DNA of 64,000 nucleotides, from contig JAXGZF010000004.1 in the NCBI GenBank assembly GCA_040771865.1, forward strand, positions 415,916 to 479,915. Reading direction: 5' to 3'. The notes under the pieces were generated by a model that saw nothing but the letters and a program-made list of their open reading frames with translations, was not told the DNA's origin and searched no databases. How positions within the stretch are numbered: position 1 is the first letter of the stretch; each line of letters begins with the position of its first letter. This DNA is from Desulfobacterales bacterium (GTDB taxonomy: Bacteria > Desulfobacterota > Desulfobacteria > Desulfobacterales > UBA2245). Made by a program: the position numbers and the translations under genes. This document shows, piece after piece, positions 1-64,000 of this stretch.

Positions 1-93
1 CCTGTTAAAATCTGGTTCACGGGTGAAAGTTTTCGAATCATGGACGGCGAAAAGCGCTGGCCGGCCTGTAAAAACGCGGCGCGTCCGGAATGA
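1..93 (+). CDS. 3' end of a probable ParB/Srx-like domain protein (truncated by the window edge, possibly degenerate)
   Basis: Frame 1 reads PVKIWFTGESFRIMDGEKRWPACKNAARPE*; IMDGEKRW resembles the ParB-N arginine patch (IxxGERRWRA). Confidence 0.45.
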   Translation, partial: PVKIWFTGESFRIMDGEKRWPACKNAARPE

Positions 94-119
94 AAGCAGT
101 TGCTCTGGAGGATGAAACC

Positions 120-268
120 TAACAGGGTGTTGAAAAACAAGAATCAGGCCGTCAGGCAAGGCGCGCGGCGATGCGACAAGCGCAGCATATTCAAGCATAT
201 GTGAGTATTGGCGAGAGCCGCGCAACGCTGAATGGCGGCCTCAGGCGCGGTTTTTCAACAGCCTGCTA
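120..268. repeat. Long imperfect palindromic element with terminal inverted repeats (MITE/REP-like)
   Basis: Left end TAACAGGGTGTTGAAAAAC (120-138) vs right end GTTTTTCAACAGCCTGCTA (250-268): 17 of 19 complementary; internal arms GCGCGGC/GCCGCGC also pair; non-coding. Confidence 0.75.
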
Positions 269-287
269 AACGAAATCAGGAAGCGTT

Positions 288-1121
288 ATGCATATTGTAT
301 GCTGTCTCAAACAGGTTCCGGATACCGCGCAGGTCAAGATTGATCCCGAGACCAACACGCTGGTTCGGACCGGCATCGAATCCATATTGAATCCCTTTGA
401 TCTGGTCGCTCTGGAACTGGCGGTCAGAATAAAGGGAGAGCACGGGGGAACCATAAGCGCCATCACCATGGGACCAATGCAGGCATCAACTATTTTAAGA
501 CAGGCGCTGTCCCTAGGCGCCGATCAGGTCGCTCTCTTGTCCGACAGAACGTTTGCCGGAGCGGATACGCTTGCCACAAGTTATACCCTTGCTATGGCCA
601 TCCGAAAACTGGGAAAAAAAATTCCCGTTGATCTGGTTCTCTGCGGCAAACAGGCCATAGACGGAGACACGGCCCAGACCGGGCCGGGAATCGCCACCCG
701 CCTTAAGTATACGCAGTTGACCTATGTCTCACAGGTTCAATGGATTGATCCCGACAAAAGAAAAATACAGGTGAAAAGGAAGGTGGATGGTGGTGTGGAG
801 GTGGTCTTGGGAGATCTTCCGGCGCTTCTGACCGTGGAGCTCGATCTCGTCCGCCCGAGAAGGGCTTCGCTTCCGGCGCTGATTGAATCGCTTGAAGCGC
901 CCGTTCCGACCTGGAATGCCAAATCGATCGAGGCTGTCGAAGCGCTGATTGGAATAAAGGGGTCTCCCACCTCGGTGAAAAAGATATCATCGCCTGCCCC
1001 GAGACAGGGAGGTCCAAAATTCCGGGCCGAGCCGGACCCCGGCAGAGCCGTAACGCAATGCCTTGAAGCGCTTTTTGCGGATGACGCATTTTTTCAGATT
1101 TTAAAAAAACAAACGGTCTGA
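288..1121 (+). CDS. etfB: Electron transfer flavoprotein beta subunit (FixA-like)
   Basis: KQVPD, NPFD, GADTLAT and CGKQAIDGDTAQTGP motifs; first gene of an etf/fix operon. Confidence 0.95.
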   Translation: MHIVCCLKQVPDTAQVKIDPETNTLVRTGIESILNPFDLVALELAVRIKGEHGGTISAITMGPMQASTILRQALSLGADQVALLSDRTFAGADTLATSYTLAMAIRKLGKKIPVDLVLCGKQAIDGDTAQTGPGIATRLKYTQLTYVSQVQWIDPDKRKIQVKRKVDGGVEVVLGDLPALLTVELDLVRPRRASLPALIESLEAPVPTWNAKSIEAVEALIGIKGSPTSVKKISSPAPRQGGPKFRAEPDPGRAVTQCLEALFADDAFFQILKKQTV

Positions 1122-1127
1122 AAGCTG

Positions 1128-2390
1128 ATGCCGAAAAATTCCAAAGAGATTGAAGTCGCGGAAATCATCTCCGACAAGTGTATCGCCTGTCAGATTTGTA
1201 TTGGAGAGTGCCCTGTGGGGGCCATCGAACTGTTCAGGGATGGTGTGGCGCATATTGATCCCGAGGCCTGTGTCGGTTGCGGAAAATGTTTCGAGGTCTG
1301 TCCTGTCGAAGCTGTGGCATTTGATTCGAAAAAGGGCAAAACAATATTGGACAAGGTAACTGGTGCAGAAGCCGTAAAAGGCCTTTCCTATCAAGGCGTG
1401 GCGGTTTTCATTGAGGTCGTGAACGGGTCGGCCGCACCGGTTTCTTTTGAGTTGATCGGCAAGGCAAGGGACCTGGCCCTGAAACGGAACTGCGGGGTCA
1501 TCGGGTTTGTCCTGGGAAACGAGGTCGAAAAAATAGCCGATGAAGCCATATTCCGCGGTTGCGACGTCATTCACATGATTTCTCATCCTGAGTTGGGAAC
1601 CTATCTTTCCCGGCCGTACGGAAAAATTCTGGCAAACCTCTGCAAGGAGGTTCGTCCTGAAATTTTTCTGATCGGGGCTACCCACCTGGGACGAGATCTT
1701 GCCGGCGTGGTGGCCACCCGCCTGGGAGCGGGCCTTACCGCGGATTGCACGGGATTGGACATCGAAGCAAAAACCGGTTTCCTCCTCATGACAAGGCCCA
1801 CCTTCGGGGGCAACATCATGGCGACCATTCTCTGTGAAAACCGGCGCCCCCAGATGAGTACGGTAAGGCCCCGGGTGATGAAGATGCCCGTTGAAGACAG
1901 GTCCCGCAAAGGCAGTATTTTTCGCCATGAATTCATCCCCGTAAAAGACCCCCTTGCCCAGGTCGTCGGGTTCACATCCGATATAAAAGCCTCGGGGGAA
2001 AAGGATATCACGGACTATCCCGCCCTGGTGACGGCGGGAAAGGGCGCCTGCGACGCGTCCGCTTTTCCGATGCTGCAGGAACTCGCGGATCTTCTCGGGG
2101 GCGCGCTGACCTGCACCCGTCCGATAGTGGAATCCGGACTGATGCCTTACGAACGGCAGGTGGGCCAGACCGGAAAGACGGTTGCACCCAAACTGTATAT
2201 TGCGGTGGGCGTCTCAGGCGCCATTCAGCACATTGTGGCGATTCAGGGCGCCGAAAAAATCGTCGCCATAAACAGCGATGAAAACGCGCCTATTTTTCAG
2301 GTTGCGGATGTGGGAGTCGTGGGCGACTATCAGAAAATCATTCCGGTTCTGATCCGCCAGCTGAAGGAAAAAATGAAAGGCCCGGGTTGA
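1128..2390 (+). CDS. etfA: Electron transfer flavoprotein alpha subunit with N-terminal 2x[4Fe-4S] ferredoxin domain
   Basis: CIACQICIGECP and CVGCGKCFEVCP; GLTADCT, RPTFGGNIMATI, QVGQTGKTV, GVSGAIQH. Confidence 0.95.
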   Translation: MPKNSKEIEVAEIISDKCIACQICIGECPVGAIELFRDGVAHIDPEACVGCGKCFEVCPVEAVAFDSKKGKTILDKVTGAEAVKGLSYQGVAVFIEVVNGSAAPVSFELIGKARDLALKRNCGVIGFVLGNEVEKIADEAIFRGCDVIHMISHPELGTYLSRPYGKILANLCKEVRPEIFLIGATHLGRDLAGVVATRLGAGLTADCTGLDIEAKTGFLLMTRPTFGGNIMATILCENRRPQMSTVRPRVMKMPVEDRSRKGSIFRHEFIPVKDPLAQVVGFTSDIKASGEKDITDYPALVTAGKGACDASAFPMLQELADLLGGALTCTRPIVESGLMPYERQVGQTGKTVAPKLYIAVGVSGAIQHIVAIQGAEKIVAINSDENAPIFQVADVGVVGDYQKIIPVLIRQLKEKMKGPG

Positions 2391-2496
2391 GGCTGCTCCG
2401 GAAACTGGGGACTGCAGCCTGAGCTGAAAGGTTTTTAAGGCAGAAGACCTGCGGGTGCGTATTGATCCGCACAATTCAAATTGCCCGAGGGTTTTT

Positions 2497-3798
2497 ATGA
2501 AGAAAAACTATGATGCGGCAATCGTTGGCGCCGGTCCAGCCGGAATAGCGGCGGCCTGTGTTCTGGCCGACAAAGGAATTCGCGCCGTTGTTTTTGAGCG
2601 GGGGGAATTTCCCGGGGCAAAAAACATATCCGGCGGCGTTCTTTACGGGCATGACCTGGCACGCATCATCCCCGATTTTGTGGAAAAAAATTGCCCCGTC
2701 GAGCGAAATATCGTGGAATCCAGAATATGGTATCTTTCCGAAGACGGAGGCTACAGCGTTGCCTACCGCGAGAAGGCCTTTGAATGCGAACGCCGGTTTA
2801 ATGTTTTTACCATGGGCAGGGCCAGATTCGACAGATGGTTTGCGGATCAGGCTTCACAAAAGGGCGCCCTGGTGGTTTGCGGCACCGTTGTGACGGATCT
2901 GTTGCGTGATGAAACCGGACGTGTGACCGGCGTTCGAACGGACAGGCCGGACGGGGATTTGAACGCCAGAGTGGTGCTCCTTGCCGATGGAATCAATTCT
3001 CCTCTGGCCGCCCGGACAGGGTTTCGCCCCGATCCATCCCCCTCGCATGTTGCACTGGCCGTCAAGGAGGTAATCGAACTTCCCGAAGCGGTGATCGAGC
3101 AGCGATTCAACACCGCCTCCGGCGAGGGGGTGACCATCGATATTCTTGGAAGCATTACAGGTGGAATGAACGGGGTTGCCGCCATTTACACCAACCGTAA
3201 ATCCCTGTCGTTGTGCATCGGTGCAAACCTGGCGGATTTTTCCGCAAAAAAAATCAAACCTTACGAAATGCTCGAAAATTTCAAGCAGCATCCCATGACC
3301 GCGCCTCTGATCAAAGAAGGCAAGCCCGGGGAATACATGGCCCACTGGCTCGCCGAAGGCGGTTATGATCAAATCCCCGGGCTCTATGGCGACGGCTATC
3401 TGATTGCCGGGGATTCCGCAATGCTTTTCAATACGCTGCATCGTGAGGGCTCGAACATGGCTATGGTTTCGGGAATTTTTGCCGCTGAAACCATTATCGA
3501 GGCGATCATGAAAAACGATTTCAGCCGGGCATCCCTGAAAAATTACGAATCCCGGCTGCGAAATTCGTTCATCTGCGACGATCTCAAAAAATACCGAAGG
3601 TTCAATCCGTTTTTGGAAAATCATCCGGAAATATTTACGACCCTGCCCGATGCCCTGGGTTTTGCCGCTCGCGAAATGCTGACCGTGGACGGCGTCCCCA
3701 AGAAAAGCAAACAAAAAAAAATCTGGAAAAACCTGCGAAAGCATCATTCTCTTTCAGCCCTGCTGCGGCTGATATGGGACGGATACAGGAGCGTTTAA
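2497..3798 (+). CDS. fixC: FixC-like ETF:quinone oxidoreductase, FAD-dependent subunit
   Basis: GAGPAG Rossmann motif, ERGEFPGAKNISGG, AGDSA; ATG at 2497 after GAGG; upstream of fixX. Confidence 0.92.
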   Translation: MKKNYDAAIVGAGPAGIAAACVLADKGIRAVVFERGEFPGAKNISGGVLYGHDLARIIPDFVEKNCPVERNIVESRIWYLSEDGGYSVAYREKAFECERRFNVFTMGRARFDRWFADQASQKGALVVCGTVVTDLLRDETGRVTGVRTDRPDGDLNARVVLLADGINSPLAARTGFRPDPSPSHVALAVKEVIELPEAVIEQRFNTASGEGVTIDILGSITGGMNGVAAIYTNRKSLSLCIGANLADFSAKKIKPYEMLENFKQHPMTAPLIKEGKPGEYMAHWLAEGGYDQIPGLYGDGYLIAGDSAMLFNTLHREGSNMAMVSGIFAAETIIEAIMKNDFSRASLKNYESRLRNSFICDDLKKYRRFNPFLENHPEIFTTLPDALGFAAREMLTVDGVPKKSKQKKIWKNLRKHHSLSALLRLIWDGYRSV

Positions 3799-4079
3799 TG
3801 GGCGCATCGATCGAAGACAAACTGTTTCTGGACCGCTTCAGGGTGGATGAGGCCGCTCATCTGAAGATCAAAGACAGAGCGGTCTGCATTGACGACTGCG
3901 AGCAACAGCCCTGCCTTTACATCTGCCCGGCCAATGTGTACCGGCTGGAGCAAAACAGAATCAGCATCAACTATGAAGGGTGCCTGGAGTGCGGGTCCTG
4001 CAGAATCGGGTGTCCCCATCTCAACATCGAGTGGAGATTTCCCACCGGCGGCTACGGCATCCGGCATAAATTTGGATAG
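3798..4079 (+). CDS. fixX: FixX-like ferredoxin
   Basis: CPANVY, CLECGSCRIGCP, W-x-FP-x-GG-x-G C-terminus; TAATG coupling to fixC. Confidence 0.92.
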   Translation: MGASIEDKLFLDRFRVDEAAHLKIKDRAVCIDDCEQQPCLYICPANVYRLEQNRISINYEGCLECGSCRIGCPHLNIEWRFPTGGYGIRHKFG

Positions 4080-4220
4080 CATCCGCAGCCCGCCGGTGCG
4101 CGGGCGGAATAAGGTTGAGGAGTCGGGAGTGAGTTTCGAAGAGAATGGAAACCCATGATTTTATGGGCAGCGCCGGGTGGAGATGGGGCGAGATGAATGA
4201 TCGTGCGAGCAAGGCAGCCG

Positions 4221-4280
4221 AAAGGGCGGCCGGGGGATTTTTCCCCCGGCATTTGCATGCGCTGCCGCCCTTTATTTTTT
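4221..4280. terminator. Nested hairpin between convergent fixX and M48 peptidase genes
   Basis: AAAGGGCGGC...GCCGCCCTTT enclosing CCGGGGG ATTTTT CCCCCGG, followed by a T-run. Confidence 0.45.
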
Positions 4281-5210
4281 GCTCATTGCCGCAGCCAGCA
4301 GCCTGGCCCGGCTGAAACCCGCCGACGTGACGATGCCTTTTGGGGCAGGGTCATTTGCAGCCAGCTCTTTCATCTGCTTCACGCGCGCGTCACTGGGAGG
4401 GTGCGTGGACATGGCGTCGGACAGACTCTGAAGAACGGGGGTTCCCGTTTTTTTGGACTTTTTCTCCATTTCCAGAAGTTTTTCGTAGAATCTGCCGACC
4501 TGATCCTTGTCGTATCCCGCGCCGACAGCCAGCCGATAGCCGATGCGGTCGGCTTCCATTTCGTCTTCGCGGGAATTCACCAGAAAGCCGTATTTCTGGG
4601 CCAGAAGCCCCCCGCCGGCACCAAGAAGGCCTCCGATTGCCGCAGCTTTGGCCCGGGAGGAGGAGTCGTCAAAAAGTACGGCGCCCAGACCATAGCCGAC
4701 GGCTGCGCCCACAACAGCTCCTCCCGTCGCGTACATCCAGGTTTTATTCTGGGCCTTTTCCATCGCGTACATGCGCTCCGCCGTATGGCGGGCCACGACG
4801 TGTCCGATCTCATGCGAGACCACGCCGGCCAGTTCCGCTTCATTTTCGGCCATCGCAATCAGCGGAGCGGTGACGAAGACCGCACCTGCCGGCATCGCAA
4901 ACGCGTTGACGTTGGGCACATCCACGACGGTGAACGAGTAGGAATAGGGATTCCCTTCCAGATTGTTGGCCCGGACGATTTTCATCCCCAGATCGGATAT
5001 GTATTTCTGAAGTTCCGAATTATTCGCCCTCGGATAATCCTTTAGCATTTTTGGCAGCGCTTCCTGGGTCAGGCGCTGCTCGTCGGCCACGGTCAGACGG
5101 GTTTCCTGCCCCACGTTCGAGCCTTCTCGGTAGCGTGAGCTGCCGGTCGGCGCGCATGCTGTGTTGACGGCTGCGATCAACAAGATCAACAAGACAGATA
5201 TTCTTTTCAT
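4272..5210 (-). CDS. M48-family Zn metalloprotease lipoprotein (BepA/LoiP-like)
   Basis: Lipobox-like NTAC, NAFAMPAG, HEIGH, SREDEMEAD, STHP; Gly-zipper insert; start placed at MKRISV. Confidence 0.9.
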   Translation of the reverse strand: MKRISVLLILLIAAVNTACAPTGSSRYREGSNVGQETRLTVADEQRLTQEALPKMLKDYPRANNSELQKYISDLGMKIVRANNLEGNPYSYSFTVVDVPNVNAFAMPAGAVFVTAPLIAMAENEAELAGVVSHEIGHVVARHTAERMYAMEKAQNKTWMYATGGAVVGAAVGYGLGAVLFDDSSSRAKAAAIGGLLGAGGGLLAQKYGFLVNSREDEMEADRIGYRLAVGAGYDKDQVGRFYEKLLEMEKKSKKTGTPVLQSLSDAMSTHPPSDARVKQMKELAANDPAPKGIVTSAGFSRARLLAAAMSKK

Positions 5211-5517
5211 AATGATGCTCCCGGGTCTATTGACATGTTTCATACCGCCTGCCTTTTCGACAGCAGCGGACCTTCTTGTTTCGATAATTCAATTAAACAT
5301 CGGCGCGGATTTCTGTCAAGCAGATAGGACGTGGGAACGAGGTTGCGTTCGTGCGTTTCTATTTATCGGCTCATCGCTTTGCGCTTCAGCTTTCTATGGA
5401 TGTTTTCTCATGATTCCGCTCTTGCCTTCGATCCATGTTTTTGTTAATTTTTTCAAATAGTAACAGGTCTCACATGCGGGAGAGTCGTACCCCGCAAATT
5501 TACGCCCTGATGGGCCT

Positions 5518-5581
5518 GCACAACCGGCTTCGGCAACGGCGCTGGCGCTCGGCCGCTGAACCGGCGCATGGGGCGTTACAG
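5518..5581 (+). mobile_element. Degenerate attC-like site
   Basis: GCACAAC...GTTACAG ends; inner CCGG(C)TTCGGC / GCTGAACCGG pairing with one unpaired base; a gene starts 9 nt later. Confidence 0.5.
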
Positions 5582-5589
5582 GAAATCGC

Positions 5590-6141
5590 ATGGAAGTATG
5601 CAATGTTCATGATCGTGGGCTTGAAACAAGCCCGGCGCTTGCGGGTGCGCTGATCGATTCGCTTGCGTCCAAAGAAGATCGGTTGTGGCCAAAACACGCA
5701 TGGCCGCCTATGGAGTTTGACCGCGCCCTGTGCTTTGGCGCAAAGGGTGGACACGGCCCGATAAGGTACTTTGTCGAGAAATACATACCGGGCAAATCAA
5801 TCCAATTTCGTTTCACGTGCCCGAAAGGTTTCGATGGGTTTCATGCTTACGAAGTTGCGGGTGGCTCCAAACAGCCGGTCGTCCTGAGGCATACGCTGAA
5901 AATGAATACCCGCGGGCCCGCGATATTATCTTGGCCTTTAGTTTATCGCCCCATGCATGACGCCTTGATTGAAGACTCGCTTGCTACGGCGCAAGTATCG
6001 CTCGGGGTAATGCCGCAAATTCAACCATGGTCGCTCTGGGTAAAGATGCTTCGCTGGTTTTTTTCACGCGGCAAGGCACGTGCCCAGGTTGCGCCTGACA
6101 GTTTGCTCCAGCCGCCGCTGCTTCCGCGCCGCCGCGTCTGA
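5590..6141 (+). CDS. SRPBCC/START-like family protein (probable former gene cassette)
   Basis: D-x-LWP-x3-WP and GGHGPIRY motifs; the C-terminal PDSLLQPP... reads through an attC-like site. Confidence 0.7.
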   Translation: MEVCNVHDRGLETSPALAGALIDSLASKEDRLWPKHAWPPMEFDRALCFGAKGGHGPIRYFVEKYIPGKSIQFRFTCPKGFDGFHAYEVAGGSKQPVVLRHTLKMNTRGPAILSWPLVYRPMHDALIEDSLATAQVSLGVMPQIQPWSLWVKMLRWFFSRGKARAQVAPDSLLQPPLLPRRRV

Positions 6142-6160
6142 GCTCGGCCGTTTTATGGCA
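6093..6160 (+). mobile_element. Degenerate attC-like site
   Basis: GCCTGAC (cf. RYYYAAC) - GCTC(C)AGCCGC ... GCGTCTGAGC - TCGGCC - GTTTTATGGCA; typical attC geometry with an extrahelical base. Confidence 0.65.
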
Positions 6161-6228
6161 GACATTGATTCGTAATCAAGCCTGCACAGGCCATGAGATT
6201 TTCATAAGTATTATCAGGGGAAAAGTTG

Positions 6229-6489
6229 ATGAAGCCAAACCCGCCTGACCAGGAGAAAAACGAATTCAAAGATCATGATAATGACTTGGTATGCTATTGT
6301 TTCCAATATACGAGAAAGCAGATCGAAAAAGATTACACAGATAATGGCCGCTCAATGATTCTTGAGAGGATTGCTTTTGGAAAGAAAACTGGTGGATGTG
6401 ATTGTGCTCAGAAAAATCCAAAAAGACGCTGATGTTTGGCCGATGTCCGCCAGGTGGTGGAAGAAATTGCAAAGAAAAATGCCATATGA
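6229..6489 (+). CDS. BFD-like/CopZ-N-terminal-type Fe-S/metal-binding protein, probable selenoprotein (UGA at 6430-6432 read as Sec)
   Basis: VCYCF...GGCDCAQKNPKRR-TGA-CLADVRQVVEEIAKKNAI*; Cys homologues have NPxGxCC; hairpin TCCGCC-AGGT-GGTGGA downstream of the UGA. Confidence 0.75.
6446..6461 (+). promoter_or_regulatory. Putative bacterial SECIS apical stem-loop
   Basis: TCCGCC/GGTGGA stem (one G-U pair) with AGGT loop starting about 19 nt after the in-frame UGA. Confidence 0.6.
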
Positions 6490-6506
6490 CAACCGCATCA
6501 ATTCGA
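6480..6506 (+). mobile_element. Left half of a truncated attC-like site
   Basis: TGCCATATGAC is 9/11 complementary to the cassette start GTTTTATGGCA (6150-6160) and contains the stop of the extended ORF. Confidence 0.55.
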
Positions 6507-6511
6507 GTTGT

Positions 6512-6634
6512 AATTCCGCCAGGCATGGTCAGGATCGCGTGCTTCTCACCATGCTTGGCGGCGGGGTGTTTTGCAACGAGACCCGCTGGATTGCCGACGG
6601 CATGAAACGTGCGCTGATGCGCTACGCGTATTGA
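6512..6634 (+). pseudogene. C-terminal gene fragment with a macrodomain/PARG-like GGGxF(G/C)N loop
   Basis: Reads NSARHGQDRVLLTMLGGGVFCNETRWIADGMKRALMRYAY*; no credible start; begins where the attC half is cut off. Confidence 0.4.
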
Positions 6635-6766
6635 AACCTCAAGGCTAAAATCGTAAGCTATGGCAGGTCCAGGGAATATGTGCGAAAAGGCGTAAGGAGA
6701 GAAGCCAGGCCCTTATTCTGAAAAAAGGATATTGATTTCGATTTGTCGCCGGCCCAAAGAAAAATT

Positions 6767-7426
6767 ATGATCTGCAAAGTCGCAAAATTCGCAAGCCCTT
6801 CCAGAGGTAATGGAGGTTGGAACCAGACCCCGTGGAATGCCGTTTCATCCGAGCTGATTGAAAATTACATGGGGAAGAAGCCTGACCATTTTCCGAAGGC
6901 CAAGGTGAAGATTGCCTATGACGAGACGGCCATATACCTGATGTTTCGAGTCGATGACCGATATGTCCGGGCAGTGGCTGCAGGGCATCAGGACAATGTC
7001 TGGGAGGACAGCTGCGTCGAATTCTTCTTTACGCCGGGCCCGGATGTTTCCAAAGGATACTTCAACCTTGAGATGAATTGCGGCGGCATCATGCTGTTTC
7101 ATTTTCAGACCGGGGCGGGGAAGGGCAGGATTGTCATTCCAAAGAGCGAATGCGGCCGGATAAGCATCGCGCATTCCCTGCCGCGCAGGGTTGATCCGGA
7201 AATTGCGGAACCCGTCACATGGACCGTTGCGTACCGGGTTCCCATCGATTTGTTGAAAAAATACTGCGAGGTGATCACGCCCGCCCCGCACGTTAGGTGG
7301 CGGGCGAATTTCTACAAATGCGCCGACAAAACCTCGCATCCGCACTGGTTGACGTGGTCGCCGGTCGACTTTCCAAAGCCGAATTTCCACCTTCCGCAGT
7401 CATTCGGCGTATTGGAATTCGAATGA
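6767..7426 (+). CDS. Carbohydrate-binding family 9-like (DOMON-like) protein
   Basis: VWEDSCVEFF, YFNLEMNCGG, ANFYKCAD, PNFH-x-P-x-x-FG motifs. Confidence 0.85.
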   Translation: MICKVAKFASPSRGNGGWNQTPWNAVSSELIENYMGKKPDHFPKAKVKIAYDETAIYLMFRVDDRYVRAVAAGHQDNVWEDSCVEFFFTPGPDVSKGYFNLEMNCGGIMLFHFQTGAGKGRIVIPKSECGRISIAHSLPRRVDPEIAEPVTWTVAYRVPIDLLKKYCEVITPAPHVRWRANFYKCADKTSHPHWLTWSPVDFPKPNFHLPQSFGVLEFE

Positions 7427-7494
7427 GAATTTTCGGCACGGACTGTATATTGTTGAGAATCTGGGGTTGAGCCCCGGTCCATATGCACTCAAGG

Positions 7495-7698
7495 CTAGTC
7501 GCCCCGAGCCCTTCGAACGGTAATCGATTCGCCTGCTACGCCCCAGTTGTCGGTATCGACCTCATCGATCACGACAACAGTTGTTTTCGGGTTTTTGTTC
7601 AGAACATCGACCAGAAGCTGAGTGACCCCCTGAATGAGACGAGCTTTCTGCTCCGAGGTCGCCCCCTCTCTGGTGATCTTGATATTCACGTAAGGCAT
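7495..7698 (-). CDS. 4-oxalocrotonate tautomerase family protein
   Basis: N-terminal Pro (MPYVNIKI), EQKARLI, VVIDEV-x3-NWG-x-G; RBS GGAGAG. Confidence 0.92.
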   Translation of the reverse strand: MPYVNIKITREGATSEQKARLIQGVTQLLVDVLNKNPKTTVVVIDEVDTDNWGVAGESITVRRARGD

Positions 7699-7710
7699 AT
7701 TCTCTCCAAA

Positions 7711-7768
7711 TTATGGCGTTCGAGCTCAGCCGAAGACTAAAAGCGCAGCCTTTTGCCGTTCGACGGAG
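7711..7768 (-). mobile_element. Degenerate attC-like site upstream of the tautomerase gene
   Basis: Minus strand ...CAAAAGGCTGCGCTTTTAG...CGGCTGAGCTCGAACGCCATAA; resembles attC right ends (GCTGAGCTC-AACGTT) with the GTT mutated. Confidence 0.45.
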
Positions 7769-7858
7769 AACTTTTCTGCTTTCAGATCATCGACAACCCG
7801 TATGCGACAAAAAGCCCGGTTTGCATTTTTTCAGCAGCAAAAACAGGGCGGGCGTTTT

Positions 7859-8254
7859 TTATTTCAAATCTTTTTTTAGCACCCACTGGCGGTTCTGGTT
7901 TTGCAGGAAGTGGTTGTCCTCAGCCAGGCGGTACATGCGGATCCGGTTCTGCCGGGCTACCTCTTCAACGGGAGTCGAGGTTTCCTTGGCGATGATCTGG
8001 AAAAGAGCGCGCCGGTCGCTGCTTTCTCCGTCGGCGATCACCTTCACTCCAGCCGGAGCGGCGGGATTGACGATGCCCACAAGGCCGTTCCATGCTTCGC
8101 CGATCAGTCCCTGTCCCTTTGCTTGGAGCAGGGCGGAATAACGTTCTTTCATCGAATTGACGACAGTGTTCCGATCCTGGGCCGCAGCGGTTGCAGCCAG
8201 AGAAAACACCATGGATGCGAAGCATATGGCGGCGAGAATTCTTTTTCCTTTCAT
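7859..8254 (-). CDS. ydbL: YdbL/DUF1318 family periplasmic protein
   Basis: Signal peptide; KxxGxIGExxxGL and DRRxxFxxIA patterns; third gene of a ydbH-ynbE-ydbL operon. Confidence 0.8.
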   Translation of the reverse strand: MKGKRILAAICFASMVFSLAATAAAQDRNTVVNSMKERYSALLQAKGQGLIGEAWNGLVGIVNPAAPAGVKVIADGESSDRRALFQIIAKETSTPVEEVARQNRIRMYRLAEDNHFLQNQNRQWVLKKDLK

Positions 8255-8290
8255 GGCGGTTACACCTTTCTGATTGTAATGTGAATCAGG

Positions 8291-8521
8291 TTATTTCTTG
8301 TTCAGCATCTCCAGTTCTTCCTTGGTAAAAACGTCGTCAAGTCCTCCTTGGAAACTCAGGGCGTCGTCAAGGGCCCGCTGGACCTTGAGATTGATGTCCA
8401 CCGTTACGTGAATGGGAGCAATTTCGACACGGTGCGTCGTGTCGGCCGTTACATGGTGCTTGGTGCAGGCAAAAGTTGCCAGGACCGTAAACACGATCAA
8501 TGTTCCGATGATTTTCTTCAT
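8291..8521 (-). CDS. ynbE: YnbE-like lipoprotein
   Basis: Lipobox FAC; PIHVTVDINLKV; RBS CAGGAG before the ATG at 8521. Confidence 0.8.
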   Translation of the reverse strand: MKKIIGTLIVFTVLATFACTKHHVTADTTHRVEIAPIHVTVDINLKVQRALDDALSFQGGLDDVFTKEELEMLNKK

Positions 8522-8588
8522 TGTCGTCTCCTGTTCGGGGGTGCCGATGGTTGAATCAAACTGGATTAACAACCATTATTTATCTCTG

Positions 8589-11447
8589 TCATTGAAAGTC
8601 AAGCAAATCCTCGAGAGCGCGGTCGATGGATTCTTCGCTGGTCATTTTGAGTCCGAGGACCCGGTTGATCAGCTCTTCCAGATCATTAATATTCAGCACC
8701 AGGCTGCCGATCTCCTGGGGCGGATCGCCCCGCACCCCCTTGCCCTGCAATTCGACTTTAGCGGCCGTTTCGCTGCCGGCTTTTTTGAGATCGATGGCAA
8801 GGTAGCTGTACTGGAAGTCCCGCAGAGCCTGCTCCATGCGTTCAGACACCAGCGAGAGATACGGATGACCGGCCATGGCCTCGTTGACATAGAACATGAG
8901 CGCATTCATCCACGCATCGTCGCGGATTCCCAAGTGTCCCGTTCCGGGCACGGCATAGACATATCCGCTGTCAAGCCGGATTTTTCCGGCCGCATAGGAT
9001 ACGGGAATCCTGCCATAGACCAGGCCGCTGCCGTCGATCTTTCCGTCGGTCAGGCGTGCCAGCAGCGCAACGAGATCGATGTTTTCCAAGAGCACCTCCA
9101 CGCTGCCCCCCTGTTTTTCGAGATCGAACCGCGCCGACTGCAGGGCGATGGTTCCGCCTTGGGGAAGACGCAATCGCATCTTTTCCAGGAAGAGGTGATC
9201 AGGGTCTTCCAGGTGGAAGGCCAGAAGGCCCTCCCCGCCTTCGAAAGCGCCGAGGCGAATCCTGTCGATAGTCAGCATCTGGTTTCCCGGCGTGCTTACA
9301 GGCGAAAGGCTATTCACCCGAACGGAACCTGAAATGCCGCTTGCTTCCATATCCTTCTGGCGGCTTGTGATCGCCATATCGCGGAGGGATGCTTCCAGGT
9401 CCGGCATCAGCCGGGAACCGTCCATGCCGATGCGCGCCCTTATCTTGGCCTGTCCTGTTATGTCCAGATCGCTCAGACCCGGAACGAGCCGGTTCAGCAC
9501 TTCTCTTCCGGGCATGTCGAACCAGTCGGCATCGGCATCAAGTGTTCCCGTCATAGCCGGACCGTTCATGTCCAGATCCGCCTTGAAACTTAAGGGGGTA
9601 TGCGACAACGGATTCCAGGCCCCTTCAATCAGAAGGCGATTGTCGTGAATGCCGATTTGCCCTGACGGTCCCGGCAGATCAATCCGGTCATAGCCGACCT
9701 GCCCTATGGAAAAGCGGCCCTTATTCGAAAGCACCATTCCGCCGGAAATCGGAAGAGTGAGGGATATCTGCCTGGCTCTGGCCGCAAGTTCGGGTGCATC
9801 CAGAGCGCCATTGCCCAGATCGAGACGGGCCTGCCAGCGGAGCTGTCCTTTCCCGTCCAGAAAAACCCGACCCTCCAGACCAAGGGAACCTGCGCGGAAT
9901 TTCATGCTTTGCACCCGGGCCGTGACGGACTTTCGGAATGCTGCGGCGGCATGAATCTCAATTGAACCGTTCGGGTTGACTGCAATGGATGCCATGGGCC
10001 GATTTTTCCGGGATACGAGTTCTACGCCCTCGATGACCACCGGAGTCCTATCGTCATGGCGGGTGATCTTTTTGACACTGAGAATGGTTCCCTCGTCCAG
10101 ACTGCCCGTCATGCCCCGGTTGTCGGCTTGGAACCTTCCCTGAGCCCGCGCGAGGGCATCCTCCAGGCGAAGGTTCTGTTCTGCCAGCAAAACCGTCACG
10201 GGGCCCATAAAGCTTTTTTCAACCTGTGCCTCGACGCTCCACTCCGGCCATTCGGGTACGTTGAGAGCAAGGGAGCCCGAGGCATGGAAAGGGAGGCTGC
10301 TCCCGACGAGGGTTTCGCCGTAATAGTGGGAAATCAGTGCTTCCGGCATCGAGCCTTCAATGGTCCAGTCAAAGCGTCCGTCGATGGAACCGCTGTGCAT
10401 CAGGAGCTCGGGTATGGAAGGATGGTTTCCCGTAACGGTGATCTTTGCCTGAAAGGGTCGGGCAAGGTGTGCCGACAGCATCGAGACGGCGCCCTGCTCA
10501 CCCAGTTTGAGGTCGAGGTTTTCCAGTTCGTATTCCTGAAATCCCAGCCCTTTCAGCCGAAGATTGCCGTTCAGTGTTTCAAAGACCAGACCCTGATCCA
10601 GAATTCCCCGCACGGCCAGCGACCCTTCCTTCAGGCGTGCCAGCAGCCCAAACGCGTCCAGCAACATATCCCTGGCTTCGGCGGTCAACTCTAGGCTTCC
10701 CCATGGCGTACGGTTCGGCTCGCGATGCCATCGGGCATTCAGGTCGACGGCGCCGGCAAGGCATGCATTTTCAACGCCGCCTTCCGGCATGCTTCTCTTT
10801 TCGCCCGCTCGGCCTGAGACGCGGCCGTGAAGCATCGCCTCGCCCGAAGCGAGATCGCCCTGTCCGTTGACGATCACGGGGATGCCCATGGGTTCACAGC
10901 GGGCCTCCAGTTTTAGAACGTTTCCTCCGGCAGCTTCAAGGAGAAGGGAGAAAGGCACGCTCAGGGACATTCCATCGAAGTTGATCATGATGAAAGAAGA
11001 ATCGAGCGCCAGCGAATCGAACGGCAGGCTCGGCGGGCCTGACGACGGCCCTCCGGCGTTGAGCTCGGGAAGCCCCAGGTCCATCGCTCCGTCCCGAAAG
11101 GCAATATGCCAGGTGAGACCGCTGATCACAATCCGGTCGACTTTGCCCTGCACGAGACCGGCCGGTGAAAAATGGACGGAGAGAAAATCTAGGTTCAGGC
11201 GGCCCTGCTGAGCCCGAATACCGCTCAGGTGCAGCCCCCAGGGCGTTATGGACTCCACCTTAACCTCGGGGCTTTCAATACCGGCCTGCTCCAGGTATTT
11301 CGTCAGTATCCGTTCGAACAGGACAGGACCGAACCAGGAAACGGCAAGGAGGATCACCGACAGAAGGGCAATCGCGTAACATACGATTTTGCCCGGCCTT
11401 TTAAGGAAAAACAAAGCCGAAACGCGGGTTGGTTTTTTCTCCGTCAC
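8589..11447 (-). CDS. ydbH: YdbH (AsmA-like) intermembrane lipid-transport protein
   Basis: N-terminal TM anchor, long beta-rich body, C-terminal G-x-G-x-x-x-G-x-IP and ALRDFQY...L-x-G-x-G...LNI; operon context. Confidence 0.8.
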   Translation of the reverse strand: MTEKKPTRVSALFFLKRPGKIVCYAIALLSVILLAVSWFGPVLFERILTKYLEQAGIESPEVKVESITPWGLHLSGIRAQQGRLNLDFLSVHFSPAGLVQGKVDRIVISGLTWHIAFRDGAMDLGLPELNAGGPSSGPPSLPFDSLALDSSFIMINFDGMSLSVPFSLLLEAAGGNVLKLEARCEPMGIPVIVNGQGDLASGEAMLHGRVSGRAGEKRSMPEGGVENACLAGAVDLNARWHREPNRTPWGSLELTAEARDMLLDAFGLLARLKEGSLAVRGILDQGLVFETLNGNLRLKGLGFQEYELENLDLKLGEQGAVSMLSAHLARPFQAKITVTGNHPSIPELLMHSGSIDGRFDWTIEGSMPEALISHYYGETLVGSSLPFHASGSLALNVPEWPEWSVEAQVEKSFMGPVTVLLAEQNLRLEDALARAQGRFQADNRGMTGSLDEGTILSVKKITRHDDRTPVVIEGVELVSRKNRPMASIAVNPNGSIEIHAAAAFRKSVTARVQSMKFRAGSLGLEGRVFLDGKGQLRWQARLDLGNGALDAPELAARARQISLTLPISGGMVLSNKGRFSIGQVGYDRIDLPGPSGQIGIHDNRLLIEGAWNPLSHTPLSFKADLDMNGPAMTGTLDADADWFDMPGREVLNRLVPGLSDLDITGQAKIRARIGMDGSRLMPDLEASLRDMAITSRQKDMEASGISGSVRVNSLSPVSTPGNQMLTIDRIRLGAFEGGEGLLAFHLEDPDHLFLEKMRLRLPQGGTIALQSARFDLEKQGGSVEVLLENIDLVALLARLTDGKIDGSGLVYGRIPVSYAAGKIRLDSGYVYAVPGTGHLGIRDDAWMNALMFYVNEAMAGHPYLSLVSERMEQALRDFQYSYLAIDLKKAGSETAAKVELQGKGVRGDPPQEIGSLVLNINDLEELINRVLGLKMTSEESIDRALEDLLDFQ

Positions 11448-11690
11448 GGGTTGCTCCGCGCCGCTTCAGGGTAATATTGAATCATTCAAATTCTCAAGGC
11501 ATCAAACATGAGTATGCGATAATCGTCAAGGTCGAATTATTCTGACGAACCGAAAAACCCGTCCCTTACCGGTCCCTTCAGGGTGCGGATCTATTCCACC
11601 ATGTTTTCGTCATGGCGTTCGTGGACATGCTTGATCCGGCCGGGCGAGAGGACAGCCCGAATATTTTACGAAGCGATCATCCGGTCCGGA

Positions 11691-12239
11691 TTAGAATTTG
11701 TATCGCAGAAGACCGGCCAGGGAAAGGAACCGGTCAACAAAATCGTCGCCCAGGAGCCGCAGGCTTTCCAGAACCGCTTCAATGGGTTTTTCCGCCGGGT
11801 TATCCTTGGTTTTGGAAAAGAATTTATCGGCAAAGCAGACGATCTTTTCCTCCAGGGTCCTGGGCCGCATGTCCCGGCGGGGCAGGGGTAGCTTCTGGCG
11901 GTCGATGTCCGCAACGCTCAGCCCCAGGCCCACGTGGCGTTCGCAAACCCGGCCGTGGCGTTCAAGGCCGATGCTTTCGAGAAGATTCCGGCCCAGATAG
12001 CCGTGGCAGATATAGGGGTGAATTCCGGTGCATCCCAGCGAGGGGGCGCGCGTCAGCCCCATGCCGATGTCGTGCAGCAGGGCCGCCTCCTCAATAAAGG
12101 CCGTATCCGGATGCCTGTCTGCAAGATTGCCGGCAACGGCCATCGCCTTTCCGGCCACCTGACGGCCGTGATGAATCAGAATTTCGGCCGCCCGGCAGCC
12201 GGGCGGATAAAAACGGTAAATGACGTCGATCGGATCCAT
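11691..12239 (-). CDS. HDIG-domain phosphohydrolase
   Basis: ALLHDIG, HGYLG, ERHVG, CFADKFFSK. Confidence 0.9.
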   Translation of the reverse strand: MDPIDVIYRFYPPGCRAAEILIHHGRQVAGKAMAVAGNLADRHPDTAFIEEAALLHDIGMGLTRAPSLGCTGIHPYICHGYLGRNLLESIGLERHGRVCERHVGLGLSVADIDRQKLPLPRRDMRPRTLEEKIVCFADKFFSKTKDNPAEKPIEAVLESLRLLGDDFVDRFLSLAGLLRYKF

Positions 12240-12241
12240 GA

Positions 12242-13340
12242 TCAGGACTGTCGGGAAAGCAGCACGCCTTCGATAAAGGGGTCCAGGGCGCCGTCCAGAA
12301 CTCCCTGGGCGTTTCCGACATCCAGGTTGATTCGATGGTCCTTGACCATCTGATACGGGTGAAGGACATAGGAACGGATCTGGCTGCCCCAGGCGATATC
12401 GTCCTTTCCGTCGTTGATGGTCTGAAGCTTCTCGTCCTGTTTGCTCTTTTCAAGCTGGTGCAGCTTGGACCTGAGGACCTTCATGGCCAGATCCCGGTTC
12501 CGGTGCTGGGACCTTTCCTGCTGGCACTGGACCACGATGCCGCTCGGCAGATGGGTGATACGGACCGCGCTGCTGGTTTTGTTCACGTGCTGCCCGCCGG
12601 CGCCGCTGGCCCTGAACACATCGATGCGCAGGTCTTTTTCGTCGATGTCGACAACAATCTCGTTGTCCAGCTCCGGATAGACAAACACGGATGCAAAAGA
12701 GGTCTGGCGCTTTCCATTGGCGTTGAAGGGCGAGATTCGGACCAGCCGGTGCACGCCGATCTCGGATTTCAGAAATCCGTATGCCCATTCGCCGGATGCG
12801 GTGAAGGTCACGCTCTTGATGCCCGCCTCATCGCCGGGCTGCAGATCAATCAGCTCCAGCTTGAAGCCCTTGCGCTCGCACCATCTCGTATACATGCGAA
12901 AGAGCATTTCAGACCAGTCCTGGGCCTCGGTTCCGCCGGCGCCTGCGTTGATCGACACGATGGCATTGTTGCGGTCGTCTTCCCCGCTGAGCATCATATG
13001 TAGAGAAAGTGTACGGAGGGTGTTCCCGATGCGCGCTGATTGCCGTGCAGCCTCCTGCATCGCATCGGCATCGGATTCTTCAAGGGCTAGGTCGTAAAGA
13101 ATGCAGGCATCCTCGAGATCCTGTTCCAGTCGTCTGAATTCGGCAATCTTATTGGAAAGGTGGGTGCGTTCCTTCAGGATGGTTCGACTCTGTTCAGGGT
13201 CGTCCCAGAATTTTTTCTGGGAGATCAGGCTTTCGATTTCCTTGAGCCGTTCTTCCTTGCCGGCGAGGTCAAAGATACCTCTTGAGCTGTTGTAGCCTGG
13301 CGGTCAAATCTTTTAGGGTTTGTTTGAGTTCTGCGGACAT
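12242..13340 (-). CDS. prfB: Peptide chain release factor 2, with programmed +1 frameshift
   Basis: GGQ and SPF motifs; ATG at 13340 (MSAELKQTL...); AGAGGT-AT-CTT-TGA-C; the +1 frame (DLAGKEERLKEIE...FWDDPE) joins the 12242..13060 ORF. Confidence 0.97.
13268..13282 (-). promoter_or_regulatory. RF2 frameshift signal (internal SD plus CTTTGAC)
   Basis: Minus strand reads AGAGGTATCTTTGAC. Confidence 0.95.
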
Positions 13341-13375
13341 TATTGTCTCCTTTTTCGGCATTAAGCCGTTTTAAT

Positions 13376-14944
13376 TTATTTATTATAATACCTTTTTCTG
13401 TAAATTCCAAGGGCGCAGAATGCCGCCGTCGCCAGCCAGCAACCCAGCGGCAGGACATCGCCTGCCGCCGTATAAACACTTTGCATTTTCAGCCGGGGGA
13501 TGCTTTGAGTCAGTACGGCCTCTTCAAACAGATCGCTTTGTATCATTACCCGGCCTGACGGATCGATAAAGCCGCTGATGCCGGTGTTGGCCGCGCGCAC
13601 CAGGGCTCTGCGGTTTTCAACGGCCCGGAAAACCGCCATGGAAAAATGCTGATATGGGGCGCCGGTTTTTTCAAACCAGGCATCATTGGTCATGTTGACC
13701 AGAAATTCGGCGCCGTTTTGAACCATGGCTCGGGAAAGTCCGGGAAAGATGATTTCAAAGCAGATCTGGATTCCGATGGCCCCTTCTTTCCATCTCAGGG
13801 CGCTCCCCCTTGGGCCGGATTTAAAATCACCGACCTGTTCGACCATCTTTCCCAGAAAGGGAAGCCATCGTTTCAGGGGCACGTACTCTCCGAAAGGAAC
13901 CAGATGCGCTTTGTCGTACCGGCCCGGCGACGAGCCGTCCGGCAGAACCAGATAGGCGCTGTTAAAATAGTCCGTTTTGTTTTTCACCGAAGGGCTGCCG
14001 ATCAGCAGATCGGTCTGCATTTCGGCAGCGGCCTGTTTGACCATTTCCGTCAGCCAGCTGCCGTGCTGAAAATAAAAGGGCGTGGCGGTTTCCGGCCATA
14101 CGATCAGGTCCGGTTTTTCGGCGGCGGCCGACAAAGAGAGATCGATGTATTTCTTGGTGGTGGAGATCTGAAACGCCGGATCCCACTTGACGGCCTGATC
14201 GATATTGCCCTGAATGACGCTTATCCGGCTGAAAGGTGCCGTGGATGTCGCATGCTCCAGTGTTTTGACGCGCCATTGGCCGTAACCAACAGTAACTACG
14301 GCAGCGAGCATCAGAATCGTCACCGCAAAACGGGCCGCCTGTCTGGAGACATTCAAACCATGCCAGGTTTTTTCACTTTTACAAAGCAGATATATAAACA
14401 GGACGCTGTTTGAAAAAACAACCAGAAAAGACACCCCCCAGACGCCGAACACATCGGCGATCTGAATCAGATAAAGCGCCTTGTGCTGACTGTATCCCAG
14501 AAGCCCCCAGGGAAAGCCCGAAAAAAGATGGGCCCGCAGATATTCCAAGGCGGTCCAGAAGATCGGAATCAGGTACAGAATATGAACCGGACGCGGCCGT
14601 AACGCGTTCAAAAGTGCACAGAAAGCCCCCCAGTATAGGGCGAGATAGGCGCAGAGCAGAAACAGCAGCGGCACGCACAGGTACAACGGAAGATTTCCAT
14701 AGGTTTTCATGGTGAAAACCAGCCAGTAGAGCAAGGTCAGGTAGTGACAGAGGCCGGCAAACCAGCCGATTCGAAATCCCTGACCCGCCGACGACCGGCG
14801 AATGGCAAGCAACAGGGGCGCCAGGGCGACCCAGACCAGGGGATAGAATCCCGTTCCGGGAAACCCGGCGGTCATCAGAATGCCGCTCAGCGCGGCTAAA
14901 ATGAATCTGGATGCATTCAATGGCTTATAAACAAAAACCTGCAC
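13376..14944 (-). CDS. lnt: Apolipoprotein N-acyltransferase (start uncertain, GTG 14944 or TTG 14920)
   Basis: Multiple TM segments, GFPW, QGNI, WPETA, KxHLVPFGEYVP, QICFE, NDAWF, RAANTGIS. Confidence 0.95.
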   Translation of the reverse strand: MQVFVYKPLNASRFILAALSGILMTAGFPGTGFYPLVWVALAPLLLAIRRSSAGQGFRIGWFAGLCHYLTLLYWLVFTMKTYGNLPLYLCVPLLFLLCAYLALYWGAFCALLNALRPRPVHILYLIPIFWTALEYLRAHLFSGFPWGLLGYSQHKALYLIQIADVFGVWGVSFLVVFSNSVLFIYLLCKSEKTWHGLNVSRQAARFAVTILMLAAVVTVGYGQWRVKTLEHATSTAPFSRISVIQGNIDQAVKWDPAFQISTTKKYIDLSLSAAAEKPDLIVWPETATPFYFQHGSWLTEMVKQAAAEMQTDLLIGSPSVKNKTDYFNSAYLVLPDGSSPGRYDKAHLVPFGEYVPLKRWLPFLGKMVEQVGDFKSGPRGSALRWKEGAIGIQICFEIIFPGLSRAMVQNGAEFLVNMTNDAWFEKTGAPYQHFSMAVFRAVENRRALVRAANTGISGFIDPSGRVMIQSDLFEEAVLTQSIPRLKMQSVYTAAGDVLPLGCWLATAAFCALGIYRKRYYNK

Positions 14945-15174
14945 AAAATGCGCAGGCGTGTTATGTGTCCAAAATTGCGCCGTTCTGCAGACGCTTGTGT
15001 TTGACGAATATGAATAAATGATCGATGCTTTTGTGTCAAGTATTTTCAAGGCTGAATGCAGGCGAACCGCCTTTCTGGAAACGCTTGACAGAAAAGATAT
15101 TTGGGTTATTTTTTATCTGTTTTTATGCAAACCTTTTCAACGATGACGGTCTTGCCCAAGGAGCCAAAGCGCCT

Positions 15175-15489
15175 ATGCCGGTTTACGAATACGAACACCT
15201 GCAGGACCCCTGCGTGATGGGACAAATTTTCGAGGTGCGGCACGCCCTGAATGAGCCGCCTATGATCCGGTGCCCGAAATGCGGAGGGCCGGTGAAAAAA
15301 CTGATTTCCCGAGCCAGCATCCGCTCACCCAAAACCGATTCTGAACTGCGCGACCGGGGTTTTACCAAGCTGGTCCGCCGGGACGACGGGGTCTATGAAA
15401 ACGTGACGGCCAGAGACGGTGAAAGCCGTTACGTCGTTCGAGACAGACCCGAAACCATGCCTGATTTTAAAAAAACCATTCGGGATTAG
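15175..15489 (+). CDS. FmdB-family zinc-ribbon protein
   Basis: MPVYEYE...FE...CPKCGG.VKKLIS. Confidence 0.85.
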   Translation: MPVYEYEHLQDPCVMGQIFEVRHALNEPPMIRCPKCGGPVKKLISRASIRSPKTDSELRDRGFTKLVRRDDGVYENVTARDGESRYVVRDRPETMPDFKKTIRD

Positions 15490-15585
15490 AATGCCGCGCG
15501 AATAAATGCAATTTCAAGGTAGCGGATTGCCGGGACCATTCAGCGGAAGGTTTTCAACCGGTTGGAAACATAACAGGAGAAATAC

Positions 15586-16515
15586 ATGATCCATGTCGAG
15601 GAGCTGACCAAATACTACGATAATTTTTGTGCGGTCGATCACATCAGCCTGAATATTCAAAAGGGGGAGATTCTTGGTATTCTCGGACCGAACGGCGCGG
15701 GTAAAACCACGACGCTTCGCATGCTGACCGGATATTTTCCGCCCACCTATGGAACGATTCGGGTCAAGGACTGTTCCATGGAAACCGATTCGCTGAAAAT
15801 CAAGAACATGATGGGGTATTTGCCCGAATCCGCGCCCCTATATCCCTCCATGCTGGTTTTTGATTACCTGGAATACGTGGCGGTCATTCGGAATCTTCAC
15901 GGAAATGCCCGATCCGCCCGGTTGAAGGAACTGGCCGAGCTCTGCGGCCTGGATCAGATCATGCACAGGCCCATCGGGGAGCTTTCCAAGGGTCTCAAAC
16001 AGCGCGTCGGCCTGGCGCATGCCATGATGAGCGACCCGGAAATTCTCGTGCTCGACGAACCTACCTCGGGTCTGGATCCGAATCAGATCGCGGAGATTCG
16101 GGATATCATTCGGCGCATCGGCAAGGAGAAAACCGTGATTCTGTCCACGCATATTCTCAGCGAGGCCGAAGCGACCTGCGACCGGATCATGATCCTCCAT
16201 CGGGGAAAGATCGTCGCCGACGGCGGCACGGATGCCATTCGGCAAAGCCTGGGCGGCGGGCGCCGCCTGAATCTGAAGTTGGCCGGCGCGGATGCCGGAG
16301 AAGTGGAAAAGCGCCTGGAAGCAATTGCCGGCGTTTCACGAATCCGGACGACCGGGGGCGATATGGTCGACGTTCAGGTGGACTGCGAGCCCGGCGCGGA
16401 CCCGCGTCCCGAAATTTACCGAAAAATCAAGGAGACCGACTGGATCCTGATGGAATTTGTCCTGGAAACCCAAACGCTTGAAAGCATATTCCGTGAACTG
16501 ACCAAGGAGAACTGA
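15586..16515 (+). CDS. ABC transporter ATP-binding protein (GldA-like)
   Basis: GPNGAGKTT, LSKG, LDEPTSGLDP, STH. Confidence 0.95.
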   Translation: MIHVEELTKYYDNFCAVDHISLNIQKGEILGILGPNGAGKTTTLRMLTGYFPPTYGTIRVKDCSMETDSLKIKNMMGYLPESAPLYPSMLVFDYLEYVAVIRNLHGNARSARLKELAELCGLDQIMHRPIGELSKGLKQRVGLAHAMMSDPEILVLDEPTSGLDPNQIAEIRDIIRRIGKEKTVILSTHILSEAEATCDRIMILHRGKIVADGGTDAIRQSLGGGRRLNLKLAGADAGEVEKRLEAIAGVSRIRTTGGDMVDVQVDCEPGADPRPEIYRKIKETDWILMEFVLETQTLESIFRELTKEN

Positions 16516-16516
16516 C

Positions 16517-17221
16517 ATGCGGCAGGCCTTTCACATATTTATCAAGGAATTCAAGGATTACTTCGTATCGCCGATCGCCTACATCGTGATATCGATTTTT
16601 CTGCTGGTTGTCGGGTGGTTCTTCTTCGCCACCTTTTTTCTGTATAATCAGGCGAGCCTGAGAAATTTCTTTGCGCTGCTTCCCATCGTATTTGCCTTTG
16701 TGATGCCGGCGGTTACCATGCGCCTTTTTGCCGAAGAGATTCATGCGGGTTCCTACGAGACCCTGCTCACGCTTCCGGTCAGCCTGACGGATGTGATTCT
16801 GGGAAAGTTTCTGGCCGCGAGCGCCTTTGCGGCGGCCATGCTGGTACCCACGCTGGCCTATCCGCTGACCATATCCTGGATGGGCAGGCTGGACTGGGGC
16901 CCTGCGGCCGGCGGCTATATCGGCGCCGTGCTGCTCGGCGCCGCTTTTTCCGCGATTGGACTTTTTGCCTCCTCGCTGACGCGCAATCAGATCGTCGCAT
17001 TTATTATCGGCGTTCTCATCTGCTTCGGACTGACGATGATCGACAAAATGCTTTTTTTCGTTCCCCAGTTTCTGGTCGGTCCCATCGGATATCTGGGAGC
17101 GGACTCTCATTTTCAGAACATCGCCAGGGGCATCATCGACTCCAGGGATATTCTGTATTTTTTGAGCATTATGTTTTTGAGCCTCTACGGCGCCTGGCTG
17201 ACGATGCGGGAAAAGGAATAA
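16517..17221 (+). CDS. ABC-2 permease (GldF-like)
   Basis: Six hydrophobic segments; TMRLFAEE...GSYETLLTLPV; SSLTRNQIVA. Confidence 0.9.
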   Translation: MRQAFHIFIKEFKDYFVSPIAYIVISIFLLVVGWFFFATFFLYNQASLRNFFALLPIVFAFVMPAVTMRLFAEEIHAGSYETLLTLPVSLTDVILGKFLAASAFAAAMLVPTLAYPLTISWMGRLDWGPAAGGYIGAVLLGAAFSAIGLFASSLTRNQIVAFIIGVLICFGLTMIDKMLFFVPQFLVGPIGYLGADSHFQNIARGIIDSRDILYFLSIMFLSLYGAWLTMREKE

Positions 17222-17231
17222 GGAGCTGGAA

Positions 17232-19418
17232 ATGAAGCCAAAGAACCGATTTTCAAAATATATCCGGTTTATGATCTATCTGGCGGTGGTGATCCTGGTC
17301 AATCTGGCGGGACAGACCCTGTTTTTCCGTGCCGATCTGACCGAAAACGGGGCCTATTCGATATCCGGCGTCAGCAAAGAGGTAGTGGCCACGCTTTCCG
17401 AGCCGTTGACGATCAAGGTGTTTTTTACCAAAAATCTGCCGGCGCCGCACAATGCCACCGAACAGTACCTGCGCGATCTGCTGGCCGAATACGCTTTGTA
17501 CGGAAACCGATATTTCAATTACCGGTTTTACAACGTCAGCGCGGAGGGGGATGATGCGCGCACCGAAGAAAACCGGGCCGCGGCCGAAAACTACGGCATC
17601 TATCCGGTTCAGATTCAGGCGGTCGAACAGGATGAGGTCAAGTTCCAGCGCGCCTACATGGGCCTTGTCCTGATTCACGGAGATATTGTCGAGCGCATCG
17701 ACACGATTACCGGCACCGAAGGACTGGAGTACAAGCTGACGACGGCCATTCAGAAACTGAACAACAAGGTGAGCGCACTGCTGGGTCTTGAAGACAGGAT
17801 TCGAGTCTCCCTGTATCTTTCCTCATCGATCAAAACTGTCGCCCCTTTCATGGGGCTGGAGCAGCTGGGGAACCTGCCCGTGCATATCGAAGGGATGATC
17901 AACAAGCTGAACGCCAAGACCTACGGCAAACTTGAGTTCCGGCATGTGGATCCCGAAGATCGGGAACTGGAGGAACTGACGAGCCGGTATCAGATCATGA
18001 CCCTGAAATGGCCGGAACTTGAAAACGGTCGGATCGCGGCCGGAAGGGGTCTGATCGGCCTGGTCATAGAACACGGGAAGGACAAGGCGGAGCTTCCCCT
18101 GCTGTCCGTGATCAAGCTTCCGATCATCGGAACCCAGTATCAGCTGACCGATATTCCGAAGCTGGAAGAGATGATCGTCGATGCGGTGGACTCCCTGATC
18201 AACATTCATCAGAAGGTCGGTTATCTGGCCAGTCATGGAACCCTCCCTCTGCAGGATCCCGGCATGAACTCCTTCGGCCGGTCAGAGGGGGATATGGCCA
18301 CCTTCAGCAATCTCGTCTCCCAGACCTATTCCCTTGAAGAGGTGAATCTCGATGCGGAAACGGCCGAGGGACTCAGATGCCTGATAATCGCCCAGCCCAC
18401 CGAGGCATTCACGGATTACGAGCTTTATCAGCTCGATCAGATGCTGATGCGGGGAACCAATCTGGCGATATTCACCGATGCTTTCCGTGAAATGCCGCCT
18501 ACGGGACAACCGGTCTACGGCGGTCAGGATCCGACCTATTTGCCGCTTGAAACCGGGCTTGAAAAACTGCTGGCGCATTACGGCGTCCGCATCCTGCCCG
18601 CCTATGTCCTGGATGAAAGCTGCTACCGCCAGCAGCTGTCCCCCCGCTTGGGCGGCGGCGAGAGGATGATCTATTTCGCCCCGGTCATCAAAAGCGAGCA
18701 GATCGATCATATCCTGCCGTTCATGAAAAATATCCGGGGGCTGATCACGATGAAGGTTTCCCCGCTGGAACTCGATGAAAAGCGCATTCAGGAAACGGGC
18801 ATTCGAGCCGTGGAATTGCTGCGTTCTTCGGACCGGTCCTGGCAGATGAAGAACAGAATCAACTTCAACCATGCGCTGGTTCAGCCGCCTCGGGACGAGG
18901 AAGCGATGCACTCCATGCTTCTGGCCTGTCTTCTGGAAGGCAGCTTTCCCAGCTATTTTGCCGGAAAGCCTGCTCCGGAAAAGCAGATGGCCGGGACCGA
19001 TGGACCCGTAGCGTCGGGAGCGCCTTCACCCGGTCAGGCCGGCCGAAGCAAGGCGGATCTTTCCGGAATTCAGGGAGAGGGCGTGTTTCGCGCCCAGAGC
19101 CGGCCGGGCCGAATCTTGATCATGGGTTCTTCGGAATCGCTGAAAAACAACCTGATCGATGAGGAGGGCCAGTCTCCCAATGCCATGTTCATCCTGAATG
19201 CCCTGGACGCGCTGAACGACCGTGAGCAGATTGCCGTGATGCGCAGTAAGATTCAGCGATTCAATCCCCTGACCGACGCCGGCGCGGCGAAGAAAACCCT
19301 TGTCAAGACCTTCAACATTGCGGGCCTTCCGGTGATGGCGGCGCTTTTCGGCGTGCTGATATGGATGCGAAGGATTTCGCGCAAGAAACGGATTCAGATG
19401 ATGTTTCAACGACGCTGA
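17232..19418 (+). CDS. GldG-like ABC auxiliary membrane protein
   Basis: DLTENGAYSIS N-terminal motif, EYKLT, GYLASHG, C-terminal TM helix. Confidence 0.85.
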   Translation: MKPKNRFSKYIRFMIYLAVVILVNLAGQTLFFRADLTENGAYSISGVSKEVVATLSEPLTIKVFFTKNLPAPHNATEQYLRDLLAEYALYGNRYFNYRFYNVSAEGDDARTEENRAAAENYGIYPVQIQAVEQDEVKFQRAYMGLVLIHGDIVERIDTITGTEGLEYKLTTAIQKLNNKVSALLGLEDRIRVSLYLSSSIKTVAPFMGLEQLGNLPVHIEGMINKLNAKTYGKLEFRHVDPEDRELEELTSRYQIMTLKWPELENGRIAAGRGLIGLVIEHGKDKAELPLLSVIKLPIIGTQYQLTDIPKLEEMIVDAVDSLINIHQKVGYLASHGTLPLQDPGMNSFGRSEGDMATFSNLVSQTYSLEEVNLDAETAEGLRCLIIAQPTEAFTDYELYQLDQMLMRGTNLAIFTDAFREMPPTGQPVYGGQDPTYLPLETGLEKLLAHYGVRILPAYVLDESCYRQQLSPRLGGGERMIYFAPVIKSEQIDHILPFMKNIRGLITMKVSPLELDEKRIQETGIRAVELLRSSDRSWQMKNRINFNHALVQPPRDEEAMHSMLLACLLEGSFPSYFAGKPAPEKQMAGTDGPVASGAPSPGQAGRSKADLSGIQGEGVFRAQSRPGRILIMGSSESLKNNLIDEEGQSPNAMFILNALDALNDREQIAVMRSKIQRFNPLTDAGAAKKTLVKTFNIAGLPVMAALFGVLIWMRRISRKKRIQMMFQRR

Positions 19419-19500
19419 GTTTCCGGGTCCGCGCGCCAGAAATCAATTCTGAATTCAGGGATAAAACCGTGGTGAACATGCTCATATCAAGAGGAATGCC

Positions 19501-20508
19501 ATGAAGATCAAGAAAGAGATGATTGTTCTGGCGCTGTTGATCATCGCTCTCAGCGCGTATCTGGCTCTGCGCCGGACGGATCGAACCCACTATGCGCTTC
19601 CGGAGATTTCGCCGGTTGACAAAAAGCAGATTTCCAGGTTGGAAATCTCGAAGGCCGGCTATTCGGCGGTTCTGGTCCGCGAGCAGGACCGCTGGTATCT
19701 GGAAGACGGCCATTATCCGGTTGAGCCTGCCAAGGCGGACAGAATGCTCGACGAAGTCTCGGACCTGACCCTGACGGCTCTGGTCAGCGAATCGAAATCC
19801 TATGAGCGCTATGGGCTGGACCCGGCCGAGGCGCTCGAGATCAGCGCCTGGGCCGGAAAAACCCGGGTCCGTTCTTTTGCCGTCGGCAGGACCGCCTCCA
19901 CCTACCGGCATACCTTTGTCCGGCTGGCCGATGATCCCCGAGTCTATCATGCCATCGGCAATATGGGGGGCTTATTTGATTCAAGTCCCTCCGAACTTCG
20001 CGACAAGACGGTGCTTTCCTTTGATCCGGAGCAGATCCATGCGATTCGAATCGTTGAGAATGAGAAAACCGTCTCTCTGGAGCGCCGTCAGGCGCCTGAG
20101 GCCGAAAAGGAAGCTTCGAAGGACAGGGAGGAGGATTCGGACGCTTCCGGCAAGGACTCCGTTGCGAAAAATGATGCATGGGTCGATGCTGCCGGGCAGC
20201 CGGTTTCCTTGGAAAAGACGAATCAGTTGATTTCCGGTCTGTCGCGGCTCCAGTGCGACCATTTTCTGGAAGACCGGAAAAAGGAAGAATACAGGGATCC
20301 GGTCGTCGAAATTACCCTGGAAGGTTCCGAGCCGTACGTGCTTTATGTTTTTGAGAAAGACCTGGAGGGGCACCCGGCTGCAACTTCGATGAGTCCGTAT
20401 CTGTTTATTCTGAACGATTCCTGGATGAACTCTCTGAAAACTGATATTCAGGAACTGGGGAAACCCGATGCGCCTGAAACACCGGCTTCGAAAGCCAATG
20501 CCGGTTAG
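19501..20508 (+). CDS. DUF4340-domain protein
   Basis: N-terminal anchor, YGL and LRDKTVL repeats; usual position after gldG-like genes. Confidence 0.8.
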   Translation: MKIKKEMIVLALLIIALSAYLALRRTDRTHYALPEISPVDKKQISRLEISKAGYSAVLVREQDRWYLEDGHYPVEPAKADRMLDEVSDLTLTALVSESKSYERYGLDPAEALEISAWAGKTRVRSFAVGRTASTYRHTFVRLADDPRVYHAIGNMGGLFDSSPSELRDKTVLSFDPEQIHAIRIVENEKTVSLERRQAPEAEKEASKDREEDSDASGKDSVAKNDAWVDAAGQPVSLEKTNQLISGLSRLQCDHFLEDRKKEEYRDPVVEITLEGSEPYVLYVFEKDLEGHPAATSMSPYLFILNDSWMNSLKTDIQELGKPDAPETPASKANAG

Positions 20509-20529
20509 CCCTTTGCAAAGGAGCGTGCG

Positions 20530-20733
20530 ATGGAATGCAAGAAAGAGCGGAATCTGAGTTTTTGCGCCTGCACCTATGATTCCTGTTCGCGGAAAGGCCT
20601 GTGCTGCGACTGCCTGCGGTATCACCTGAAAAGCCGCCAGTTGCCGGGATGCTGTTTTCCCGCCGACGCCGAGCGGACTTACGATCGGTCGTTTGAACAT
20701 TTTGCGCGTCTGGTCCGGGATCGGAAAATCTAA
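20530..20733 (+). CDS. Small Cys-rich protein (DUF6485-like)
   Basis: CxCTY..CSRKGxCCxC..YH....LPGC.F; RBS AAGGAG. Confidence 0.8.
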   Translation: MECKKERNLSFCACTYDSCSRKGLCCDCLRYHLKSRQLPGCCFPADAERTYDRSFEHFARLVRDRKI

Positions 20734-20813
20734 TTTTCATGCCCGGTTCGAGCGCGACGAAGCGCAAAATGCCCGGGCTGTATTCACGAGAACAAAAGGA
20801 GAACCGATCTGCC

Positions 20814-21173
20814 ATGGGACTCAAAGAAGATATCGAGGCGGGGATTACGGCCATTCATTACGGATTGTTTGAACATGCCGTGGAATGCCTGACCCGTGCG
20901 ATCAAAACCGGAAAAGCCGATGAAGAAGCCTATTATTTCAGGGGCATGGCCCACAATGCCATCGGCGACATGGACCGGGCGATTCAAGATTATACCCGTG
21001 CCCTGGAAATCCGGCCCGGGGTTGCGGAGATTCATTTTCTTCGGGCCGTCTGCTGGGAAAACAAGGGCGATTGCGGGAAGGCCGTCGCCGACGCCCAGGC
21101 CGCACTGGACCTGGATCCGGAAGATGAGGCCTGTCAGTGCTACATTGAGCAGATTCGGGCCAGGCTTGTTTAA
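20814..21173 (+). CDS. Tetratricopeptide repeat protein
   Basis: AYYFRG...AIQDYTRALEIRP TPR pattern; RBS AAGGAG. Confidence 0.85.
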   Translation: MGLKEDIEAGITAIHYGLFEHAVECLTRAIKTGKADEEAYYFRGMAHNAIGDMDRAIQDYTRALEIRPGVAEIHFLRAVCWENKGDCGKAVADAQAALDLDPEDEACQCYIEQIRARLV

Positions 21174-21269
21174 GGCAGGGGCAAGTGCTTTAAGAATTCA
21201 TGAATGGTTCCGGTTTTGCGTGGGTCATGATCATGCATAACTTTTAAACCGGTTGCAAGGAGGTGGATC

Positions 21270-21845
21270 ATGAAAGTGGTTGCGTTTAACGGTAGTGCCC
21301 GAAAGGACGGAAACACGGCGTTTCTGGTGCGAACGGTTTTTGAAGAACTCGAGAACCAGGGCATTCGGACCGAGTTGATCCAGCTGGCCGGCCAGGAGAT
21401 TCACGGATGCACGGCGTGCATGCGGTGTTTTTCCGAGAAAAACCGGCGGTGCGCCGTGAAAAACGACGCCCTCAACGCCTGCATCGAAAAGATGGCCGGC
21501 GCCGAAGGGGTGATTCTGGCCTCACCGACGTATTTCGCCAATGTCAGCCCGGAGATGAAGGCGTTGATCGACGTGGCCGGCATGGTCAGCATCGCCAACG
21601 ATGCCATGCTGCGGCGCAAGGTCGGCGCTGGGGTGGTTGCCGTGCGCCGGGGCGGCGCCATTGGCGCCTTTGACGCCATGAATCACTTCTTTTTGATTTC
21701 CCAGATGATCGTTCCCGGTTCATCTTACTGGAACATGGGTTTCGGCATGGAAAAAGGCGAAGCGGCCGGTGATTCCGAGGGAATCGACACCATGAGGACC
21801 CTCGGGCAAAACATGACCTGGCTGATGAAAAAAGTTTACCGTTGA
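21270..21845 (+). CDS. Flavodoxin-family iron-sulfur flavoprotein
   Basis: GSARKDGNT, CxxCxxC-x7-C, ASPTYF, RRGG, GSSYWN. Confidence 0.92.
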   Translation: MKVVAFNGSARKDGNTAFLVRTVFEELENQGIRTELIQLAGQEIHGCTACMRCFSEKNRRCAVKNDALNACIEKMAGAEGVILASPTYFANVSPEMKALIDVAGMVSIANDAMLRRKVGAGVVAVRRGGAIGAFDAMNHFFLISQMIVPGSSYWNMGFGMEKGEAAGDSEGIDTMRTLGQNMTWLMKKVYR

Positions 21846-21851
21846 TCGGTA

Positions 21852-22946
21852 TCAGGGCAATACGGGCCGGACGATCAGCCGGTCTCCCGGATGGATGGGA
21901 CTTCTGGAATTGATGTCGTTCCAGATCAGCAGCGCCTTGAGCGGCACGTTGAAATGCTCGGCGATAATGGACAGATTGTCTCCCTTTTTTACCACGTATA
22001 CGCTGTTTTCACGCGCCGCCAGCCATTCGGCCAGCAGATTCTGAAGCCGCTCCTCGAATCCCCGGGCCTGGGGAACGCAGAGAAGGTACCGGCCTGCATC
22101 CAGATAATGTCCCATGATCTGGGGATTGAGGTTTCGAATGTTTTTGAAATAGGTTCCGGCGGCCCGCGCGATCAGATAAACCGGAATGGCCCGGGAACAG
22201 TTCACTTCAACGGATTCGCAGACCTCCGGCGGATACAGATCCTCTGTACCCAGATCAAATCCGTAGCGCGCAGGGTCTGCAATAATCAGTTTGATTGCGA
22301 CGATTCGAAATACATACCTCTGGGTTTCCAGGGGAAGCCGAAGACGGTAATAATCGGTTTCGCCCTGGGCGAGCATTTCCCCCTGAAGGCCGTCTTCTCC
22401 CATATTGTAGGCGGCGGCGGCCAGGGTCCACGAACCCAGCAGCTGGCGCAGTTCGCTCAGATAATCCAGAGCCGCACGTGTGGCGGTTTGCGTGTTGCGC
22501 CGTTCATCGATGTTCCGGTCAACCGTCAATCCGTATTTTTTTGCCGTGGAGGAAATGAACTGCCACAATCCCACCGCTCCCTGGGATGAAACCACCTCCG
22601 GCATCAGCGCACTCTCCGCAACGGCGATGTATTTGAGATCATCGGGAAGGTTCCGCTCCTTGAGAATGGCTTCGATGCGCGGAAAATACCGTGCCGTGCG
22701 CTTGAGCCAGAGAATCGTCTGGGCGCGGTTCCAGAGGGTCAGCATCATCTCTTTTTCGAAGTTTTCCCGAACCTCGGGGATTTCCATGGGAAGGGATTCG
22801 CCGCAGAAGTCCGCCGACCGGTGCATTCTCAGCACCGAGATCAGCGAGGGAATCCGGTCAGGCTCAGGCAGGGGCGGGGTTTCGCCATATGCCGGAAGGC
22901 TCCATAATATGAGAACCGTCAGGATAAGCCAGGCTGTTTTCGACAT
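21852..22946 (-). CDS. Lytic transglycosylase (SLT) with C-terminal LysM domain (MltD-like)
   Basis: AVAES, GAVGLWQF, AAAAYNMGE, ETQRYV, YVVKKGDNLSIIA; start uncertain. Confidence 0.92.
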   Translation of the reverse strand: MSKTAWLILTVLILWSLPAYGETPPLPEPDRIPSLISVLRMHRSADFCGESLPMEIPEVRENFEKEMMLTLWNRAQTILWLKRTARYFPRIEAILKERNLPDDLKYIAVAESALMPEVVSSQGAVGLWQFISSTAKKYGLTVDRNIDERRNTQTATRAALDYLSELRQLLGSWTLAAAAYNMGEDGLQGEMLAQGETDYYRLRLPLETQRYVFRIVAIKLIIADPARYGFDLGTEDLYPPEVCESVEVNCSRAIPVYLIARAAGTYFKNIRNLNPQIMGHYLDAGRYLLCVPQARGFEERLQNLLAEWLAARENSVYVVKKGDNLSIIAEHFNVPLKALLIWNDINSRSPIHPGDRLIVRPVLP

Positions 22947-23160
22947 CGCGGGGATAGCTCCCTTGTTCTTCGGCCTCATTTTGCGCCGCATACGGGGCAG
23001 TCTGAAATAATGGTTCAATTTTTACCATATCGGTCAATGGATTGCAAATCTTCGACCGAGTGGCCGTTTGAAGAAAAATCGTTATAGCGCATGTCGGTTT
23101 TGGGGTCATTGATATATTGATTGACGGACAGAATGCTGCAATTCGTCTATTCTAATCATC

Positions 23161-23256
23161 ATGCCGCGAAAATTCAGAATTGACGCTGCGGGAGCTTTGC
23201 ACCACGGAAACGCGCGGGCTTTTTCCCCGAAAAGACCCGCGCGCTGCGGGGGATGA
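23161..23256 (+). pseudogene. 5' stub of a REP-associated tyrosine transposase (RAYT/Y1)
   Basis: MPRKFRIDAAGALHH matches the typical RAYT N-terminus MPRxxRIDxPGALHH; homology then stops and a TGA follows after 31 codons. Confidence 0.65.
23211..23243. terminator. GC-rich hairpin downstream of purH
   Basis: CGCGCGGG-CTTTT...AAAAG-A-CCCGCGCG. Confidence 0.55.
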
Positions 23257-23257
23257 G

Positions 23258-24508
23258 TTAATGCCGGAAGCTTCTCTGGCCGGTAAAGACCATGGTAACA
23301 TTGGCCTCATTGCAGGCTTCAATGGACTGGTAATCGTTGATCGAGCCACCCGGCTGAATGACTGATGTAATTCCTTCCCGAATGCCCACATCGACCCCGT
23401 CCCTAAAGGGGAAAAACGCATCGCTGATCATGGCCGCGCCGATCAGGCCACCCTTGAGTTCGTTTGTGCGGGCGTCGACTGCGGCTTTTTTGTCCGGATC
23501 TTTCAGATCGTTGTAAGGAATGCCGTGCGTTTCAAAACAGAGGCGGTCGGCAAGTTTTCGGTATGCCTTGTCCCTGGCGATTTCCGCGACGCCCACCCGG
23601 TCCTGTTCGCCGGTGCCGATTCCCACCGTAACCAGGTCCTTGACATAAATGACCGAATTGGAGGTGACGCCGGATTCCACCAGCCAACCAAAAATCATGT
23701 CGGCGTATTCGTTTTCCGTAGGGCTTCGGCGGATTGCGTAGGTTTTGCCTTTGTATTCGCACCGGGCCAGGGCGAGATCCTCCCTGCGCCGGGCCGTGGG
23801 AACAAAGGACCACTGGGCGATGATGCCTCCGTCGATCAGGCTTTTGAAATCAACGAACCGTTTGCCGACGAATTCCTGAAGACGCTTGATATTGCCGATG
23901 CGGATCACCCTTAGATTTTTGCGCCTGGCAAAGATATCCATCACGCCGGGTTCGAAATCCGGCGCCGCGACGACCTCGGCGTATTGATTGGATACGGCTT
24001 CGGCCGTGGCCAGGTCCACCGGACGGTTGACGGCGATGCAGCCCCCGAAGGCCGCCACGCGGTCGGCCATATAGGCCTTGTGATAGGCTGATTCAAGAGT
24101 TTGTGCGAGAGCGACGCCACTGGGGTTGTTGTGCTTGACAATGGCAACGGCCGGCTTGTCCGAGAAGTATCTCAGAATATTCAAGGCGTTGTCGACATCG
24201 GTGAGGTTTATCTTTCCCGGATGTTTGCCGGACTGAAGCAGGGCCGCATCCGAAGCCAGATACCGGCCGGGCTGAATGGTTTCGATTCCGCCGAGAACCA
24301 GGTTCCCGTTGATCATGCGATACAGGGCCGCTGGCTGGCCGGGATTCTCGCCATAGCGAAGCCCCTTTTCTTCTCCGCCGATGGTCCAGGTGGCCTTTTC
24401 ATAGTACAGGGTCTGCCTTTGGGCGCCCTCGATAAAACTGATTTCCATCTTCGAAGGGAAGGGATCGTCGGCCATGGTGTGGTACATTTTCTTGAGATCT
24501 TCAGCCAT
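23258..24508 (-). CDS. purH: PurH AICAR-transformylase-like domain (C-terminal half of split PurH)
   Basis: LRYGENPGQ, KHNNPSG, AFGG, SDAFFPFRDG, IQPGGS, FTGQRSFRH. Confidence 0.9.
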   Translation of the reverse strand: MAEDLKKMYHTMADDPFPSKMEISFIEGAQRQTLYYEKATWTIGGEEKGLRYGENPGQPAALYRMINGNLVLGGIETIQPGRYLASDAALLQSGKHPGKINLTDVDNALNILRYFSDKPAVAIVKHNNPSGVALAQTLESAYHKAYMADRVAAFGGCIAVNRPVDLATAEAVSNQYAEVVAAPDFEPGVMDIFARRKNLRVIRIGNIKRLQEFVGKRFVDFKSLIDGGIIAQWSFVPTARRREDLALARCEYKGKTYAIRRSPTENEYADMIFGWLVESGVTSNSVIYVKDLVTVGIGTGEQDRVGVAEIARDKAYRKLADRLCFETHGIPYNDLKDPDKKAAVDARTNELKGGLIGAAMISDAFFPFRDGVDVGIREGITSVIQPGGSINDYQSIEACNEANVTMVFTGQRSFRH

Positions 24509-24563
24509 TGTTTTTTACCTTCGGGCCTGTTCAAAAAATTGCACAGGCGGTTGCGGGGTTGGG

Positions 24564-25241
24564 TTAAAACCGGTAGCAGCTTCTCACGGCATCGATGGGA
24601 CGTGAGACCAGAAACCCGGCGATGGCCTGATCGTAGCGGGCCGTGTGGGCAAAAGCCTTGCGGGCGAGACGAAAACGCAGTTCAAGGGAGGTCTCGCCGC
24701 GGGAGGACTTCATTTCAGCGATGATTTCCCGGTAGTCCGACGGGTCCACCACCGATGCGACCCTGTGAAAGTTCTTTGCCGCGGCCCTTATCATGCAGGG
24801 TCCGCCGATGTCGATGTTGCCCCGGGCCTGTTCGACCGTGACTTTCGGGTCAGCGACGGTTTTTTCGAAGGGATAGAGGTTCACCACCACCATGTCGATG
24901 GCCGCGGCGCCGGTTCGCTGCATGTCCGCGGCGTGAGATTTGTTGTAGGTTTCGGTCAGAAGTCCCAGATAGATTTTGAAATCCAGGGTCTTGACCAAGC
25001 CGCCCTGGGTTTCGGGCTGGCCGGTGTATTCGGAGACCTGAATGAGATTTTTCGATGCCGAATCACCCATAAACTCCTGAATATGGGCATAGGTGCCGCC
25101 GGTGGACAGAATCCGCATTCCGGGGTTGAGGGCGATCAGTTCGGGGATAAAGGCGTCCAGGCCGGATTTGTCTGAAACGCTGACCAGCACATTGGAAACC
25201 TTGACCCGGTCGTCGATTCTTTCCACGATGTTGATGCTCAT
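24564..25241 (-). CDS. purH: PurH IMP-cyclohydrolase (MGS-like) domain (N-terminal half of split PurH)
   Basis: SVSDKSG, STGGT, VKTL, VVNLYPF, IDIGGP, RAAAKN, AFAHTARYD. Confidence 0.9.
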   Translation of the reverse strand: MSINIVERIDDRVKVSNVLVSVSDKSGLDAFIPELIALNPGMRILSTGGTYAHIQEFMGDSASKNLIQVSEYTGQPETQGGLVKTLDFKIYLGLLTETYNKSHAADMQRTGAAAIDMVVVNLYPFEKTVADPKVTVEQARGNIDIGGPCMIRAAAKNFHRVASVVDPSDYREIIAEMKSSRGETSLELRFRLARKAFAHTARYDQAIAGFLVSRPIDAVRSCYRF

Positions 25242-25246
25242 GCGCG

Positions 25247-25957
25247 TTACCTCTTTCCTTCGTATTCTTCCAGAAAACGTTTGAAAAACAATTCCATGAA
25301 CTCATGACGCTGATCGGCGATTCTGCGGCCCTCCGCGGTCAGGATTTTCTCGTGGATGCGGCACAGCTTGACCTTGAATTCCCTGAAACCCGTGTCATCG
25401 CGCGAGTAGGGTGCCGATGCAAAGACATCCGCCTCCGGGCTGTGCAGGCGCGCGCCGACCTCGCCGGCAAACAAAAATGCCCTGGCCACGCCGACCGCTC
25501 CGATGGCATCGAGCTTGTCGGCATCAAACAGCACTCTGGCCTCCAGCGTGCGGGGCGGCGTCGTTCCGCGGAATCGATGGGACTGAATGCAGTGAATGAC
25601 ATTTTCTCTCTGATCTTCGGAAATCGGCAGCTGCCGAACAGCCGGCCCGGCCATTCGAGCGCCGTGCTGCGCATGGCAGATTGCTCCGCGGGAAACGTCC
25701 TGAGCATGCCGGCCGATGTCGTGCAGCAAAGCGGCAATGCGCACGGTCGTCATGTCGGCGCCTTCCTTCTCGCCGATTCTGGCGCAGAGATTGTAGACCC
25801 GCAGGCTGTGATCCCAGTCGTGGCTGCTTCGGGCCCGATGATAGAATTTCCGGGCGATTTCGTATGCCTGCCTGACCGGATACGACGCATCCCCGAGCGT
25901 CAGAAGAGTCTCGGACGCGGAAGTTTCGTCAATGGACCGGCTTCGGCATGTCAGCAT
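25247..25957 (-). CDS. HD-domain phosphohydrolase (start uncertain)
   Basis: SHDWDH..RV, ALLHDIG, HRFRG, DADKLDAIGAVG. Confidence 0.9.
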   Translation of the reverse strand: MLTCRSRSIDETSASETLLTLGDASYPVRQAYEIARKFYHRARSSHDWDHSLRVYNLCARIGEKEGADMTTVRIAALLHDIGRHAQDVSRGAICHAQHGARMAGPAVRQLPISEDQRENVIHCIQSHRFRGTTPPRTLEARVLFDADKLDAIGAVGVARAFLFAGEVGARLHSPEADVFASAPYSRDDTGFREFKVKLCRIHEKILTAEGRRIADQRHEFMELFFKRFLEEYEGKR

Positions 25958-26163
25958 ATTGATTTTGCAATTCATGTGTGTCGTGGTTCCTGTCGATACC
26001 GCAAACGGCTTCATATCATATGCTCGAAAAAATTCCACTGCAATATTTTGCTTTCAGGTTCTTGGAATACATTTGAATCCCGGCGGCGTTCCATTGGCCA
26101 GGGATCGAAATAGGGCGAAAGAAAAGCGGGCTGCGCATTCAAAAAAAAGAGGTGTTGAATTCT

Positions 26164-26862
26164 TTATTCCAGGCTCATCAGGGACGCCCACCTCTGGAAT
26201 TCATCGGCAACGCTCAGGCCTTTTTTTTCGAGCAGACGGATCATGGCCGGATCATTGAAGCGAAGGTAGGGGTTGACCTTGAGCTCCTGGGCCAGCGTGG
26301 AGCGCACGCAGGCGGGATCGTAGGCTTTCATGTATGCGTCGATATGGGGATGGTCGGGTTCCATGCGCTTGGCAAAGGCTATGGCGTCTTTCACATAGTC
26401 GTGGCCGGCGTAGATAATCGTTTCCGGAGGAAAGCGCAGCACCCATTGAATGGAGTTGAAAAACCCCTTCAGATCTCCGGTGAAGCAGTTGCCCACGGTT
26501 CCGTTGAACAACAGGTCTCCGGTGATCAGCGCAGGGCCGGCATGCAGGGTCACCGAATCGAGACTGTGTCCCGGAGTCGAATGGGCGTGAATCGGGGCTT
26601 GGCCGAGCAGCAGGGTCTTTTGGCGGACCAGAGCCGCCGGGGAAAGATATTCGGCACCGGTTTCTTCGACCAGGCGCCGGTTGCCGGGCGTGTGGTCGGC
26701 ATGATTATGCGTGTTGGCAACATAACGCAGTTTCAGGCCCTGGTTCTGAACAAAGGCCAGAATTCGATCCACTGCGCCTCCATCGACCGCCAGCGCGGAA
26801 TTGTTTTCGTAAATCAGATAGCTCAAATTGTCCTGGGCGTAACGAAACTGTGCGATGTGCAT
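26164..26862 (-). CDS. gloB: Hydroxyacylglutathione hydrolase (glyoxalase II)-like MBL-fold protein
   Basis: THNHADH, TPGHS, TGDLLF, YAGHDY, STLAQELKVNPYLR. Confidence 0.88.
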   Translation of the reverse strand: MHIAQFRYAQDNLSYLIYENNSALAVDGGAVDRILAFVQNQGLKLRYVANTHNHADHTPGNRRLVEETGAEYLSPAALVRQKTLLLGQAPIHAHSTPGHSLDSVTLHAGPALITGDLLFNGTVGNCFTGDLKGFFNSIQWVLRFPPETIIYAGHDYVKDAIAFAKRMEPDHPHIDAYMKAYDPACVRSTLAQELKVNPYLRFNDPAMIRLLEKKGLSVADEFQRWASLMSLE

Positions 26863-26917
26863 GAACCGGCACTCTCCCTGAGGCCTCAATCGAAAGCCGC
26901 CGAACAGTGCGCGGACG

Positions 26918-27223
26918 TCAGCGGTTTCGTTTCAGAAATGCTTCGATATCCAACGCGATCATGTCCTGCGCATCGGCCTGCGGGGCCTGGGCCTGCTGAT
27001 CGACTTTCGGAAGAACGGCCTGCGCATCGGCCTGCGGCGCAGGGGCCGGTTTTGAATCACAGACGGCGCCTTTTTCCAGAAATTCCCGTATCCGCCCCAG
27101 CTCATCAGCGATTCTGGCAATTCCGGCGCTCAGTTCTCTGAACGCCGATTCTGGATCAGAGAGAGCCGTCCTCTGGTTTTTGGATGAATCCCGTTTTTTT
27201 GAATATAGTAAAGAATCCTTCAT
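26918..27223 (-). CDS. Hypothetical protein with coiled-coil and APQADAQ duplication
   Basis: ORF lies in operon order after the ATPase; RBS-like AAGGA; 19-bp direct repeat at 26965-26983 and 27019-27037. Confidence 0.6.
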   Translation of the reverse strand: MKDSLLYSKKRDSSKNQRTALSDPESAFRELSAGIARIADELGRIREFLEKGAVCDSKPAPAPQADAQAVLPKVDQQAQAPQADAQDMIALDIEAFLKRNR

Positions 27224-27240
27224 TCTAAATCCTTTTGGCC

Positions 27241-29877
27241 TCAGGGGTTCGGGGTCGCAAACATCTCGACCTTTCCGGGCTTGGTTTGCAGGTGAAACGT
27301 TACGCTCTTGCAGCTGTACTGGTTTTGAATGCTGAGAAAGCTTTCGATGATGAATTCCCTGAAAGTGCCGGATTCGATTCGCGAGGAGCGGTCTCCCACC
27401 CTGTTTTTCATCGCGCTGAACCGTTCGTACATGGCGTCGATCAGCTGGACCTCGGCATCCGGATTCTCCAGAATAAAGCGTTCGGCAGGCATATCGGTTG
27501 CGGAAGCGGGCGCTGTTTCAGGTGCGGTTGCGATCGGCGCTTTTGCGGCCGTTTTGGATCCGGTCCGGGTTCGGTATTCCTTGATCATTTCGTGAGGCAC
27601 CACGCGGATGATTTCCGAAAGAGGGGTCTGGTTCAGCTTGAGAATGCCGTCGTCGATCATCGTTTTCATTCCCTCCTTGATGGCAAGGACCTTGAGTTCG
27701 TTTTCGCTGGCGCCCCGGTTCAGCGCTCTCGCGATGGCGCGGTTGACCACGAGCAGTTCGGAGATCAGACTGCGGCCTCGAAAACCGGTAAACCCGCATT
27801 TTTCACAACCCTTGCTATTATGAAAGGTCAGATGCGAGGGATAGGCGTCAAACACCAGATTCCATTCATCCTCGGGAGGAATGTATTGGGCCATGCAGTC
27901 CGGACAGGCCTTGCGGATCAGCCGCTGGGCCAGAACACCCATGAGGCTGGCGGCGATCTGGTTGTATTCGATGTTCAAATCCAGCAGACGCGTGACGGCG
28001 CTGACCGCATCGTTGGTGTGCAGCGTGCTGAGCAGCAGATGCCCGGTCTGGGAGGCGTCAAAACCGATGCGGGCGGTTTCTTCGTCCCGCATTTCTCCGA
28101 TCAGAATCACGTCCGGGTCGGATCGCAGAAAAGATCTGAGCAGCCTGGAAAAGGTCAGGTTGATTTTGGGGTTGATCTGGGTCTGCATGATTCCGGGGAA
28201 GTTGTATTCGATCGGGTCTTCGGCGGTGATGATCTTGATGCCCGGATCATAGATGTACTGAAGCGCCGCGTAGAGCGTTGTCGACTTGCCGCTTCCGGTG
28301 GGGCCGGTGACCAGAACCATGCCGGCCGAACTTTTGAACATCTCTTTTAAGGGGTTCAACACATGAGGCGAATGGTTGAGCTGATCCAGGCCCACATTGG
28401 CCTTGCGGGAGTCGAGAATTCGAATGGTGACGTTTTCCCCGACAATGGCCGGACAGGTTGCCACACGGAAATCCAGGTCAAATTTTTCATCCTTTTCCCG
28501 GTCGAAATATTTGATCCGGAACACACCGTCCTGAGGAATCCTTCGCTCGGCGATGTCCAGATTGGACATGACCTTGACGCGGGAGATGATTGCCTTGACC
28601 ATGCCCTGAAGTTTTTCATCGATCCATTTGATCCGAAAGGGATGCAGGACTCCGTCGAAACGGTACCGGATCTTGGGCCCCCGGCGGTCCTGTTCGATAT
28701 GAATATCGCTGGCGTTGTTCATTACCCCGTATTTTATAATGAAATTGACCAGCTGCTCCGCCTCCATGTCCAGAATGCCGTAGGAAGCGAGCTTATCGTC
28801 CTGAGCCTCTGTAGGGGTGATATCCAGTTCGATGGCTTCCACCTGCTCGGGCTCGACGACGGGAGACAAATCCATCCCATAATCCTCAATTGGGACACCG
28901 TAAAGCAGGTTAAACAGCTCGGCAAATTTTCCATCGGTTATCAGAATACAGCGGATTTTAAGCCGCGTGTAAACCGAACGCAGCTCGTTGATGGGCTGAA
29001 TGTCCTGGGGCCTGGAAGTGGCCAGGGTGAGCTGGCTTGCCTTTAAGGAAAGGGGAAGAATGCGGTGTTTCTGAGCGTATTTTTGTCCGATGATTCTGCC
29101 CAGCGTGGCCTTCTGCCTTTCAAGGTATGAAAAATTTTCAAGTTTTCGAAAGGGGATGTTGTACTGGCGGGCGATGGTTTTGTTCAGCCGATCTTCGCTG
29201 ATGCGGTTTTTCTGAACCAGAATTTTACCCAGCCGGTCGCCCCGCTGCTTGCGTTCCTGAAGAGCGTCCTTGAGATCGTCTTCGTCGATGGCTTCCTGGC
29301 GGACAAGAATTTCCCCGAGTTTCAACCGCTTGTTGTATTTTTCGAGAACCTGATTCAGGTCCAGCGGGGAGAGCAGGTCCATGTCGCAGAGAATCTCTCC
29401 CAGGGTTCTTTGAGACGCCTTGATTTCGAGAACCCTCTGAAAGTCGGCAGGGGAGAGTATTCGAAGTTTTACGGCAAGATTTCCGATCTTCGGACTGGCG
29501 AGCAGCCTGCGGCGAAATGCTTCCAGTTCCGCTTCCGGCAGCAGGGCATGCCGTTTCAAGGCATCGAAGATTGATTCGCCGGGTTGTTTGTCAGCCAGGC
29601 CGGCATTGATTTTTTCCGGTTGAATCTTTCCGCTGGCAATCAAATGGCGCTGAAGATTTTTCTGAATATCGGAGTCCTGAAGGATTTCTTCGATCTGATT
29701 CTCGGTCAGCAGACCTTTCTTGACCAGCAGAAGGCTCAGGGGAAGATTGGACTCTTCTGCTTCGGCGTCCTGAATTTCAAGCGCTGTTTTAACATCGCTC
29801 TGTTTGACAAAACCTTCTTTGACAAGCAGATCGCCAATCTTTGCGGATGAATCAATATTATTGTCTGTGTTTTTCAA
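27241..29877 (-). CDS. GspE/PilB-family secretion ATPase with multiple N-terminal MshEN-like repeats
   Basis: ASDIHIE, LDIAERRIPQDG, GPTGSGKSTT, EDPIE, DPDVILIGEMRD, TLHTN, CxxC pairs; TTG start after GGGAG. Confidence 0.93.
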   Translation of the reverse strand: MKNTDNNIDSSAKIGDLLVKEGFVKQSDVKTALEIQDAEAEESNLPLSLLLVKKGLLTENQIEEILQDSDIQKNLQRHLIASGKIQPEKINAGLADKQPGESIFDALKRHALLPEAELEAFRRRLLASPKIGNLAVKLRILSPADFQRVLEIKASQRTLGEILCDMDLLSPLDLNQVLEKYNKRLKLGEILVRQEAIDEDDLKDALQERKQRGDRLGKILVQKNRISEDRLNKTIARQYNIPFRKLENFSYLERQKATLGRIIGQKYAQKHRILPLSLKASQLTLATSRPQDIQPINELRSVYTRLKIRCILITDGKFAELFNLLYGVPIEDYGMDLSPVVEPEQVEAIELDITPTEAQDDKLASYGILDMEAEQLVNFIIKYGVMNNASDIHIEQDRRGPKIRYRFDGVLHPFRIKWIDEKLQGMVKAIISRVKVMSNLDIAERRIPQDGVFRIKYFDREKDEKFDLDFRVATCPAIVGENVTIRILDSRKANVGLDQLNHSPHVLNPLKEMFKSSAGMVLVTGPTGSGKSTTLYAALQYIYDPGIKIITAEDPIEYNFPGIMQTQINPKINLTFSRLLRSFLRSDPDVILIGEMRDEETARIGFDASQTGHLLLSTLHTNDAVSAVTRLLDLNIEYNQIAASLMGVLAQRLIRKACPDCMAQYIPPEDEWNLVFDAYPSHLTFHNSKGCEKCGFTGFRGRSLISELLVVNRAIARALNRGASENELKVLAIKEGMKTMIDDGILKLNQTPLSEIIRVVPHEMIKEYRTRTGSKTAAKAPIATAPETAPASATDMPAERFILENPDAEVQLIDAMYERFSAMKNRVGDRSSRIESGTFREFIIESFLSIQNQYSCKSVTFHLQTKPGKVEMFATPNP

Positions 29878-30219
29878 GGACGGCTCCCGTATCTGTTATG
29901 ACCCGTTCAGGATCGTTCGGCTCTGCCCTGTTCCATGGGATTCGGGTCCGCAGGGTTTGAAACATCCGATTTTCCGAATGGGCGCAGCGAATCGATTGAA
30001 ATGATGATTAGAAAAATATCAGTACCGGCGGTTTCTTGTCAAGAAGTCAGGGCCGAATCTTTGCGAAACCGATTTTGTGTTCGAATCAGCATGATTCCCA
30101 CTATTCGACACGAAATTCCAAGCTTCCGTTAACTTCAATTAATTATTAAAAATTATTTCAACAAACCATTCAGTTTTTTGCTTGACTCTTTTCAAAAAAT
30201 ATACTTTTATGCGGTCCAG

Positions 30220-30254
30220 GTGGGATAATGTGTATATAAGTGGATATTTGGGGT
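30220..30254 (+). promoter_or_regulatory. Putative MraZ-binding direct repeats
   Basis: GTGGG (30220), GTGTA (30230), GTGGA (30240), GGGGT (30250) at 10-bp spacing just upstream of mraZ; TTGACT at 30182. Confidence 0.65.
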
Positions 30255-30259
30255 GAAAA

Positions 30260-30712
30260 ATGTTCCGAGGCAGTTCCACGCATAATCTCGATGACAAGGG
30301 GCGGATCATGATTCCCGCCAGGTTTCGAGAGGTCATCAATGCTGCCGGAAATGAAAGCATTATGGTGACCCGCATGGACGGGGCTTTATTTGCCTATGCG
30401 CTGCCGGAGTGGTCCAAAATCGAGGCCCGGTTGATGTCCGTGGCCGAAACCAGCGAGTCGATGCGGCGTTTCCGCAGGGCATTTATCGGCGGCGCATTCG
30501 ATTGCACGCTGGACAAGCAGAACCGGATATTGATTCCGCCGGTGCTTCGGGATTATGCGGAGCTCAAACCCAAAAAGGAAGTCATGCTGGTGGGGCAGCT
30601 CAACCATTTTGAAATCTGGTCCAGCGAACGGTACGAAAAGGAGCTGAAGCAGCTGGAAGCGGATCTGAAGAAGGAAGATGTCGCTCTCGAGGTTGCAAAA
30701 CTGGGGCTTTGA
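30260..30712 (+). CDS. mraZ: Transcriptional regulator MraZ
   Basis: MFRG...LDDKGRI.IP..FR; LDKQNRILIP; EIWS. Confidence 0.97.
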   Translation: MFRGSSTHNLDDKGRIMIPARFREVINAAGNESIMVTRMDGALFAYALPEWSKIEARLMSVAETSESMRRFRRAFIGGAFDCTLDKQNRILIPPVLRDYAELKPKKEVMLVGQLNHFEIWSSERYEKELKQLEADLKKEDVALEVAKLGL

Positions 30713-30715
30713 TTC

Positions 30716-31654
30716 ATGTCGTACCGCCATATCCCCGTCATGTTGAGCGAAACCATCCATTATCTTGGCTGCAGTTCCGGAAAAACCTATGTGGATTGCA
30801 CGCTCGGGGGCGCCGGTCATGCACGGGCGATCTGCAGGGCCATGCTGCCGGATGGTTCTTTGATAGGCATTGATCAGGACAGGGACGCCATCGACAACGC
30901 CAGAAGGGCCCTGGCAGATTACGGGAACCGGGTGACGTTGATACACGATAATTTTGCAAACCTTCCCAGGATTCTTTCGAATCTGAAAGTATCCGGCGTG
31001 GACGGAATCCTCGCGGACCTGGGCGTTTCTTGGCATCACCTGCTGGCCAGCGGCAGGGGCTTCAGTTTTCAGAAAGAAGAGCCGCTGGATATGCGCATGG
31101 ATGTGCGGACCGAAGCCAGGGCCGCAGATATCGTCAATGAAGCGCAGGAAAGCGAACTGATCCGCATATTCAGGGATTACGGCGAAGAGCGGCGGGCCCG
31201 CCGCATTGCCCGCAAAATTGTGGACGTTCGCAAGCGCAAACCGATTCTGACCAGTGCTCAGTTGGCAGGGATCGTACTCGATTGCGTTCCCTCCAAAATA
31301 GCAGTCCGGCAGAGAATTCATCCGGCAACGCGTGTCTTCATGGCGCTTCGCATTGCCGTGAACCATGAGCTGGAGCGGCTTGAAACCTTTATGGACCATG
31401 TTCTGGATTGCCTGAATTCAAAGGGAAGGCTTTGCGTGCTGTCGTTTCATTCACTGGAGGACCGGATTGTGAAACATCGAATCAAGGCCATGACCTCAGG
31501 CTGCATCTGCCCTCGCAGCCTGCCGCAGTGTGTGTGCGGCAACACCCCGAAGGTCCGGTCCCTGACGCCAAAAGCCGTTTGTCCTTCGGCTGAGGAAATC
31601 GCCGCCAACCCCATGGCCAGAAGCACCCGGCTTCGGGCCATGGAAAAATTATAA
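30716..31654 (+). CDS. rsmH: 16S rRNA m4C1402 methyltransferase
   Basis: HIPVM, DCTLGGAGH, DLGVS, PLDMRMD, SFHSLEDR. Confidence 0.97.
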   Translation: MSYRHIPVMLSETIHYLGCSSGKTYVDCTLGGAGHARAICRAMLPDGSLIGIDQDRDAIDNARRALADYGNRVTLIHDNFANLPRILSNLKVSGVDGILADLGVSWHHLLASGRGFSFQKEEPLDMRMDVRTEARAADIVNEAQESELIRIFRDYGEERRARRIARKIVDVRKRKPILTSAQLAGIVLDCVPSKIAVRQRIHPATRVFMALRIAVNHELERLETFMDHVLDCLNSKGRLCVLSFHSLEDRIVKHRIKAMTSGCICPRSLPQCVCGNTPKVRSLTPKAVCPSAEEIAANPMARSTRLRAMEKL

Positions 31655-31667
31655 AAAGAGAGCGCCC

Positions 31668-31964
31668 ATGAGCAATGGGGCCGGAAAACGCAAATCCTCA
31701 TTCGGAAGGTTCATCCTCTGGATGGTGATCATTGCGTTTTTTATCGGTGAATCGCTCCTGTCAACCTGGTCGCGGGTTCAGTGCACTCAGACCGGATATG
31801 AAATCAGCCGGGAAATTCGACAATACGAATCCTTGGCGGCATTGCAGAAAAACTTAAAGATCGAACTGGCGTATCTCAGATCTCCTGAACGTATTTCGGC
31901 GATTGCCTCTCAGCAGCTGGGACTGGTGATGCCTGATCCTGGTCATATGTTGGTGGTGCCATGA
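31668..31964 (+). CDS. ftsL: Cell division protein FtsL
   Basis: TM plus coiled coil, LRSPERI..IA...LG; position between rsmH and ftsI. Confidence 0.85.
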   Translation: MSNGAGKRKSSFGRFILWMVIIAFFIGESLLSTWSRVQCTQTGYEISREIRQYESLAALQKNLKIELAYLRSPERISAIASQQLGLVMPDPGHMLVVP

Positions 31965-33697
31965 AAACGGATCCGAGCAAGGGCATACGGTTTAGAATCG
32001 TTTTTGTCGGCTGCCTGTTTGCGATGATGTTCGCCGTCATTGCCGCCAGGTCGATTTATCTGCAGGTTTTCTGCGATGACCGGTTATCGGCCATTGCCGT
32101 CCGCCAGTACGAGCGGTCCCTGGAAACCCAGGGCCGGAGAGGAACGATTTTTGATGCCCGCCAGCGGGAACTGGCCGTTACCACCGATATCATTTCCATT
32201 GCCGCCTATCCCCGTCAGATTCTGGACGCGGCCGTCGCTTCAAAGCTCCTGGCCGGGGCGCTTGAAATTCCGGAAAAAGAGATTCGGGAAAAACTTGCCG
32301 TCAAACGCACGTTCATATGGATCAAGCGTCATGTTTCCCCCAGCGAGGAGAGAGCGGTGCGGGAATTAGACATCAAAGGGATCGGATTCATTTCAGAATA
32401 CAGCCGCGTGTATCCGAACAGAAGCCTGGCCGCCCAGGTGGTGGGGATTCCCAATATCGACGGACGTGGTTTGGAAGGCCTTGAGTTTTATTATGACGAA
32501 TATCTGAAAGGGGGAACAGGCCAGTTTACCGCTTTGAGAGATGCGCTTGGCCAGTATTTCGAATCGGAAAAACCCGAGTCCGAAATCAACGGAAACAACC
32601 TAATTCTCACAATTGACCAGGCGATTCAGTACAGCGTGGAACGCAGCGTCAGTGAAGCCGTGGAGAAGTTTTCGGCCCAATCCGGAATGGCGGTGGTCAT
32701 GAACCCCGGCACGGGAGCCGTCCTGGCCATGGTCAATATTCCGACCTTTAATCCGAATCTTCTTCAGAATTCCGACCGAGCCCTCTGGCGCAACCGGGTG
32801 GTGACCGATCGTTATGAACCGGGTTCCACCATGAAAATCTTTACGGCGGCTGCAGCCCTGGAATCCGGGTTGTGCACGCAGAACAGCAGATTTTTCTGTG
32901 AGAACGGCAAATACCGGGTCGGATCCAACACGGTTCACGACACCCATGAATACGGATGGCTTACGCTTGAGGACATCGTAAAAGTATCAAGCAACATCGG
33001 AGCCACCAAGGTGGGGGAAAAAATCGGAGCGGCCGCTCTTTTCCAGACGCTGGACAGGTTCGGTTTCGGGCAGAAGACCGGAATTGACTGTCCCGGCGAG
33101 ACAACCGGCAGCCTGGCTCCTTTTCAGCAGTGGCGCAAGATCGACGCTGCCACCATCTCCTTCGGCCAGGGAGTGGCGATTTCCGCCATTCAGCTTGCCG
33201 CCGCAGCCTGCGCCATCGTCAATGACGGCGTATTGATGAAGCCTTATCTGTTGCAGGCCGTCACGGACCAGCATGGGCGGGTGATCAAGAGGTTTACGCC
33301 TCAGGTTGTACGACGCGTGATCTCTGCTCAGAATGCCGGTATCCTTCGAAAAATGATGCAGAACGTCGTGTCCGAAGGCGGTACCGGTGTGAACGCGGCA
33401 CTGGAGGGATATTCGGTCGGCGGTAAGACGGGTACGGCCCAGAAAATCAATCCCCAGGGCGGCGGGTATGAACGGGGAAAATATGTGGGATCCTTCCTGG
33501 GCTTTGCACCGGCCGAAAAACCCGAAATCGTCGTACTGGTCATCATCGATGAACCCCAGCGCTTCCACTACGGTGGTACCGTTGCGGCGCCGGCATTCCG
33601 CAGAATCGTTCTGGAAACCTTGAATTATCTCAATATTCCGCCTCCCGGTACCGGTGAAAGGTTGACGGTTTCCGTAGGCCGGGAGGTGCGGAAATGA
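31961..33697 (+). CDS. ftsI: Penicillin-binding protein 3
   Basis: RGTIFD, EPGSTMK, SSN, KTGTAQ. Confidence 0.95.
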   Translation: MKTDPSKGIRFRIVFVGCLFAMMFAVIAARSIYLQVFCDDRLSAIAVRQYERSLETQGRRGTIFDARQRELAVTTDIISIAAYPRQILDAAVASKLLAGALEIPEKEIREKLAVKRTFIWIKRHVSPSEERAVRELDIKGIGFISEYSRVYPNRSLAAQVVGIPNIDGRGLEGLEFYYDEYLKGGTGQFTALRDALGQYFESEKPESEINGNNLILTIDQAIQYSVERSVSEAVEKFSAQSGMAVVMNPGTGAVLAMVNIPTFNPNLLQNSDRALWRNRVVTDRYEPGSTMKIFTAAAALESGLCTQNSRFFCENGKYRVGSNTVHDTHEYGWLTLEDIVKVSSNIGATKVGEKIGAAALFQTLDRFGFGQKTGIDCPGETTGSLAPFQQWRKIDAATISFGQGVAISAIQLAAAACAIVNDGVLMKPYLLQAVTDQHGRVIKRFTPQVVRRVISAQNAGILRKMMQNVVSEGGTGVNAALEGYSVGGKTGTAQKINPQGGGYERGKYVGSFLGFAPAEKPEIVVLVIIDEPQRFHYGGTVAAPAFRRIVLETLNYLNIPPPGTGERLTVSVGREVRK

Positions 33698-35226
33698 AAT
33701 TGTCGCAACTGATCAAAACGCTTTCCGGTCCGGTCGAATGGGTTCAGGGGGCCGGGAAGGACGAGGATCCGGAAATCACCGCCATCCATTGCCGGGCGGA
33801 TGCGGTTTCCAGAGGCGGATTGTTTGTGGCCATCTGCGGATTCAAGGCAGATGGCCATCGTTTTGTCGAAGAGGCTATAGCCCGCGGGGCTTCGGCCGTG
33901 GTGGCCAGCCGTCCGGTTTACACAAAAACTCCCGTGATTCAGGTTGCGGACACGCGCCGGGCGTTGTCCACACTGGCAGCCCGGTTTTACGGAGATCCAT
34001 CCCTGAACCTTTTCATGATCGGCATTACCGGCACCAACGGCAAGACCACCACCTCATTTCTGATCGAACAGATTCTGATTCAGGCCGGCTTTAACACCGG
34101 CGTGATCGGAACCATCAACTTCCGGTACGGGGGAAAAATTTTTCAAAACCCCATGACCACTCCGGAGTCGCTGGATTTTCAACGAATTCTCTCTCAGATG
34201 CGGGAAAGCGGGGTCACGCATGTGGTGGCCGAGATATCCTCGCATGCCATTGATCTTGGCCGGATCGCCGACTCCTGGTTTGACGTCGGCGTGTTCACCA
34301 ACCTCACTCAGGACCATCTGGATTATCACCGGAGCATGGAAGCATACTGGGAGTGCAAGCGCCGCTTTTTTACGCAGTATCTGGCGTCGGGCCCCAAGAA
34401 GAACAGAGCCAGGGCGGTTGTCAACATCGACCATGTTCGGGGGCGGGAGCTTGCACAAGGGGTCACGCTTCCGGTGATCCGTGTGGGACACGATGCCGCA
34501 AGCCAGGTTCAGGCCCTTGAGACCAAATTGAATCTGTCCGGAATTCAAACCCGCATCCGTACGCCCCGGGGAACCTTTGAACTTCATTCTTCGCTGGTGG
34601 GCGCCCATAATCTGGAAAACATTCTGTGCGCAGCCGGCGCGGCCGTGGCGGCGGGAATCGAAAACGAGGCCATTCGGAAGGGAATCGAGGCCGTTGGTTG
34701 CGTGCCGGGGCGCCTGGAAGGCGTTCCCGATTCCCTGGGCCGTTTTGTTTATGTGGATTATGCCCACAGCCCCGATGCTCTGGAAAATGTGATCAAGACC
34801 TTAAGACCTCTGGGCGGCGCCAGAATGATCTGCCTGTTCGGATGCGGCGGGGACCGGGATGCCGGAAAGCGTCCGCTGATGGGTCAGATTGCGGCCCGGC
34901 TGTGCGACCTGTGCGTGATCACCTCGGACAATCCGCGTTCCGAGTCGCCGATGGCCATCATCGATCAGATTCTTGAGGGGGTTCGAAAACAAACGGATTT
35001 ATTCCCGTATACATCTGAAATGCTGAAACGCGGATTTGACCGCAGGGGGTATGTGGTCGAGCCGGATCGCAGATCCGCCATTTCCCTGGCCATCGGCGCG
35101 TCCCGTACGGGAGATGTCGTGCTGCTGGCGGGAAAGGGCCATGAGACCTATCAGATCATCGGGGCCAGAACCTTTGACTTTGATGACCGGATCGAGGCTC
35201 GCAATGCACTGGGAGCGCATGAATAG
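33694..35226 (+). CDS. murE: UDP-MurNAc-tripeptide synthetase (DAP-type, DNPR motif)
   Basis: GTNGKTT, TTPES, DYAH, GGDRD, DNPR, GKGHE. Confidence 0.97.
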   Translation: MKLSQLIKTLSGPVEWVQGAGKDEDPEITAIHCRADAVSRGGLFVAICGFKADGHRFVEEAIARGASAVVASRPVYTKTPVIQVADTRRALSTLAARFYGDPSLNLFMIGITGTNGKTTTSFLIEQILIQAGFNTGVIGTINFRYGGKIFQNPMTTPESLDFQRILSQMRESGVTHVVAEISSHAIDLGRIADSWFDVGVFTNLTQDHLDYHRSMEAYWECKRRFFTQYLASGPKKNRARAVVNIDHVRGRELAQGVTLPVIRVGHDAASQVQALETKLNLSGIQTRIRTPRGTFELHSSLVGAHNLENILCAAGAAVAAGIENEAIRKGIEAVGCVPGRLEGVPDSLGRFVYVDYAHSPDALENVIKTLRPLGGARMICLFGCGGDRDAGKRPLMGQIAARLCDLCVITSDNPRSESPMAIIDQILEGVRKQTDLFPYTSEMLKRGFDRRGYVVEPDRRSAISLAIGASRTGDVVLLAGKGHETYQIIGARTFDFDDRIEARNALGAHE

Positions 35227-36646
35227 AAAAATGGATACAAAAGACCGCAAAGCCTGGATGCTCGATGATGTGTTAAGGGCCGTTGACGGCGCCCTGCTGG
35301 CGGGTCCTGCGCAGGCGGGTTTTGCCGGAATCAGCATCGATTCCCGAAGCATTTTGCCGGAGCAGCTATTTGTCGCTATTTCCGGACTTCGGCATGACGG
35401 GCATGCATATGTCGGGCAGGCGGTCGAGAGGGGCGCAAGCGGGCTGGTTCTGGAATTCGGGAAAGTCGGCAGCTTGGATCTGAAGTCCTGGGAACGGAAC
35501 AATGTGGCCTGCATCGGTGTAAAAGACGGTGTGCGCGCTCTGGGCGATCTTGCGGCTTTTCATCGCAGGCGTTGCGGCGCTTCGGTGGCGGCTGTCACCG
35601 GATCCAGCGGAAAAACGACCACGCGGGAGATGCTTGCCGCCATCCTGTCCCGGAAGTATGAGACCCTGGCCACCCGCGGGAATCTGAACAACGCCATCGG
35701 TCTTCCCCTGACGCTCCTGCAGCTGACCGAAAAGCATCAGTGGGCCGTGCTCGAGGCGGGTATGAACCATCCCGGCGAGCTTCTGCGTCTGGGAGAGATC
35801 TGCCGGCCGGACATTGCCGTCATCACCAATGTCGGTCCGGCCCATCTGGAAGGGCTCGGGTCGATTGAAGGGGTGATGCGGGCCAAGATGGAGCTCCTGC
35901 AAACGCTTGGTCCCAGGGGAGTGGCGGTATTGAATGCGGACAATCCCTACACCGTCAGAATGGCCGGGCAGATTGACTGCGAGACGGTCTGGTTCGGGTT
36001 TGCCGATTTTGCCCAGGTGCGGATCGGCAACATTACGCACGAGGGTGGAAAACTGAGTTTTGACCTGAGAATGGCCGGAGAAGCCGCGCGCGTCACGCTC
36101 AATGCGCCGGGAAGCTTCATGGCCCATAACGTCGCAGCCGCCGCAGCCGTGGGATACCGCATCGGGATGAGCCTTTCCGAAATCAGGCAGGGTCTTGACA
36201 TCTTCAGTCCCGCCCGGGGGCGGATGAATATTTTACACGCCGGCGGCATTCATATCATGGACGATACTTACAACGCCAACCCGGCCTCTATGGCTGCGGC
36301 TCTGGAAACGCTGGCCGCCCTGTCGGGCAGAGGTCGGAGCGTTTTTGTTGCCGGCGACATGCTGGAGCTGGGTGCCGATGCGGAAAGTCTTCACAGGAAG
36401 GTCGGCGAACTGGCGGCCCGAATCGGTGTCTCCCTGCTTTATGCCGCTGGAACCTTTGCAGGTGCTCTTGCCGATGCGGCAATTAAAGCCGGAATGAAGA
36501 AGGAAGCGGTTCTTGTCGGAACCCGGTCCGAGATCGCGGCGGATCTGAAGGACCGGCTTCAGCCGGATGACTGGATTCTGGTCAAGGGGTCCCGCGGTAT
36601 GGCCATGGAACAGGTGGTTCAAGAGATAACAAACTGGGTTCAATAA
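35219..36646 (+). CDS. murF: UDP-MurNAc-pentapeptide synthetase
   Basis: TGSSGKTT, NN.IG.P, DDTYNANP, GDMLELG, VKGSRG. Confidence 0.96.
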   Translation: MNRKMDTKDRKAWMLDDVLRAVDGALLAGPAQAGFAGISIDSRSILPEQLFVAISGLRHDGHAYVGQAVERGASGLVLEFGKVGSLDLKSWERNNVACIGVKDGVRALGDLAAFHRRRCGASVAAVTGSSGKTTTREMLAAILSRKYETLATRGNLNNAIGLPLTLLQLTEKHQWAVLEAGMNHPGELLRLGEICRPDIAVITNVGPAHLEGLGSIEGVMRAKMELLQTLGPRGVAVLNADNPYTVRMAGQIDCETVWFGFADFAQVRIGNITHEGGKLSFDLRMAGEAARVTLNAPGSFMAHNVAAAAAVGYRIGMSLSEIRQGLDIFSPARGRMNILHAGGIHIMDDTYNANPASMAAALETLAALSGRGRSVFVAGDMLELGADAESLHRKVGELAARIGVSLLYAAGTFAGALADAAIKAGMKKEAVLVGTRSEIAADLKDRLQPDDWILVKGSRGMAMEQVVQEITNWVQ

Positions 36647-36664
36647 CAATAGATCGGTTTTGCG

Positions 36665-37744
36665 ATGCTGTATCATTTTCTGTTTCCTCTGCATACGAGC
36701 CTGGCCATATTCAATGTATTCCGATACATCACCTTTCGCACCATCTACGCGGGTATCACGGCTATGCTGATCTGCCTGATTATCGGGCCATGGGTGATCC
36801 GGAAGCTGTCCTTTCTGCAGATCGGCCAGTACATTCGTGAGGATGGTCCTCAGAGCCACCAGAAAAAAGCCGGAACGCCGACGATGGGCGGAACCCTGAT
36901 CGTGTTTGCCGTGGTGGTTTCCACTTTGCTGTGGACCGATCTGACCAATTTCAACGTGTGGGTGGTGCTTGGCGTGACGGTGGGCTTCGCCGGAATCGGT
37001 TTTGCCGACGACTATCTGATGCAGATCAAAAAGCGGAACAAGGGACTGAGCGTTCGTCAGAAGTTCGGCCTTCAGGTCGTTCTGGCCGCAGTGGCCGGCG
37101 CAGTCCTGTGTATGTCCCCGAATTTTTCGACCCAGGTCACCCTGCCTTTTTTCAAGAATGTGTCGCCGGATCTCGGATGGGGATACGTGCTGTTCGCCAT
37201 TCTGGTTATTGTAGGCACCTCAAACGCGGTAAACCTGACCGACGGCCTGGACGGCCTGGCGACCGGCCCCATGATCGTGGCTGCGGTGACCTATATGATT
37301 TTTGCCTATGTGGCCGGGCATGTCCGAATTGCCGAGTATCTTCAGCTTCCCCACGTGGTCGGATGCGGGGAGCTGGCAGTTTTCTGCGGGGCCCTGGCCG
37401 GCGCCGGACTGGGGTTCCTGTGGTTCAACACCTATCCGGCCCAGGTGTTCATGGGCGACGTGGGCTCGCTTTCCATGGGCGGAGCCCTGGGAATCGTGGC
37501 GGTGATCACCAAACAGGAAATTCTGCTGGTTCTCGTCGGCGGATTGTTTGTCATCGAGGCTCTGTCGGTGATCTTTCAGGTCGGATTTTTCAAGATGACA
37601 CACGGCAAGCGGATATTTCGCATGGCGCCGCTTCACCATCATTTTGAACTCAAGGGATGGCCCGAACCGAAGGTCATTGTCCGGTTCTGGATTATCGCCA
37701 TAACGCTGGCGCTGATTTCCCTGAGCACCCTGAAGCTCCGGTAG
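36665..37744 (+). CDS. mraY: Phospho-MurNAc-pentapeptide transferase
   Basis: [35 protein letters not shown]. Confidence 0.98.
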
Positions 37745-37765
37745 CGCTTCGGGAAACACGCAAGG

Positions 37766-39139
37766 ATGGTTTTTACGGATATGAAGCTGAATCGGAAAAA
37801 TGTGCTGGTAGCGGGTCTGGGAAAATCCGGAATGGCCGCCGCGCGTTTTCTCTGCGGCCGGGGCGCCCGAGTGACCGCATCCGATGTGTCCGAAGGGTCT
37901 GCCGAGGCGGTTGCCGAACTCAAGGAAATAGGGTGTATCATCGAGCTCGGTGGGCACCGGATGGAAACCTTCGAGAATCAGGATCTGATCGTCGTCAGCC
38001 CCGGTGTGCCGCATACGATCGCGCCGCTCTGCCGCGCACGGGAAAAAAGGATTCCGGTGATCGGAGAAATCGAGCTCGCCAGCCGTTTGATTCGGGAACC
38101 CATCGTGGCGATTACTGGAACCAACGGAAAAACCACGACCACGACTCTGGTGGGCGAAATGCTCAAGGCATCGGGAATGGATGTTTTTGTCGGCGGAAAC
38201 ATCGGCCGACCGCTGATCGAATACGTTTCCGGACCGCCGGCCGAACGGGTGGTCGTGGAAATCAGCAGTTTTCAGCTCGATACCATCGTGGATTTCAGAC
38301 CGGATGTAGCGGTTCTGCTTAATATCAGTCCGGACCATCTCGACCGGTATGCGGGCATGCCGGCCTATGCCGCATCCAAGGTTAGAATCTTTGAAAACCA
38401 GACCTCGAGGGATACGGCCATTCTCAACGGTCGGGATGCATGGACCCTGAAGTTAGAAGAAAATATTCGCGCCCGAAAGCTGTACTTTGACGGCCGGAAG
38501 CCGGGCCGGTTCGGAGCGGACATAAAGGCCGGCCGGCTGGTGCTGCATATGGAGGATTCGAATGTCCGGACCGTGGATCTTTCTGAATTCAGGCTGGTCG
38601 GCAGGCACAATCTAGAGAACGCTTCGGCGGCATGCCTGGCCGCACTGGCCGCCGGCGGAAGTCCTGAGGCTGTAACTGCTGTATTGAACCGTTTTGAAGG
38701 GCTTGCCCACCGGGTGCAATACGCCGGGTCTGTCTGCGGGGTCGAATTTTTCGATGATTCCAAGGCGACCACCGTCGATTCGGTCAAACGGGCGCTGGAG
38801 TGTTTCGACAGACCGGTTATTCTGATCATGGGGGGACTGGCCAAGGGTTGCGATTTTCAGGATCTTTCGGTGCCGGTGCGGAAAAGCTGCAAAAAAATTA
38901 TCGCCATCGGCGAGGCCGCCGACGAGATTGTCTCCGTGTTGGGGCCGGTCTGCGCGGGCGGCGTCGATAAGGCGATTACTATGGAAGAAGCCGTAGCCAG
39001 CGCTTTTTCCCACGCGGTTTCCGGCGACACGGTTCTGCTGTCGCCGGCGTGCGCGAGTTTTGACATGTTCAGCGGATATGCTCAGCGGGGAGAACGATTT
39101 TGTCAGGCGATACAGAAACTCAGAGCAGCAAACCGGTAA
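37766..39139 (+). CDS. murD: UDP-MurNAc-L-Ala-D-Glu ligase
   Basis: GLGKSG, SPGV, GTNGKTT, EISSFQL, DHLDRY, DDSKAT, LSPACASFDMF. Confidence 0.97.
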   Translation: MVFTDMKLNRKNVLVAGLGKSGMAAARFLCGRGARVTASDVSEGSAEAVAELKEIGCIIELGGHRMETFENQDLIVVSPGVPHTIAPLCRAREKRIPVIGEIELASRLIREPIVAITGTNGKTTTTTLVGEMLKASGMDVFVGGNIGRPLIEYVSGPPAERVVVEISSFQLDTIVDFRPDVAVLLNISPDHLDRYAGMPAYAASKVRIFENQTSRDTAILNGRDAWTLKLEENIRARKLYFDGRKPGRFGADIKAGRLVLHMEDSNVRTVDLSEFRLVGRHNLENASAACLAALAAGGSPEAVTAVLNRFEGLAHRVQYAGSVCGVEFFDDSKATTVDSVKRALECFDRPVILIMGGLAKGCDFQDLSVPVRKSCKKIIAIGEAADEIVSVLGPVCAGGVDKAITMEEAVASAFSHAVSGDTVLLSPACASFDMFSGYAQRGERFCQAIQKLRAANR

Positions 39140-40260
39140 AGGGCACAAGAAACCCGAGTCATGCTTCATATGACCTGGTGCTCCTTTTCTCCGTTCTGAC
39201 GCTGGTGGGCATCGGCCTGGTGATGGTGTACAGCGCGAGCGCCGCGCTGGCTCAGAAAAAATACGGATCGGATTTTTATTTTCTGGAAAAGCAGGCTCTG
39301 GCCGCCGGCCTTGGGTTTGTGGCCCTCGTGTTTTTCAAGCACTTTCCGCTCCGCTGGGTCCGAGTGATGGCTTATCCCATGTTGTTGACAACGGTTGCCT
39401 GCCTGATCGCCACGCGGTTTTCGAGCCTGGGATTTTCCGCCGGCGGCGCCCAGCGATGGATTCGGGCCTTTGGATTCAGTTTTCAGCCGTCGGAAATGGC
39501 CCGGTTCGCCATGATGCTCTATATGGCCTACTCGATGAGCAAGAAGCGGGAAATGATTCGGGATTTTTCCGTGGGGTTCTTACCCCATGTCATGATTCTG
39601 ACCATTCTGTCCGCCTTGATTCTCATTCAGCCGGATTTCGGGTCGGTGATCATTCTGGGCGCGCTGACCTGGATCATGATGTTTATCGGCGGGGTTCGAC
39701 TCACGCATCTTCTCTCGCCCCTGATCGTTCTGGTTCCGGCCATGACCTGGCTGATCATTCAGGAACCATACCGGGTCCGCAGGCTGATCAGTTTCCTGGA
39801 TCCGTGGCAGTATGCATCGGATGAGGGGTATCAGATCGTCCATTCGCTGATGGCGTTCGGGGCCGGCGGCATTTTTGGAGGCGGTCTCGGCAAGGGGGTG
39901 CAGAAGCTGTTTTATCTTCCCGAGCCGCATACTGATTTTATCTTTTCCGTTGTGGGGGAAGAACTCGGATGCGTGGGCGTGATCGGAATTTTGGCGCTTT
40001 TTTTTCTGATTCTATGGCGGGGGATCCGGATTGCCCGAAAGGCTCCGGATGCGTTTTCGGCATTTGCGGCAGCCGGCATTACCTCGGCCATCGGGCTTCA
40101 GGCCGCCATCAATATCGGGGTGACCATGGGGTTGCTGCCGACCAAGGGGTTGACGCTTCCGTTCCTGAGTTATGGGGGAAGTTCGCTGCTGATCAACATG
40201 GCAGCCATCGGATTGCTGTTAAATATTCAGTCGATCAGGGTGCAACCATGGAAGAAATAA
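39100..40260 (+). CDS. ftsW: SEDS peptidoglycan polymerase FtsW (start uncertain)
   Basis: MVYSAS, FQPSE, QPDFG, LPEPHTDFIF, LPTKGLTLPFLSYGGSS. Confidence 0.96.
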   Translation: MSGDTETQSSKPVKGTRNPSHASYDLVLLFSVLTLVGIGLVMVYSASAALAQKKYGSDFYFLEKQALAAGLGFVALVFFKHFPLRWVRVMAYPMLLTTVACLIATRFSSLGFSAGGAQRWIRAFGFSFQPSEMARFAMMLYMAYSMSKKREMIRDFSVGFLPHVMILTILSALILIQPDFGSVIILGALTWIMMFIGGVRLTHLLSPLIVLVPAMTWLIIQEPYRVRRLISFLDPWQYASDEGYQIVHSLMAFGAGGIFGGGLGKGVQKLFYLPEPHTDFIFSVVGEELGCVGVIGILALFFLILWRGIRIARKAPDAFSAFAAAGITSAIGLQAAINIGVTMGLLPTKGLTLPFLSYGGSSLLINMAAIGLLLNIQSIRVQPWKK

Positions 40261-41396
40261 GAGATGACGATTTTCAGGAATCAGAAAAGCCGGTCGATTT
40301 TGGATACGGGCGAAGACTGGTGATTGCCGGCGGCGTGACCGGCGGGCATCTGTTTCCCGGCGTGGCGATCGCCCAGGAGTTTGTCAGGGCGGATTCCCGG
40401 AATGCGGTTTTGTTTGTCAGCGCGGGCCGGCCCATGGAGCGTTCGATCTTAAGCAAGGCCGGGTTTGAGCTTTGCGCCATCGATGTTCAGGGCGTCAAGG
40501 GCAGGGGACGGTTCAGTCAGCTGGCTGCCCTGTTCAAACTGCCTGGAGCGGTATGGGCCAGTTCGAGAATACTGAAGCAGTTCAGGGCGGACCTGGTGCT
40601 GGGCGTGGGAAGCTTTGCCGCCGGTCCGGTGGTCCTGGCGGCCCGGCTTCGCGGTATTCCCTGCGTGCTTCAGGAACAGAACATTCTGCCCGGCATCACC
40701 AACCGGATTCTTTCCCGGTGGGTTGGACGGATCTATGTGTCGTTTCCCGAGTCCAAGGATTATTTCGATCCGGGAAAGACCCTGCTGACCGGCAATCCGG
40801 TTCGCCGGCAGATCCTTGATGCGGCGCGAAAACAGAAGAAGGACGCGGCCGGCGCTTTCACCGTGCTTGTGCTCGGCGGGAGCCAGGGTGCGCACGCCGT
40901 CAACCTGGCGGTTCTTGAGGGCCTTGAGTTTCTGAAAGGCATGCCGGTGCGGTTCATCCATCAGACCGGCGCGGCCGATTATGACGACACCCGCAGGGCA
41001 TATGAAAATCAGGGATTGTCGAACCGGGTTCAGGCCTTTTTCGAAGATATGGGCGCCCTGTACCGGCAGGCGGATCTGGTGATATGCCGGGCCGGAGCCA
41101 CGACCGTAGCCGAGCTGGCGGTCATGGGAAAACCGGCGATCTTTGTGCCGTTTCCCTTTGCCGCCGACGACCACCAGACATTGAACGCACGCAGCCTGGT
41201 CAGGGCCGGCGCCGCGGAGATGATTTCAGAAAAGGATCTGACGGGGAAAATTCTGGCCGAGCGCGTACAGTATTATTCCGAAAATCCGGAAATTCTGGCT
41301 GAAATGGCGGCAAAGGCCGGACAGTTCGGAAAACCCGACGCCGCTGCCGTCATCGTGGCGGACTGTCTTCGAATGTGCAGCGAAACGGTCTGCTGA
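40248..41396 (+). CDS. murG: Undecaprenyl-PP-MurNAc-pentapeptide GlcNAc transferase
   Basis: TGGHLFP, EQN, TGNPVR, GGSQGA, RAGATT..E, DHQ..NA. Confidence 0.97.
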
Positions 41397-41413
41397 GGCC
41401 AAAGGGGCGATTC

Positions 41414-42811
41414 ATGTATCAGAAAAAATATCACATACACTTTGTCGGAATCGGCGGTATCGGCATGAGCGGCATCGCGGAGCTGCTGCTGAATCTGGGC
41501 TACACGGTTTCGGGTTCCGACCTGAAAGGCTCTGACATCACGGACCGGCTCAGGAAACTGGGAGGAATCATCCATGAGGGACACTGTGCCGATTACATAA
41601 GGAATGCGGACGTGGTGGTGATCTCCTCTGCCGTGAAACCGGATAATCCGGAAGTTCAGGCGGCCCGGTCCATGGCCGTTCCGGTGATTCCCAGGGCCGA
41701 GATGCTGGCCGAGCTGATGCGGCTCAAGTACAGCGTGGCCGTGGCGGGCGCTCATGGAAAAACCACCACGACCTCCCTGGTGGCGTCTGTGCTGGAACAT
41801 GGCGGATATGATCCGACCGTGGTCATCGGCGGAAAACTCAAAAGCATCGGGGTCAACGCCTTTCTCGGCAAGGGAGAGTACATCGTGGCCGAAGCCGATG
41901 AAAGCGACGGTTCGTTTCTGAAGATGTCGCCCACCATCGCCGTGGTGACCAACATCGACCGGGAGCATCTGGATTATTATAAAGGTCTGGACGAGATCAA
42001 GGAGACCTTTCTGAATTTTCTGGATCGGATTCCATTTTACGGCCTGGCGGTGCTGTGCCTGGACAACGAACCGCTTCAGGACCTGATTCCACGGGTTAAA
42101 AAACGATACACCACCTACGGCATGAGTCCGCAGGCGGATTTTCAGGCGCGGAACGCCGAATTTGAAGGGCTGAAAAGCCGGTTTTCCGTTTATTTCCGGG
42201 GGGATCTGCTGGGTGAAATGATTCTGAATCTTCCCGGAATTCACAATGTTTACAATGCCCTGGCCGCCATCGCCGTCGGCCGGGAGCTGAACATCGCCTT
42301 CGAAAAAGTCAAATCGGCCCTTGAGAACCATGCCGGGGTTCAGCGCCGGATCGAGATCAAGGGAGAGGAATGCGGAATCACCGTGGTCGACGATTACGGA
42401 CATCACCCGACGGAGATCAAGACCACGCTGGGCGCCGTCAAAAACAGCTGGCCGGACAGAAGAACCATTGTGGTGTTTCAGCCGCACCGTTACACGAGAA
42501 CCCGGGCCCTGATGGATGAATTTTCCCGGGCATTTTTCCAGTCGGACCGCCTGCTCGTGCTGCCGATATACGCCGCCAGCGAGGCCCCGATCGAAGGCGT
42601 GGACAGCCGGACCCTGTGCGAGCAGATTCACGCCTTTGGATACAGGGATGTCCTTCATGTGGAAAATTTTGATGCGGCGATCGGAGAACTCCGTCGCATG
42701 CTGCAGCCCGGAGATATCGTGCTGACCTTGGGCGCCGGCGATGTCTGGAAGGTCGGGGAGGCGCTGCTCGCGGATCTCCGGTCAAATCCGCCCGTCCACA
42801 ATCAATGCTGA
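41414..42811 (+). CDS. murC: UDP-MurNAc-L-Ala ligase
   Basis: [47 protein letters not shown]. Confidence 0.98.
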
Positions 42812-43758
42812 AGGAAGGCATCGTGCAGCCGGAATGGAGAAAGTGGCTTTCAGATACCTTGAACGCGGCGGTTCGCTTCGACGAACCCATGGCGGCGCAT
42901 ACCACTCTGGGGGTGGGGGGGGCGGCCTGGGCCTTCGCGGTCCCGGAAAGTCTTTCTCAGCTTCAGGCTCTGGTCAGCGGCGCCGTGCAGAGGCAGATAC
43001 CCTACCAGGTGATCGGTTCGGGTTCAAATCTTCTGGTCAAAGACAGGGGCGTTCCGGGCCTGGTGATCTGCCTGAACCGATGCCTTTCCCGAATCGAGGA
43101 ATTCGGATGCGGGCGGAAGGGAATGGTTTCAGCCATGGCCGGGGTCAGGCTGCCGGTGCTTTGCGGTTATGCACAGCGCCGGGGACTGGCGGGGCTGGAG
43201 TTTGCCTGGGGCATTCCCGGAACGGTCGGCGGAGCGGTTTTCATGAATGCGGGAACCGCGTCGGGCGCCATGGCCGATGTGGTTCAGTCCGTCAGCGTGC
43301 TTTTGCCGGAAAACCGGATTCTACGTCTGGAAAAAGAGGAATTGTCCTTTTCGTACCGAAAACTTTCCTGTCCGGTTCCGGACTGGGACCGGGGAAAGGC
43401 GATCATTCTGGAAGCCTCCCTGAGCCTGGAGCCCGAAAATCCCGGCGTTCTCAGGGAGAGAGCCGCGCGCATGCTGCGCAAAAGACGCGAAACGCAACCG
43501 GTTTTAGCAAAAAGCGCCGGCAGTTTCTTCAAGAATCCGGCCGGCGGGAAATCCGCCGGCGAGCTTCTGGACCAGGCCGGTTTGAAAGGAATGACGATCG
43601 GAGGGGCGCGAATTTCGCCCAGACATGCCAATTTCATCATCAACCTTGGAAACGCGACGGCGGCCGATATTCTGGCCTTGGTGGAGATCGCCAGGCAGGC
43701 CGTTCTGAAGAAGTTCGGCGTGTATCTGGAAACGGAGGTCAAAATTGTTGGGGAATAG
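42805..43758 (+). CDS. murB: UDP-GlcNAc-enolpyruvate reductase
   Basis: [41 protein letters not shown]. Confidence 0.96.
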
Positions 43759-44608
43759 AAGAGTTCGGCGGAATCACTACAGGGTGAGCCCGCAGTCACG
43801 GTGGGAAGCCCGGAAAAGAATCCTGCTTGCCTGTTTCAAGATTGCTGCCGGAATATCGGCGGTGGCGGTCATGAGCGGAATGTTCATCTTCGGATACGAT
43901 CTGGCCACGCAGTGCGACTATTTCAGAACCCGGGAGATTCATGTGGATGGTGCCCGGCGGTTGAGCGTTTCCGAGGTTATCGAAAAAGCGGGCGTGCACG
44001 AGGGCGTCAACGCGCTGTCCGTCAATCTGTACAAGGCGCAGAAGATGCTTCTGGACCACCCCTGGATTGCCCAGGCCGAGATCGGACTGGAACTGCCTTC
44101 CGCGATTCGAATTCGAATCGTTGAGGAAGAGCCCCTGGCGGTGGTTGATCTGGGCCGCCGGTATGTCATCAACACGAAGGGTGAAATATTTAAAAGATGG
44201 GAGCCATCGGATTCGGAGGGTCTGCCCGTGGTCAGCGGACTGGAATATTCGGATCTGGCGGCGCTGAATGGAAACTCCAGTGAATCCTTCCGCGCGGTGA
44301 TGAACGTGCTCCGGCTGGGAAGCGATGCCGACGCCGTCGTGCCGGTTCAAATGGTCAAGAGAATTGATGTGGATCGTGAAATGGGGCTGACGGTGTTTGC
44401 CTTTGACCGGCCCAGGGCGATCAAACTGGGCTACGAAAGGTATTCTGAAAAATATGACCGACTCAGAGAAGTGATGACTTACCTGAAGGAGCGTTCTGAA
44501 GTCGTTGATTTTGAATCGATCGATCTCAATGATCCGGGCCGGATTGTCATTACCCCGGTTCCATTGGATGGTCCGGACAAGGGCGGCAAGGAGGTCAAAG
44601 GTGCATGA
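43745..44608 (+). CDS. ftsQ: Cell division protein FtsQ
   Basis: TM plus POTRA domain (HPWI..A.I...LP..I.I.I.E); position before ftsA. Confidence 0.88.
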   Translation: MLGNRRVRRNHYRVSPQSRWEARKRILLACFKIAAGISAVAVMSGMFIFGYDLATQCDYFRTREIHVDGARRLSVSEVIEKAGVHEGVNALSVNLYKAQKMLLDHPWIAQAEIGLELPSAIRIRIVEEEPLAVVDLGRRYVINTKGEIFKRWEPSDSEGLPVVSGLEYSDLAALNGNSSESFRAVMNVLRLGSDADAVVPVQMVKRIDVDREMGLTVFAFDRPRAIKLGYERYSEKYDRLREVMTYLKERSEVVDFESIDLNDPGRIVITPVPLDGPDKGGKEVKGA

Positions 44609-45827
44609 CAAGGCAGAGATCATTGTAGGTCTGGATATCGGTACGACCAAGATCTGCGCGGTAGTGGGCGAAATATCGGGTCGGGACATCAACGTCATCG
44701 GCGTGGGGTCTCATCCCTCCATCGGCCTGAGAAAAGGCGTGGTGGTGAATATCGAATCCACGGTGGATTCCATCAAGAAGGCGGTCGAAGAGGCCGAGCT
44801 CATGGCGGGGTGCGAGATTTCATCCGTGTACGCGGGCATCGCCGGAGGGCATATCACCGGATTCAACAGCCGGGGCATTATTGCCGTGAAGAACCAGGAG
44901 GTGAGCCAGACCGATGTGGAACGGGTGGTGGATGCGGCCCGGGCCATCGCCATTCCGATGGACCGGGAGGTAATCCACGTGATTCCTCAGGAATTTATCG
45001 TGGACGATCAGCCGGGAATTCAGAATCCGGTCGGCATGACCGGGGTCCGGCTGGAAGCCAAGGTGCACATCGTGACCGGCGCGGTGACATCGGCCCACAA
45101 CATCGTTAAATGCGCCAACCGTTCCGGTCTGGATGTATGCGATATCGTTCTGGAATCCCTGGCTTCCGGAGAGGCCGTTCTGACCGATGAGGAAAAAGAT
45201 CTGGGCGCGGCCCTGATCGATCTGGGCGGCGGAACGACCGACCTTGCGATTTTTGCGGGCAACAACATCAAGCATACATTTGTCCTGGGTCTGGGCGGCA
45301 ACAATCTGACCAACGATATCGCCATCGGTCTTCGGGCGCCCATGGCGGAGGCGGAATTAATCAAGATCAAATACGGAAGCTGCGTTTCGCACAAGATCAG
45401 CAGCGATGAAACCATCGAGGTTCCGGGCATGGGCGGCAGAAAGCCCAGAAAGCTTCCCCGGCAGATTCTCGGGGAGATTCTGGAGCCGCGGATGGAAGAG
45501 ATTTTTACGCTGGTCAAACGGGAGATCGATCGCTCTGAAATGGTGAACATGATTTCCTCCGGAATCGTGATCACCGGAGGCTCCGCGCTCCTGGACGGAA
45601 TCAGCGAGGTGGCCGAGTCGATTCTCCATCTTCCCGCGCGTATCGGAACGCCCAGGGGAATCAGCGGCCTGGTCGACGTGGTCAACAATCCGATGTATGC
45701 AACTGCGGTCGGGCTGGTCATTTACGGCGCCAAACACCGGCCGGCCAAAAATTTTCGAATACGGGACGCCAACATCTTCAACCGGTTGATTTCCCGTATG
45801 ACACGGTGGTTCAAAGAGGTGATCTGA
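44601..45827 (+). CDS. ftsA: Cell division protein FtsA
   Basis: [22 protein letters not shown] start after AAGGAGG. Confidence 0.97.
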
Positions 45828-45922
45828 CAGGATCCGGGTGGAACTGTCCGCGGCTTGTTCAGCGGATGCCGGCGGCTCGCGCCGCCGTGGTTCAGAAACA
45901 TAAACCAAGAGATGGGGGAAGG

Positions 45923-47107
45923 ATGTTTACTTACGTGGATAGCGAAAAGAGTGCAAAAATCAAGGTGATTGGAGTGGGCGGAGCCGGCGGCAACGCGATC
46001 AACAACATGATCGAGGCCAACCTGAAGGGCGTGAAGTTTATCGCGGCCAATACGGATGCCCAGGCCCTGGAAATGTCCAAGGCCCCAACGTTGATTCAGA
46101 TCGGCGAGCGGTTGACCGAAGGCCTGGGCGCGGGCGCCAATCCGCAGGTGGGAAAAGAGGCGGCTCTGGAAAACGCGGATGATATTCGCGCCGCACTGGC
46201 CGACAGCCATATGGTTTTTATCACGGCCGGATTCGGCGGAGGCACCGGCACCGGGGCGGCCCCGGTGATCGCCGAAATCGCCAAGGAGCTCGGCGCGCTG
46301 ACCGTGGCCGTGGTGACCCGCCCGTTCTCCTTTGAGGGCAAAAAAAGGGCCAGACAGGCGGAAGAGGGGATCGAGGCCCTGAAAGAGCTGGCCGATACGG
46401 TCATCACCATTCCCAACGACCGGCTACGAGGCATCGCCGGAAAGAATGCCAAGATGCTGGAGATGTTCAAAAAAGCCGATGAAATTCTGCTGCATTCGGT
46501 CAAGAGCATCACGGACCTGATCATGATCAAGGGCCTGGTCAACCTGGACTTTGCCGATGTTCGGACCATCATGTCCAAAGCGGGAATGGCGATCATGGGC
46601 ATCGGAATCGCCAGCGGCGAGAACCGCGCGGTTACCGCCGCCGAACGGGCCATTTCCCATCCGCTTCTGGAAGATATCTCCATTGCCGGCGCCAGAGGCG
46701 TGCTGGTCAATATCGCCAGCACCAGCGATCTGACCATGGAGGAGATGACCGAGGCTTCGGAGCGCATCTACACCGAGGTCGGGGAGGACGCGGAAATCAT
46801 CTGGGGCGCGGTGGTGGATGATAGCCTGGGCGACGAGATCCGGGTCACCGTGATCGCCACGGGTATTGGAACCGAGAGCGAAAGACCGGCGAAGGGCAGA
46901 AAAATAACGGATGTCGCTCCCCGGGGAAGGCTTCGGGATGTCACGCCGGAAGACATTCAGCAGGCCGTTGATTATGAAGAGCCGACCTACATCCGCCAGC
47001 GGGCGGGCGGTGAAGGGAGCGGAGCAAAATTCCCCGGTTACAAGGGAATCGTTCTGGACAGCAATGATCTGGAAATTCCCACGTTTTTGAGAAGAAAGGC
47101 GGATTGA
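45923..47107 (+). CDS. ftsZ: Cell division protein FtsZ
   Basis: [23 protein letters not shown]-terminal DLEIPTFLR. Confidence 0.98.
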
Positions 47108-47146
47108 TCGGCGGATCTGCAGGCAGACCGCGGATGATGCTTTTGA

Positions 47147-48862
47147 ATGACAATCAAGAAACCCAATAAACCCGGAGAGCCGGTCGAATCCGGCGTGATC
47201 CGGAAAAACTGGCGTGGAAAAATCCGGGTGGCGCTGGCATATCCGAGCCGCTACCGCATCGGCATGTCCAATCTGGGTTTTCAGACGGTCTATCAGCAGC
47301 TCAACGCCTTCGAAAACGTGGTCTGCGAGCGGGTTTTTTCGCCCGAAGACGAGGCCGGTGCGGCAACGCCGGTGTTGTCTGTTGAATCCAGGCAGCCTCT
47401 GGCCGCTTTCGATATCGTTGCCTTTTCCATATCCTTCGAGAACGACTATTCGAACGTTCTGCGTATTTTGAAAGCAGCCGGGCTCCCCCTGCGATCCGAA
47501 AACAGAGTTTTCCCCCATCCTCTGGTGATCGCAGGGGGAGTAGCCTGCCTGCTGAATCCCGAACCCGTGTCTCCCTTCATCGACTGTTTCCTGATCGGCG
47601 AAGCCGAAACCCTGCTCGGCGAGTTTCTGGAACGCTTCGATTCAAAGGCCGAACGTTCGGCCATGCTCGACGAGATGGCCAGGACTCTTCCGGGGATCTA
47701 TGTTCCGAAAAACTACCAGGTTCGGTATCACCGGAACGGCGCCATCGCCGAAAGGATTCCGCTCAACGGAGCCCCTTCAATGGTTCGACGCCGGTATCTG
47801 GCCGATATTTCGAAGACCGCCACCTGTTCGTGTATTCTGACGCCCGACGCGGTCTTCAACGATTCGTTTCTGGTGGAGGTCGGCCGGGGGTGTCCGCACG
47901 GATGCCGGTTCTGCGCAGCGGGTTTTGTATACCGGCCGCCGAGGTTCAGGCCTTTGTCCATGCTGGCGGAATGCATCGCCGAAGGAAGGGCGTTGTCCGA
48001 CAAGATCGGGCTGGTGGGCGCGGCGGTTTCCGATCTTCCGGGCCTCGTTGAGCTGTGCGGAAAATTCAGCCAGGACGACTGCCGTCTTTCCTTCAGTTCA
48101 CTGAGGGCGGACAATCTGGCGCCGGAGCTGATCGCGGCCCTGAAAAAAAGCGGCGTCAAGACCGCCACCGTCGCCCCGGACGCCGGAACCGAAAGACTGC
48201 GTGCGGTCATTAACAAGGGGCTGGAAGAGGCCGATATTCTGAAAGCAGCCGAAGCGCTGGTTGCCGGGGGAATTCCGAACCTGCGGCTGTACTTCATGAT
48301 CGGACTTCCCACGGAAACCGACGCGGATGCCGCTGGAATCGCGGAACTCTGCAAGCGGATCAAACACCGCTTTTTAAAAGCCTCAAAAGCGCGCGGCCGC
48401 ATGGGAAAAATCACGGTCAGCCTGAACTGTTTTGTCCCCAAGCCGTTTACTCCGTTTCAATGGATCGCCATGGAGGAAACCGGCGTTCTGAAATACCGGA
48501 TCAAAAAAATCAGGGAGATTCTCAGAAAGGTTCCGAATGTCGAGGTGCATGCCGATATGCCCCGATGGGCCTATATCCAGGGCGTGCTGTCCAGGGGCGA
48601 CCGAAGGGTCGCCGAGCTTCTGGCGGCGAATCTGGAAGATCAGGGAAACTGGGCCAGAACGTTCAAACGTTCTCCGGTGAATCCGGATTTTTATGCCTGC
48701 CGCGAGCGCGCGGATGAGGAGGTTCTGCCCTGGGACTTCATCGATCACGGAATCCGGAAATCCTATCTGCTTCAGGAACGCGACCGGGCCTTTCAGGAAC
48801 AGACCACGCCGGCATGCCCGCCGGATTCTTGCGATGCCTGCCGTCGCTGCCGAAACGACTGA
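47147..48862 (+). CDS. Radical SAM protein with B12-binding-like N-terminal domain
   Basis: YRIGMSNLG, NPEP, RGCPHGCRFC, LYFMIGLPTE, FVPKPFTPFQW, LPWD. Confidence 0.9.
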   Translation: MTIKKPNKPGEPVESGVIRKNWRGKIRVALAYPSRYRIGMSNLGFQTVYQQLNAFENVVCERVFSPEDEAGAATPVLSVESRQPLAAFDIVAFSISFENDYSNVLRILKAAGLPLRSENRVFPHPLVIAGGVACLLNPEPVSPFIDCFLIGEAETLLGEFLERFDSKAERSAMLDEMARTLPGIYVPKNYQVRYHRNGAIAERIPLNGAPSMVRRRYLADISKTATCSCILTPDAVFNDSFLVEVGRGCPHGCRFCAAGFVYRPPRFRPLSMLAECIAEGRALSDKIGLVGAAVSDLPGLVELCGKFSQDDCRLSFSSLRADNLAPELIAALKKSGVKTATVAPDAGTERLRAVINKGLEEADILKAAEALVAGGIPNLRLYFMIGLPTETDADAAGIAELCKRIKHRFLKASKARGRMGKITVSLNCFVPKPFTPFQWIAMEETGVLKYRIKKIREILRKVPNVEVHADMPRWAYIQGVLSRGDRRVAELLAANLEDQGNWARTFKRSPVNPDFYACRERADEEVLPWDFIDHGIRKSYLLQERDRAFQEQTTPACPPDSCDACRRCRND

Positions 48863-49173
48863 ACGTTCGACCCCCCCCACACACACAACAGCCATGCAAA
48901 AAGTTCGGATTCCGAGTTTCGCGGCATCCGCATTTTACCCTTTAACGGAATCTATGAAAAACCTCGGTAATCAATTTTTGATGCCGTTCGATTGCGGGGT
49001 TCAAGTGCCGGATTTTCAAAAAAAACAGTTTTGAAAATCCGAATTTCGAAACCTGAAAAAATAGGAAATTGAAAAAATACTTGAAATTGTTTCCGCTTGA
49101 TGATAGCAGATTCTCTTTGGTTTTAAGCGTTCATTTTACACCAACTTAACTTTCTGAAAGGGATGGATCAAAA

Positions 49174-49536
49174 ATGACAAAGAAAGATCTGCAACTTGCT
49201 TACGCCCTGGCAATTGTTTGTTTCGTTGTGGGTATTATAAGCTATGCAGCCTTTCCTGCCAAAACGCCGGATACGCCGCTCCGGCTGATGTTTCACAGCT
49301 CGGCAGGAAAGATTTGGTTCGACCACGATACCCACGCGGATCAGGCAGGTTACGGCATTTCCTGCGAGGATTGCCATCATTACACGGATCCGTATAAGTG
49401 CGGCGAGTGTCATGCTTTGGAGAGCGACGACGAGAGTGTTCCCAAACGGTCGGATGCTTTCCACAAGCAGTGCATAGATTGCCACAAGGAAGGCGGGGCC
49501 GGCCCGGTGGACTGCAATGCGTGTCACGTCATGTAA
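49174..49536 (+). CDS. Membrane-anchored tetraheme cytochrome c3-family protein
   Basis: N-terminal TM; F-x-H-x-x-H; CEDCHH, CGECH, CIDCH, CNACH. Confidence 0.92.
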   Translation: MTKKDLQLAYALAIVCFVVGIISYAAFPAKTPDTPLRLMFHSSAGKIWFDHDTHADQAGYGISCEDCHHYTDPYKCGECHALESDDESVPKRSDAFHKQCIDCHKEGGAGPVDCNACHVM

Positions 49537-49569
49537 GCCAGACGGTTGCAAAACCGCTGGCTTTTTTTT
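49535..49569 (+). terminator. Intrinsic terminator-like hairpin between the cytochrome gene and rnfC
   Basis: AAGCCAG-A-CGGTT-GCAA-AACCG-CTGGCTT followed by a T-run. Confidence 0.7.
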
Positions 49570-49610
49570 CGCCCTTTGACACTAAAACGCGAAAAGAAAA
49601 AGGTTGAATT

Positions 49611-50876
49611 ATGATTAAAAGATCATTTGTCAGTTTAACAACGCCCTCTTTTGAGTATTCTGTCAAGGACAGCTCAATCAGCGGGCCGCAGAAGGTGGCG
49701 CCGTCCAAGACGGTAAGGTTGATCATCGAGAGTCCTTTTTCAAAGTCGATTGCGCTCAAAGCCGGAAACGAGATCAAGACGGGGCAGAGGCTGTGCATCG
49801 GGAACGCATATGCCGTATCCAGCGTAACAGGCAAGATCGCATCCGTCGAAAGATACGTCAACCAGGCCGGCAAGGCCTGTACGGCGGTTTTCATCGAGGT
49901 TGCGGCCTCCGAGCAGATCGACGATGCTTTTGCCAACGCGTGCAGAAGCAACCCCCGAAAGGCCGCTCTGGAATTTCTGGCCAATGCGCCCGGAAATCCG
50001 GCCATGAGTCTGTTTGATGAAGGCAAGGGACTGGACACCGTCGTCATTTGCGGTGCGGATTCGGATCTGGAAATCGTTACCCAGCAGCAGGTTCTGGAAC
50101 AGTCGACCGACGCCGTTCAAAAAGGCATTGCGGCGATCAAGAAGATTACCGGAATCAGCAACATCGTGGCGGCAGCGCCTCAGAGTCTGATGCAGAAGGC
50201 CGGTTCGATCGGCGCCAGCGCCAAGGTCATTTCAAACGCCTATCCGGCGGCCAATCCCTACTGGATCATGAAAGACATCATCGGCAAGGTGGTTCCCGCC
50301 GGAAAATGCTGGGAGGATCTCGGGGTCTGCATTCTCAGCGCCGAGGCAGCGGCTTCGTTCGGCAAGGCTTTCGATGAGGGGAAGGTGCCCACGGAGAAAA
50401 TCATTACGGTTGTCAAGAAAAACGGCGGCAAGCTTCTGGTTTCGGCCAAGATCGGCACGCTGTTCAGCGACATTCTTGCTGCGGCCGGAATTTCGGTCGC
50501 CGGCGGCGACCGGATTACTGTCGGCGGGCCGATGACCGGATATGCCGCATATGCCGAAGATCAGGCGGTCGAGGCCGGAACGGACGCCATCATGGTTCAG
50601 GACGCGACCGAAATCACGCCGGTATCCGATTATCCCTGCATCAACTGCGGCGAGTGCAACCGCATCTGCCCGGCCAAGATTCAGGTCAACATGCTGGTCA
50701 GATTCTGCGAGGCGGCCAAGTACCAGGATGCGGCGGATCTGTATGATCTGGATTCCTGCATTGAATGCGGCCTGTGCAGCTATGTGTGCGTGTCGAGAAT
50801 GCCGGTTTTTCAATACATTAAATTGGCAAAACATGAACTTGCCCGGATGAATACAGCGGAGGCAACGAATGACTAA
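49611..50876 (+). CDS. rnfC: RnfC-like subunit (divergent)
   Basis: N-terminal sandwich domain, SLBB, GGPMTG, CINCGECNRICP, CIECGLCSYVC; operon position. Confidence 0.85.
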   Translation: MIKRSFVSLTTPSFEYSVKDSSISGPQKVAPSKTVRLIIESPFSKSIALKAGNEIKTGQRLCIGNAYAVSSVTGKIASVERYVNQAGKACTAVFIEVAASEQIDDAFANACRSNPRKAALEFLANAPGNPAMSLFDEGKGLDTVVICGADSDLEIVTQQQVLEQSTDAVQKGIAAIKKITGISNIVAAAPQSLMQKAGSIGASAKVISNAYPAANPYWIMKDIIGKVVPAGKCWEDLGVCILSAEAAASFGKAFDEGKVPTEKIITVVKKNGGKLLVSAKIGTLFSDILAAAGISVAGGDRITVGGPMTGYAAYAEDQAVEAGTDAIMVQDATEITPVSDYPCINCGECNRICPAKIQVNMLVRFCEAAKYQDAADLYDLDSCIECGLCSYVCVSRMPVFQYIKLAKHELARMNTAEATND

Positions 50877-51828
50877 TCAGAAGAAATTTATCGTTTCACA
50901 TGCGCCTTTCTGGCATGACGGCAGTTGTATATCCGCGAGAAGCTACAATACAATGCTAGCCGCTCTGCCGGCGCTGCTGTTTGGCATTTTCCAGTACGGC
51001 ATGCCGGCGGTGGGAGTGATCACTTTTTCCATCGGCTGCGCCATGCTTTGGGAAGTGATTCTGAATTTTGCGATGAAGCGCTCCGTCAGCATCGGAGACG
51101 GCAATGCCGCGGTGATAGGCCTTTTACTGGCCATGCTGCTGCCGGCGACGGCGCCGTGGTGGTTTGTGCTGGTCGGAACCTTTCTGGCCATCGTGGTCGG
51201 CAAGATGATCTACGGCGGCATCGGGGGGAATTCCTTCAACCCCGTGGCGGTGGCGGTGGCGATTCTGGGACTTTCCTGGGGCAATGTTCTCGATTTCAGC
51301 GAAGCTTATGTCAACTATGACTTCAGCTTTTCGATGTTCTACCCGCTGGCCGCGCTCAAGGCCTTCGGCGTATCGGCCGTCAGCGGCCTTAACGCCGGCG
51401 ATTTGATGATGGGCAAGCAGATCGGCGGCATCGGAGCGACCTTCGGGCTCGGACTGATCATCGGCGGCATTTACCTGATCATCCGCGGAATCATCCGCTG
51501 GGAGATCGCCGTGTCCTTCCTGGTCGGCGTTTTTGTCACGGCCCTGCTCTTCAACATGGCGGATTCATCCAAATACGCCGGAGCGGTTTTTCACCTGCTC
51601 TCCGGCTACACCCTGATCGGCGCATTTTTTCTGGCTACAGAGGATTCCTCATCGCCGGTCAATTTCGTTCCCATGATTCTTTATGGGTTGCTTGCCGGCT
51701 TGATGACGGTTCTGATTCGAAACATCGGGGCTTATGTGGACGGCGTGATATACGCCATTCTGGTTGCCAACCTTCTCAGCCCGGTTCTGGACAAGATCCG
51801 GCCTAAAGCCATAGGAAAGGTTGTCTAA
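50869..51828 (+). CDS. rnfD: Rnf subunit D
   Basis: K.IYGGIG.N.FNP, GGIGAT, GAFFLATE..SSP, DGV.YAIL..N. Confidence 0.92.
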   Translation: MTNQKKFIVSHAPFWHDGSCISARSYNTMLAALPALLFGIFQYGMPAVGVITFSIGCAMLWEVILNFAMKRSVSIGDGNAAVIGLLLAMLLPATAPWWFVLVGTFLAIVVGKMIYGGIGGNSFNPVAVAVAILGLSWGNVLDFSEAYVNYDFSFSMFYPLAALKAFGVSAVSGLNAGDLMMGKQIGGIGATFGLGLIIGGIYLIIRGIIRWEIAVSFLVGVFVTALLFNMADSSKYAGAVFHLLSGYTLIGAFFLATEDSSSPVNFVPMILYGLLAGLMTVLIRNIGAYVDGVIYAILVANLLSPVLDKIRPKAIGKVV

Positions 51829-51829
51829 C

Positions 51830-52417
51830 ATGCGTGAATTAATCAAAATGGTTGTTGTGCTTACGGTTTTATGTTTGGTTTCCGGCGGACTTCTCGCATC
51901 CCTCCGAAACGGAACCAAGGAACAAATAGAAAACCAGCAGCTGACCTTCGTCAAGGGGCCGGCGATCAAGACAATTTTCAGCGCCGCGAGCAATGACCCG
52001 ATCGCCGACCGCTTCAAGCTTAAGGACGGCGACATCGAAAGAACCTTTTTTGTCGCCAAGATCGACGGCAAGGCCCAATCCGTTGCTTTTGAAACCTATG
52101 GAAAAGGATTCGGCGGCGATATCGGCCTGATGGTCGGCGTCAATGTGAGTGACGACAAAATGGTCGGCGCCCAGGTGACCACCCACAGTGAAACCCCGGG
52201 CCTGGGTTCCAAGACCAAGGACGACCCGAAATTCTCGGGCCAGTTCAAAGGCATGGAACTCAAAGGCGATTTCAAGGTCAAGAACGATGGCGGGCAGGTG
52301 GATGCCATCAGCGGTGCTACGGTGTCTTCTCGAGGCGTTTCAGGCGCTTTGACCGAAGCCAGCACCGTGTATGCGCGTCTCAAAACTCAAATCGCTCAGA
52401 AACTTCAGGAATTTTAG
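51830..52417 (+). CDS. rnfG: Rnf subunit G
   Basis: GFGGDI, HSETPGLG, DAISGATVSS (FMN-binding Thr). Confidence 0.95.
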   Translation: MRELIKMVVVLTVLCLVSGGLLASLRNGTKEQIENQQLTFVKGPAIKTIFSAASNDPIADRFKLKDGDIERTFFVAKIDGKAQSVAFETYGKGFGGDIGLMVGVNVSDDKMVGAQVTTHSETPGLGSKTKDDPKFSGQFKGMELKGDFKVKNDGGQVDAISGATVSSRGVSGALTEASTVYARLKTQIAQKLQEF

Positions 52418-52426
52418 GAGATAAAG

Positions 52427-53020
52427 ATGGCAAAGACAATAGTCCAAGAATTTACCAAAGGTCTGTGGGACGAGATACCTCCTTTTCGGCTGGTGCTTGG
52501 CCTCTGCCCCACGCTGGCGGTCACAAAGTCGGTGGAGAACGGCATAGGCATGGGGCTTGCTACCACGTTCGTGATCGTGGGCTCCAACATCCTGGTTTCG
52601 ATGCTGCGCAACATCATTCCGGCCAAGGTCCGCATCGCCTGCTTTATCGTGGTGATCGCGACCTTCGTGACCGTGGTCGAGCTGCTCATGCAGGCCTATA
52701 CCTACCCCCTGTTCCTGACGCTGGGTATTTTTATTCCCTTGATCGTCGTCAACTGCATCGTGCTGGGCCGGGCCGAAGCGTTTGCCTACAAAAACGGCGT
52801 TCTGGCTTCTACGGCCGATGGCCTGGGCATCGGAATCGGCTTTACCCTGGCGCTGGCCTCTCTGGGCGCGATCCGAGAACTCTTCGGAAACGGCACCCTG
52901 CTGGGCGCTCAGATCATGCCGGATGCCTTCCAGCCCTTCACTTTCATGGTTCAGGCGCCGGGCGCCTTTGTGTGCCTGGGATTGATGCTGTGTGTTATGA
53001 ACATACTCGGCAAGAAATAA
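52427..53020 (+). CDS. rnfE: Rnf subunit E
   Basis: LGLCPTLAVT, GIFIPLIVVNC..LGRAEAFA, APGAF. Confidence 0.96.
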   Translation: MAKTIVQEFTKGLWDEIPPFRLVLGLCPTLAVTKSVENGIGMGLATTFVIVGSNILVSMLRNIIPAKVRIACFIVVIATFVTVVELLMQAYTYPLFLTLGIFIPLIVVNCIVLGRAEAFAYKNGVLASTADGLGIGIGFTLALASLGAIRELFGNGTLLGAQIMPDAFQPFTFMVQAPGAFVCLGLMLCVMNILGKK

Positions 53021-53032
53021 GAGGAGAAAACC

Positions 53033-53605
53033 ATGGATTATATCCTTCTTGCAATAAGCTGCATATTTGTTAACAATATTCTCCTTGCCCAGTACCTTGG
53101 AAACTGTCCGTTTCTCGGCACCTCCAAGAGGATGGAGACTGCAACCGGCATGGCCATGGCGGTTGTATTCGTGCTGGTGATGGCCGGCATCATTACCTGG
53201 GTGACGGAGTATTTTCTTTTGAGACCCCTGGGGCTTGAATATTTACGCACTATCGCTTTTATTCTGGTCATTGCAGCTCTGGTTCAGTTCGTGGAGATGT
53301 TCCTGAAAAAAAGCATTCCGGCCCTGTACGCGGGTCTGGGAATCTTCCTGCCCCTGATCACCACCAACTGCGCGGTTCTGGGCGTGTGCCTGATCAATAT
53401 CAACGAGGAATACAATTTTGTGACCTCGCTGATTACCTCGATCAGCTACGCGGCCGGTTTTGGCCTGGCGCTGGTGCTGTTCGCCGGGGTGCGGGAACGC
53501 ATTCTTCTGGCCCGGGTGCCCAAGCCGCTGCAGGACACTTCCATCGGTCTGGTCACGGCCGGCATGCTGGCCCTGACATTTTACGCATTTAAAGGAATGG
53601 TCTGA
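53033..53605 (+). CDS. rnfA: Rnf subunit A
   Basis: NNILL..YLG.CPFLG, LVQFVEM, LPLITTNCAVLG, GVRER. Confidence 0.96.
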   Translation: MDYILLAISCIFVNNILLAQYLGNCPFLGTSKRMETATGMAMAVVFVLVMAGIITWVTEYFLLRPLGLEYLRTIAFILVIAALVQFVEMFLKKSIPALYAGLGIFLPLITTNCAVLGVCLININEEYNFVTSLITSISYAAGFGLALVLFAGVRERILLARVPKPLQDTSIGLVTAGMLALTFYAFKGMV

Positions 53606-53646
53606 TCATTCTCCCGTTACCGGGATAACAATACAAGGAGGCCATT

Positions 53647-55752
53647 GTGATTGAAGCGATACTTTTTATGGTGGGATTAGGTGGCGTCTGCGGCGTCGTT
53701 CTGGCCGCAGCGTCCAAAGTCTTCTATGTTTACGAAGATCCCAGAATTGCTCAGGTTGAAAACTGCATGGCGGGCGCTAACTGCGGCGGATGCGGCTATG
53801 CCGGCTGCTCGGCGGCCGCGGTGGCCGTCGTCACCGGTGCGGCAGCGGCCAACGTCTGCATCGTCGGCGGCGTGGAATCCGCGACCAAGGTTGCGGCGGT
53901 CATGGGATTGGAAGTCGGCGGCGCGGAAGTTATCCGCTCCTATAATTACTGCCGTGGCGGAGACCGTGCGGACAATCGTTTTGAATATATGGGCGTTGCC
54001 AGCTGCCAGGCTCTGGCTGCTCTTTACGGCGGGCAGCGAGAATGTCATGTGGGCTGCCTGGGTCTGGGCGACTGCGTCAAGGCCTGCACTTTCGGCGCGC
54101 TTGAGATCGGACCGGATGGTTTTCCGGTGGTGATCGCGGAAAAATGCGTGGGCTGCGGCGCCTGCGAACGGGCTTGCCCCAAGAGCATCATGAAGGTTCG
54201 GACCATGTCTCAGCGGCTGCTGGAATTCAATGAGGACGACGGCCGGCTGGCGCCCTGCGCGCAGACATGTCCCGCCCAGATCAATATTCCGAAGTACATC
54301 GACCAGATCCGGAACGGAGATTACGAGGGCGCGGTCGAGACGCTTCGCGAGAGAAACCCCCTGATCCTTTCCTGCGGCCGGGTCTGTCCCCATCCCTGCG
54401 AGACCTACTGCCGCCGCAGTGTCGAGGATGAGGCCGTTTCCATCAACCAGCTCAAGCGGTTTGTGGCCGACTACGAGCTGAACTCCGGCCGAAGATTCCC
54501 TGTTTCCTGCGCTCCGGACACCGGAAAGAAGGTCGCCGTCATCGGCGGCGGTCCGGCCGGTTTGAGCTGCGCGTTCTTCCTCCGCCGTCTCGGGCACAGC
54601 GTGACGATCTTCGATATGATGCCGGAGCTCGGCGGCATGATCCGGTACGGCATCCCCGAATACCGTCTGCCCAAGAAGGTTCTGAAGTGGGAATGCGACG
54701 GGTTCCTCAAGATGGGCATCGAGGCCAAGATGAACGTGCGGCTGGGGAAGGATTACGATCTGACCTCCCTGGTGGCGGCCGGCTACGATGCGATCTTCCT
54801 GGGAATCGGCGCCTGGAGGGACTACGATCTGGGCGTTGAAGGCGAAAACCTGGGCAATGTGTATACCGGCATCAGCTTCCTGACCCGGTTCGCCCTGGAT
54901 CAGCAGACCAACGAAGACAAACATACGGATATTCCGATCGGCAAGCAGTGCGTGGTGGTCGGCGGCGGCAACACGGCCATCGACTGCGTCAGAACGCTCA
55001 AGCGGCTGGGCGCCGACCAGGTGACCCTGCTCTATCGCCGGACCCGCGCTGAAATGCCCGCCAACATGGTGGAAATCGAGGCGGCCGAGCACGAGCACAT
55101 CAAGTTCCACTTCCTGGCGGCTCCCACCAGGGTGATCGGCGATGAAAGCGGAAACGTCAAGGCCATCGAATTCATCAAGATGGAGCTCGGCGAACCCGAT
55201 GCTTCCGGACGAAGAAGACCGGTTCCGATCAAGGGTTCTGAAACCGTTCTGGAATGCGACATGCTGGTTTCGGCCATCGGCCAGGGCCCGGATGTTTCCT
55301 TTGCTCAGCAGGAACCCGGCAAGCGCATGGCGGAGCTCCAGATCACCAAGTGGAAGACCATCGACGCCGTGCATCCGGAAACGCTGCAGACCAACATTCC
55401 TTATGTGTTTGCAGCAGGCGACGCCCAGACCGGCGCTTCCCTGGTGGTTGAGGCCATCGGCGGCGGCCGAAGGGCCGCGCGTTCCATTCATCTGTATCTG
55501 AACGGCCAGAAGGTGACGCCGCCCCCGAACTCTCTGTTCAAGCGGCATATCGACGGCTCGATCATGGACAAGGTGCCGGGCATCATCACAACGCCGCGCG
55601 TCAAGATGCCCGAGTTGGAAGTCGAAGAGAGGATCAAGACCTTTGATGAAACGGACCTCTGCATTACCGAGGAAGAGGCCACTCGTGAATCCCATCGGTG
55701 CCTGAACTGCTGCCAGTTCTGCTACAATCCGGATAAAACCGAGGCAGCCTGA
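53647..55752 (+). CDS. rnfB: RnfB fused to a GltD/NfnB-like FAD/NAD(P)H oxidoreductase
   Basis: GANCGGCGYAGC and ferredoxin motifs, then PC...CP, CGRVCPHPCE, GGGPAG, GIPEYRLP, GGGNTAID, YRRT, FAAGD. Confidence 0.92.
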   Translation: MIEAILFMVGLGGVCGVVLAAASKVFYVYEDPRIAQVENCMAGANCGGCGYAGCSAAAVAVVTGAAAANVCIVGGVESATKVAAVMGLEVGGAEVIRSYNYCRGGDRADNRFEYMGVASCQALAALYGGQRECHVGCLGLGDCVKACTFGALEIGPDGFPVVIAEKCVGCGACERACPKSIMKVRTMSQRLLEFNEDDGRLAPCAQTCPAQINIPKYIDQIRNGDYEGAVETLRERNPLILSCGRVCPHPCETYCRRSVEDEAVSINQLKRFVADYELNSGRRFPVSCAPDTGKKVAVIGGGPAGLSCAFFLRRLGHSVTIFDMMPELGGMIRYGIPEYRLPKKVLKWECDGFLKMGIEAKMNVRLGKDYDLTSLVAAGYDAIFLGIGAWRDYDLGVEGENLGNVYTGISFLTRFALDQQTNEDKHTDIPIGKQCVVVGGGNTAIDCVRTLKRLGADQVTLLYRRTRAEMPANMVEIEAAEHEHIKFHFLAAPTRVIGDESGNVKAIEFIKMELGEPDASGRRRPVPIKGSETVLECDMLVSAIGQGPDVSFAQQEPGKRMAELQITKWKTIDAVHPETLQTNIPYVFAAGDAQTGASLVVEAIGGGRRAARSIHLYLNGQKVTPPPNSLFKRHIDGSIMDKVPGIITTPRVKMPELEVEERIKTFDETDLCITEEEATRESHRCLNCCQFCYNPDKTEAA

Positions 55753-55777
55753 CGCCTTCAGGATATAAATAAGGTAT

Positions 55778-55808
55778 AAAAGCGGCCCTCAATGAGGGCC
55801 GCTTTTTT
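55778..55808 (+). terminator. Intrinsic terminator of the rnf operon
   Basis: AAAAGCGGCCCTC-AAT-GAGGGCCGCTTTTTT. Confidence 0.9.
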
Positions 55809-55821
55809 CTTTGCGGAATTC

Positions 55822-55862
55822 AAAAAAAGAAAGGCGCGCCGTTTAAACCGGCGCGCCTTTTA
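55822..55862 (-). terminator. Intrinsic terminator of the cold-shock gene
   Basis: AAAGGCGCGCCG-TTTAAAC-CGGCGCGCCTTT with an A-run on the left. Confidence 0.85.
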
Positions 55863-55879
55863 TTTTAGCAAAGATAAGA

Positions 55880-56080
55880 TCAGACAACCGTAACGTTGAT
55901 TGCCGCAGGGCCTTTCTGCCCTTCGGACACATCGAACGTAACACGGTCGCCTTCTTTTAGCGACTTGAATCCTTTTGCGTTGATGCCGGAATGATGAACA
56001 AAAACATCCGGTCCGTTTTCCTGTTCGATAAACCCGTACCCCTTTTGGTCGTTGAACCATTTCACGATGCCGTTTGCCAT
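55880..56080 (-). CDS. Cold-shock protein (CspA family)
   Basis: VKWFN..KGYGFI, DVFVH, KGP.A.NV; RBS AAAGGAGAGG. Confidence 0.97.
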
Positions 56081-56385
56081 AGTGACGCACCTCTCCTTTC
56101 CTGATTAAAAACAGGGTTTCGACCGGGGGTCAGCGCCGTGGCGCAGCGCTCTTCCCTCGGCAAAAACCGTCCGCCGTTAACGGCAGAATAACTAATTTTA
56201 TTTCACTAAACTGTTTTGCGCATAAAATCAATATAAATGACCATTAAAAAAATATTTTTTGCGTATCATTTGCCTCGAAATTACTTTTCTTGTTTATGAA
56301 ATTCATGTAGGTTGCGGCCCAGACGGATTTGATTTTCGAACGCAGGACGACCGGTTTTATTTTAATGCCAGAGAAAGGACGACAC

Positions 56386-57960
56386 ATGCAGGTTCCGATG
56401 ACGCCGATTCGCATACTGAAACGTGCGGTAAAGCTTTATTCTGAAAAAACCGCCGTGGTCGACGGCGGAATTCGTTTGACATACAGACAGGTAGCAAAGC
56501 GGGTCAACCAGGTGACCAATGCGATTTACAATCTGGGCATTCCACCGGGCGGAAGGCTCGCCATGCTGGATTACAACTCACACCGCTACATGGAGATGTA
56601 CTTCGGCGCCGCCCAGTCCGGCCGCGTGCTGCTTCCGCTGAACACCCAGCTATCCGCGGACGAGTACGTTTATATTCTCGACGACGCCGAAGCCGAGGCC
56701 GTCGTTTTCCATGCGGATTTCAAGCCGGTCATGGACCAGGTGAGGACCCGGACCAGAACGGTGAAATATTTCTTCATCGCCGAGGGCGAGGCGGACACTT
56801 CCTGGATGGCTGGCACGTACGAAAACCTTCTCGCCGCTCAGAGCGCCGATGCGATCATCACCGAGCCGGACGATGAAAACGACATGCTCAACCTGTACTA
56901 TACGAGCGGCACGACGGGACGTCCCAAGGGGGTGATGCTGACCCACCGGAATGTCTACGCCAACGCGCTTTCCACGATTATCTCGTTCAAATTCGAGGAT
57001 TCCACTGTCTGGCATCACATCGCCCCGCTGTTTCATCTGGCCGATGCGTTTTTCATCTGGTCGGTCACCTATCAGGGGGGCCGGCACATCATGAACCGGC
57101 AGTTCAGGCCCAAGGCCGTGCTTCAGAAAATGCAGGATGAGCGGGTGACCTGCGCCATGATGGTGCCCACCATGATCAACTGCCTGCTCGATACGCCCGG
57201 CATAGAGCAGTTCGATCTTTCGAGCCTCAAGTTTGTCATGGTCGGCGGCGCGCCGATGTCTCCGGCCAATGCCCGGCGGATGATGGAGAAACTCGGGTGC
57301 CAGTACATCTCCGGATACGGCCTGACCGAGACCTGTCCCCTGCTGACGGTCGGCAATCTCAAGGACACCCTGAGCGATCTGCCCCTTGAGGACCGGCTCG
57401 GGCATATCACTCGAACGGGCCTCGAGGTGGTCGGCGTGGATCTGCGGGTGGTGGACAAACACGGTCAGGATGTGCCCCGGGACGGCAAAACCGTCGGCGA
57501 GATCATCGTCCGTGGAGACAACGTGATGAAAGGCTACTGGAAGCTTCCGGCCGAAACCGCCGAGGCCTTTAAAGACGGGTATTTTTATACCGGGGACCTG
57601 GCCAATGTCGATTCAGAGGGCTATATTTTCATCGTGGACCGGTCCAAGGACATCATCATTCGAAGCGGGGAGAACATCGCTTCGGTGGAGATCGAAAACT
57701 TTCTCTACACCCATTCCCAGGTTCTGGAGTGCGCCGTGATCGCGGTTCCGGACAGGCGCTGGGGAGAGGTGCCCCGAGCCCTGGTCGTACGGAAGCAGGG
57801 CGCCGAACTCACCGAGAGGGACCTGATCCGCTACTGCCGCGAAGGACTGGCCCGATTCAAGGTTCCGAAATACATCACGTTCCTCGACGCTCTGCCCAAG
57901 ACCGGGTCGGGAAAGATCGTCAAGGCACGGCTTCGAGAAATATACGCCACGGAAGAGTAA
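56386..57960 (+). CDS. Long-chain fatty-acid--CoA ligase (ANL family)
   Basis: YTSGTTGRPKG, YGLTET, TGD, DRSKDIII, LPKTGSGKI. Confidence 0.93.
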   Translation: MQVPMTPIRILKRAVKLYSEKTAVVDGGIRLTYRQVAKRVNQVTNAIYNLGIPPGGRLAMLDYNSHRYMEMYFGAAQSGRVLLPLNTQLSADEYVYILDDAEAEAVVFHADFKPVMDQVRTRTRTVKYFFIAEGEADTSWMAGTYENLLAAQSADAIITEPDDENDMLNLYYTSGTTGRPKGVMLTHRNVYANALSTIISFKFEDSTVWHHIAPLFHLADAFFIWSVTYQGGRHIMNRQFRPKAVLQKMQDERVTCAMMVPTMINCLLDTPGIEQFDLSSLKFVMVGGAPMSPANARRMMEKLGCQYISGYGLTETCPLLTVGNLKDTLSDLPLEDRLGHITRTGLEVVGVDLRVVDKHGQDVPRDGKTVGEIIVRGDNVMKGYWKLPAETAEAFKDGYFYTGDLANVDSEGYIFIVDRSKDIIIRSGENIASVEIENFLYTHSQVLECAVIAVPDRRWGEVPRALVVRKQGAELTERDLIRYCREGLARFKVPKYITFLDALPKTGSGKIVKARLREIYATEE

Positions 57961-58025
57961 GACCGGAAAATTTTGTTCCGGCTGAGGGTTCGCGAGACCC
58001 GTCGGTCTGAAGAGGATTCGGTTCT

Positions 58026-59354
58026 ATGCAGCGTGCGCATTCCGGCATGAAGGGGTTTGCGGTCGTCTGGACCGGCCAGTTCATATCGCTTCTGGGCACC
58101 GCGATGACCACCTTCGCCCTCACGCTCTGGGCCTATGAAACCACCGGGAAAGCCACGCCCCTGGCCCTGATCGGCTTTTTCTTCCTTCTGCCCATGGTTG
58201 TGTTCGGACCGTTTATCGGCGTCGTAGTGGACCGAAGCAACCGGAAGCTGATGCTGATGGTCAGCGATCTGGCGGCGGCGGCGATCACCCTGATGGTTCT
58301 GGCGCTGCATGCGGCGGGCCGCCTCGAGATGTGGCACCTGTATCTCACCTCCTTTCTGGCCGGCGCATTTCAGGGGTTCCAGTGGCCCGCCTGTTCGGTG
58401 GTCGTCACCCTGATGCTGCCCAAGGATCAGTACGCCCGGGCCAGCGGCATGCTGGAAATGGGGAGCAACGCATCCTATGTATTCGGACCCCTTGCCGCCG
58501 GCGCCCTGATCGGCCCCCTGGGGCTGGAAGGCATACTGGTCATCGACCTGTTGACCGCGATTCTGGCTGTCGCGGCCCTGATGTTCGTTCGCATTCCCCA
58601 GCCGGTCTTTCCGGACAGCTCCCCGGATCCGGAAGAAAAATGGGTTCAGCAGATTTTCTTCGGTTTCAGATACATATTTTCGCGCAAAAGCCTGCTGGGG
58701 CTTCAGACAGTTTTTCTGGGCGCCAATTTTTTCAGCGGGCTGTCCTTTGCGGTGATGGCGCCCATGATTCTGGCCCGAACCGGAAACGACGAACTGGTCT
58801 ATGGAACCGTGCTTTCCACCGGCGCCGTCGGCGGCGTGATCGGCGGGCTGGCGATGGGCCTCTGGGGCGGTTCGCGGCGGCGGATTCACGGCGTGCTGCT
58901 GGGATGGTTCTGCTCGGGCATTCTGGGCGACCTGGTGCTCGGAATCGGCCGAAGCGCGCCGGTCTGGATGGCCGGCGCCTTTCTGGGCGTTTTCTTCAGC
59001 CCGATGAGCTACGGCTGCAACCAGGCGATCTGGCAGGCCAAGGTGCCGCCCCACATTCAGGGCCGGGTGTTCACCGCCCGCCAGTTTATCGCCCTGTCCG
59101 TGCTGCCCCTGGCCAGCCTGGCGGCCGGCCCCCTGTCGGATCAGGTGCTGGAGCCGGCCATGGCTGCGGGCGGTTTTCTCGAACCGGCGTTCAAATGGCT
59201 GACGGGGTCGGGCCCCGGCGCCGGCATGGCCCTGCTGTTCGTGTTCAGCGGCATTCTGGCGGCACTGACCGGCCTGGCAGGCTATCTGTTTCCGATGATC
59301 CGGCAGGTCGAGGACATTCTGCCGGATCACGACCATTCTCCCGGTTCCGCCTAG
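58026..59354 (+). CDS. MFS transporter (DHA3/MefA-like)
   Basis: WTGQFISLLG, GVVVDRSNRK, QGRVF; about 12 TM segments. Confidence 0.93.
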   Translation: MQRAHSGMKGFAVVWTGQFISLLGTAMTTFALTLWAYETTGKATPLALIGFFFLLPMVVFGPFIGVVVDRSNRKLMLMVSDLAAAAITLMVLALHAAGRLEMWHLYLTSFLAGAFQGFQWPACSVVVTLMLPKDQYARASGMLEMGSNASYVFGPLAAGALIGPLGLEGILVIDLLTAILAVAALMFVRIPQPVFPDSSPDPEEKWVQQIFFGFRYIFSRKSLLGLQTVFLGANFFSGLSFAVMAPMILARTGNDELVYGTVLSTGAVGGVIGGLAMGLWGGSRRRIHGVLLGWFCSGILGDLVLGIGRSAPVWMAGAFLGVFFSPMSYGCNQAIWQAKVPPHIQGRVFTARQFIALSVLPLASLAAGPLSDQVLEPAMAAGGFLEPAFKWLTGSGPGAGMALLFVFSGILAALTGLAGYLFPMIRQVEDILPDHDHSPGSA

Positions 59355-59478
59355 GCCATTCACATCCAGCTGTCGAAAACAAAACATTCATGGTATTTTG
59401 ATTTTCAGAAGGGCCGTTCGGCCATTCTGAGGGCCGGTGCCCTCGGGCCGGTTCGAGCAGCGTTCAGGGAGATGCGCC

Positions 59479-59733
59479 ATGGATACGGAAATTTTCGGAG
59501 AATACACGGTCTGGGTCCTGATCACCGTCGCACGGGTCGTACTGATCGTTGTGATCCTCTACTATGTTCTGAGAGGGGTTCTGAACAGATGGAAGCAGCG
59601 GAATACCCGCCGCCAGCGCCGGACGGCGGTCTGCCCCCACTGCGGCTGGCAGGGAGATGCGGGTATTCATGCCGGCAGGTGCCCCCGGTGCGACCGTTTC
59701 CTTGAGGACCGGAAGATCGACGGAGAAACCTGA
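59479..59733 (+). CDS. Small membrane protein with C-terminal zinc ribbon
   Basis: One TM, basic linker, CPHC...CPRC; TGATG coupling to the next gene. Confidence 0.65.
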   Translation: MDTEIFGEYTVWVLITVARVVLIVVILYYVLRGVLNRWKQRNTRRQRRTAVCPHCGWQGDAGIHAGRCPRCDRFLEDRKIDGET

Positions 59734-60770
59734 TGACAATCATCACCTGGACGGGAATCCTGTTTTGCATTTCCCAGGCCGGAATGTTTTCCGGGCTGAA
59801 CCTGGCCTTTTTCAGCGTGGGCCGTCTTCGGCTGGAGGTCGAAGCCGCGCGCGGCAGCATCGATGCAAAAAAGGTTCTTACGCTTCGGAAAGACGCCAAT
59901 TTTCTGCTGACCACCATTCTCTGGGGAAACGTCAGCGTCAACGTGCTGCTCGCCCTGCTTTCCGGCTCCTTGCTCTCCGGAGTGGCGGCCTTTCTGTTTT
60001 CGACCGTGCTGATCACCCTGCTGGGCGAGATTCTGCCCCAGGCATTTTTTTCGCGTTACGCGGTTCGATGCGCGTCTTTTTTTGCCCCGGTTCTTCGAAT
60101 TTATCAGATTCTGCTGTTTCCCGTGGCCAGGCCCACGGCGATGCTTCTGGACCGATGGCTGGGACCGGAGGCGATCTCTTTTTTTCAGGAAAAGGATTTT
60201 CACCATCTGATTCAGGTTCACATCGAGTCCGAGCACTCCGACATCGGAAAGGTGGAGGGCACCGGGGCGATCAATTTTCTGGCCCTGGACGACATTCCCG
60301 TGATCAGCGAGGGGGAGGCCGTCGATCCGCGAAGCATTCTGACCGTGCCGTTCAAGGACAACATGCCGGTCTTTCCCAGTATGGCGCACAGCCCGAAGGA
60401 TCCCTTTCTCAAAAAAATACAGGCCTCCCGAATGAAGTGGGTGATTCTGGTCAACGCCGCCGGAGTGCCCTGCGCGGTGCTCAACGCGGACAAGTTCATT
60501 CGCGACGCGTTGTTTGAAAAAAAGACCTTCGACCCCTATCATTACTGCCACCGGCCGATCGTGATTCGGGACGAAAAGACCCGCCTGGGGGAAACGATTC
60601 TTCGCCTTCGGGTATACCCCACCCGGGCCGATGACGACGTGGTCGACCAGGACATCATTCTGTACTGGACTGCGGACATGAAGCGCATCATCACCGGATC
60701 GGACATCCTCGGAAGACTTTTGCGGGGAATCGCCCGGCAGGAAAAGAAAACCTTCACCAGCCTGACATGA
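59733..60770 (+). CDS. CNNM/DUF21 membrane protein with degenerate CBS-like region
   Basis: FSGL..AFFS, LLTTILWGNV.VN, GEILPQA, IITGSDILGRLLRGI. Confidence 0.88.
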   Translation: MTIITWTGILFCISQAGMFSGLNLAFFSVGRLRLEVEAARGSIDAKKVLTLRKDANFLLTTILWGNVSVNVLLALLSGSLLSGVAAFLFSTVLITLLGEILPQAFFSRYAVRCASFFAPVLRIYQILLFPVARPTAMLLDRWLGPEAISFFQEKDFHHLIQVHIESEHSDIGKVEGTGAINFLALDDIPVISEGEAVDPRSILTVPFKDNMPVFPSMAHSPKDPFLKKIQASRMKWVILVNAAGVPCAVLNADKFIRDALFEKKTFDPYHYCHRPIVIRDEKTRLGETILRLRVYPTRADDDVVDQDIILYWTADMKRIITGSDILGRLLRGIARQEKKTFTSLT

Positions 60771-60789
60771 ACTACGGAGAACCGCAGCG

Positions 60790-60936
60790 ATGAACCCATG
60801 GTTTGTTCTGGTTCTGGGCCTGGCCCTGACGGTGATCGGCGCTCTGAGCCCGTTCGGCAGCTTTGGCGGCCTGTTTCTGATCGCCGGGGCCGTCACGCTG
60901 ATCAACGCGGCGCGCAGCATATTCCGGCGAAAATAA
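60790..60936 (+). CDS. 48-aa two-TM small membrane protein (not in ORF track)
   Basis: MNPWFVLVLGLALTVIGALSPFGSFGGLFLIAGAVTLINAARSIFRRK*; GGAGA upstream; GC3-rich codons. Confidence 0.6.
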   Translation: MNPWFVLVLGLALTVIGALSPFGSFGGLFLIAGAVTLINAARSIFRRK

Positions 60937-61020
60937 TCCTGTTTTCCCGCCCGCGGAAATGAACCGGACAACACCCGCCCGAGTGCGAGGCGGAACCTTG
61001 AAAATTTTTTCATAAACCGG

Positions 61021-61058
61021 TTGACAGGAAAAGCAATGTATCATAATGATACTTATTG
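61021..61058 (+). promoter_or_regulatory. TA promoter with operator palindrome
   Basis: TTGACA at 61021; GTATCAT-A-ATGATAC (61038-61052) overlaps the -10 region. Confidence 0.75.
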
Positions 61059-61065
61059 AAACGGA

Positions 61066-61407
61066 ATGAATAAACGAAAACCCCACACCGATTTGAATGC
61101 ATTCAAGCAGCTTTTCCGCCGCGGTACGGCGAGAGTTATCACCGCAACGGCGCGGAAAGGGGCTGTCGCCATGGGTTTCATGGATGAGGAGGATATTCTT
61201 TCGGTCGTTAACCGCCTGGGTCCCGAACACTTCTACAAGTCCATGACCATACACGGCAGCCACAAGATCTGGCAGGATGTGTACCGGTACCAGGATGACC
61301 AGGATAATGCCCTTTACATCAAATTGCAGCTGTCTTCGGACAGCCGGAAAGCCGTTCTGATTCAGATGAAAAAAGACGAGGGAAAAGATGAACAGGATAA
61401 AGCTTGA
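61066..61407 (+). CDS. mqsR: MqsR-family endoribonuclease toxin
   Basis: FYKSMT....H.IWQDVY; LYIKLQ. Confidence 0.92.
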   Translation: MNKRKPHTDLNAFKQLFRRGTARVITATARKGAVAMGFMDEEDILSVVNRLGPEHFYKSMTIHGSHKIWQDVYRYQDDQDNALYIKLQLSSDSRKAVLIQMKKDEGKDEQDKA

Positions 61408-61915
61408 TTGCCCGGTCTGCGGCGCCGGTACGCTGACCCGGCATGTCGGAACCGAAACCTTTGAATACCGTGGGCAGACCCGGACGATTCCGGATTACGC
61501 GACCTGGGTGTGCGATGCATGCGGAGAGTCCGTCGTCGACGCCGGGTCTCTGAAAGCCTCGGGCAGAATATTGAAGGATTTTCAGCGCAAGGTCGACGGC
61601 CTTCTGACCGGTCAGCAGATCAGGGAAATCCGCGCCAGGCTTGGCCTCACCCAGGAGCAGCTGGCCGACATCATCGGCGGCGGACTGAAAAGCGTGGCCC
61701 GCTACGAGTCCGGGCAGGTATGCCAGAGCCGGGGCATGGACAACCTTCTGCGCATTCTGGATGCCTATCCGGAAACGCTCAGGATCATTCAAAGAAAGGA
61801 ACGGCCGGTTCAGGAATCGGCCAAGGTCGTTTACATCGAGGATGCGAGAAACAAAAATGCCTATCGATTGGCGGGCAGGACCTTTGAAACAGGGGAGGTC
61901 GGTTATGGCTTCTAG
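61388..61915 (+). CDS. mqsA: MqsA-family antitoxin (Zn ribbon plus HTH) with about 40-aa C-terminal extension
   Basis: CPVC...CDACGE; IR..LGLTQEQLA..IGGG..S.ARYESG; overlaps the toxin gene by 20 nt. Confidence 0.92.
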   Translation: MNRIKLDCPVCGAGTLTRHVGTETFEYRGQTRTIPDYATWVCDACGESVVDAGSLKASGRILKDFQRKVDGLLTGQQIREIRARLGLTQEQLADIIGGGLKSVARYESGQVCQSRGMDNLLRILDAYPETLRIIQRKERPVQESAKVVYIEDARNKNAYRLAGRTFETGEVGYGF

Positions 61916-62408
61916 ATTCCAGATCGGCTCGATTCGCCTGGTCGAGGCTCATTTTTCACTCAACCGTCAGTTCAAATGGGAAAGCGGAAAGCCGGTCGAA
62001 ATTCCGCAGAACGTCGAGATCAAATATCAGCAGATCAAGGAAAAAAGCATCCGCGTGCTCGTCTCGGTTTCCTCTGTTTCCGATCAGCAGCCTTTCCGGT
62101 TTTCCGTCGCCTGGGAAGGTTCGTTCGTGTTCGAAGAAAAACCCCGGAAAGAAGAACTGGAGCGCATCGCCCACATCCATTGCGCATCCATCATGTTTGC
62201 CTATATTCGAGAGTCCGTGGCCGACCTGACCCGGCGCGCCAGCCTGCCCGCCCTGAATCTGCCCCCTTATAATTTTGCCGCCCTGTACGAGGAAAACAAA
62301 AAATCGGCGCTTTCGGCAACCCCGCGAAAAATCCGCAAAAAGCCGGAGGCCTTGCAGAAGCCGTCCGCCCCGAAGCAGCCGAAGGACGCGAAGATTCAAG
62401 AGAGCTGA
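61905..62408 (+). CDS. SecB-like chaperone (TAC chaperone)
   Basis: F.F.V..EG.F, C.SIMFAYIRESVADLTRRA.LP.L.LPP.NF.ALY (SecB-like C-terminal pattern); RBS GGAGG; overlaps the mqsA stop. Confidence 0.88.
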   Translation: MASRFQIGSIRLVEAHFSLNRQFKWESGKPVEIPQNVEIKYQQIKEKSIRVLVSVSSVSDQQPFRFSVAWEGSFVFEEKPRKEELERIAHIHCASIMFAYIRESVADLTRRASLPALNLPPYNFAALYEENKKSALSATPRKIRKKPEALQKPSAPKQPKDAKIQES

Positions 62409-62834
62409 TTCACCCCGAAGCAAAGATCGAAACGAAGGTATTCTCTGCAATGCCTTCGTGAACTGTGCGCCCTTGAGGTTCATAAAACAGCCGGAAGCAG
62501 GTTTTTTCAAAAGCCTGCCAATTATTCGATCTACGGCCCCAGAGCGGCGGCCCTTTGCCGCATCGAATCATTCAGAACTCCGTTGCTAATCCGCATTGCA
62601 TAATCGATGTTCAGGAAAACAGCCTGCGCCGGCCGATTTTCATTGACAGCCGCGCTCTTAGGTTCTACATAAAACTCTTTGCTAACCATTACTTAATCTG
62701 GTTTTCGCGCCGGGCTTTCCATGAACCACCCCTGTTCGACCCGCGCCTTCCGCATGCATTTTCGCATCGCGGCTTGAAGACGCCGCCCGACGATTGGTAT
62801 ATTTCAGCAGGCATTGTTCTTTGATGGAGGCCGT

Positions 62835-63812
62835 ATGTCGAACCATCTGGTATGGGAGCGTTTCTGCTGGTTTGATTCCCAGGTAAGGGCCGCGAAATAT
62901 CCCAACGCAAGCCGCCTGGCCGAACACTTCGAACTGTCTTCCAAGACCGCCCGGAGGGACATCAATTTTTTGCGAGACCGTATCGGCGCCCCCCTGGAAT
63001 ACTGTCCTGTCCGCAAGGGGTACTACTATACGCAGGATTCCTTCGAACTTCCCCGGCTTCAGGTGAGCCCGGAGGAGGTGCTCTCCATCCTGCTGGCAAA
63101 ACGCCTGCTCTCCCGTTCCGCCGACGGCATGATCAGCAGGTCCATTCAGATGTTCGGCAGGAAGCTTTTAGCCCAGGCCGGCCATCCGGGGCTGACCGAA
63201 ACCGCGATGGACGAATCCTTTTCCGCCGTCTGGAACGCCTATTCTCCAACCCAGTCCCAAATCTTTCAAAAAACCGCCGACGCCCTGCTTTGCGGCAAAC
63301 CCCTTGAATTCACCTATCGTTCGCCGGCCGGGTGGCAGACCCGACGCATCGTCGAGCCGCACCACCTCCAGCACTACATGGCCAGCTGGGTCCTGATCGC
63401 CTGGTGCCGAATGCGAAACGACTGGCGGAAGTTCTACCTGGCCCGCATCAGCGATCTTGCGGTTCTGGACGAGCCGTTCGAGAAGAAGCCCGCTCCGGTC
63501 TGGAACCATCTTCTCGAAGGGGGCTTCGGCATCTTTCAGGGAAACGACCTGGTGGAAGTGACGCTGCGGTTTACTCCCTTTCGGGCCGGATGGGTCCGCG
63601 AACAGAGCTGGCATCCGGACCAGAAAATGCAAACTCTTGCCGACGGAAGCCTGGAAATGACTTTGCCGGCGGCTGATTTCCGGGAAATCCGAATGCGCAT
63701 ACTTCAGTTCGGCGCGGACGTGGAGGTGATCGGCCCGGCGGAGTTGAGAGACGAGGTGGCCGAAGAGGCCCGGCGGTTGACGGCCTTGTATGAAAAACAG
63801 CCGAATGAATAA
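62835..63812 (+). CDS. HTH-WYL-WCX transcriptional regulator
   Basis: LAEHFELSSKTARRDI wHTH; F.Y, R.VEPH.L, WVLIAWC..RNDWR.F.L.RI; ILQFGADVEVIGP.ELR; RBS GGAGG. Confidence 0.95.
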   Translation: MSNHLVWERFCWFDSQVRAAKYPNASRLAEHFELSSKTARRDINFLRDRIGAPLEYCPVRKGYYYTQDSFELPRLQVSPEEVLSILLAKRLLSRSADGMISRSIQMFGRKLLAQAGHPGLTETAMDESFSAVWNAYSPTQSQIFQKTADALLCGKPLEFTYRSPAGWQTRRIVEPHHLQHYMASWVLIAWCRMRNDWRKFYLARISDLAVLDEPFEKKPAPVWNHLLEGGFGIFQGNDLVEVTLRFTPFRAGWVREQSWHPDQKMQTLADGSLEMTLPAADFREIRMRILQFGADVEVIGPAELRDEVAEEARRLTALYEKQPNE

Positions 63813-63861
63813 ATTTGGGCCTTTTGGGAAAAATTCAGGCGATGTGAAAAAATATTTTGAA

Positions 63862-63898
63862 CCTGGGACGCTATATGTCCGGGGCAGGGGAGTATGAT
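63862..63898 (+). promoter_or_regulatory. Candidate WYL operator at the -35 position plus -10 box
   Basis: GGAC-N7-GTCC (63866-63880) within CCTGGGAC...GTCCGGGG; TATGAT at 63893-63898. Confidence 0.55.
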
Positions 63899-63949
63899 GC
63901 ACATCGTACGATGGCCCCATATTCCATAAACATCACCCCGGAGGAAGCA

Positions 63950-64000
63950 ATGAACATTACTCGAAGGAAATTGCTCAAGGGTCTGCCAGCTCTGCTGGTT
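63950..64000 (+). CDS. 5' end of a probable Tat-exported protein (truncated by the window edge)
   Basis: GGAGGA RBS, then MNITRRKLLKGLPALLV, a twin-arginine T-R-R-x-L-L-K motif. Confidence 0.65.
   Translation, partial: MNITRRKLLKGLPALLV

Follow-up and report, generated by a model that had tools for sequence, protein, structure and literature searches.

The three genes at positions 61066-62408 of the analysed window (the whole stretch of DNA, 64,000 nucleotides from a Desulfobacterales bacterium) form, in all likelihood, an intact and autoregulated MqsRAC-type toxin-antitoxin-chaperone (TAC) operon. An earlier note on this DNA had proposed such a tripartite module, and we found that protein families, catalytic and zinc-binding residues, an extension of the antitoxin, the SecB fold of the third protein, tree placement and synteny all agree with that reading. 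It needs to be mentioned that MqsRAC systems are already published and that the locus is a fairly ordinary further example, not a new kind of system; TACs of the MqsRA type have been both described and tested (Bordes 2016, PMC5105189; Vassallo 2022, PMC9519451).

All three open reading frames lie on the + strand, namely mqsR (61066-61407, 113 aa), mqsA (61388-61915, 175 aa) and the gene of the SecB-like chaperone (61905-62408, 167 aa). The neighbouring genes overlap by 20 nt (R/A) and 11 nt (A/C), just as the earlier note had described, and the TTGACA promoter claimed there is present as well: TTGACA at 61021-61026 is followed, after an 18-nt spacer, by AATGAT, and this pair, a sigma-70-like promoter (61021-61050, + strand), scores 10 of 12 matches in a promoter scan. 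Most related loci also show TTGACA at an equal position relative to the palindrome described below, and Shine-Dalgarno-like sites are in place in the operon. Judging from this layout, we regard the three genes as translationally coupled and driven from one promoter. Past the chaperone stop codon, the + strand may form two hairpins (62432-62459 and 62497-62518); the RNA of the region 62432-62518 folds with -35.5 kcal/mol (z = -2.45), and as no canonical T-run stands behind the hairpins, which are also absent from the list of our terminator scan, this might possibly be a weak terminator region. GC content over the operon (0.52-0.57) is not distinctive. Contigs from two RNA libraries of one study match parts of all three genes with at least 99% identity, covering 61087-61611 and 62041-62262, while the uncovered parts and the flanks are uninformative; these contigs could be a faint sign of expression, with DNA carry-over as another possible source.

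The assignment of the three proteins to the MqsR, MqsA and SecB families, proposed earlier from the letters alone, was borne out by HMM searches. The first protein matches PF15723 (MqsR_toxin) with an E-value of 1.5e-28 and 99.5 bits against a cut-off of 26.2 bits, and the MqsR structure 3hi2 with 4.5e-11. Its K58 and Y84 align with K56 and Y81 of the E. coli toxin, both of which are reported to be essential for catalysis (Lys56 and Tyr81; PMC9636575), and Q70 and K102 align with Q68 and K96. Among 13 MqsR sequences, that of E. coli included, K58 is invariant and Y84 nearly so. By sequence, the protein is thus an MqsR-family RNase with the catalytic Lys and Tyr in place. PADLOC returned no match for the toxin. 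Avoidance of GCU, the target site of E. coli MqsR, was not detected in 13 operons when compared with synonymous-codon shuffles (53, 75 and 67 sites observed versus 51.6, 77.3 and 64.1 expected), and therefore it provides no hint of the cleavage specificity of this toxin.

The second protein matches PF15731 (MqsA_antitoxin; 1.5e-26, 93.5 bits) and NCBIfam TIGR03830 (1.3e-41, 141.4 bits versus a cut-off of 61.8), and over residues 6-133 it matches the MqsA structure 3gn5 (3.8e-14). The zinc ribbon and the HTH domain that had been ascribed to it could both be recognized, the former as two CxxC motifs whose cysteines (C8, C11, C42, C45) are invariant in 19 sequences and the latter by matches to HTH_3 and HTH_31, which fits an antitoxin and repressor. 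E. coli MqsA stops opposite residue ~136, and the protein studied here carries about 39-42 residues more, so that the extension (residues ~137-175, encoded at 61796-61912, + strand) has no counterpart there. Disorder is predicted for this ~40-residue tail, as AlphaFold2 pLDDT values are 33-43 at residues 139-175 versus 84-95 at residues 11-130. The extension is carried by all 19 aligned MqsA homologues, and it is variable and aromatic-rich.

By analogy with the V. cholerae TAC, in which residues 136-176 of MqsA are reported as the chaperone-addiction (ChAD) element (Bordes 2016, PMC5105189), we consider the extension a candidate ChAD. In sequence it resembles none of the characterised ChADs, but according to the same paper the published ones do not resemble one another either. 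A terminal Tyr-Gly is conserved in the extension; the codons of these two residues overlap the chaperone start codon, and thus the gene overlap, rather than chaperone binding, may be the cause of the conservation. A complex prediction, run without controls, of four chaperone copies (residues 1-140) with MqsA residues 128-175 gave a score of 0.02 versus a mark of 0.32, a value that argues neither way on binding.

The third protein matches Pfam SecB (PF02556; 1.2e-15, 58.1 bits) and the PADLOC model PD-T4-9_C, that is CmdC (1.3e-10), and ends in a basic tail rich in Lys and Pro. Its AlphaFold2 model (pLDDT 83.5) superimposes, in Foldseek, on E. coli SecB 1qyn with a TM score of 0.82 and on M. 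tuberculosis Rv1957 5mtw with 0.72. As it is the sole SecB-family match in the genome, and as relatives are publicly annotated as 'protein-export chaperone SecB', one might suppose that the gene product serves the host as a general export chaperone or holdase and that the gene just lies downstream of an ordinary MqsRA pair, whose antitoxin would then not be addicted. According to Sala 2013, an E. coli strain with a mutated secB can be complemented with mycobacterial TAC chaperones (those of M. smegmatis and M. tuberculosis), which also speaks for such a role. We nevertheless find this explanation very improbable, since, apart from the fold that it shares with housekeeping SecB (E. coli b3609), the protein departs from it in equivalog scores, acidic patch, acidic tail, gene context and tree placement. 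It reaches at most 55 bits with the NCBIfam SecB equivalogs, whose cut-offs are 102.8-277 (the best score, 55 bits, faces a cut-off of 181, and TIGR00809 gives 47.4 versus 102.8). The acids of E. coli SecB that dock SecA are D20, E24 and E77 (Guillet 2019); the corresponding positions are D/E/E in all three housekeeping rows of our alignment but E/S/S here, so that two of the three acids are lost, and at the second and third positions all 19 clade members lack an acid. The protein carries a net charge of +9, versus -8 to -14 for the three housekeeping proteins.

The tree points in the same direction. It comprises 25 rows, in which housekeeping SecB is represented by the E. coli protein and two genes from secB-gpsA loci, and these three are split from the other 22 rows with 100/100 support. 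The chaperone branches with TA-linked chaperones and not with housekeeping SecB, and its nearest neighbour belongs to the MqsRAC of Desulfobacterium sp. N47. The genomic context differs likewise, as E. coli has yibN-grxC-secB-gpsA and the two other housekeeping loci have secB-gpsA, whereas the gene studied here follows mqsA; MqsA stands directly upstream of the chaperone gene in 18 of the 22 related loci. Moreover, among 201 genomes of the host's class a SecB-family match appears in just 14, none above 76.6 bits (the two secB-gpsA housekeeping genes score 175-178 bits), which implies that this lineage exports proteins without SecB, and in a sister species the copy is truncated. The third protein is therefore a SecB-fold chaperone in which most of the acidic SecA-docking patch is gone, and it is not a housekeeping SecB. 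As for an origin from a mobile element, tblastn with the chaperone revealed no close relative in the phage and plasmid collections searched. Each collection yielded a single weak partial match, with 33.9% identity over 35% of the query length for phages and 38.3% over 28% for plasmids, the latter being an annotated plasmid secB, so that such an origin finds no support.

Autoregulation of the operon is suggested by a 15-bp palindrome, GTATCATAATGATAC, at 61038-61052 (not assigned to a strand), which has 7-bp arms and a 1-nt centre, overlaps the -10 region and is a candidate MqsA operator. The 2.98-Mb genome contains a single copy, versus 0.007 occurrences expected, and an identical 15-mer (with A or T at the centre) precedes mqsR in 16 of the 17 R-A-C loci of relatives, while the remaining one offers just 49 nt of upstream sequence. 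MqsA probably binds this site. The residue aligned with the DNA-contacting Asn97 of E. coli MqsA is an invariant Lys in this clade, while Arg101 is retained; the change of Asn97 to Lys at a DNA-contact position fits an operator unlike the AACCT-N3-AGGTT of E. coli. A strictly conserved 15-bp operator different from that of E. coli, taken together with this substitution, offers a testable handle.

Synteny in relatives also favours the TAC reading. Of 22 related loci on genome contigs, 17 show the gene order R-A-C, the remaining five being one locus with A-C only, one cut by a contig end, one HigB-like TAC and two housekeeping genes, and the 11-nt A/C overlap is maintained in 17 of 18 loci. Such order, combined with the family matches, is far beyond chance, and linkage of the chaperone to TA pairs in other genomes, which the earlier note had named as a check, is thereby confirmed. 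The nearest named relatives of the operon come from Desulfobacterium, Syntrophus, Smithella and Nitrospirota MAGs. At the same time, the distribution is patchy, with a chaperone match in 2 of 40 relatives, and related copies decay. In the genome of a sister species (G001), a 775-bp deletion corresponding to window positions 60948-61722 has left nothing of the promoter and of mqsR and has cost mqsA ~111 codons, and the chaperone breaks off near residue 113. G001 lacks not only the toxin gene but also the entire island downstream, and just remnants remain, a sign that the cassette is dispensable. One related locus (L011) has A-C only, behind a HEC-01 pair, and in another (L007) mqsR reads in two frames.

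Because of this decay and patchiness, one could ask whether the module itself is a non-functional relic, with open reading frames that look intact but are unexpressed or inactive. We consider this highly unlikely, as the three frames are full-length, the catalytic, zinc-binding and DNA-contact residues are intact, and promoter, operator and Shine-Dalgarno-like sites are all present; near-identical copies of the operon occur in several metagenomes, and the RNA-library contigs over parts of all three genes, weak as this sign is, point the same way. The natural series of intact, toxin-less and remnant loci can, in turn, serve as another testable handle.

Concerning the neighbourhood, the absence of phage genes noted earlier holds: none of phage type turned up over the 11 kb that precede the operon and encode the Rnf complex, an acyl-CoA ligase, an MFS transporter and a CNNM protein, or over the 3.5 kb that follow it before the contig ends. 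The WYL regulator reported next to the operon is a real gene (62814-63812, + strand; HTH-WYL-WCX, with WYL 3.5e-18 and WCX 2e-21 in Pfam and WYL 5.1e-42 in PADLOC), but it lies outside the TAC and is not a conserved neighbour of it. It has a promoter-like site of its own (62774-62803) and belongs with the type I-C cas3 that follows it from ~64369, beyond the window (PADLOC Cas3c 8.1e-126), as a single PADLOC Cas3c model spans both the WYL protein and Cas3. WYL as a TAC partner was ruled out by tblastn, which found it in none of 24 related loci. The cas locus is cut by the contig end within cas3. No match to the Cas1 family was found in the assembly (98.3% complete), no CRISPR-like array on contig C4 in a k-mer scan, and cas genes were likewise missing from C1, C2, C13 and the initial 15.4 kb of C3.

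Defence genes are found next to the relatives as well. In 11 of 18 related loci, hmaA or hmaB flanks the cassette on at least one side, and in 6 of 18 the cassette sits between hmaA and hmaB, whereas the host genome itself yielded no Hma system, with no HmaB match and two weak helicase matches only. The association with defence is thus one of neighbourhood only, and the Hma context of the relatives strengthens the case for a defence sensor. The same observations might, however, be explained if the cassette served for addiction and stabilisation and not for phage sensing, that is, if it were a selfish module that protects the DNA around it from loss (in this genome the CRISPR-Cas island, in relatives Hma operons), with a chaperone that has no sensing role. 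Its repeated location inside or beside defence operons (the hma flanks, cas3 here) would be expected then, as would the joint loss of toxin gene and island in G001, which left harmless remnants, and the existence of one toxin-less locus and possibly, where mqsR reads in two frames, a second. On the other hand, a two-gene TA would suffice for stabilisation, and the chaperone gene is coupled by the 11-nt overlap in 17 of 18 loci, which indicates that the chaperone step itself is selected; in addition, the TACs tested so far, an MqsRAC among them, protect against phages. We thus regard pure stabilisation as rather unlikely. Stabilisation and phage sensing can also coexist.

In the TAC reading that we prefer, chaperone addiction and an antiphage function are proposed by analogy with studied systems. 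Protection against T2 has been reported for E. coli MqsRAC (Vassallo 2022, PMC9519451), and the chaperone HigC was reported to sense lambda gpV through aromatic patterns common to the ChAD (Mets et al. preprint). Unless held by the dedicated chaperone, the tail, as a ChAD, would leave MqsA prone to aggregation and open to proteolysis, and MqsA, alone or together with MqsR, would repress the operon at GTATCATAATGATAC over the -10 region. Upon infection, the chaperone might be titrated off, most plausibly by an aromatic-rich structural protein of the phage, and MqsA would be lost; the freed MqsR would then cleave mRNA, and the resulting growth stop would amount to abortive infection. We take the cassette to be a portable accessory unit, relatives of which are often lodged inside Hma defence operons. 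We know of no phages of this host.

One may go further and speculate that the MqsRAC clade is a self-contained, horizontally mobile 'second-line' sensor, equipped with an invariant operator of its own, that settles time and again within or next to DNA-targeting immune systems and is functionally coupled to them. In such a scenario, to which we give little weight, MqsR would fire if a phage that escapes or inhibits the first-line system makes structural proteins which titrate the chaperone. Were this true, the chaperone would have acquired its basic tail and lost its SecA patch in adapting to phage clients, and MqsRAC would be an Hma-embedded defence missing from the main text of the guilt-by-embedding preprint, which deals with 434 embedded families.

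Few toxin-antitoxin classes have, to our knowledge, a phage-sensing logic that has been worked out; TACs are one of them, and every TAC tested stems from enterobacteria, Vibrio, Geobacter, Methylomonas or mycobacteria. The locus leaves our understanding of how TACs work unchanged, but with it the range of the MqsRAC type comes to include anaerobic digester and sediment lineages that lack a housekeeping SecB, and the recurrent embedding of its relatives in Hma operons supports, by context, a role in defence.

When compared with E. coli K-12 MqsRA, the toxin fold and the catalytic Lys and Tyr match, and the antitoxin shares the zinc ribbon and HTH at 29% identity, but the K-12 system has neither a chaperone gene nor the C-terminal extension. 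It is autoregulated through a promoter palindrome, as we presume for the operon described here, and it uses two AACCT-N3-AGGTT palindromes in place of the single GTATCAT-A-ATGATAC. M. tuberculosis HigBA1-SecB(TA) (Rv1955-1957; 5mtw) has, as described by Guillet 2019, the same architecture and presumably the same mechanism, in which the ChAD is held by a SecB-like tetramer, and the SecA-docking acidic residues are replaced in both chaperones; however, its toxin and antitoxin are of the HigB and HigA families, and the chaperone similarity is marginal (profile E-value 0.0028 over 44 residues). The chaperone matches the CmdC model of CmdTAC (PD-T4-9), and the CmdTAC and HigBAC chaperones provide the model for chaperone-mediated phage sensing, although the CmdTAC toxin is an ADP-ribosyltransferase and not an MqsR RNase, the antitoxins are unrelated, and the E. 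coli CmdTAC and HigBAC are prophage-borne whereas this operon is chromosomal, beside cas3. Nor does it lie between hma genes, unlike those Hma-embedded relatives. From Vcho-TAC of V. cholerae RC385 and MqsRAC of E. coli C496_10 it differs in its distant lineage, in a host without housekeeping SecB and in the basic, Lys/Arg-rich tail of the chaperone. Yet these two are built of the same families in the same order, MqsR, MqsA and a dedicated SecB-like chaperone, and the MqsA extension of Vcho-TAC, as reported, is of the same length and at the same position (ChAD 136-176 versus ~137-175 here).

The earlier note had proposed a tripartite toxin-antitoxin-chaperone (TAC) module here, and every checkable detail of its layout was correct: three overlapping + strand ORFs, with overlaps of 20 nt (ORFs 1/2) and 11 nt (2/3), follow a TTGACA at 61021, which the promoter scan pairs with AATGAT at 18-nt spacing. 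Profile searches also agree with the identities it gave to the products. ORF 1 (mqsR, 61066-61407, 113 aa) matches Pfam MqsR_toxin (1.5e-28), ORF 2 (mqsA, 61388-61915, 175 aa) matches Pfam MqsA_antitoxin (1.5e-26) and the NCBIfam MqsA family TIGR03830 (1.3e-41), and ORF 3, encoding a SecB-like chaperone (61905-62408, 167 aa), matches Pfam SecB (1.2e-15) and PADLOC PD-T4-9_C, or CmdC (1.3e-10). E. coli MqsR (PDB 3hi2) is matched by the toxin at 4.5e-11. In 13 aligned sequences, one of them E. coli K-12 MqsR, K58 never varies and Y84 hardly does; these correspond to the E. coli residues Lys56 and Tyr81, which mutagenesis found to be strictly required for cleavage (PMC9636575), and Q70 and K102 correspond to Gln68 and Lys96. 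Metagenomes from anaerobic digesters and wastewater contain near-identical DNA (word shares 0.85, 0.83 and 0.49). At identities of at least 99%, contigs from two metatranscriptomic libraries, both from a single study, span 61087-61545, 61312-61611 and 62041-62262, which is a weak hint of transcription, because such libraries can contain DNA.

The zinc-ribbon cysteines of MqsA (C8, C11, C42, C45) and its HTH are conserved across 19 sequences. The end of E. coli MqsA aligns with residue ~136, leaving about 40 additional C-terminal residues in the window protein; in the AlphaFold2 model, block means are 84-95 at residues 11-130 and just 33-43 at 139-175. V. cholerae has a tested MqsRA TAC whose chaperone-addiction element (ChAD) occupies MqsA residues 136-176 (Bordes 2016). 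The extension varies between homologues but retains spaced aromatic and hydrophobic residues. Its conserved terminal Tyr-Gly may be a dual-coding effect, since these codons coincide with the chaperone ATG within the 11-nt overlap.

The chaperone has a SecB fold, yet it is not a housekeeping SecB. Its model (pLDDT 83.5) combines four strands with two helices, one long and one C-terminal, and superposes on E. coli SecB (TM 0.82) and M. tuberculosis Rv1957 (TM 0.72). It is the sole SecB-family match in the 98%-complete host genome. Matches were found in 14 of 201 genomes of the class, the host included, all at 76.6 bits or less; the scores of two secB-gpsA genes from gammaproteobacteria are 175-178 bits, and none of the NCBIfam SecB equivalog cut-offs is reached by the window protein. 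The distinction from housekeeping SecB was borne out in a small 25-row tree, which covers chaperones other than CmdC and those of V. cholerae and E. coli C496_10: a split with 100/100 support sets E. coli SecB and both secB-gpsA genes apart from every other row, and the copy of Desulfobacterium sp. N47 is the nearest neighbour of the window protein. The acidic cluster by which SecB docks on SecA (Ec D20, E24, E77; Guillet 2019) reads E/S/S in the window, keeping the first acid alone, and acids are missing from the second and third positions throughout the 19 clade members. Of these proteins, 18 carry a net positive charge (+9 for the window protein), as against -8 to -14 in three housekeeping proteins. 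The tail is rich in Lys, Arg and Pro and is about 19 residues longer than in most relatives.

A word-based search gave 85 candidates and, from these, 46 chaperone homologues, among them copies in Desulfobacterium sp. N47, Smithella, Syntrophus aciditrophicus and 'Deltaproteobacteria' MAGs; an exhaustive search returned 833 cluster representatives at E <=1e-3, 117 at <=1e-10 and 3 at <=1e-30. Shared synteny was found in a scan with the chaperone alignment (22 loci, one genome per species): the order mqsR-mqsA-chaperone is found in 17, and the remainder comprise one mqsA-chaperone pair (L011), one locus cut at its contig start (L023), one HigB-like(Gp49)-HTH-SecB TAC (L026) and two secB-gpsA housekeeping genes (L027, L028). 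The 11-nt overlap of mqsA and the chaperone gene is retained in 17 of 18 loci. Just two of 40 host relatives, the same-genus G001 and G013, have a chaperone match. L026 (2084-3420) and L004 of G013 (1504-2729) each have a more distantly related SecB-like gene behind those for a Gp49/HigB-like toxin and an HTH antitoxin; both modules are HigBAC-type TACs, and the G013 copy has one in-frame TGA within the match. In Desulfobacterium sp. N47, the closest named relative, mqsR matches in two frames (L007 2153-2478; residues 1-87 and 82-109), which suggests a frameshift or assembly error altering the toxin C-terminus; mqsA and the chaperone gene are intact there.

A perfect palindrome, GTATCATAATGATAC, lies at 61038-61052, overlapping the -10 region, and occurs once in the genome versus 0.007 times expected. 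It stands 5' of mqsR in 16 of 17 full loci, the 17th having just 49 nt of upstream sequence, despite protein identities of just 41-65%, and is absent at the toxin-less L011. The E. coli operator differs in being two AACCT-N3-AGGTT palindromes (PMC4894380). Of the E. coli MqsA residues that contact DNA, which include Asn97 and Arg101 (PMC5422877), the former is replaced by an invariant Lys in the clade (K101 in the window) and the latter is kept as R105. The palindrome is a candidate site of autorepression.

The upstream side is occupied by core genes, which encode the Rnf complex, an AMP-dependent ligase, a transporter of the MFS type, a CNNM protein and a 48-aa membrane peptide. The small ORF for this hydrophobic peptide (60790-60936) and another for a protein of 98 aa (59437-59733) lie on either side of the CNNM gene; both are conserved and also present in the sister species. 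The 98-aa product has a single hydrophobic segment and the motif CxxC...CxxC, and neither product has a Pfam family. The earlier note had placed the TAC beside a WYL regulator. An HTH-WYL-WCX regulator is indeed present downstream, past a 400-bp gap bearing its own promoter-like site; however, a single PADLOC Cas3c model covers it together with Cas3, so it belongs with cas3, and none of 24 related TAC loci has a WYL match. This type I-C cas3 (HD plus helicase; G000:C4:480284-481904, window-equivalent 64369 onward; Cas3c 8.1e-126) is interrupted by the contig end 2 kb beyond the window. As Cas1 has no match in the assembly and no CRISPR-like array was found near cas3, the rest of the locus is unassembled or binned out.

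The sister species G001 shares the CNNM and small-peptide genes and has lost 775 bp (window 60948-61722), that is, the promoter, operator, mqsR and ~111 mqsA codons. What remains is the 3' part of mqsA, encoding the tail, and the chaperone gene up to codon ~113 (~60-72% protein identity); homology then stops, and a PPi-phosphofructokinase-like gene and smc come next, whose counterparts in the host lie on another contig (C3:49.9-55.8 kb). It follows that the common ancestor already had the cassette and that it is dispensable. A toxin-less remnant as sole survivor fits active toxin-antitoxin logic, without proving it. A second internal deletion lies within 2 kb of the TAC remnant: a 76-aa ORF (G001:C17, L006 7812-8042) joins the N-terminal ~45 and C-terminal ~25 residues of the MFS transporter, a 442-aa gene product in the window (58026-59354).

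In relatives the cassette often sits within an Hma defence operon. Among 18 related loci, an HmaA-type helicase is directly upstream in eight and an HmaB (DUF1156) methylase downstream in nine; six have both flanks and 11 at least one, with two further loci cut upstream by a contig end. The host genome itself has no Hma system. According to the guilt-by-embedding preprint, 62.7% of Hma systems hold embedded genes, many of them defences; by term counts 'MqsR', 'SecB' and 'chaperone' are absent from its main text, and its supplements may list such families. In a Syntrophus MAG (L011 540-3450), an ABC-ATPase and DUF4276 pair (PADLOC HEC-01A/B, 1.8e-62 and 4.1e-13) takes the place of mqsR directly before the mqsA-chaperone pair. 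At L017, a HEC-05-like GmrSD gene lies between the TAC and hmaB. This bacterial-type MqsRAC is on a 36-kb contig filed under an uncultured Methanobacterium (archaeal) MAG, and the nearest tree neighbour of its chaperone is a 'delta proteobacterium' copy, which points to mis-binning or transfer.

The best-supported model takes the mechanism published for TACs (Bordes 2016; Guillet 2019; Vassallo 2022; Mets et al. preprint) over to the window locus, and from it we infer addiction, operator binding and defence. The ChAD tail would be held by the chaperone, MqsA would neutralise MqsR and repress the operon, and the RNase would be freed once the chaperone is titrated away, probably by proteins of a phage; those steps that can be read from sequence are evident at this locus. 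MqsRA-type TACs are already known, and one protects against T2 (Vassallo 2022). To these, the window locus and its relatives add an invariant operator with a matching Asn-to-Lys change and basic chaperones that lack the SecA patch, from a lineage that has no housekeeping SecB; the relatives add recurrent Hma embedding, and comparison with G001 adds a cassette remnant in a sister species.
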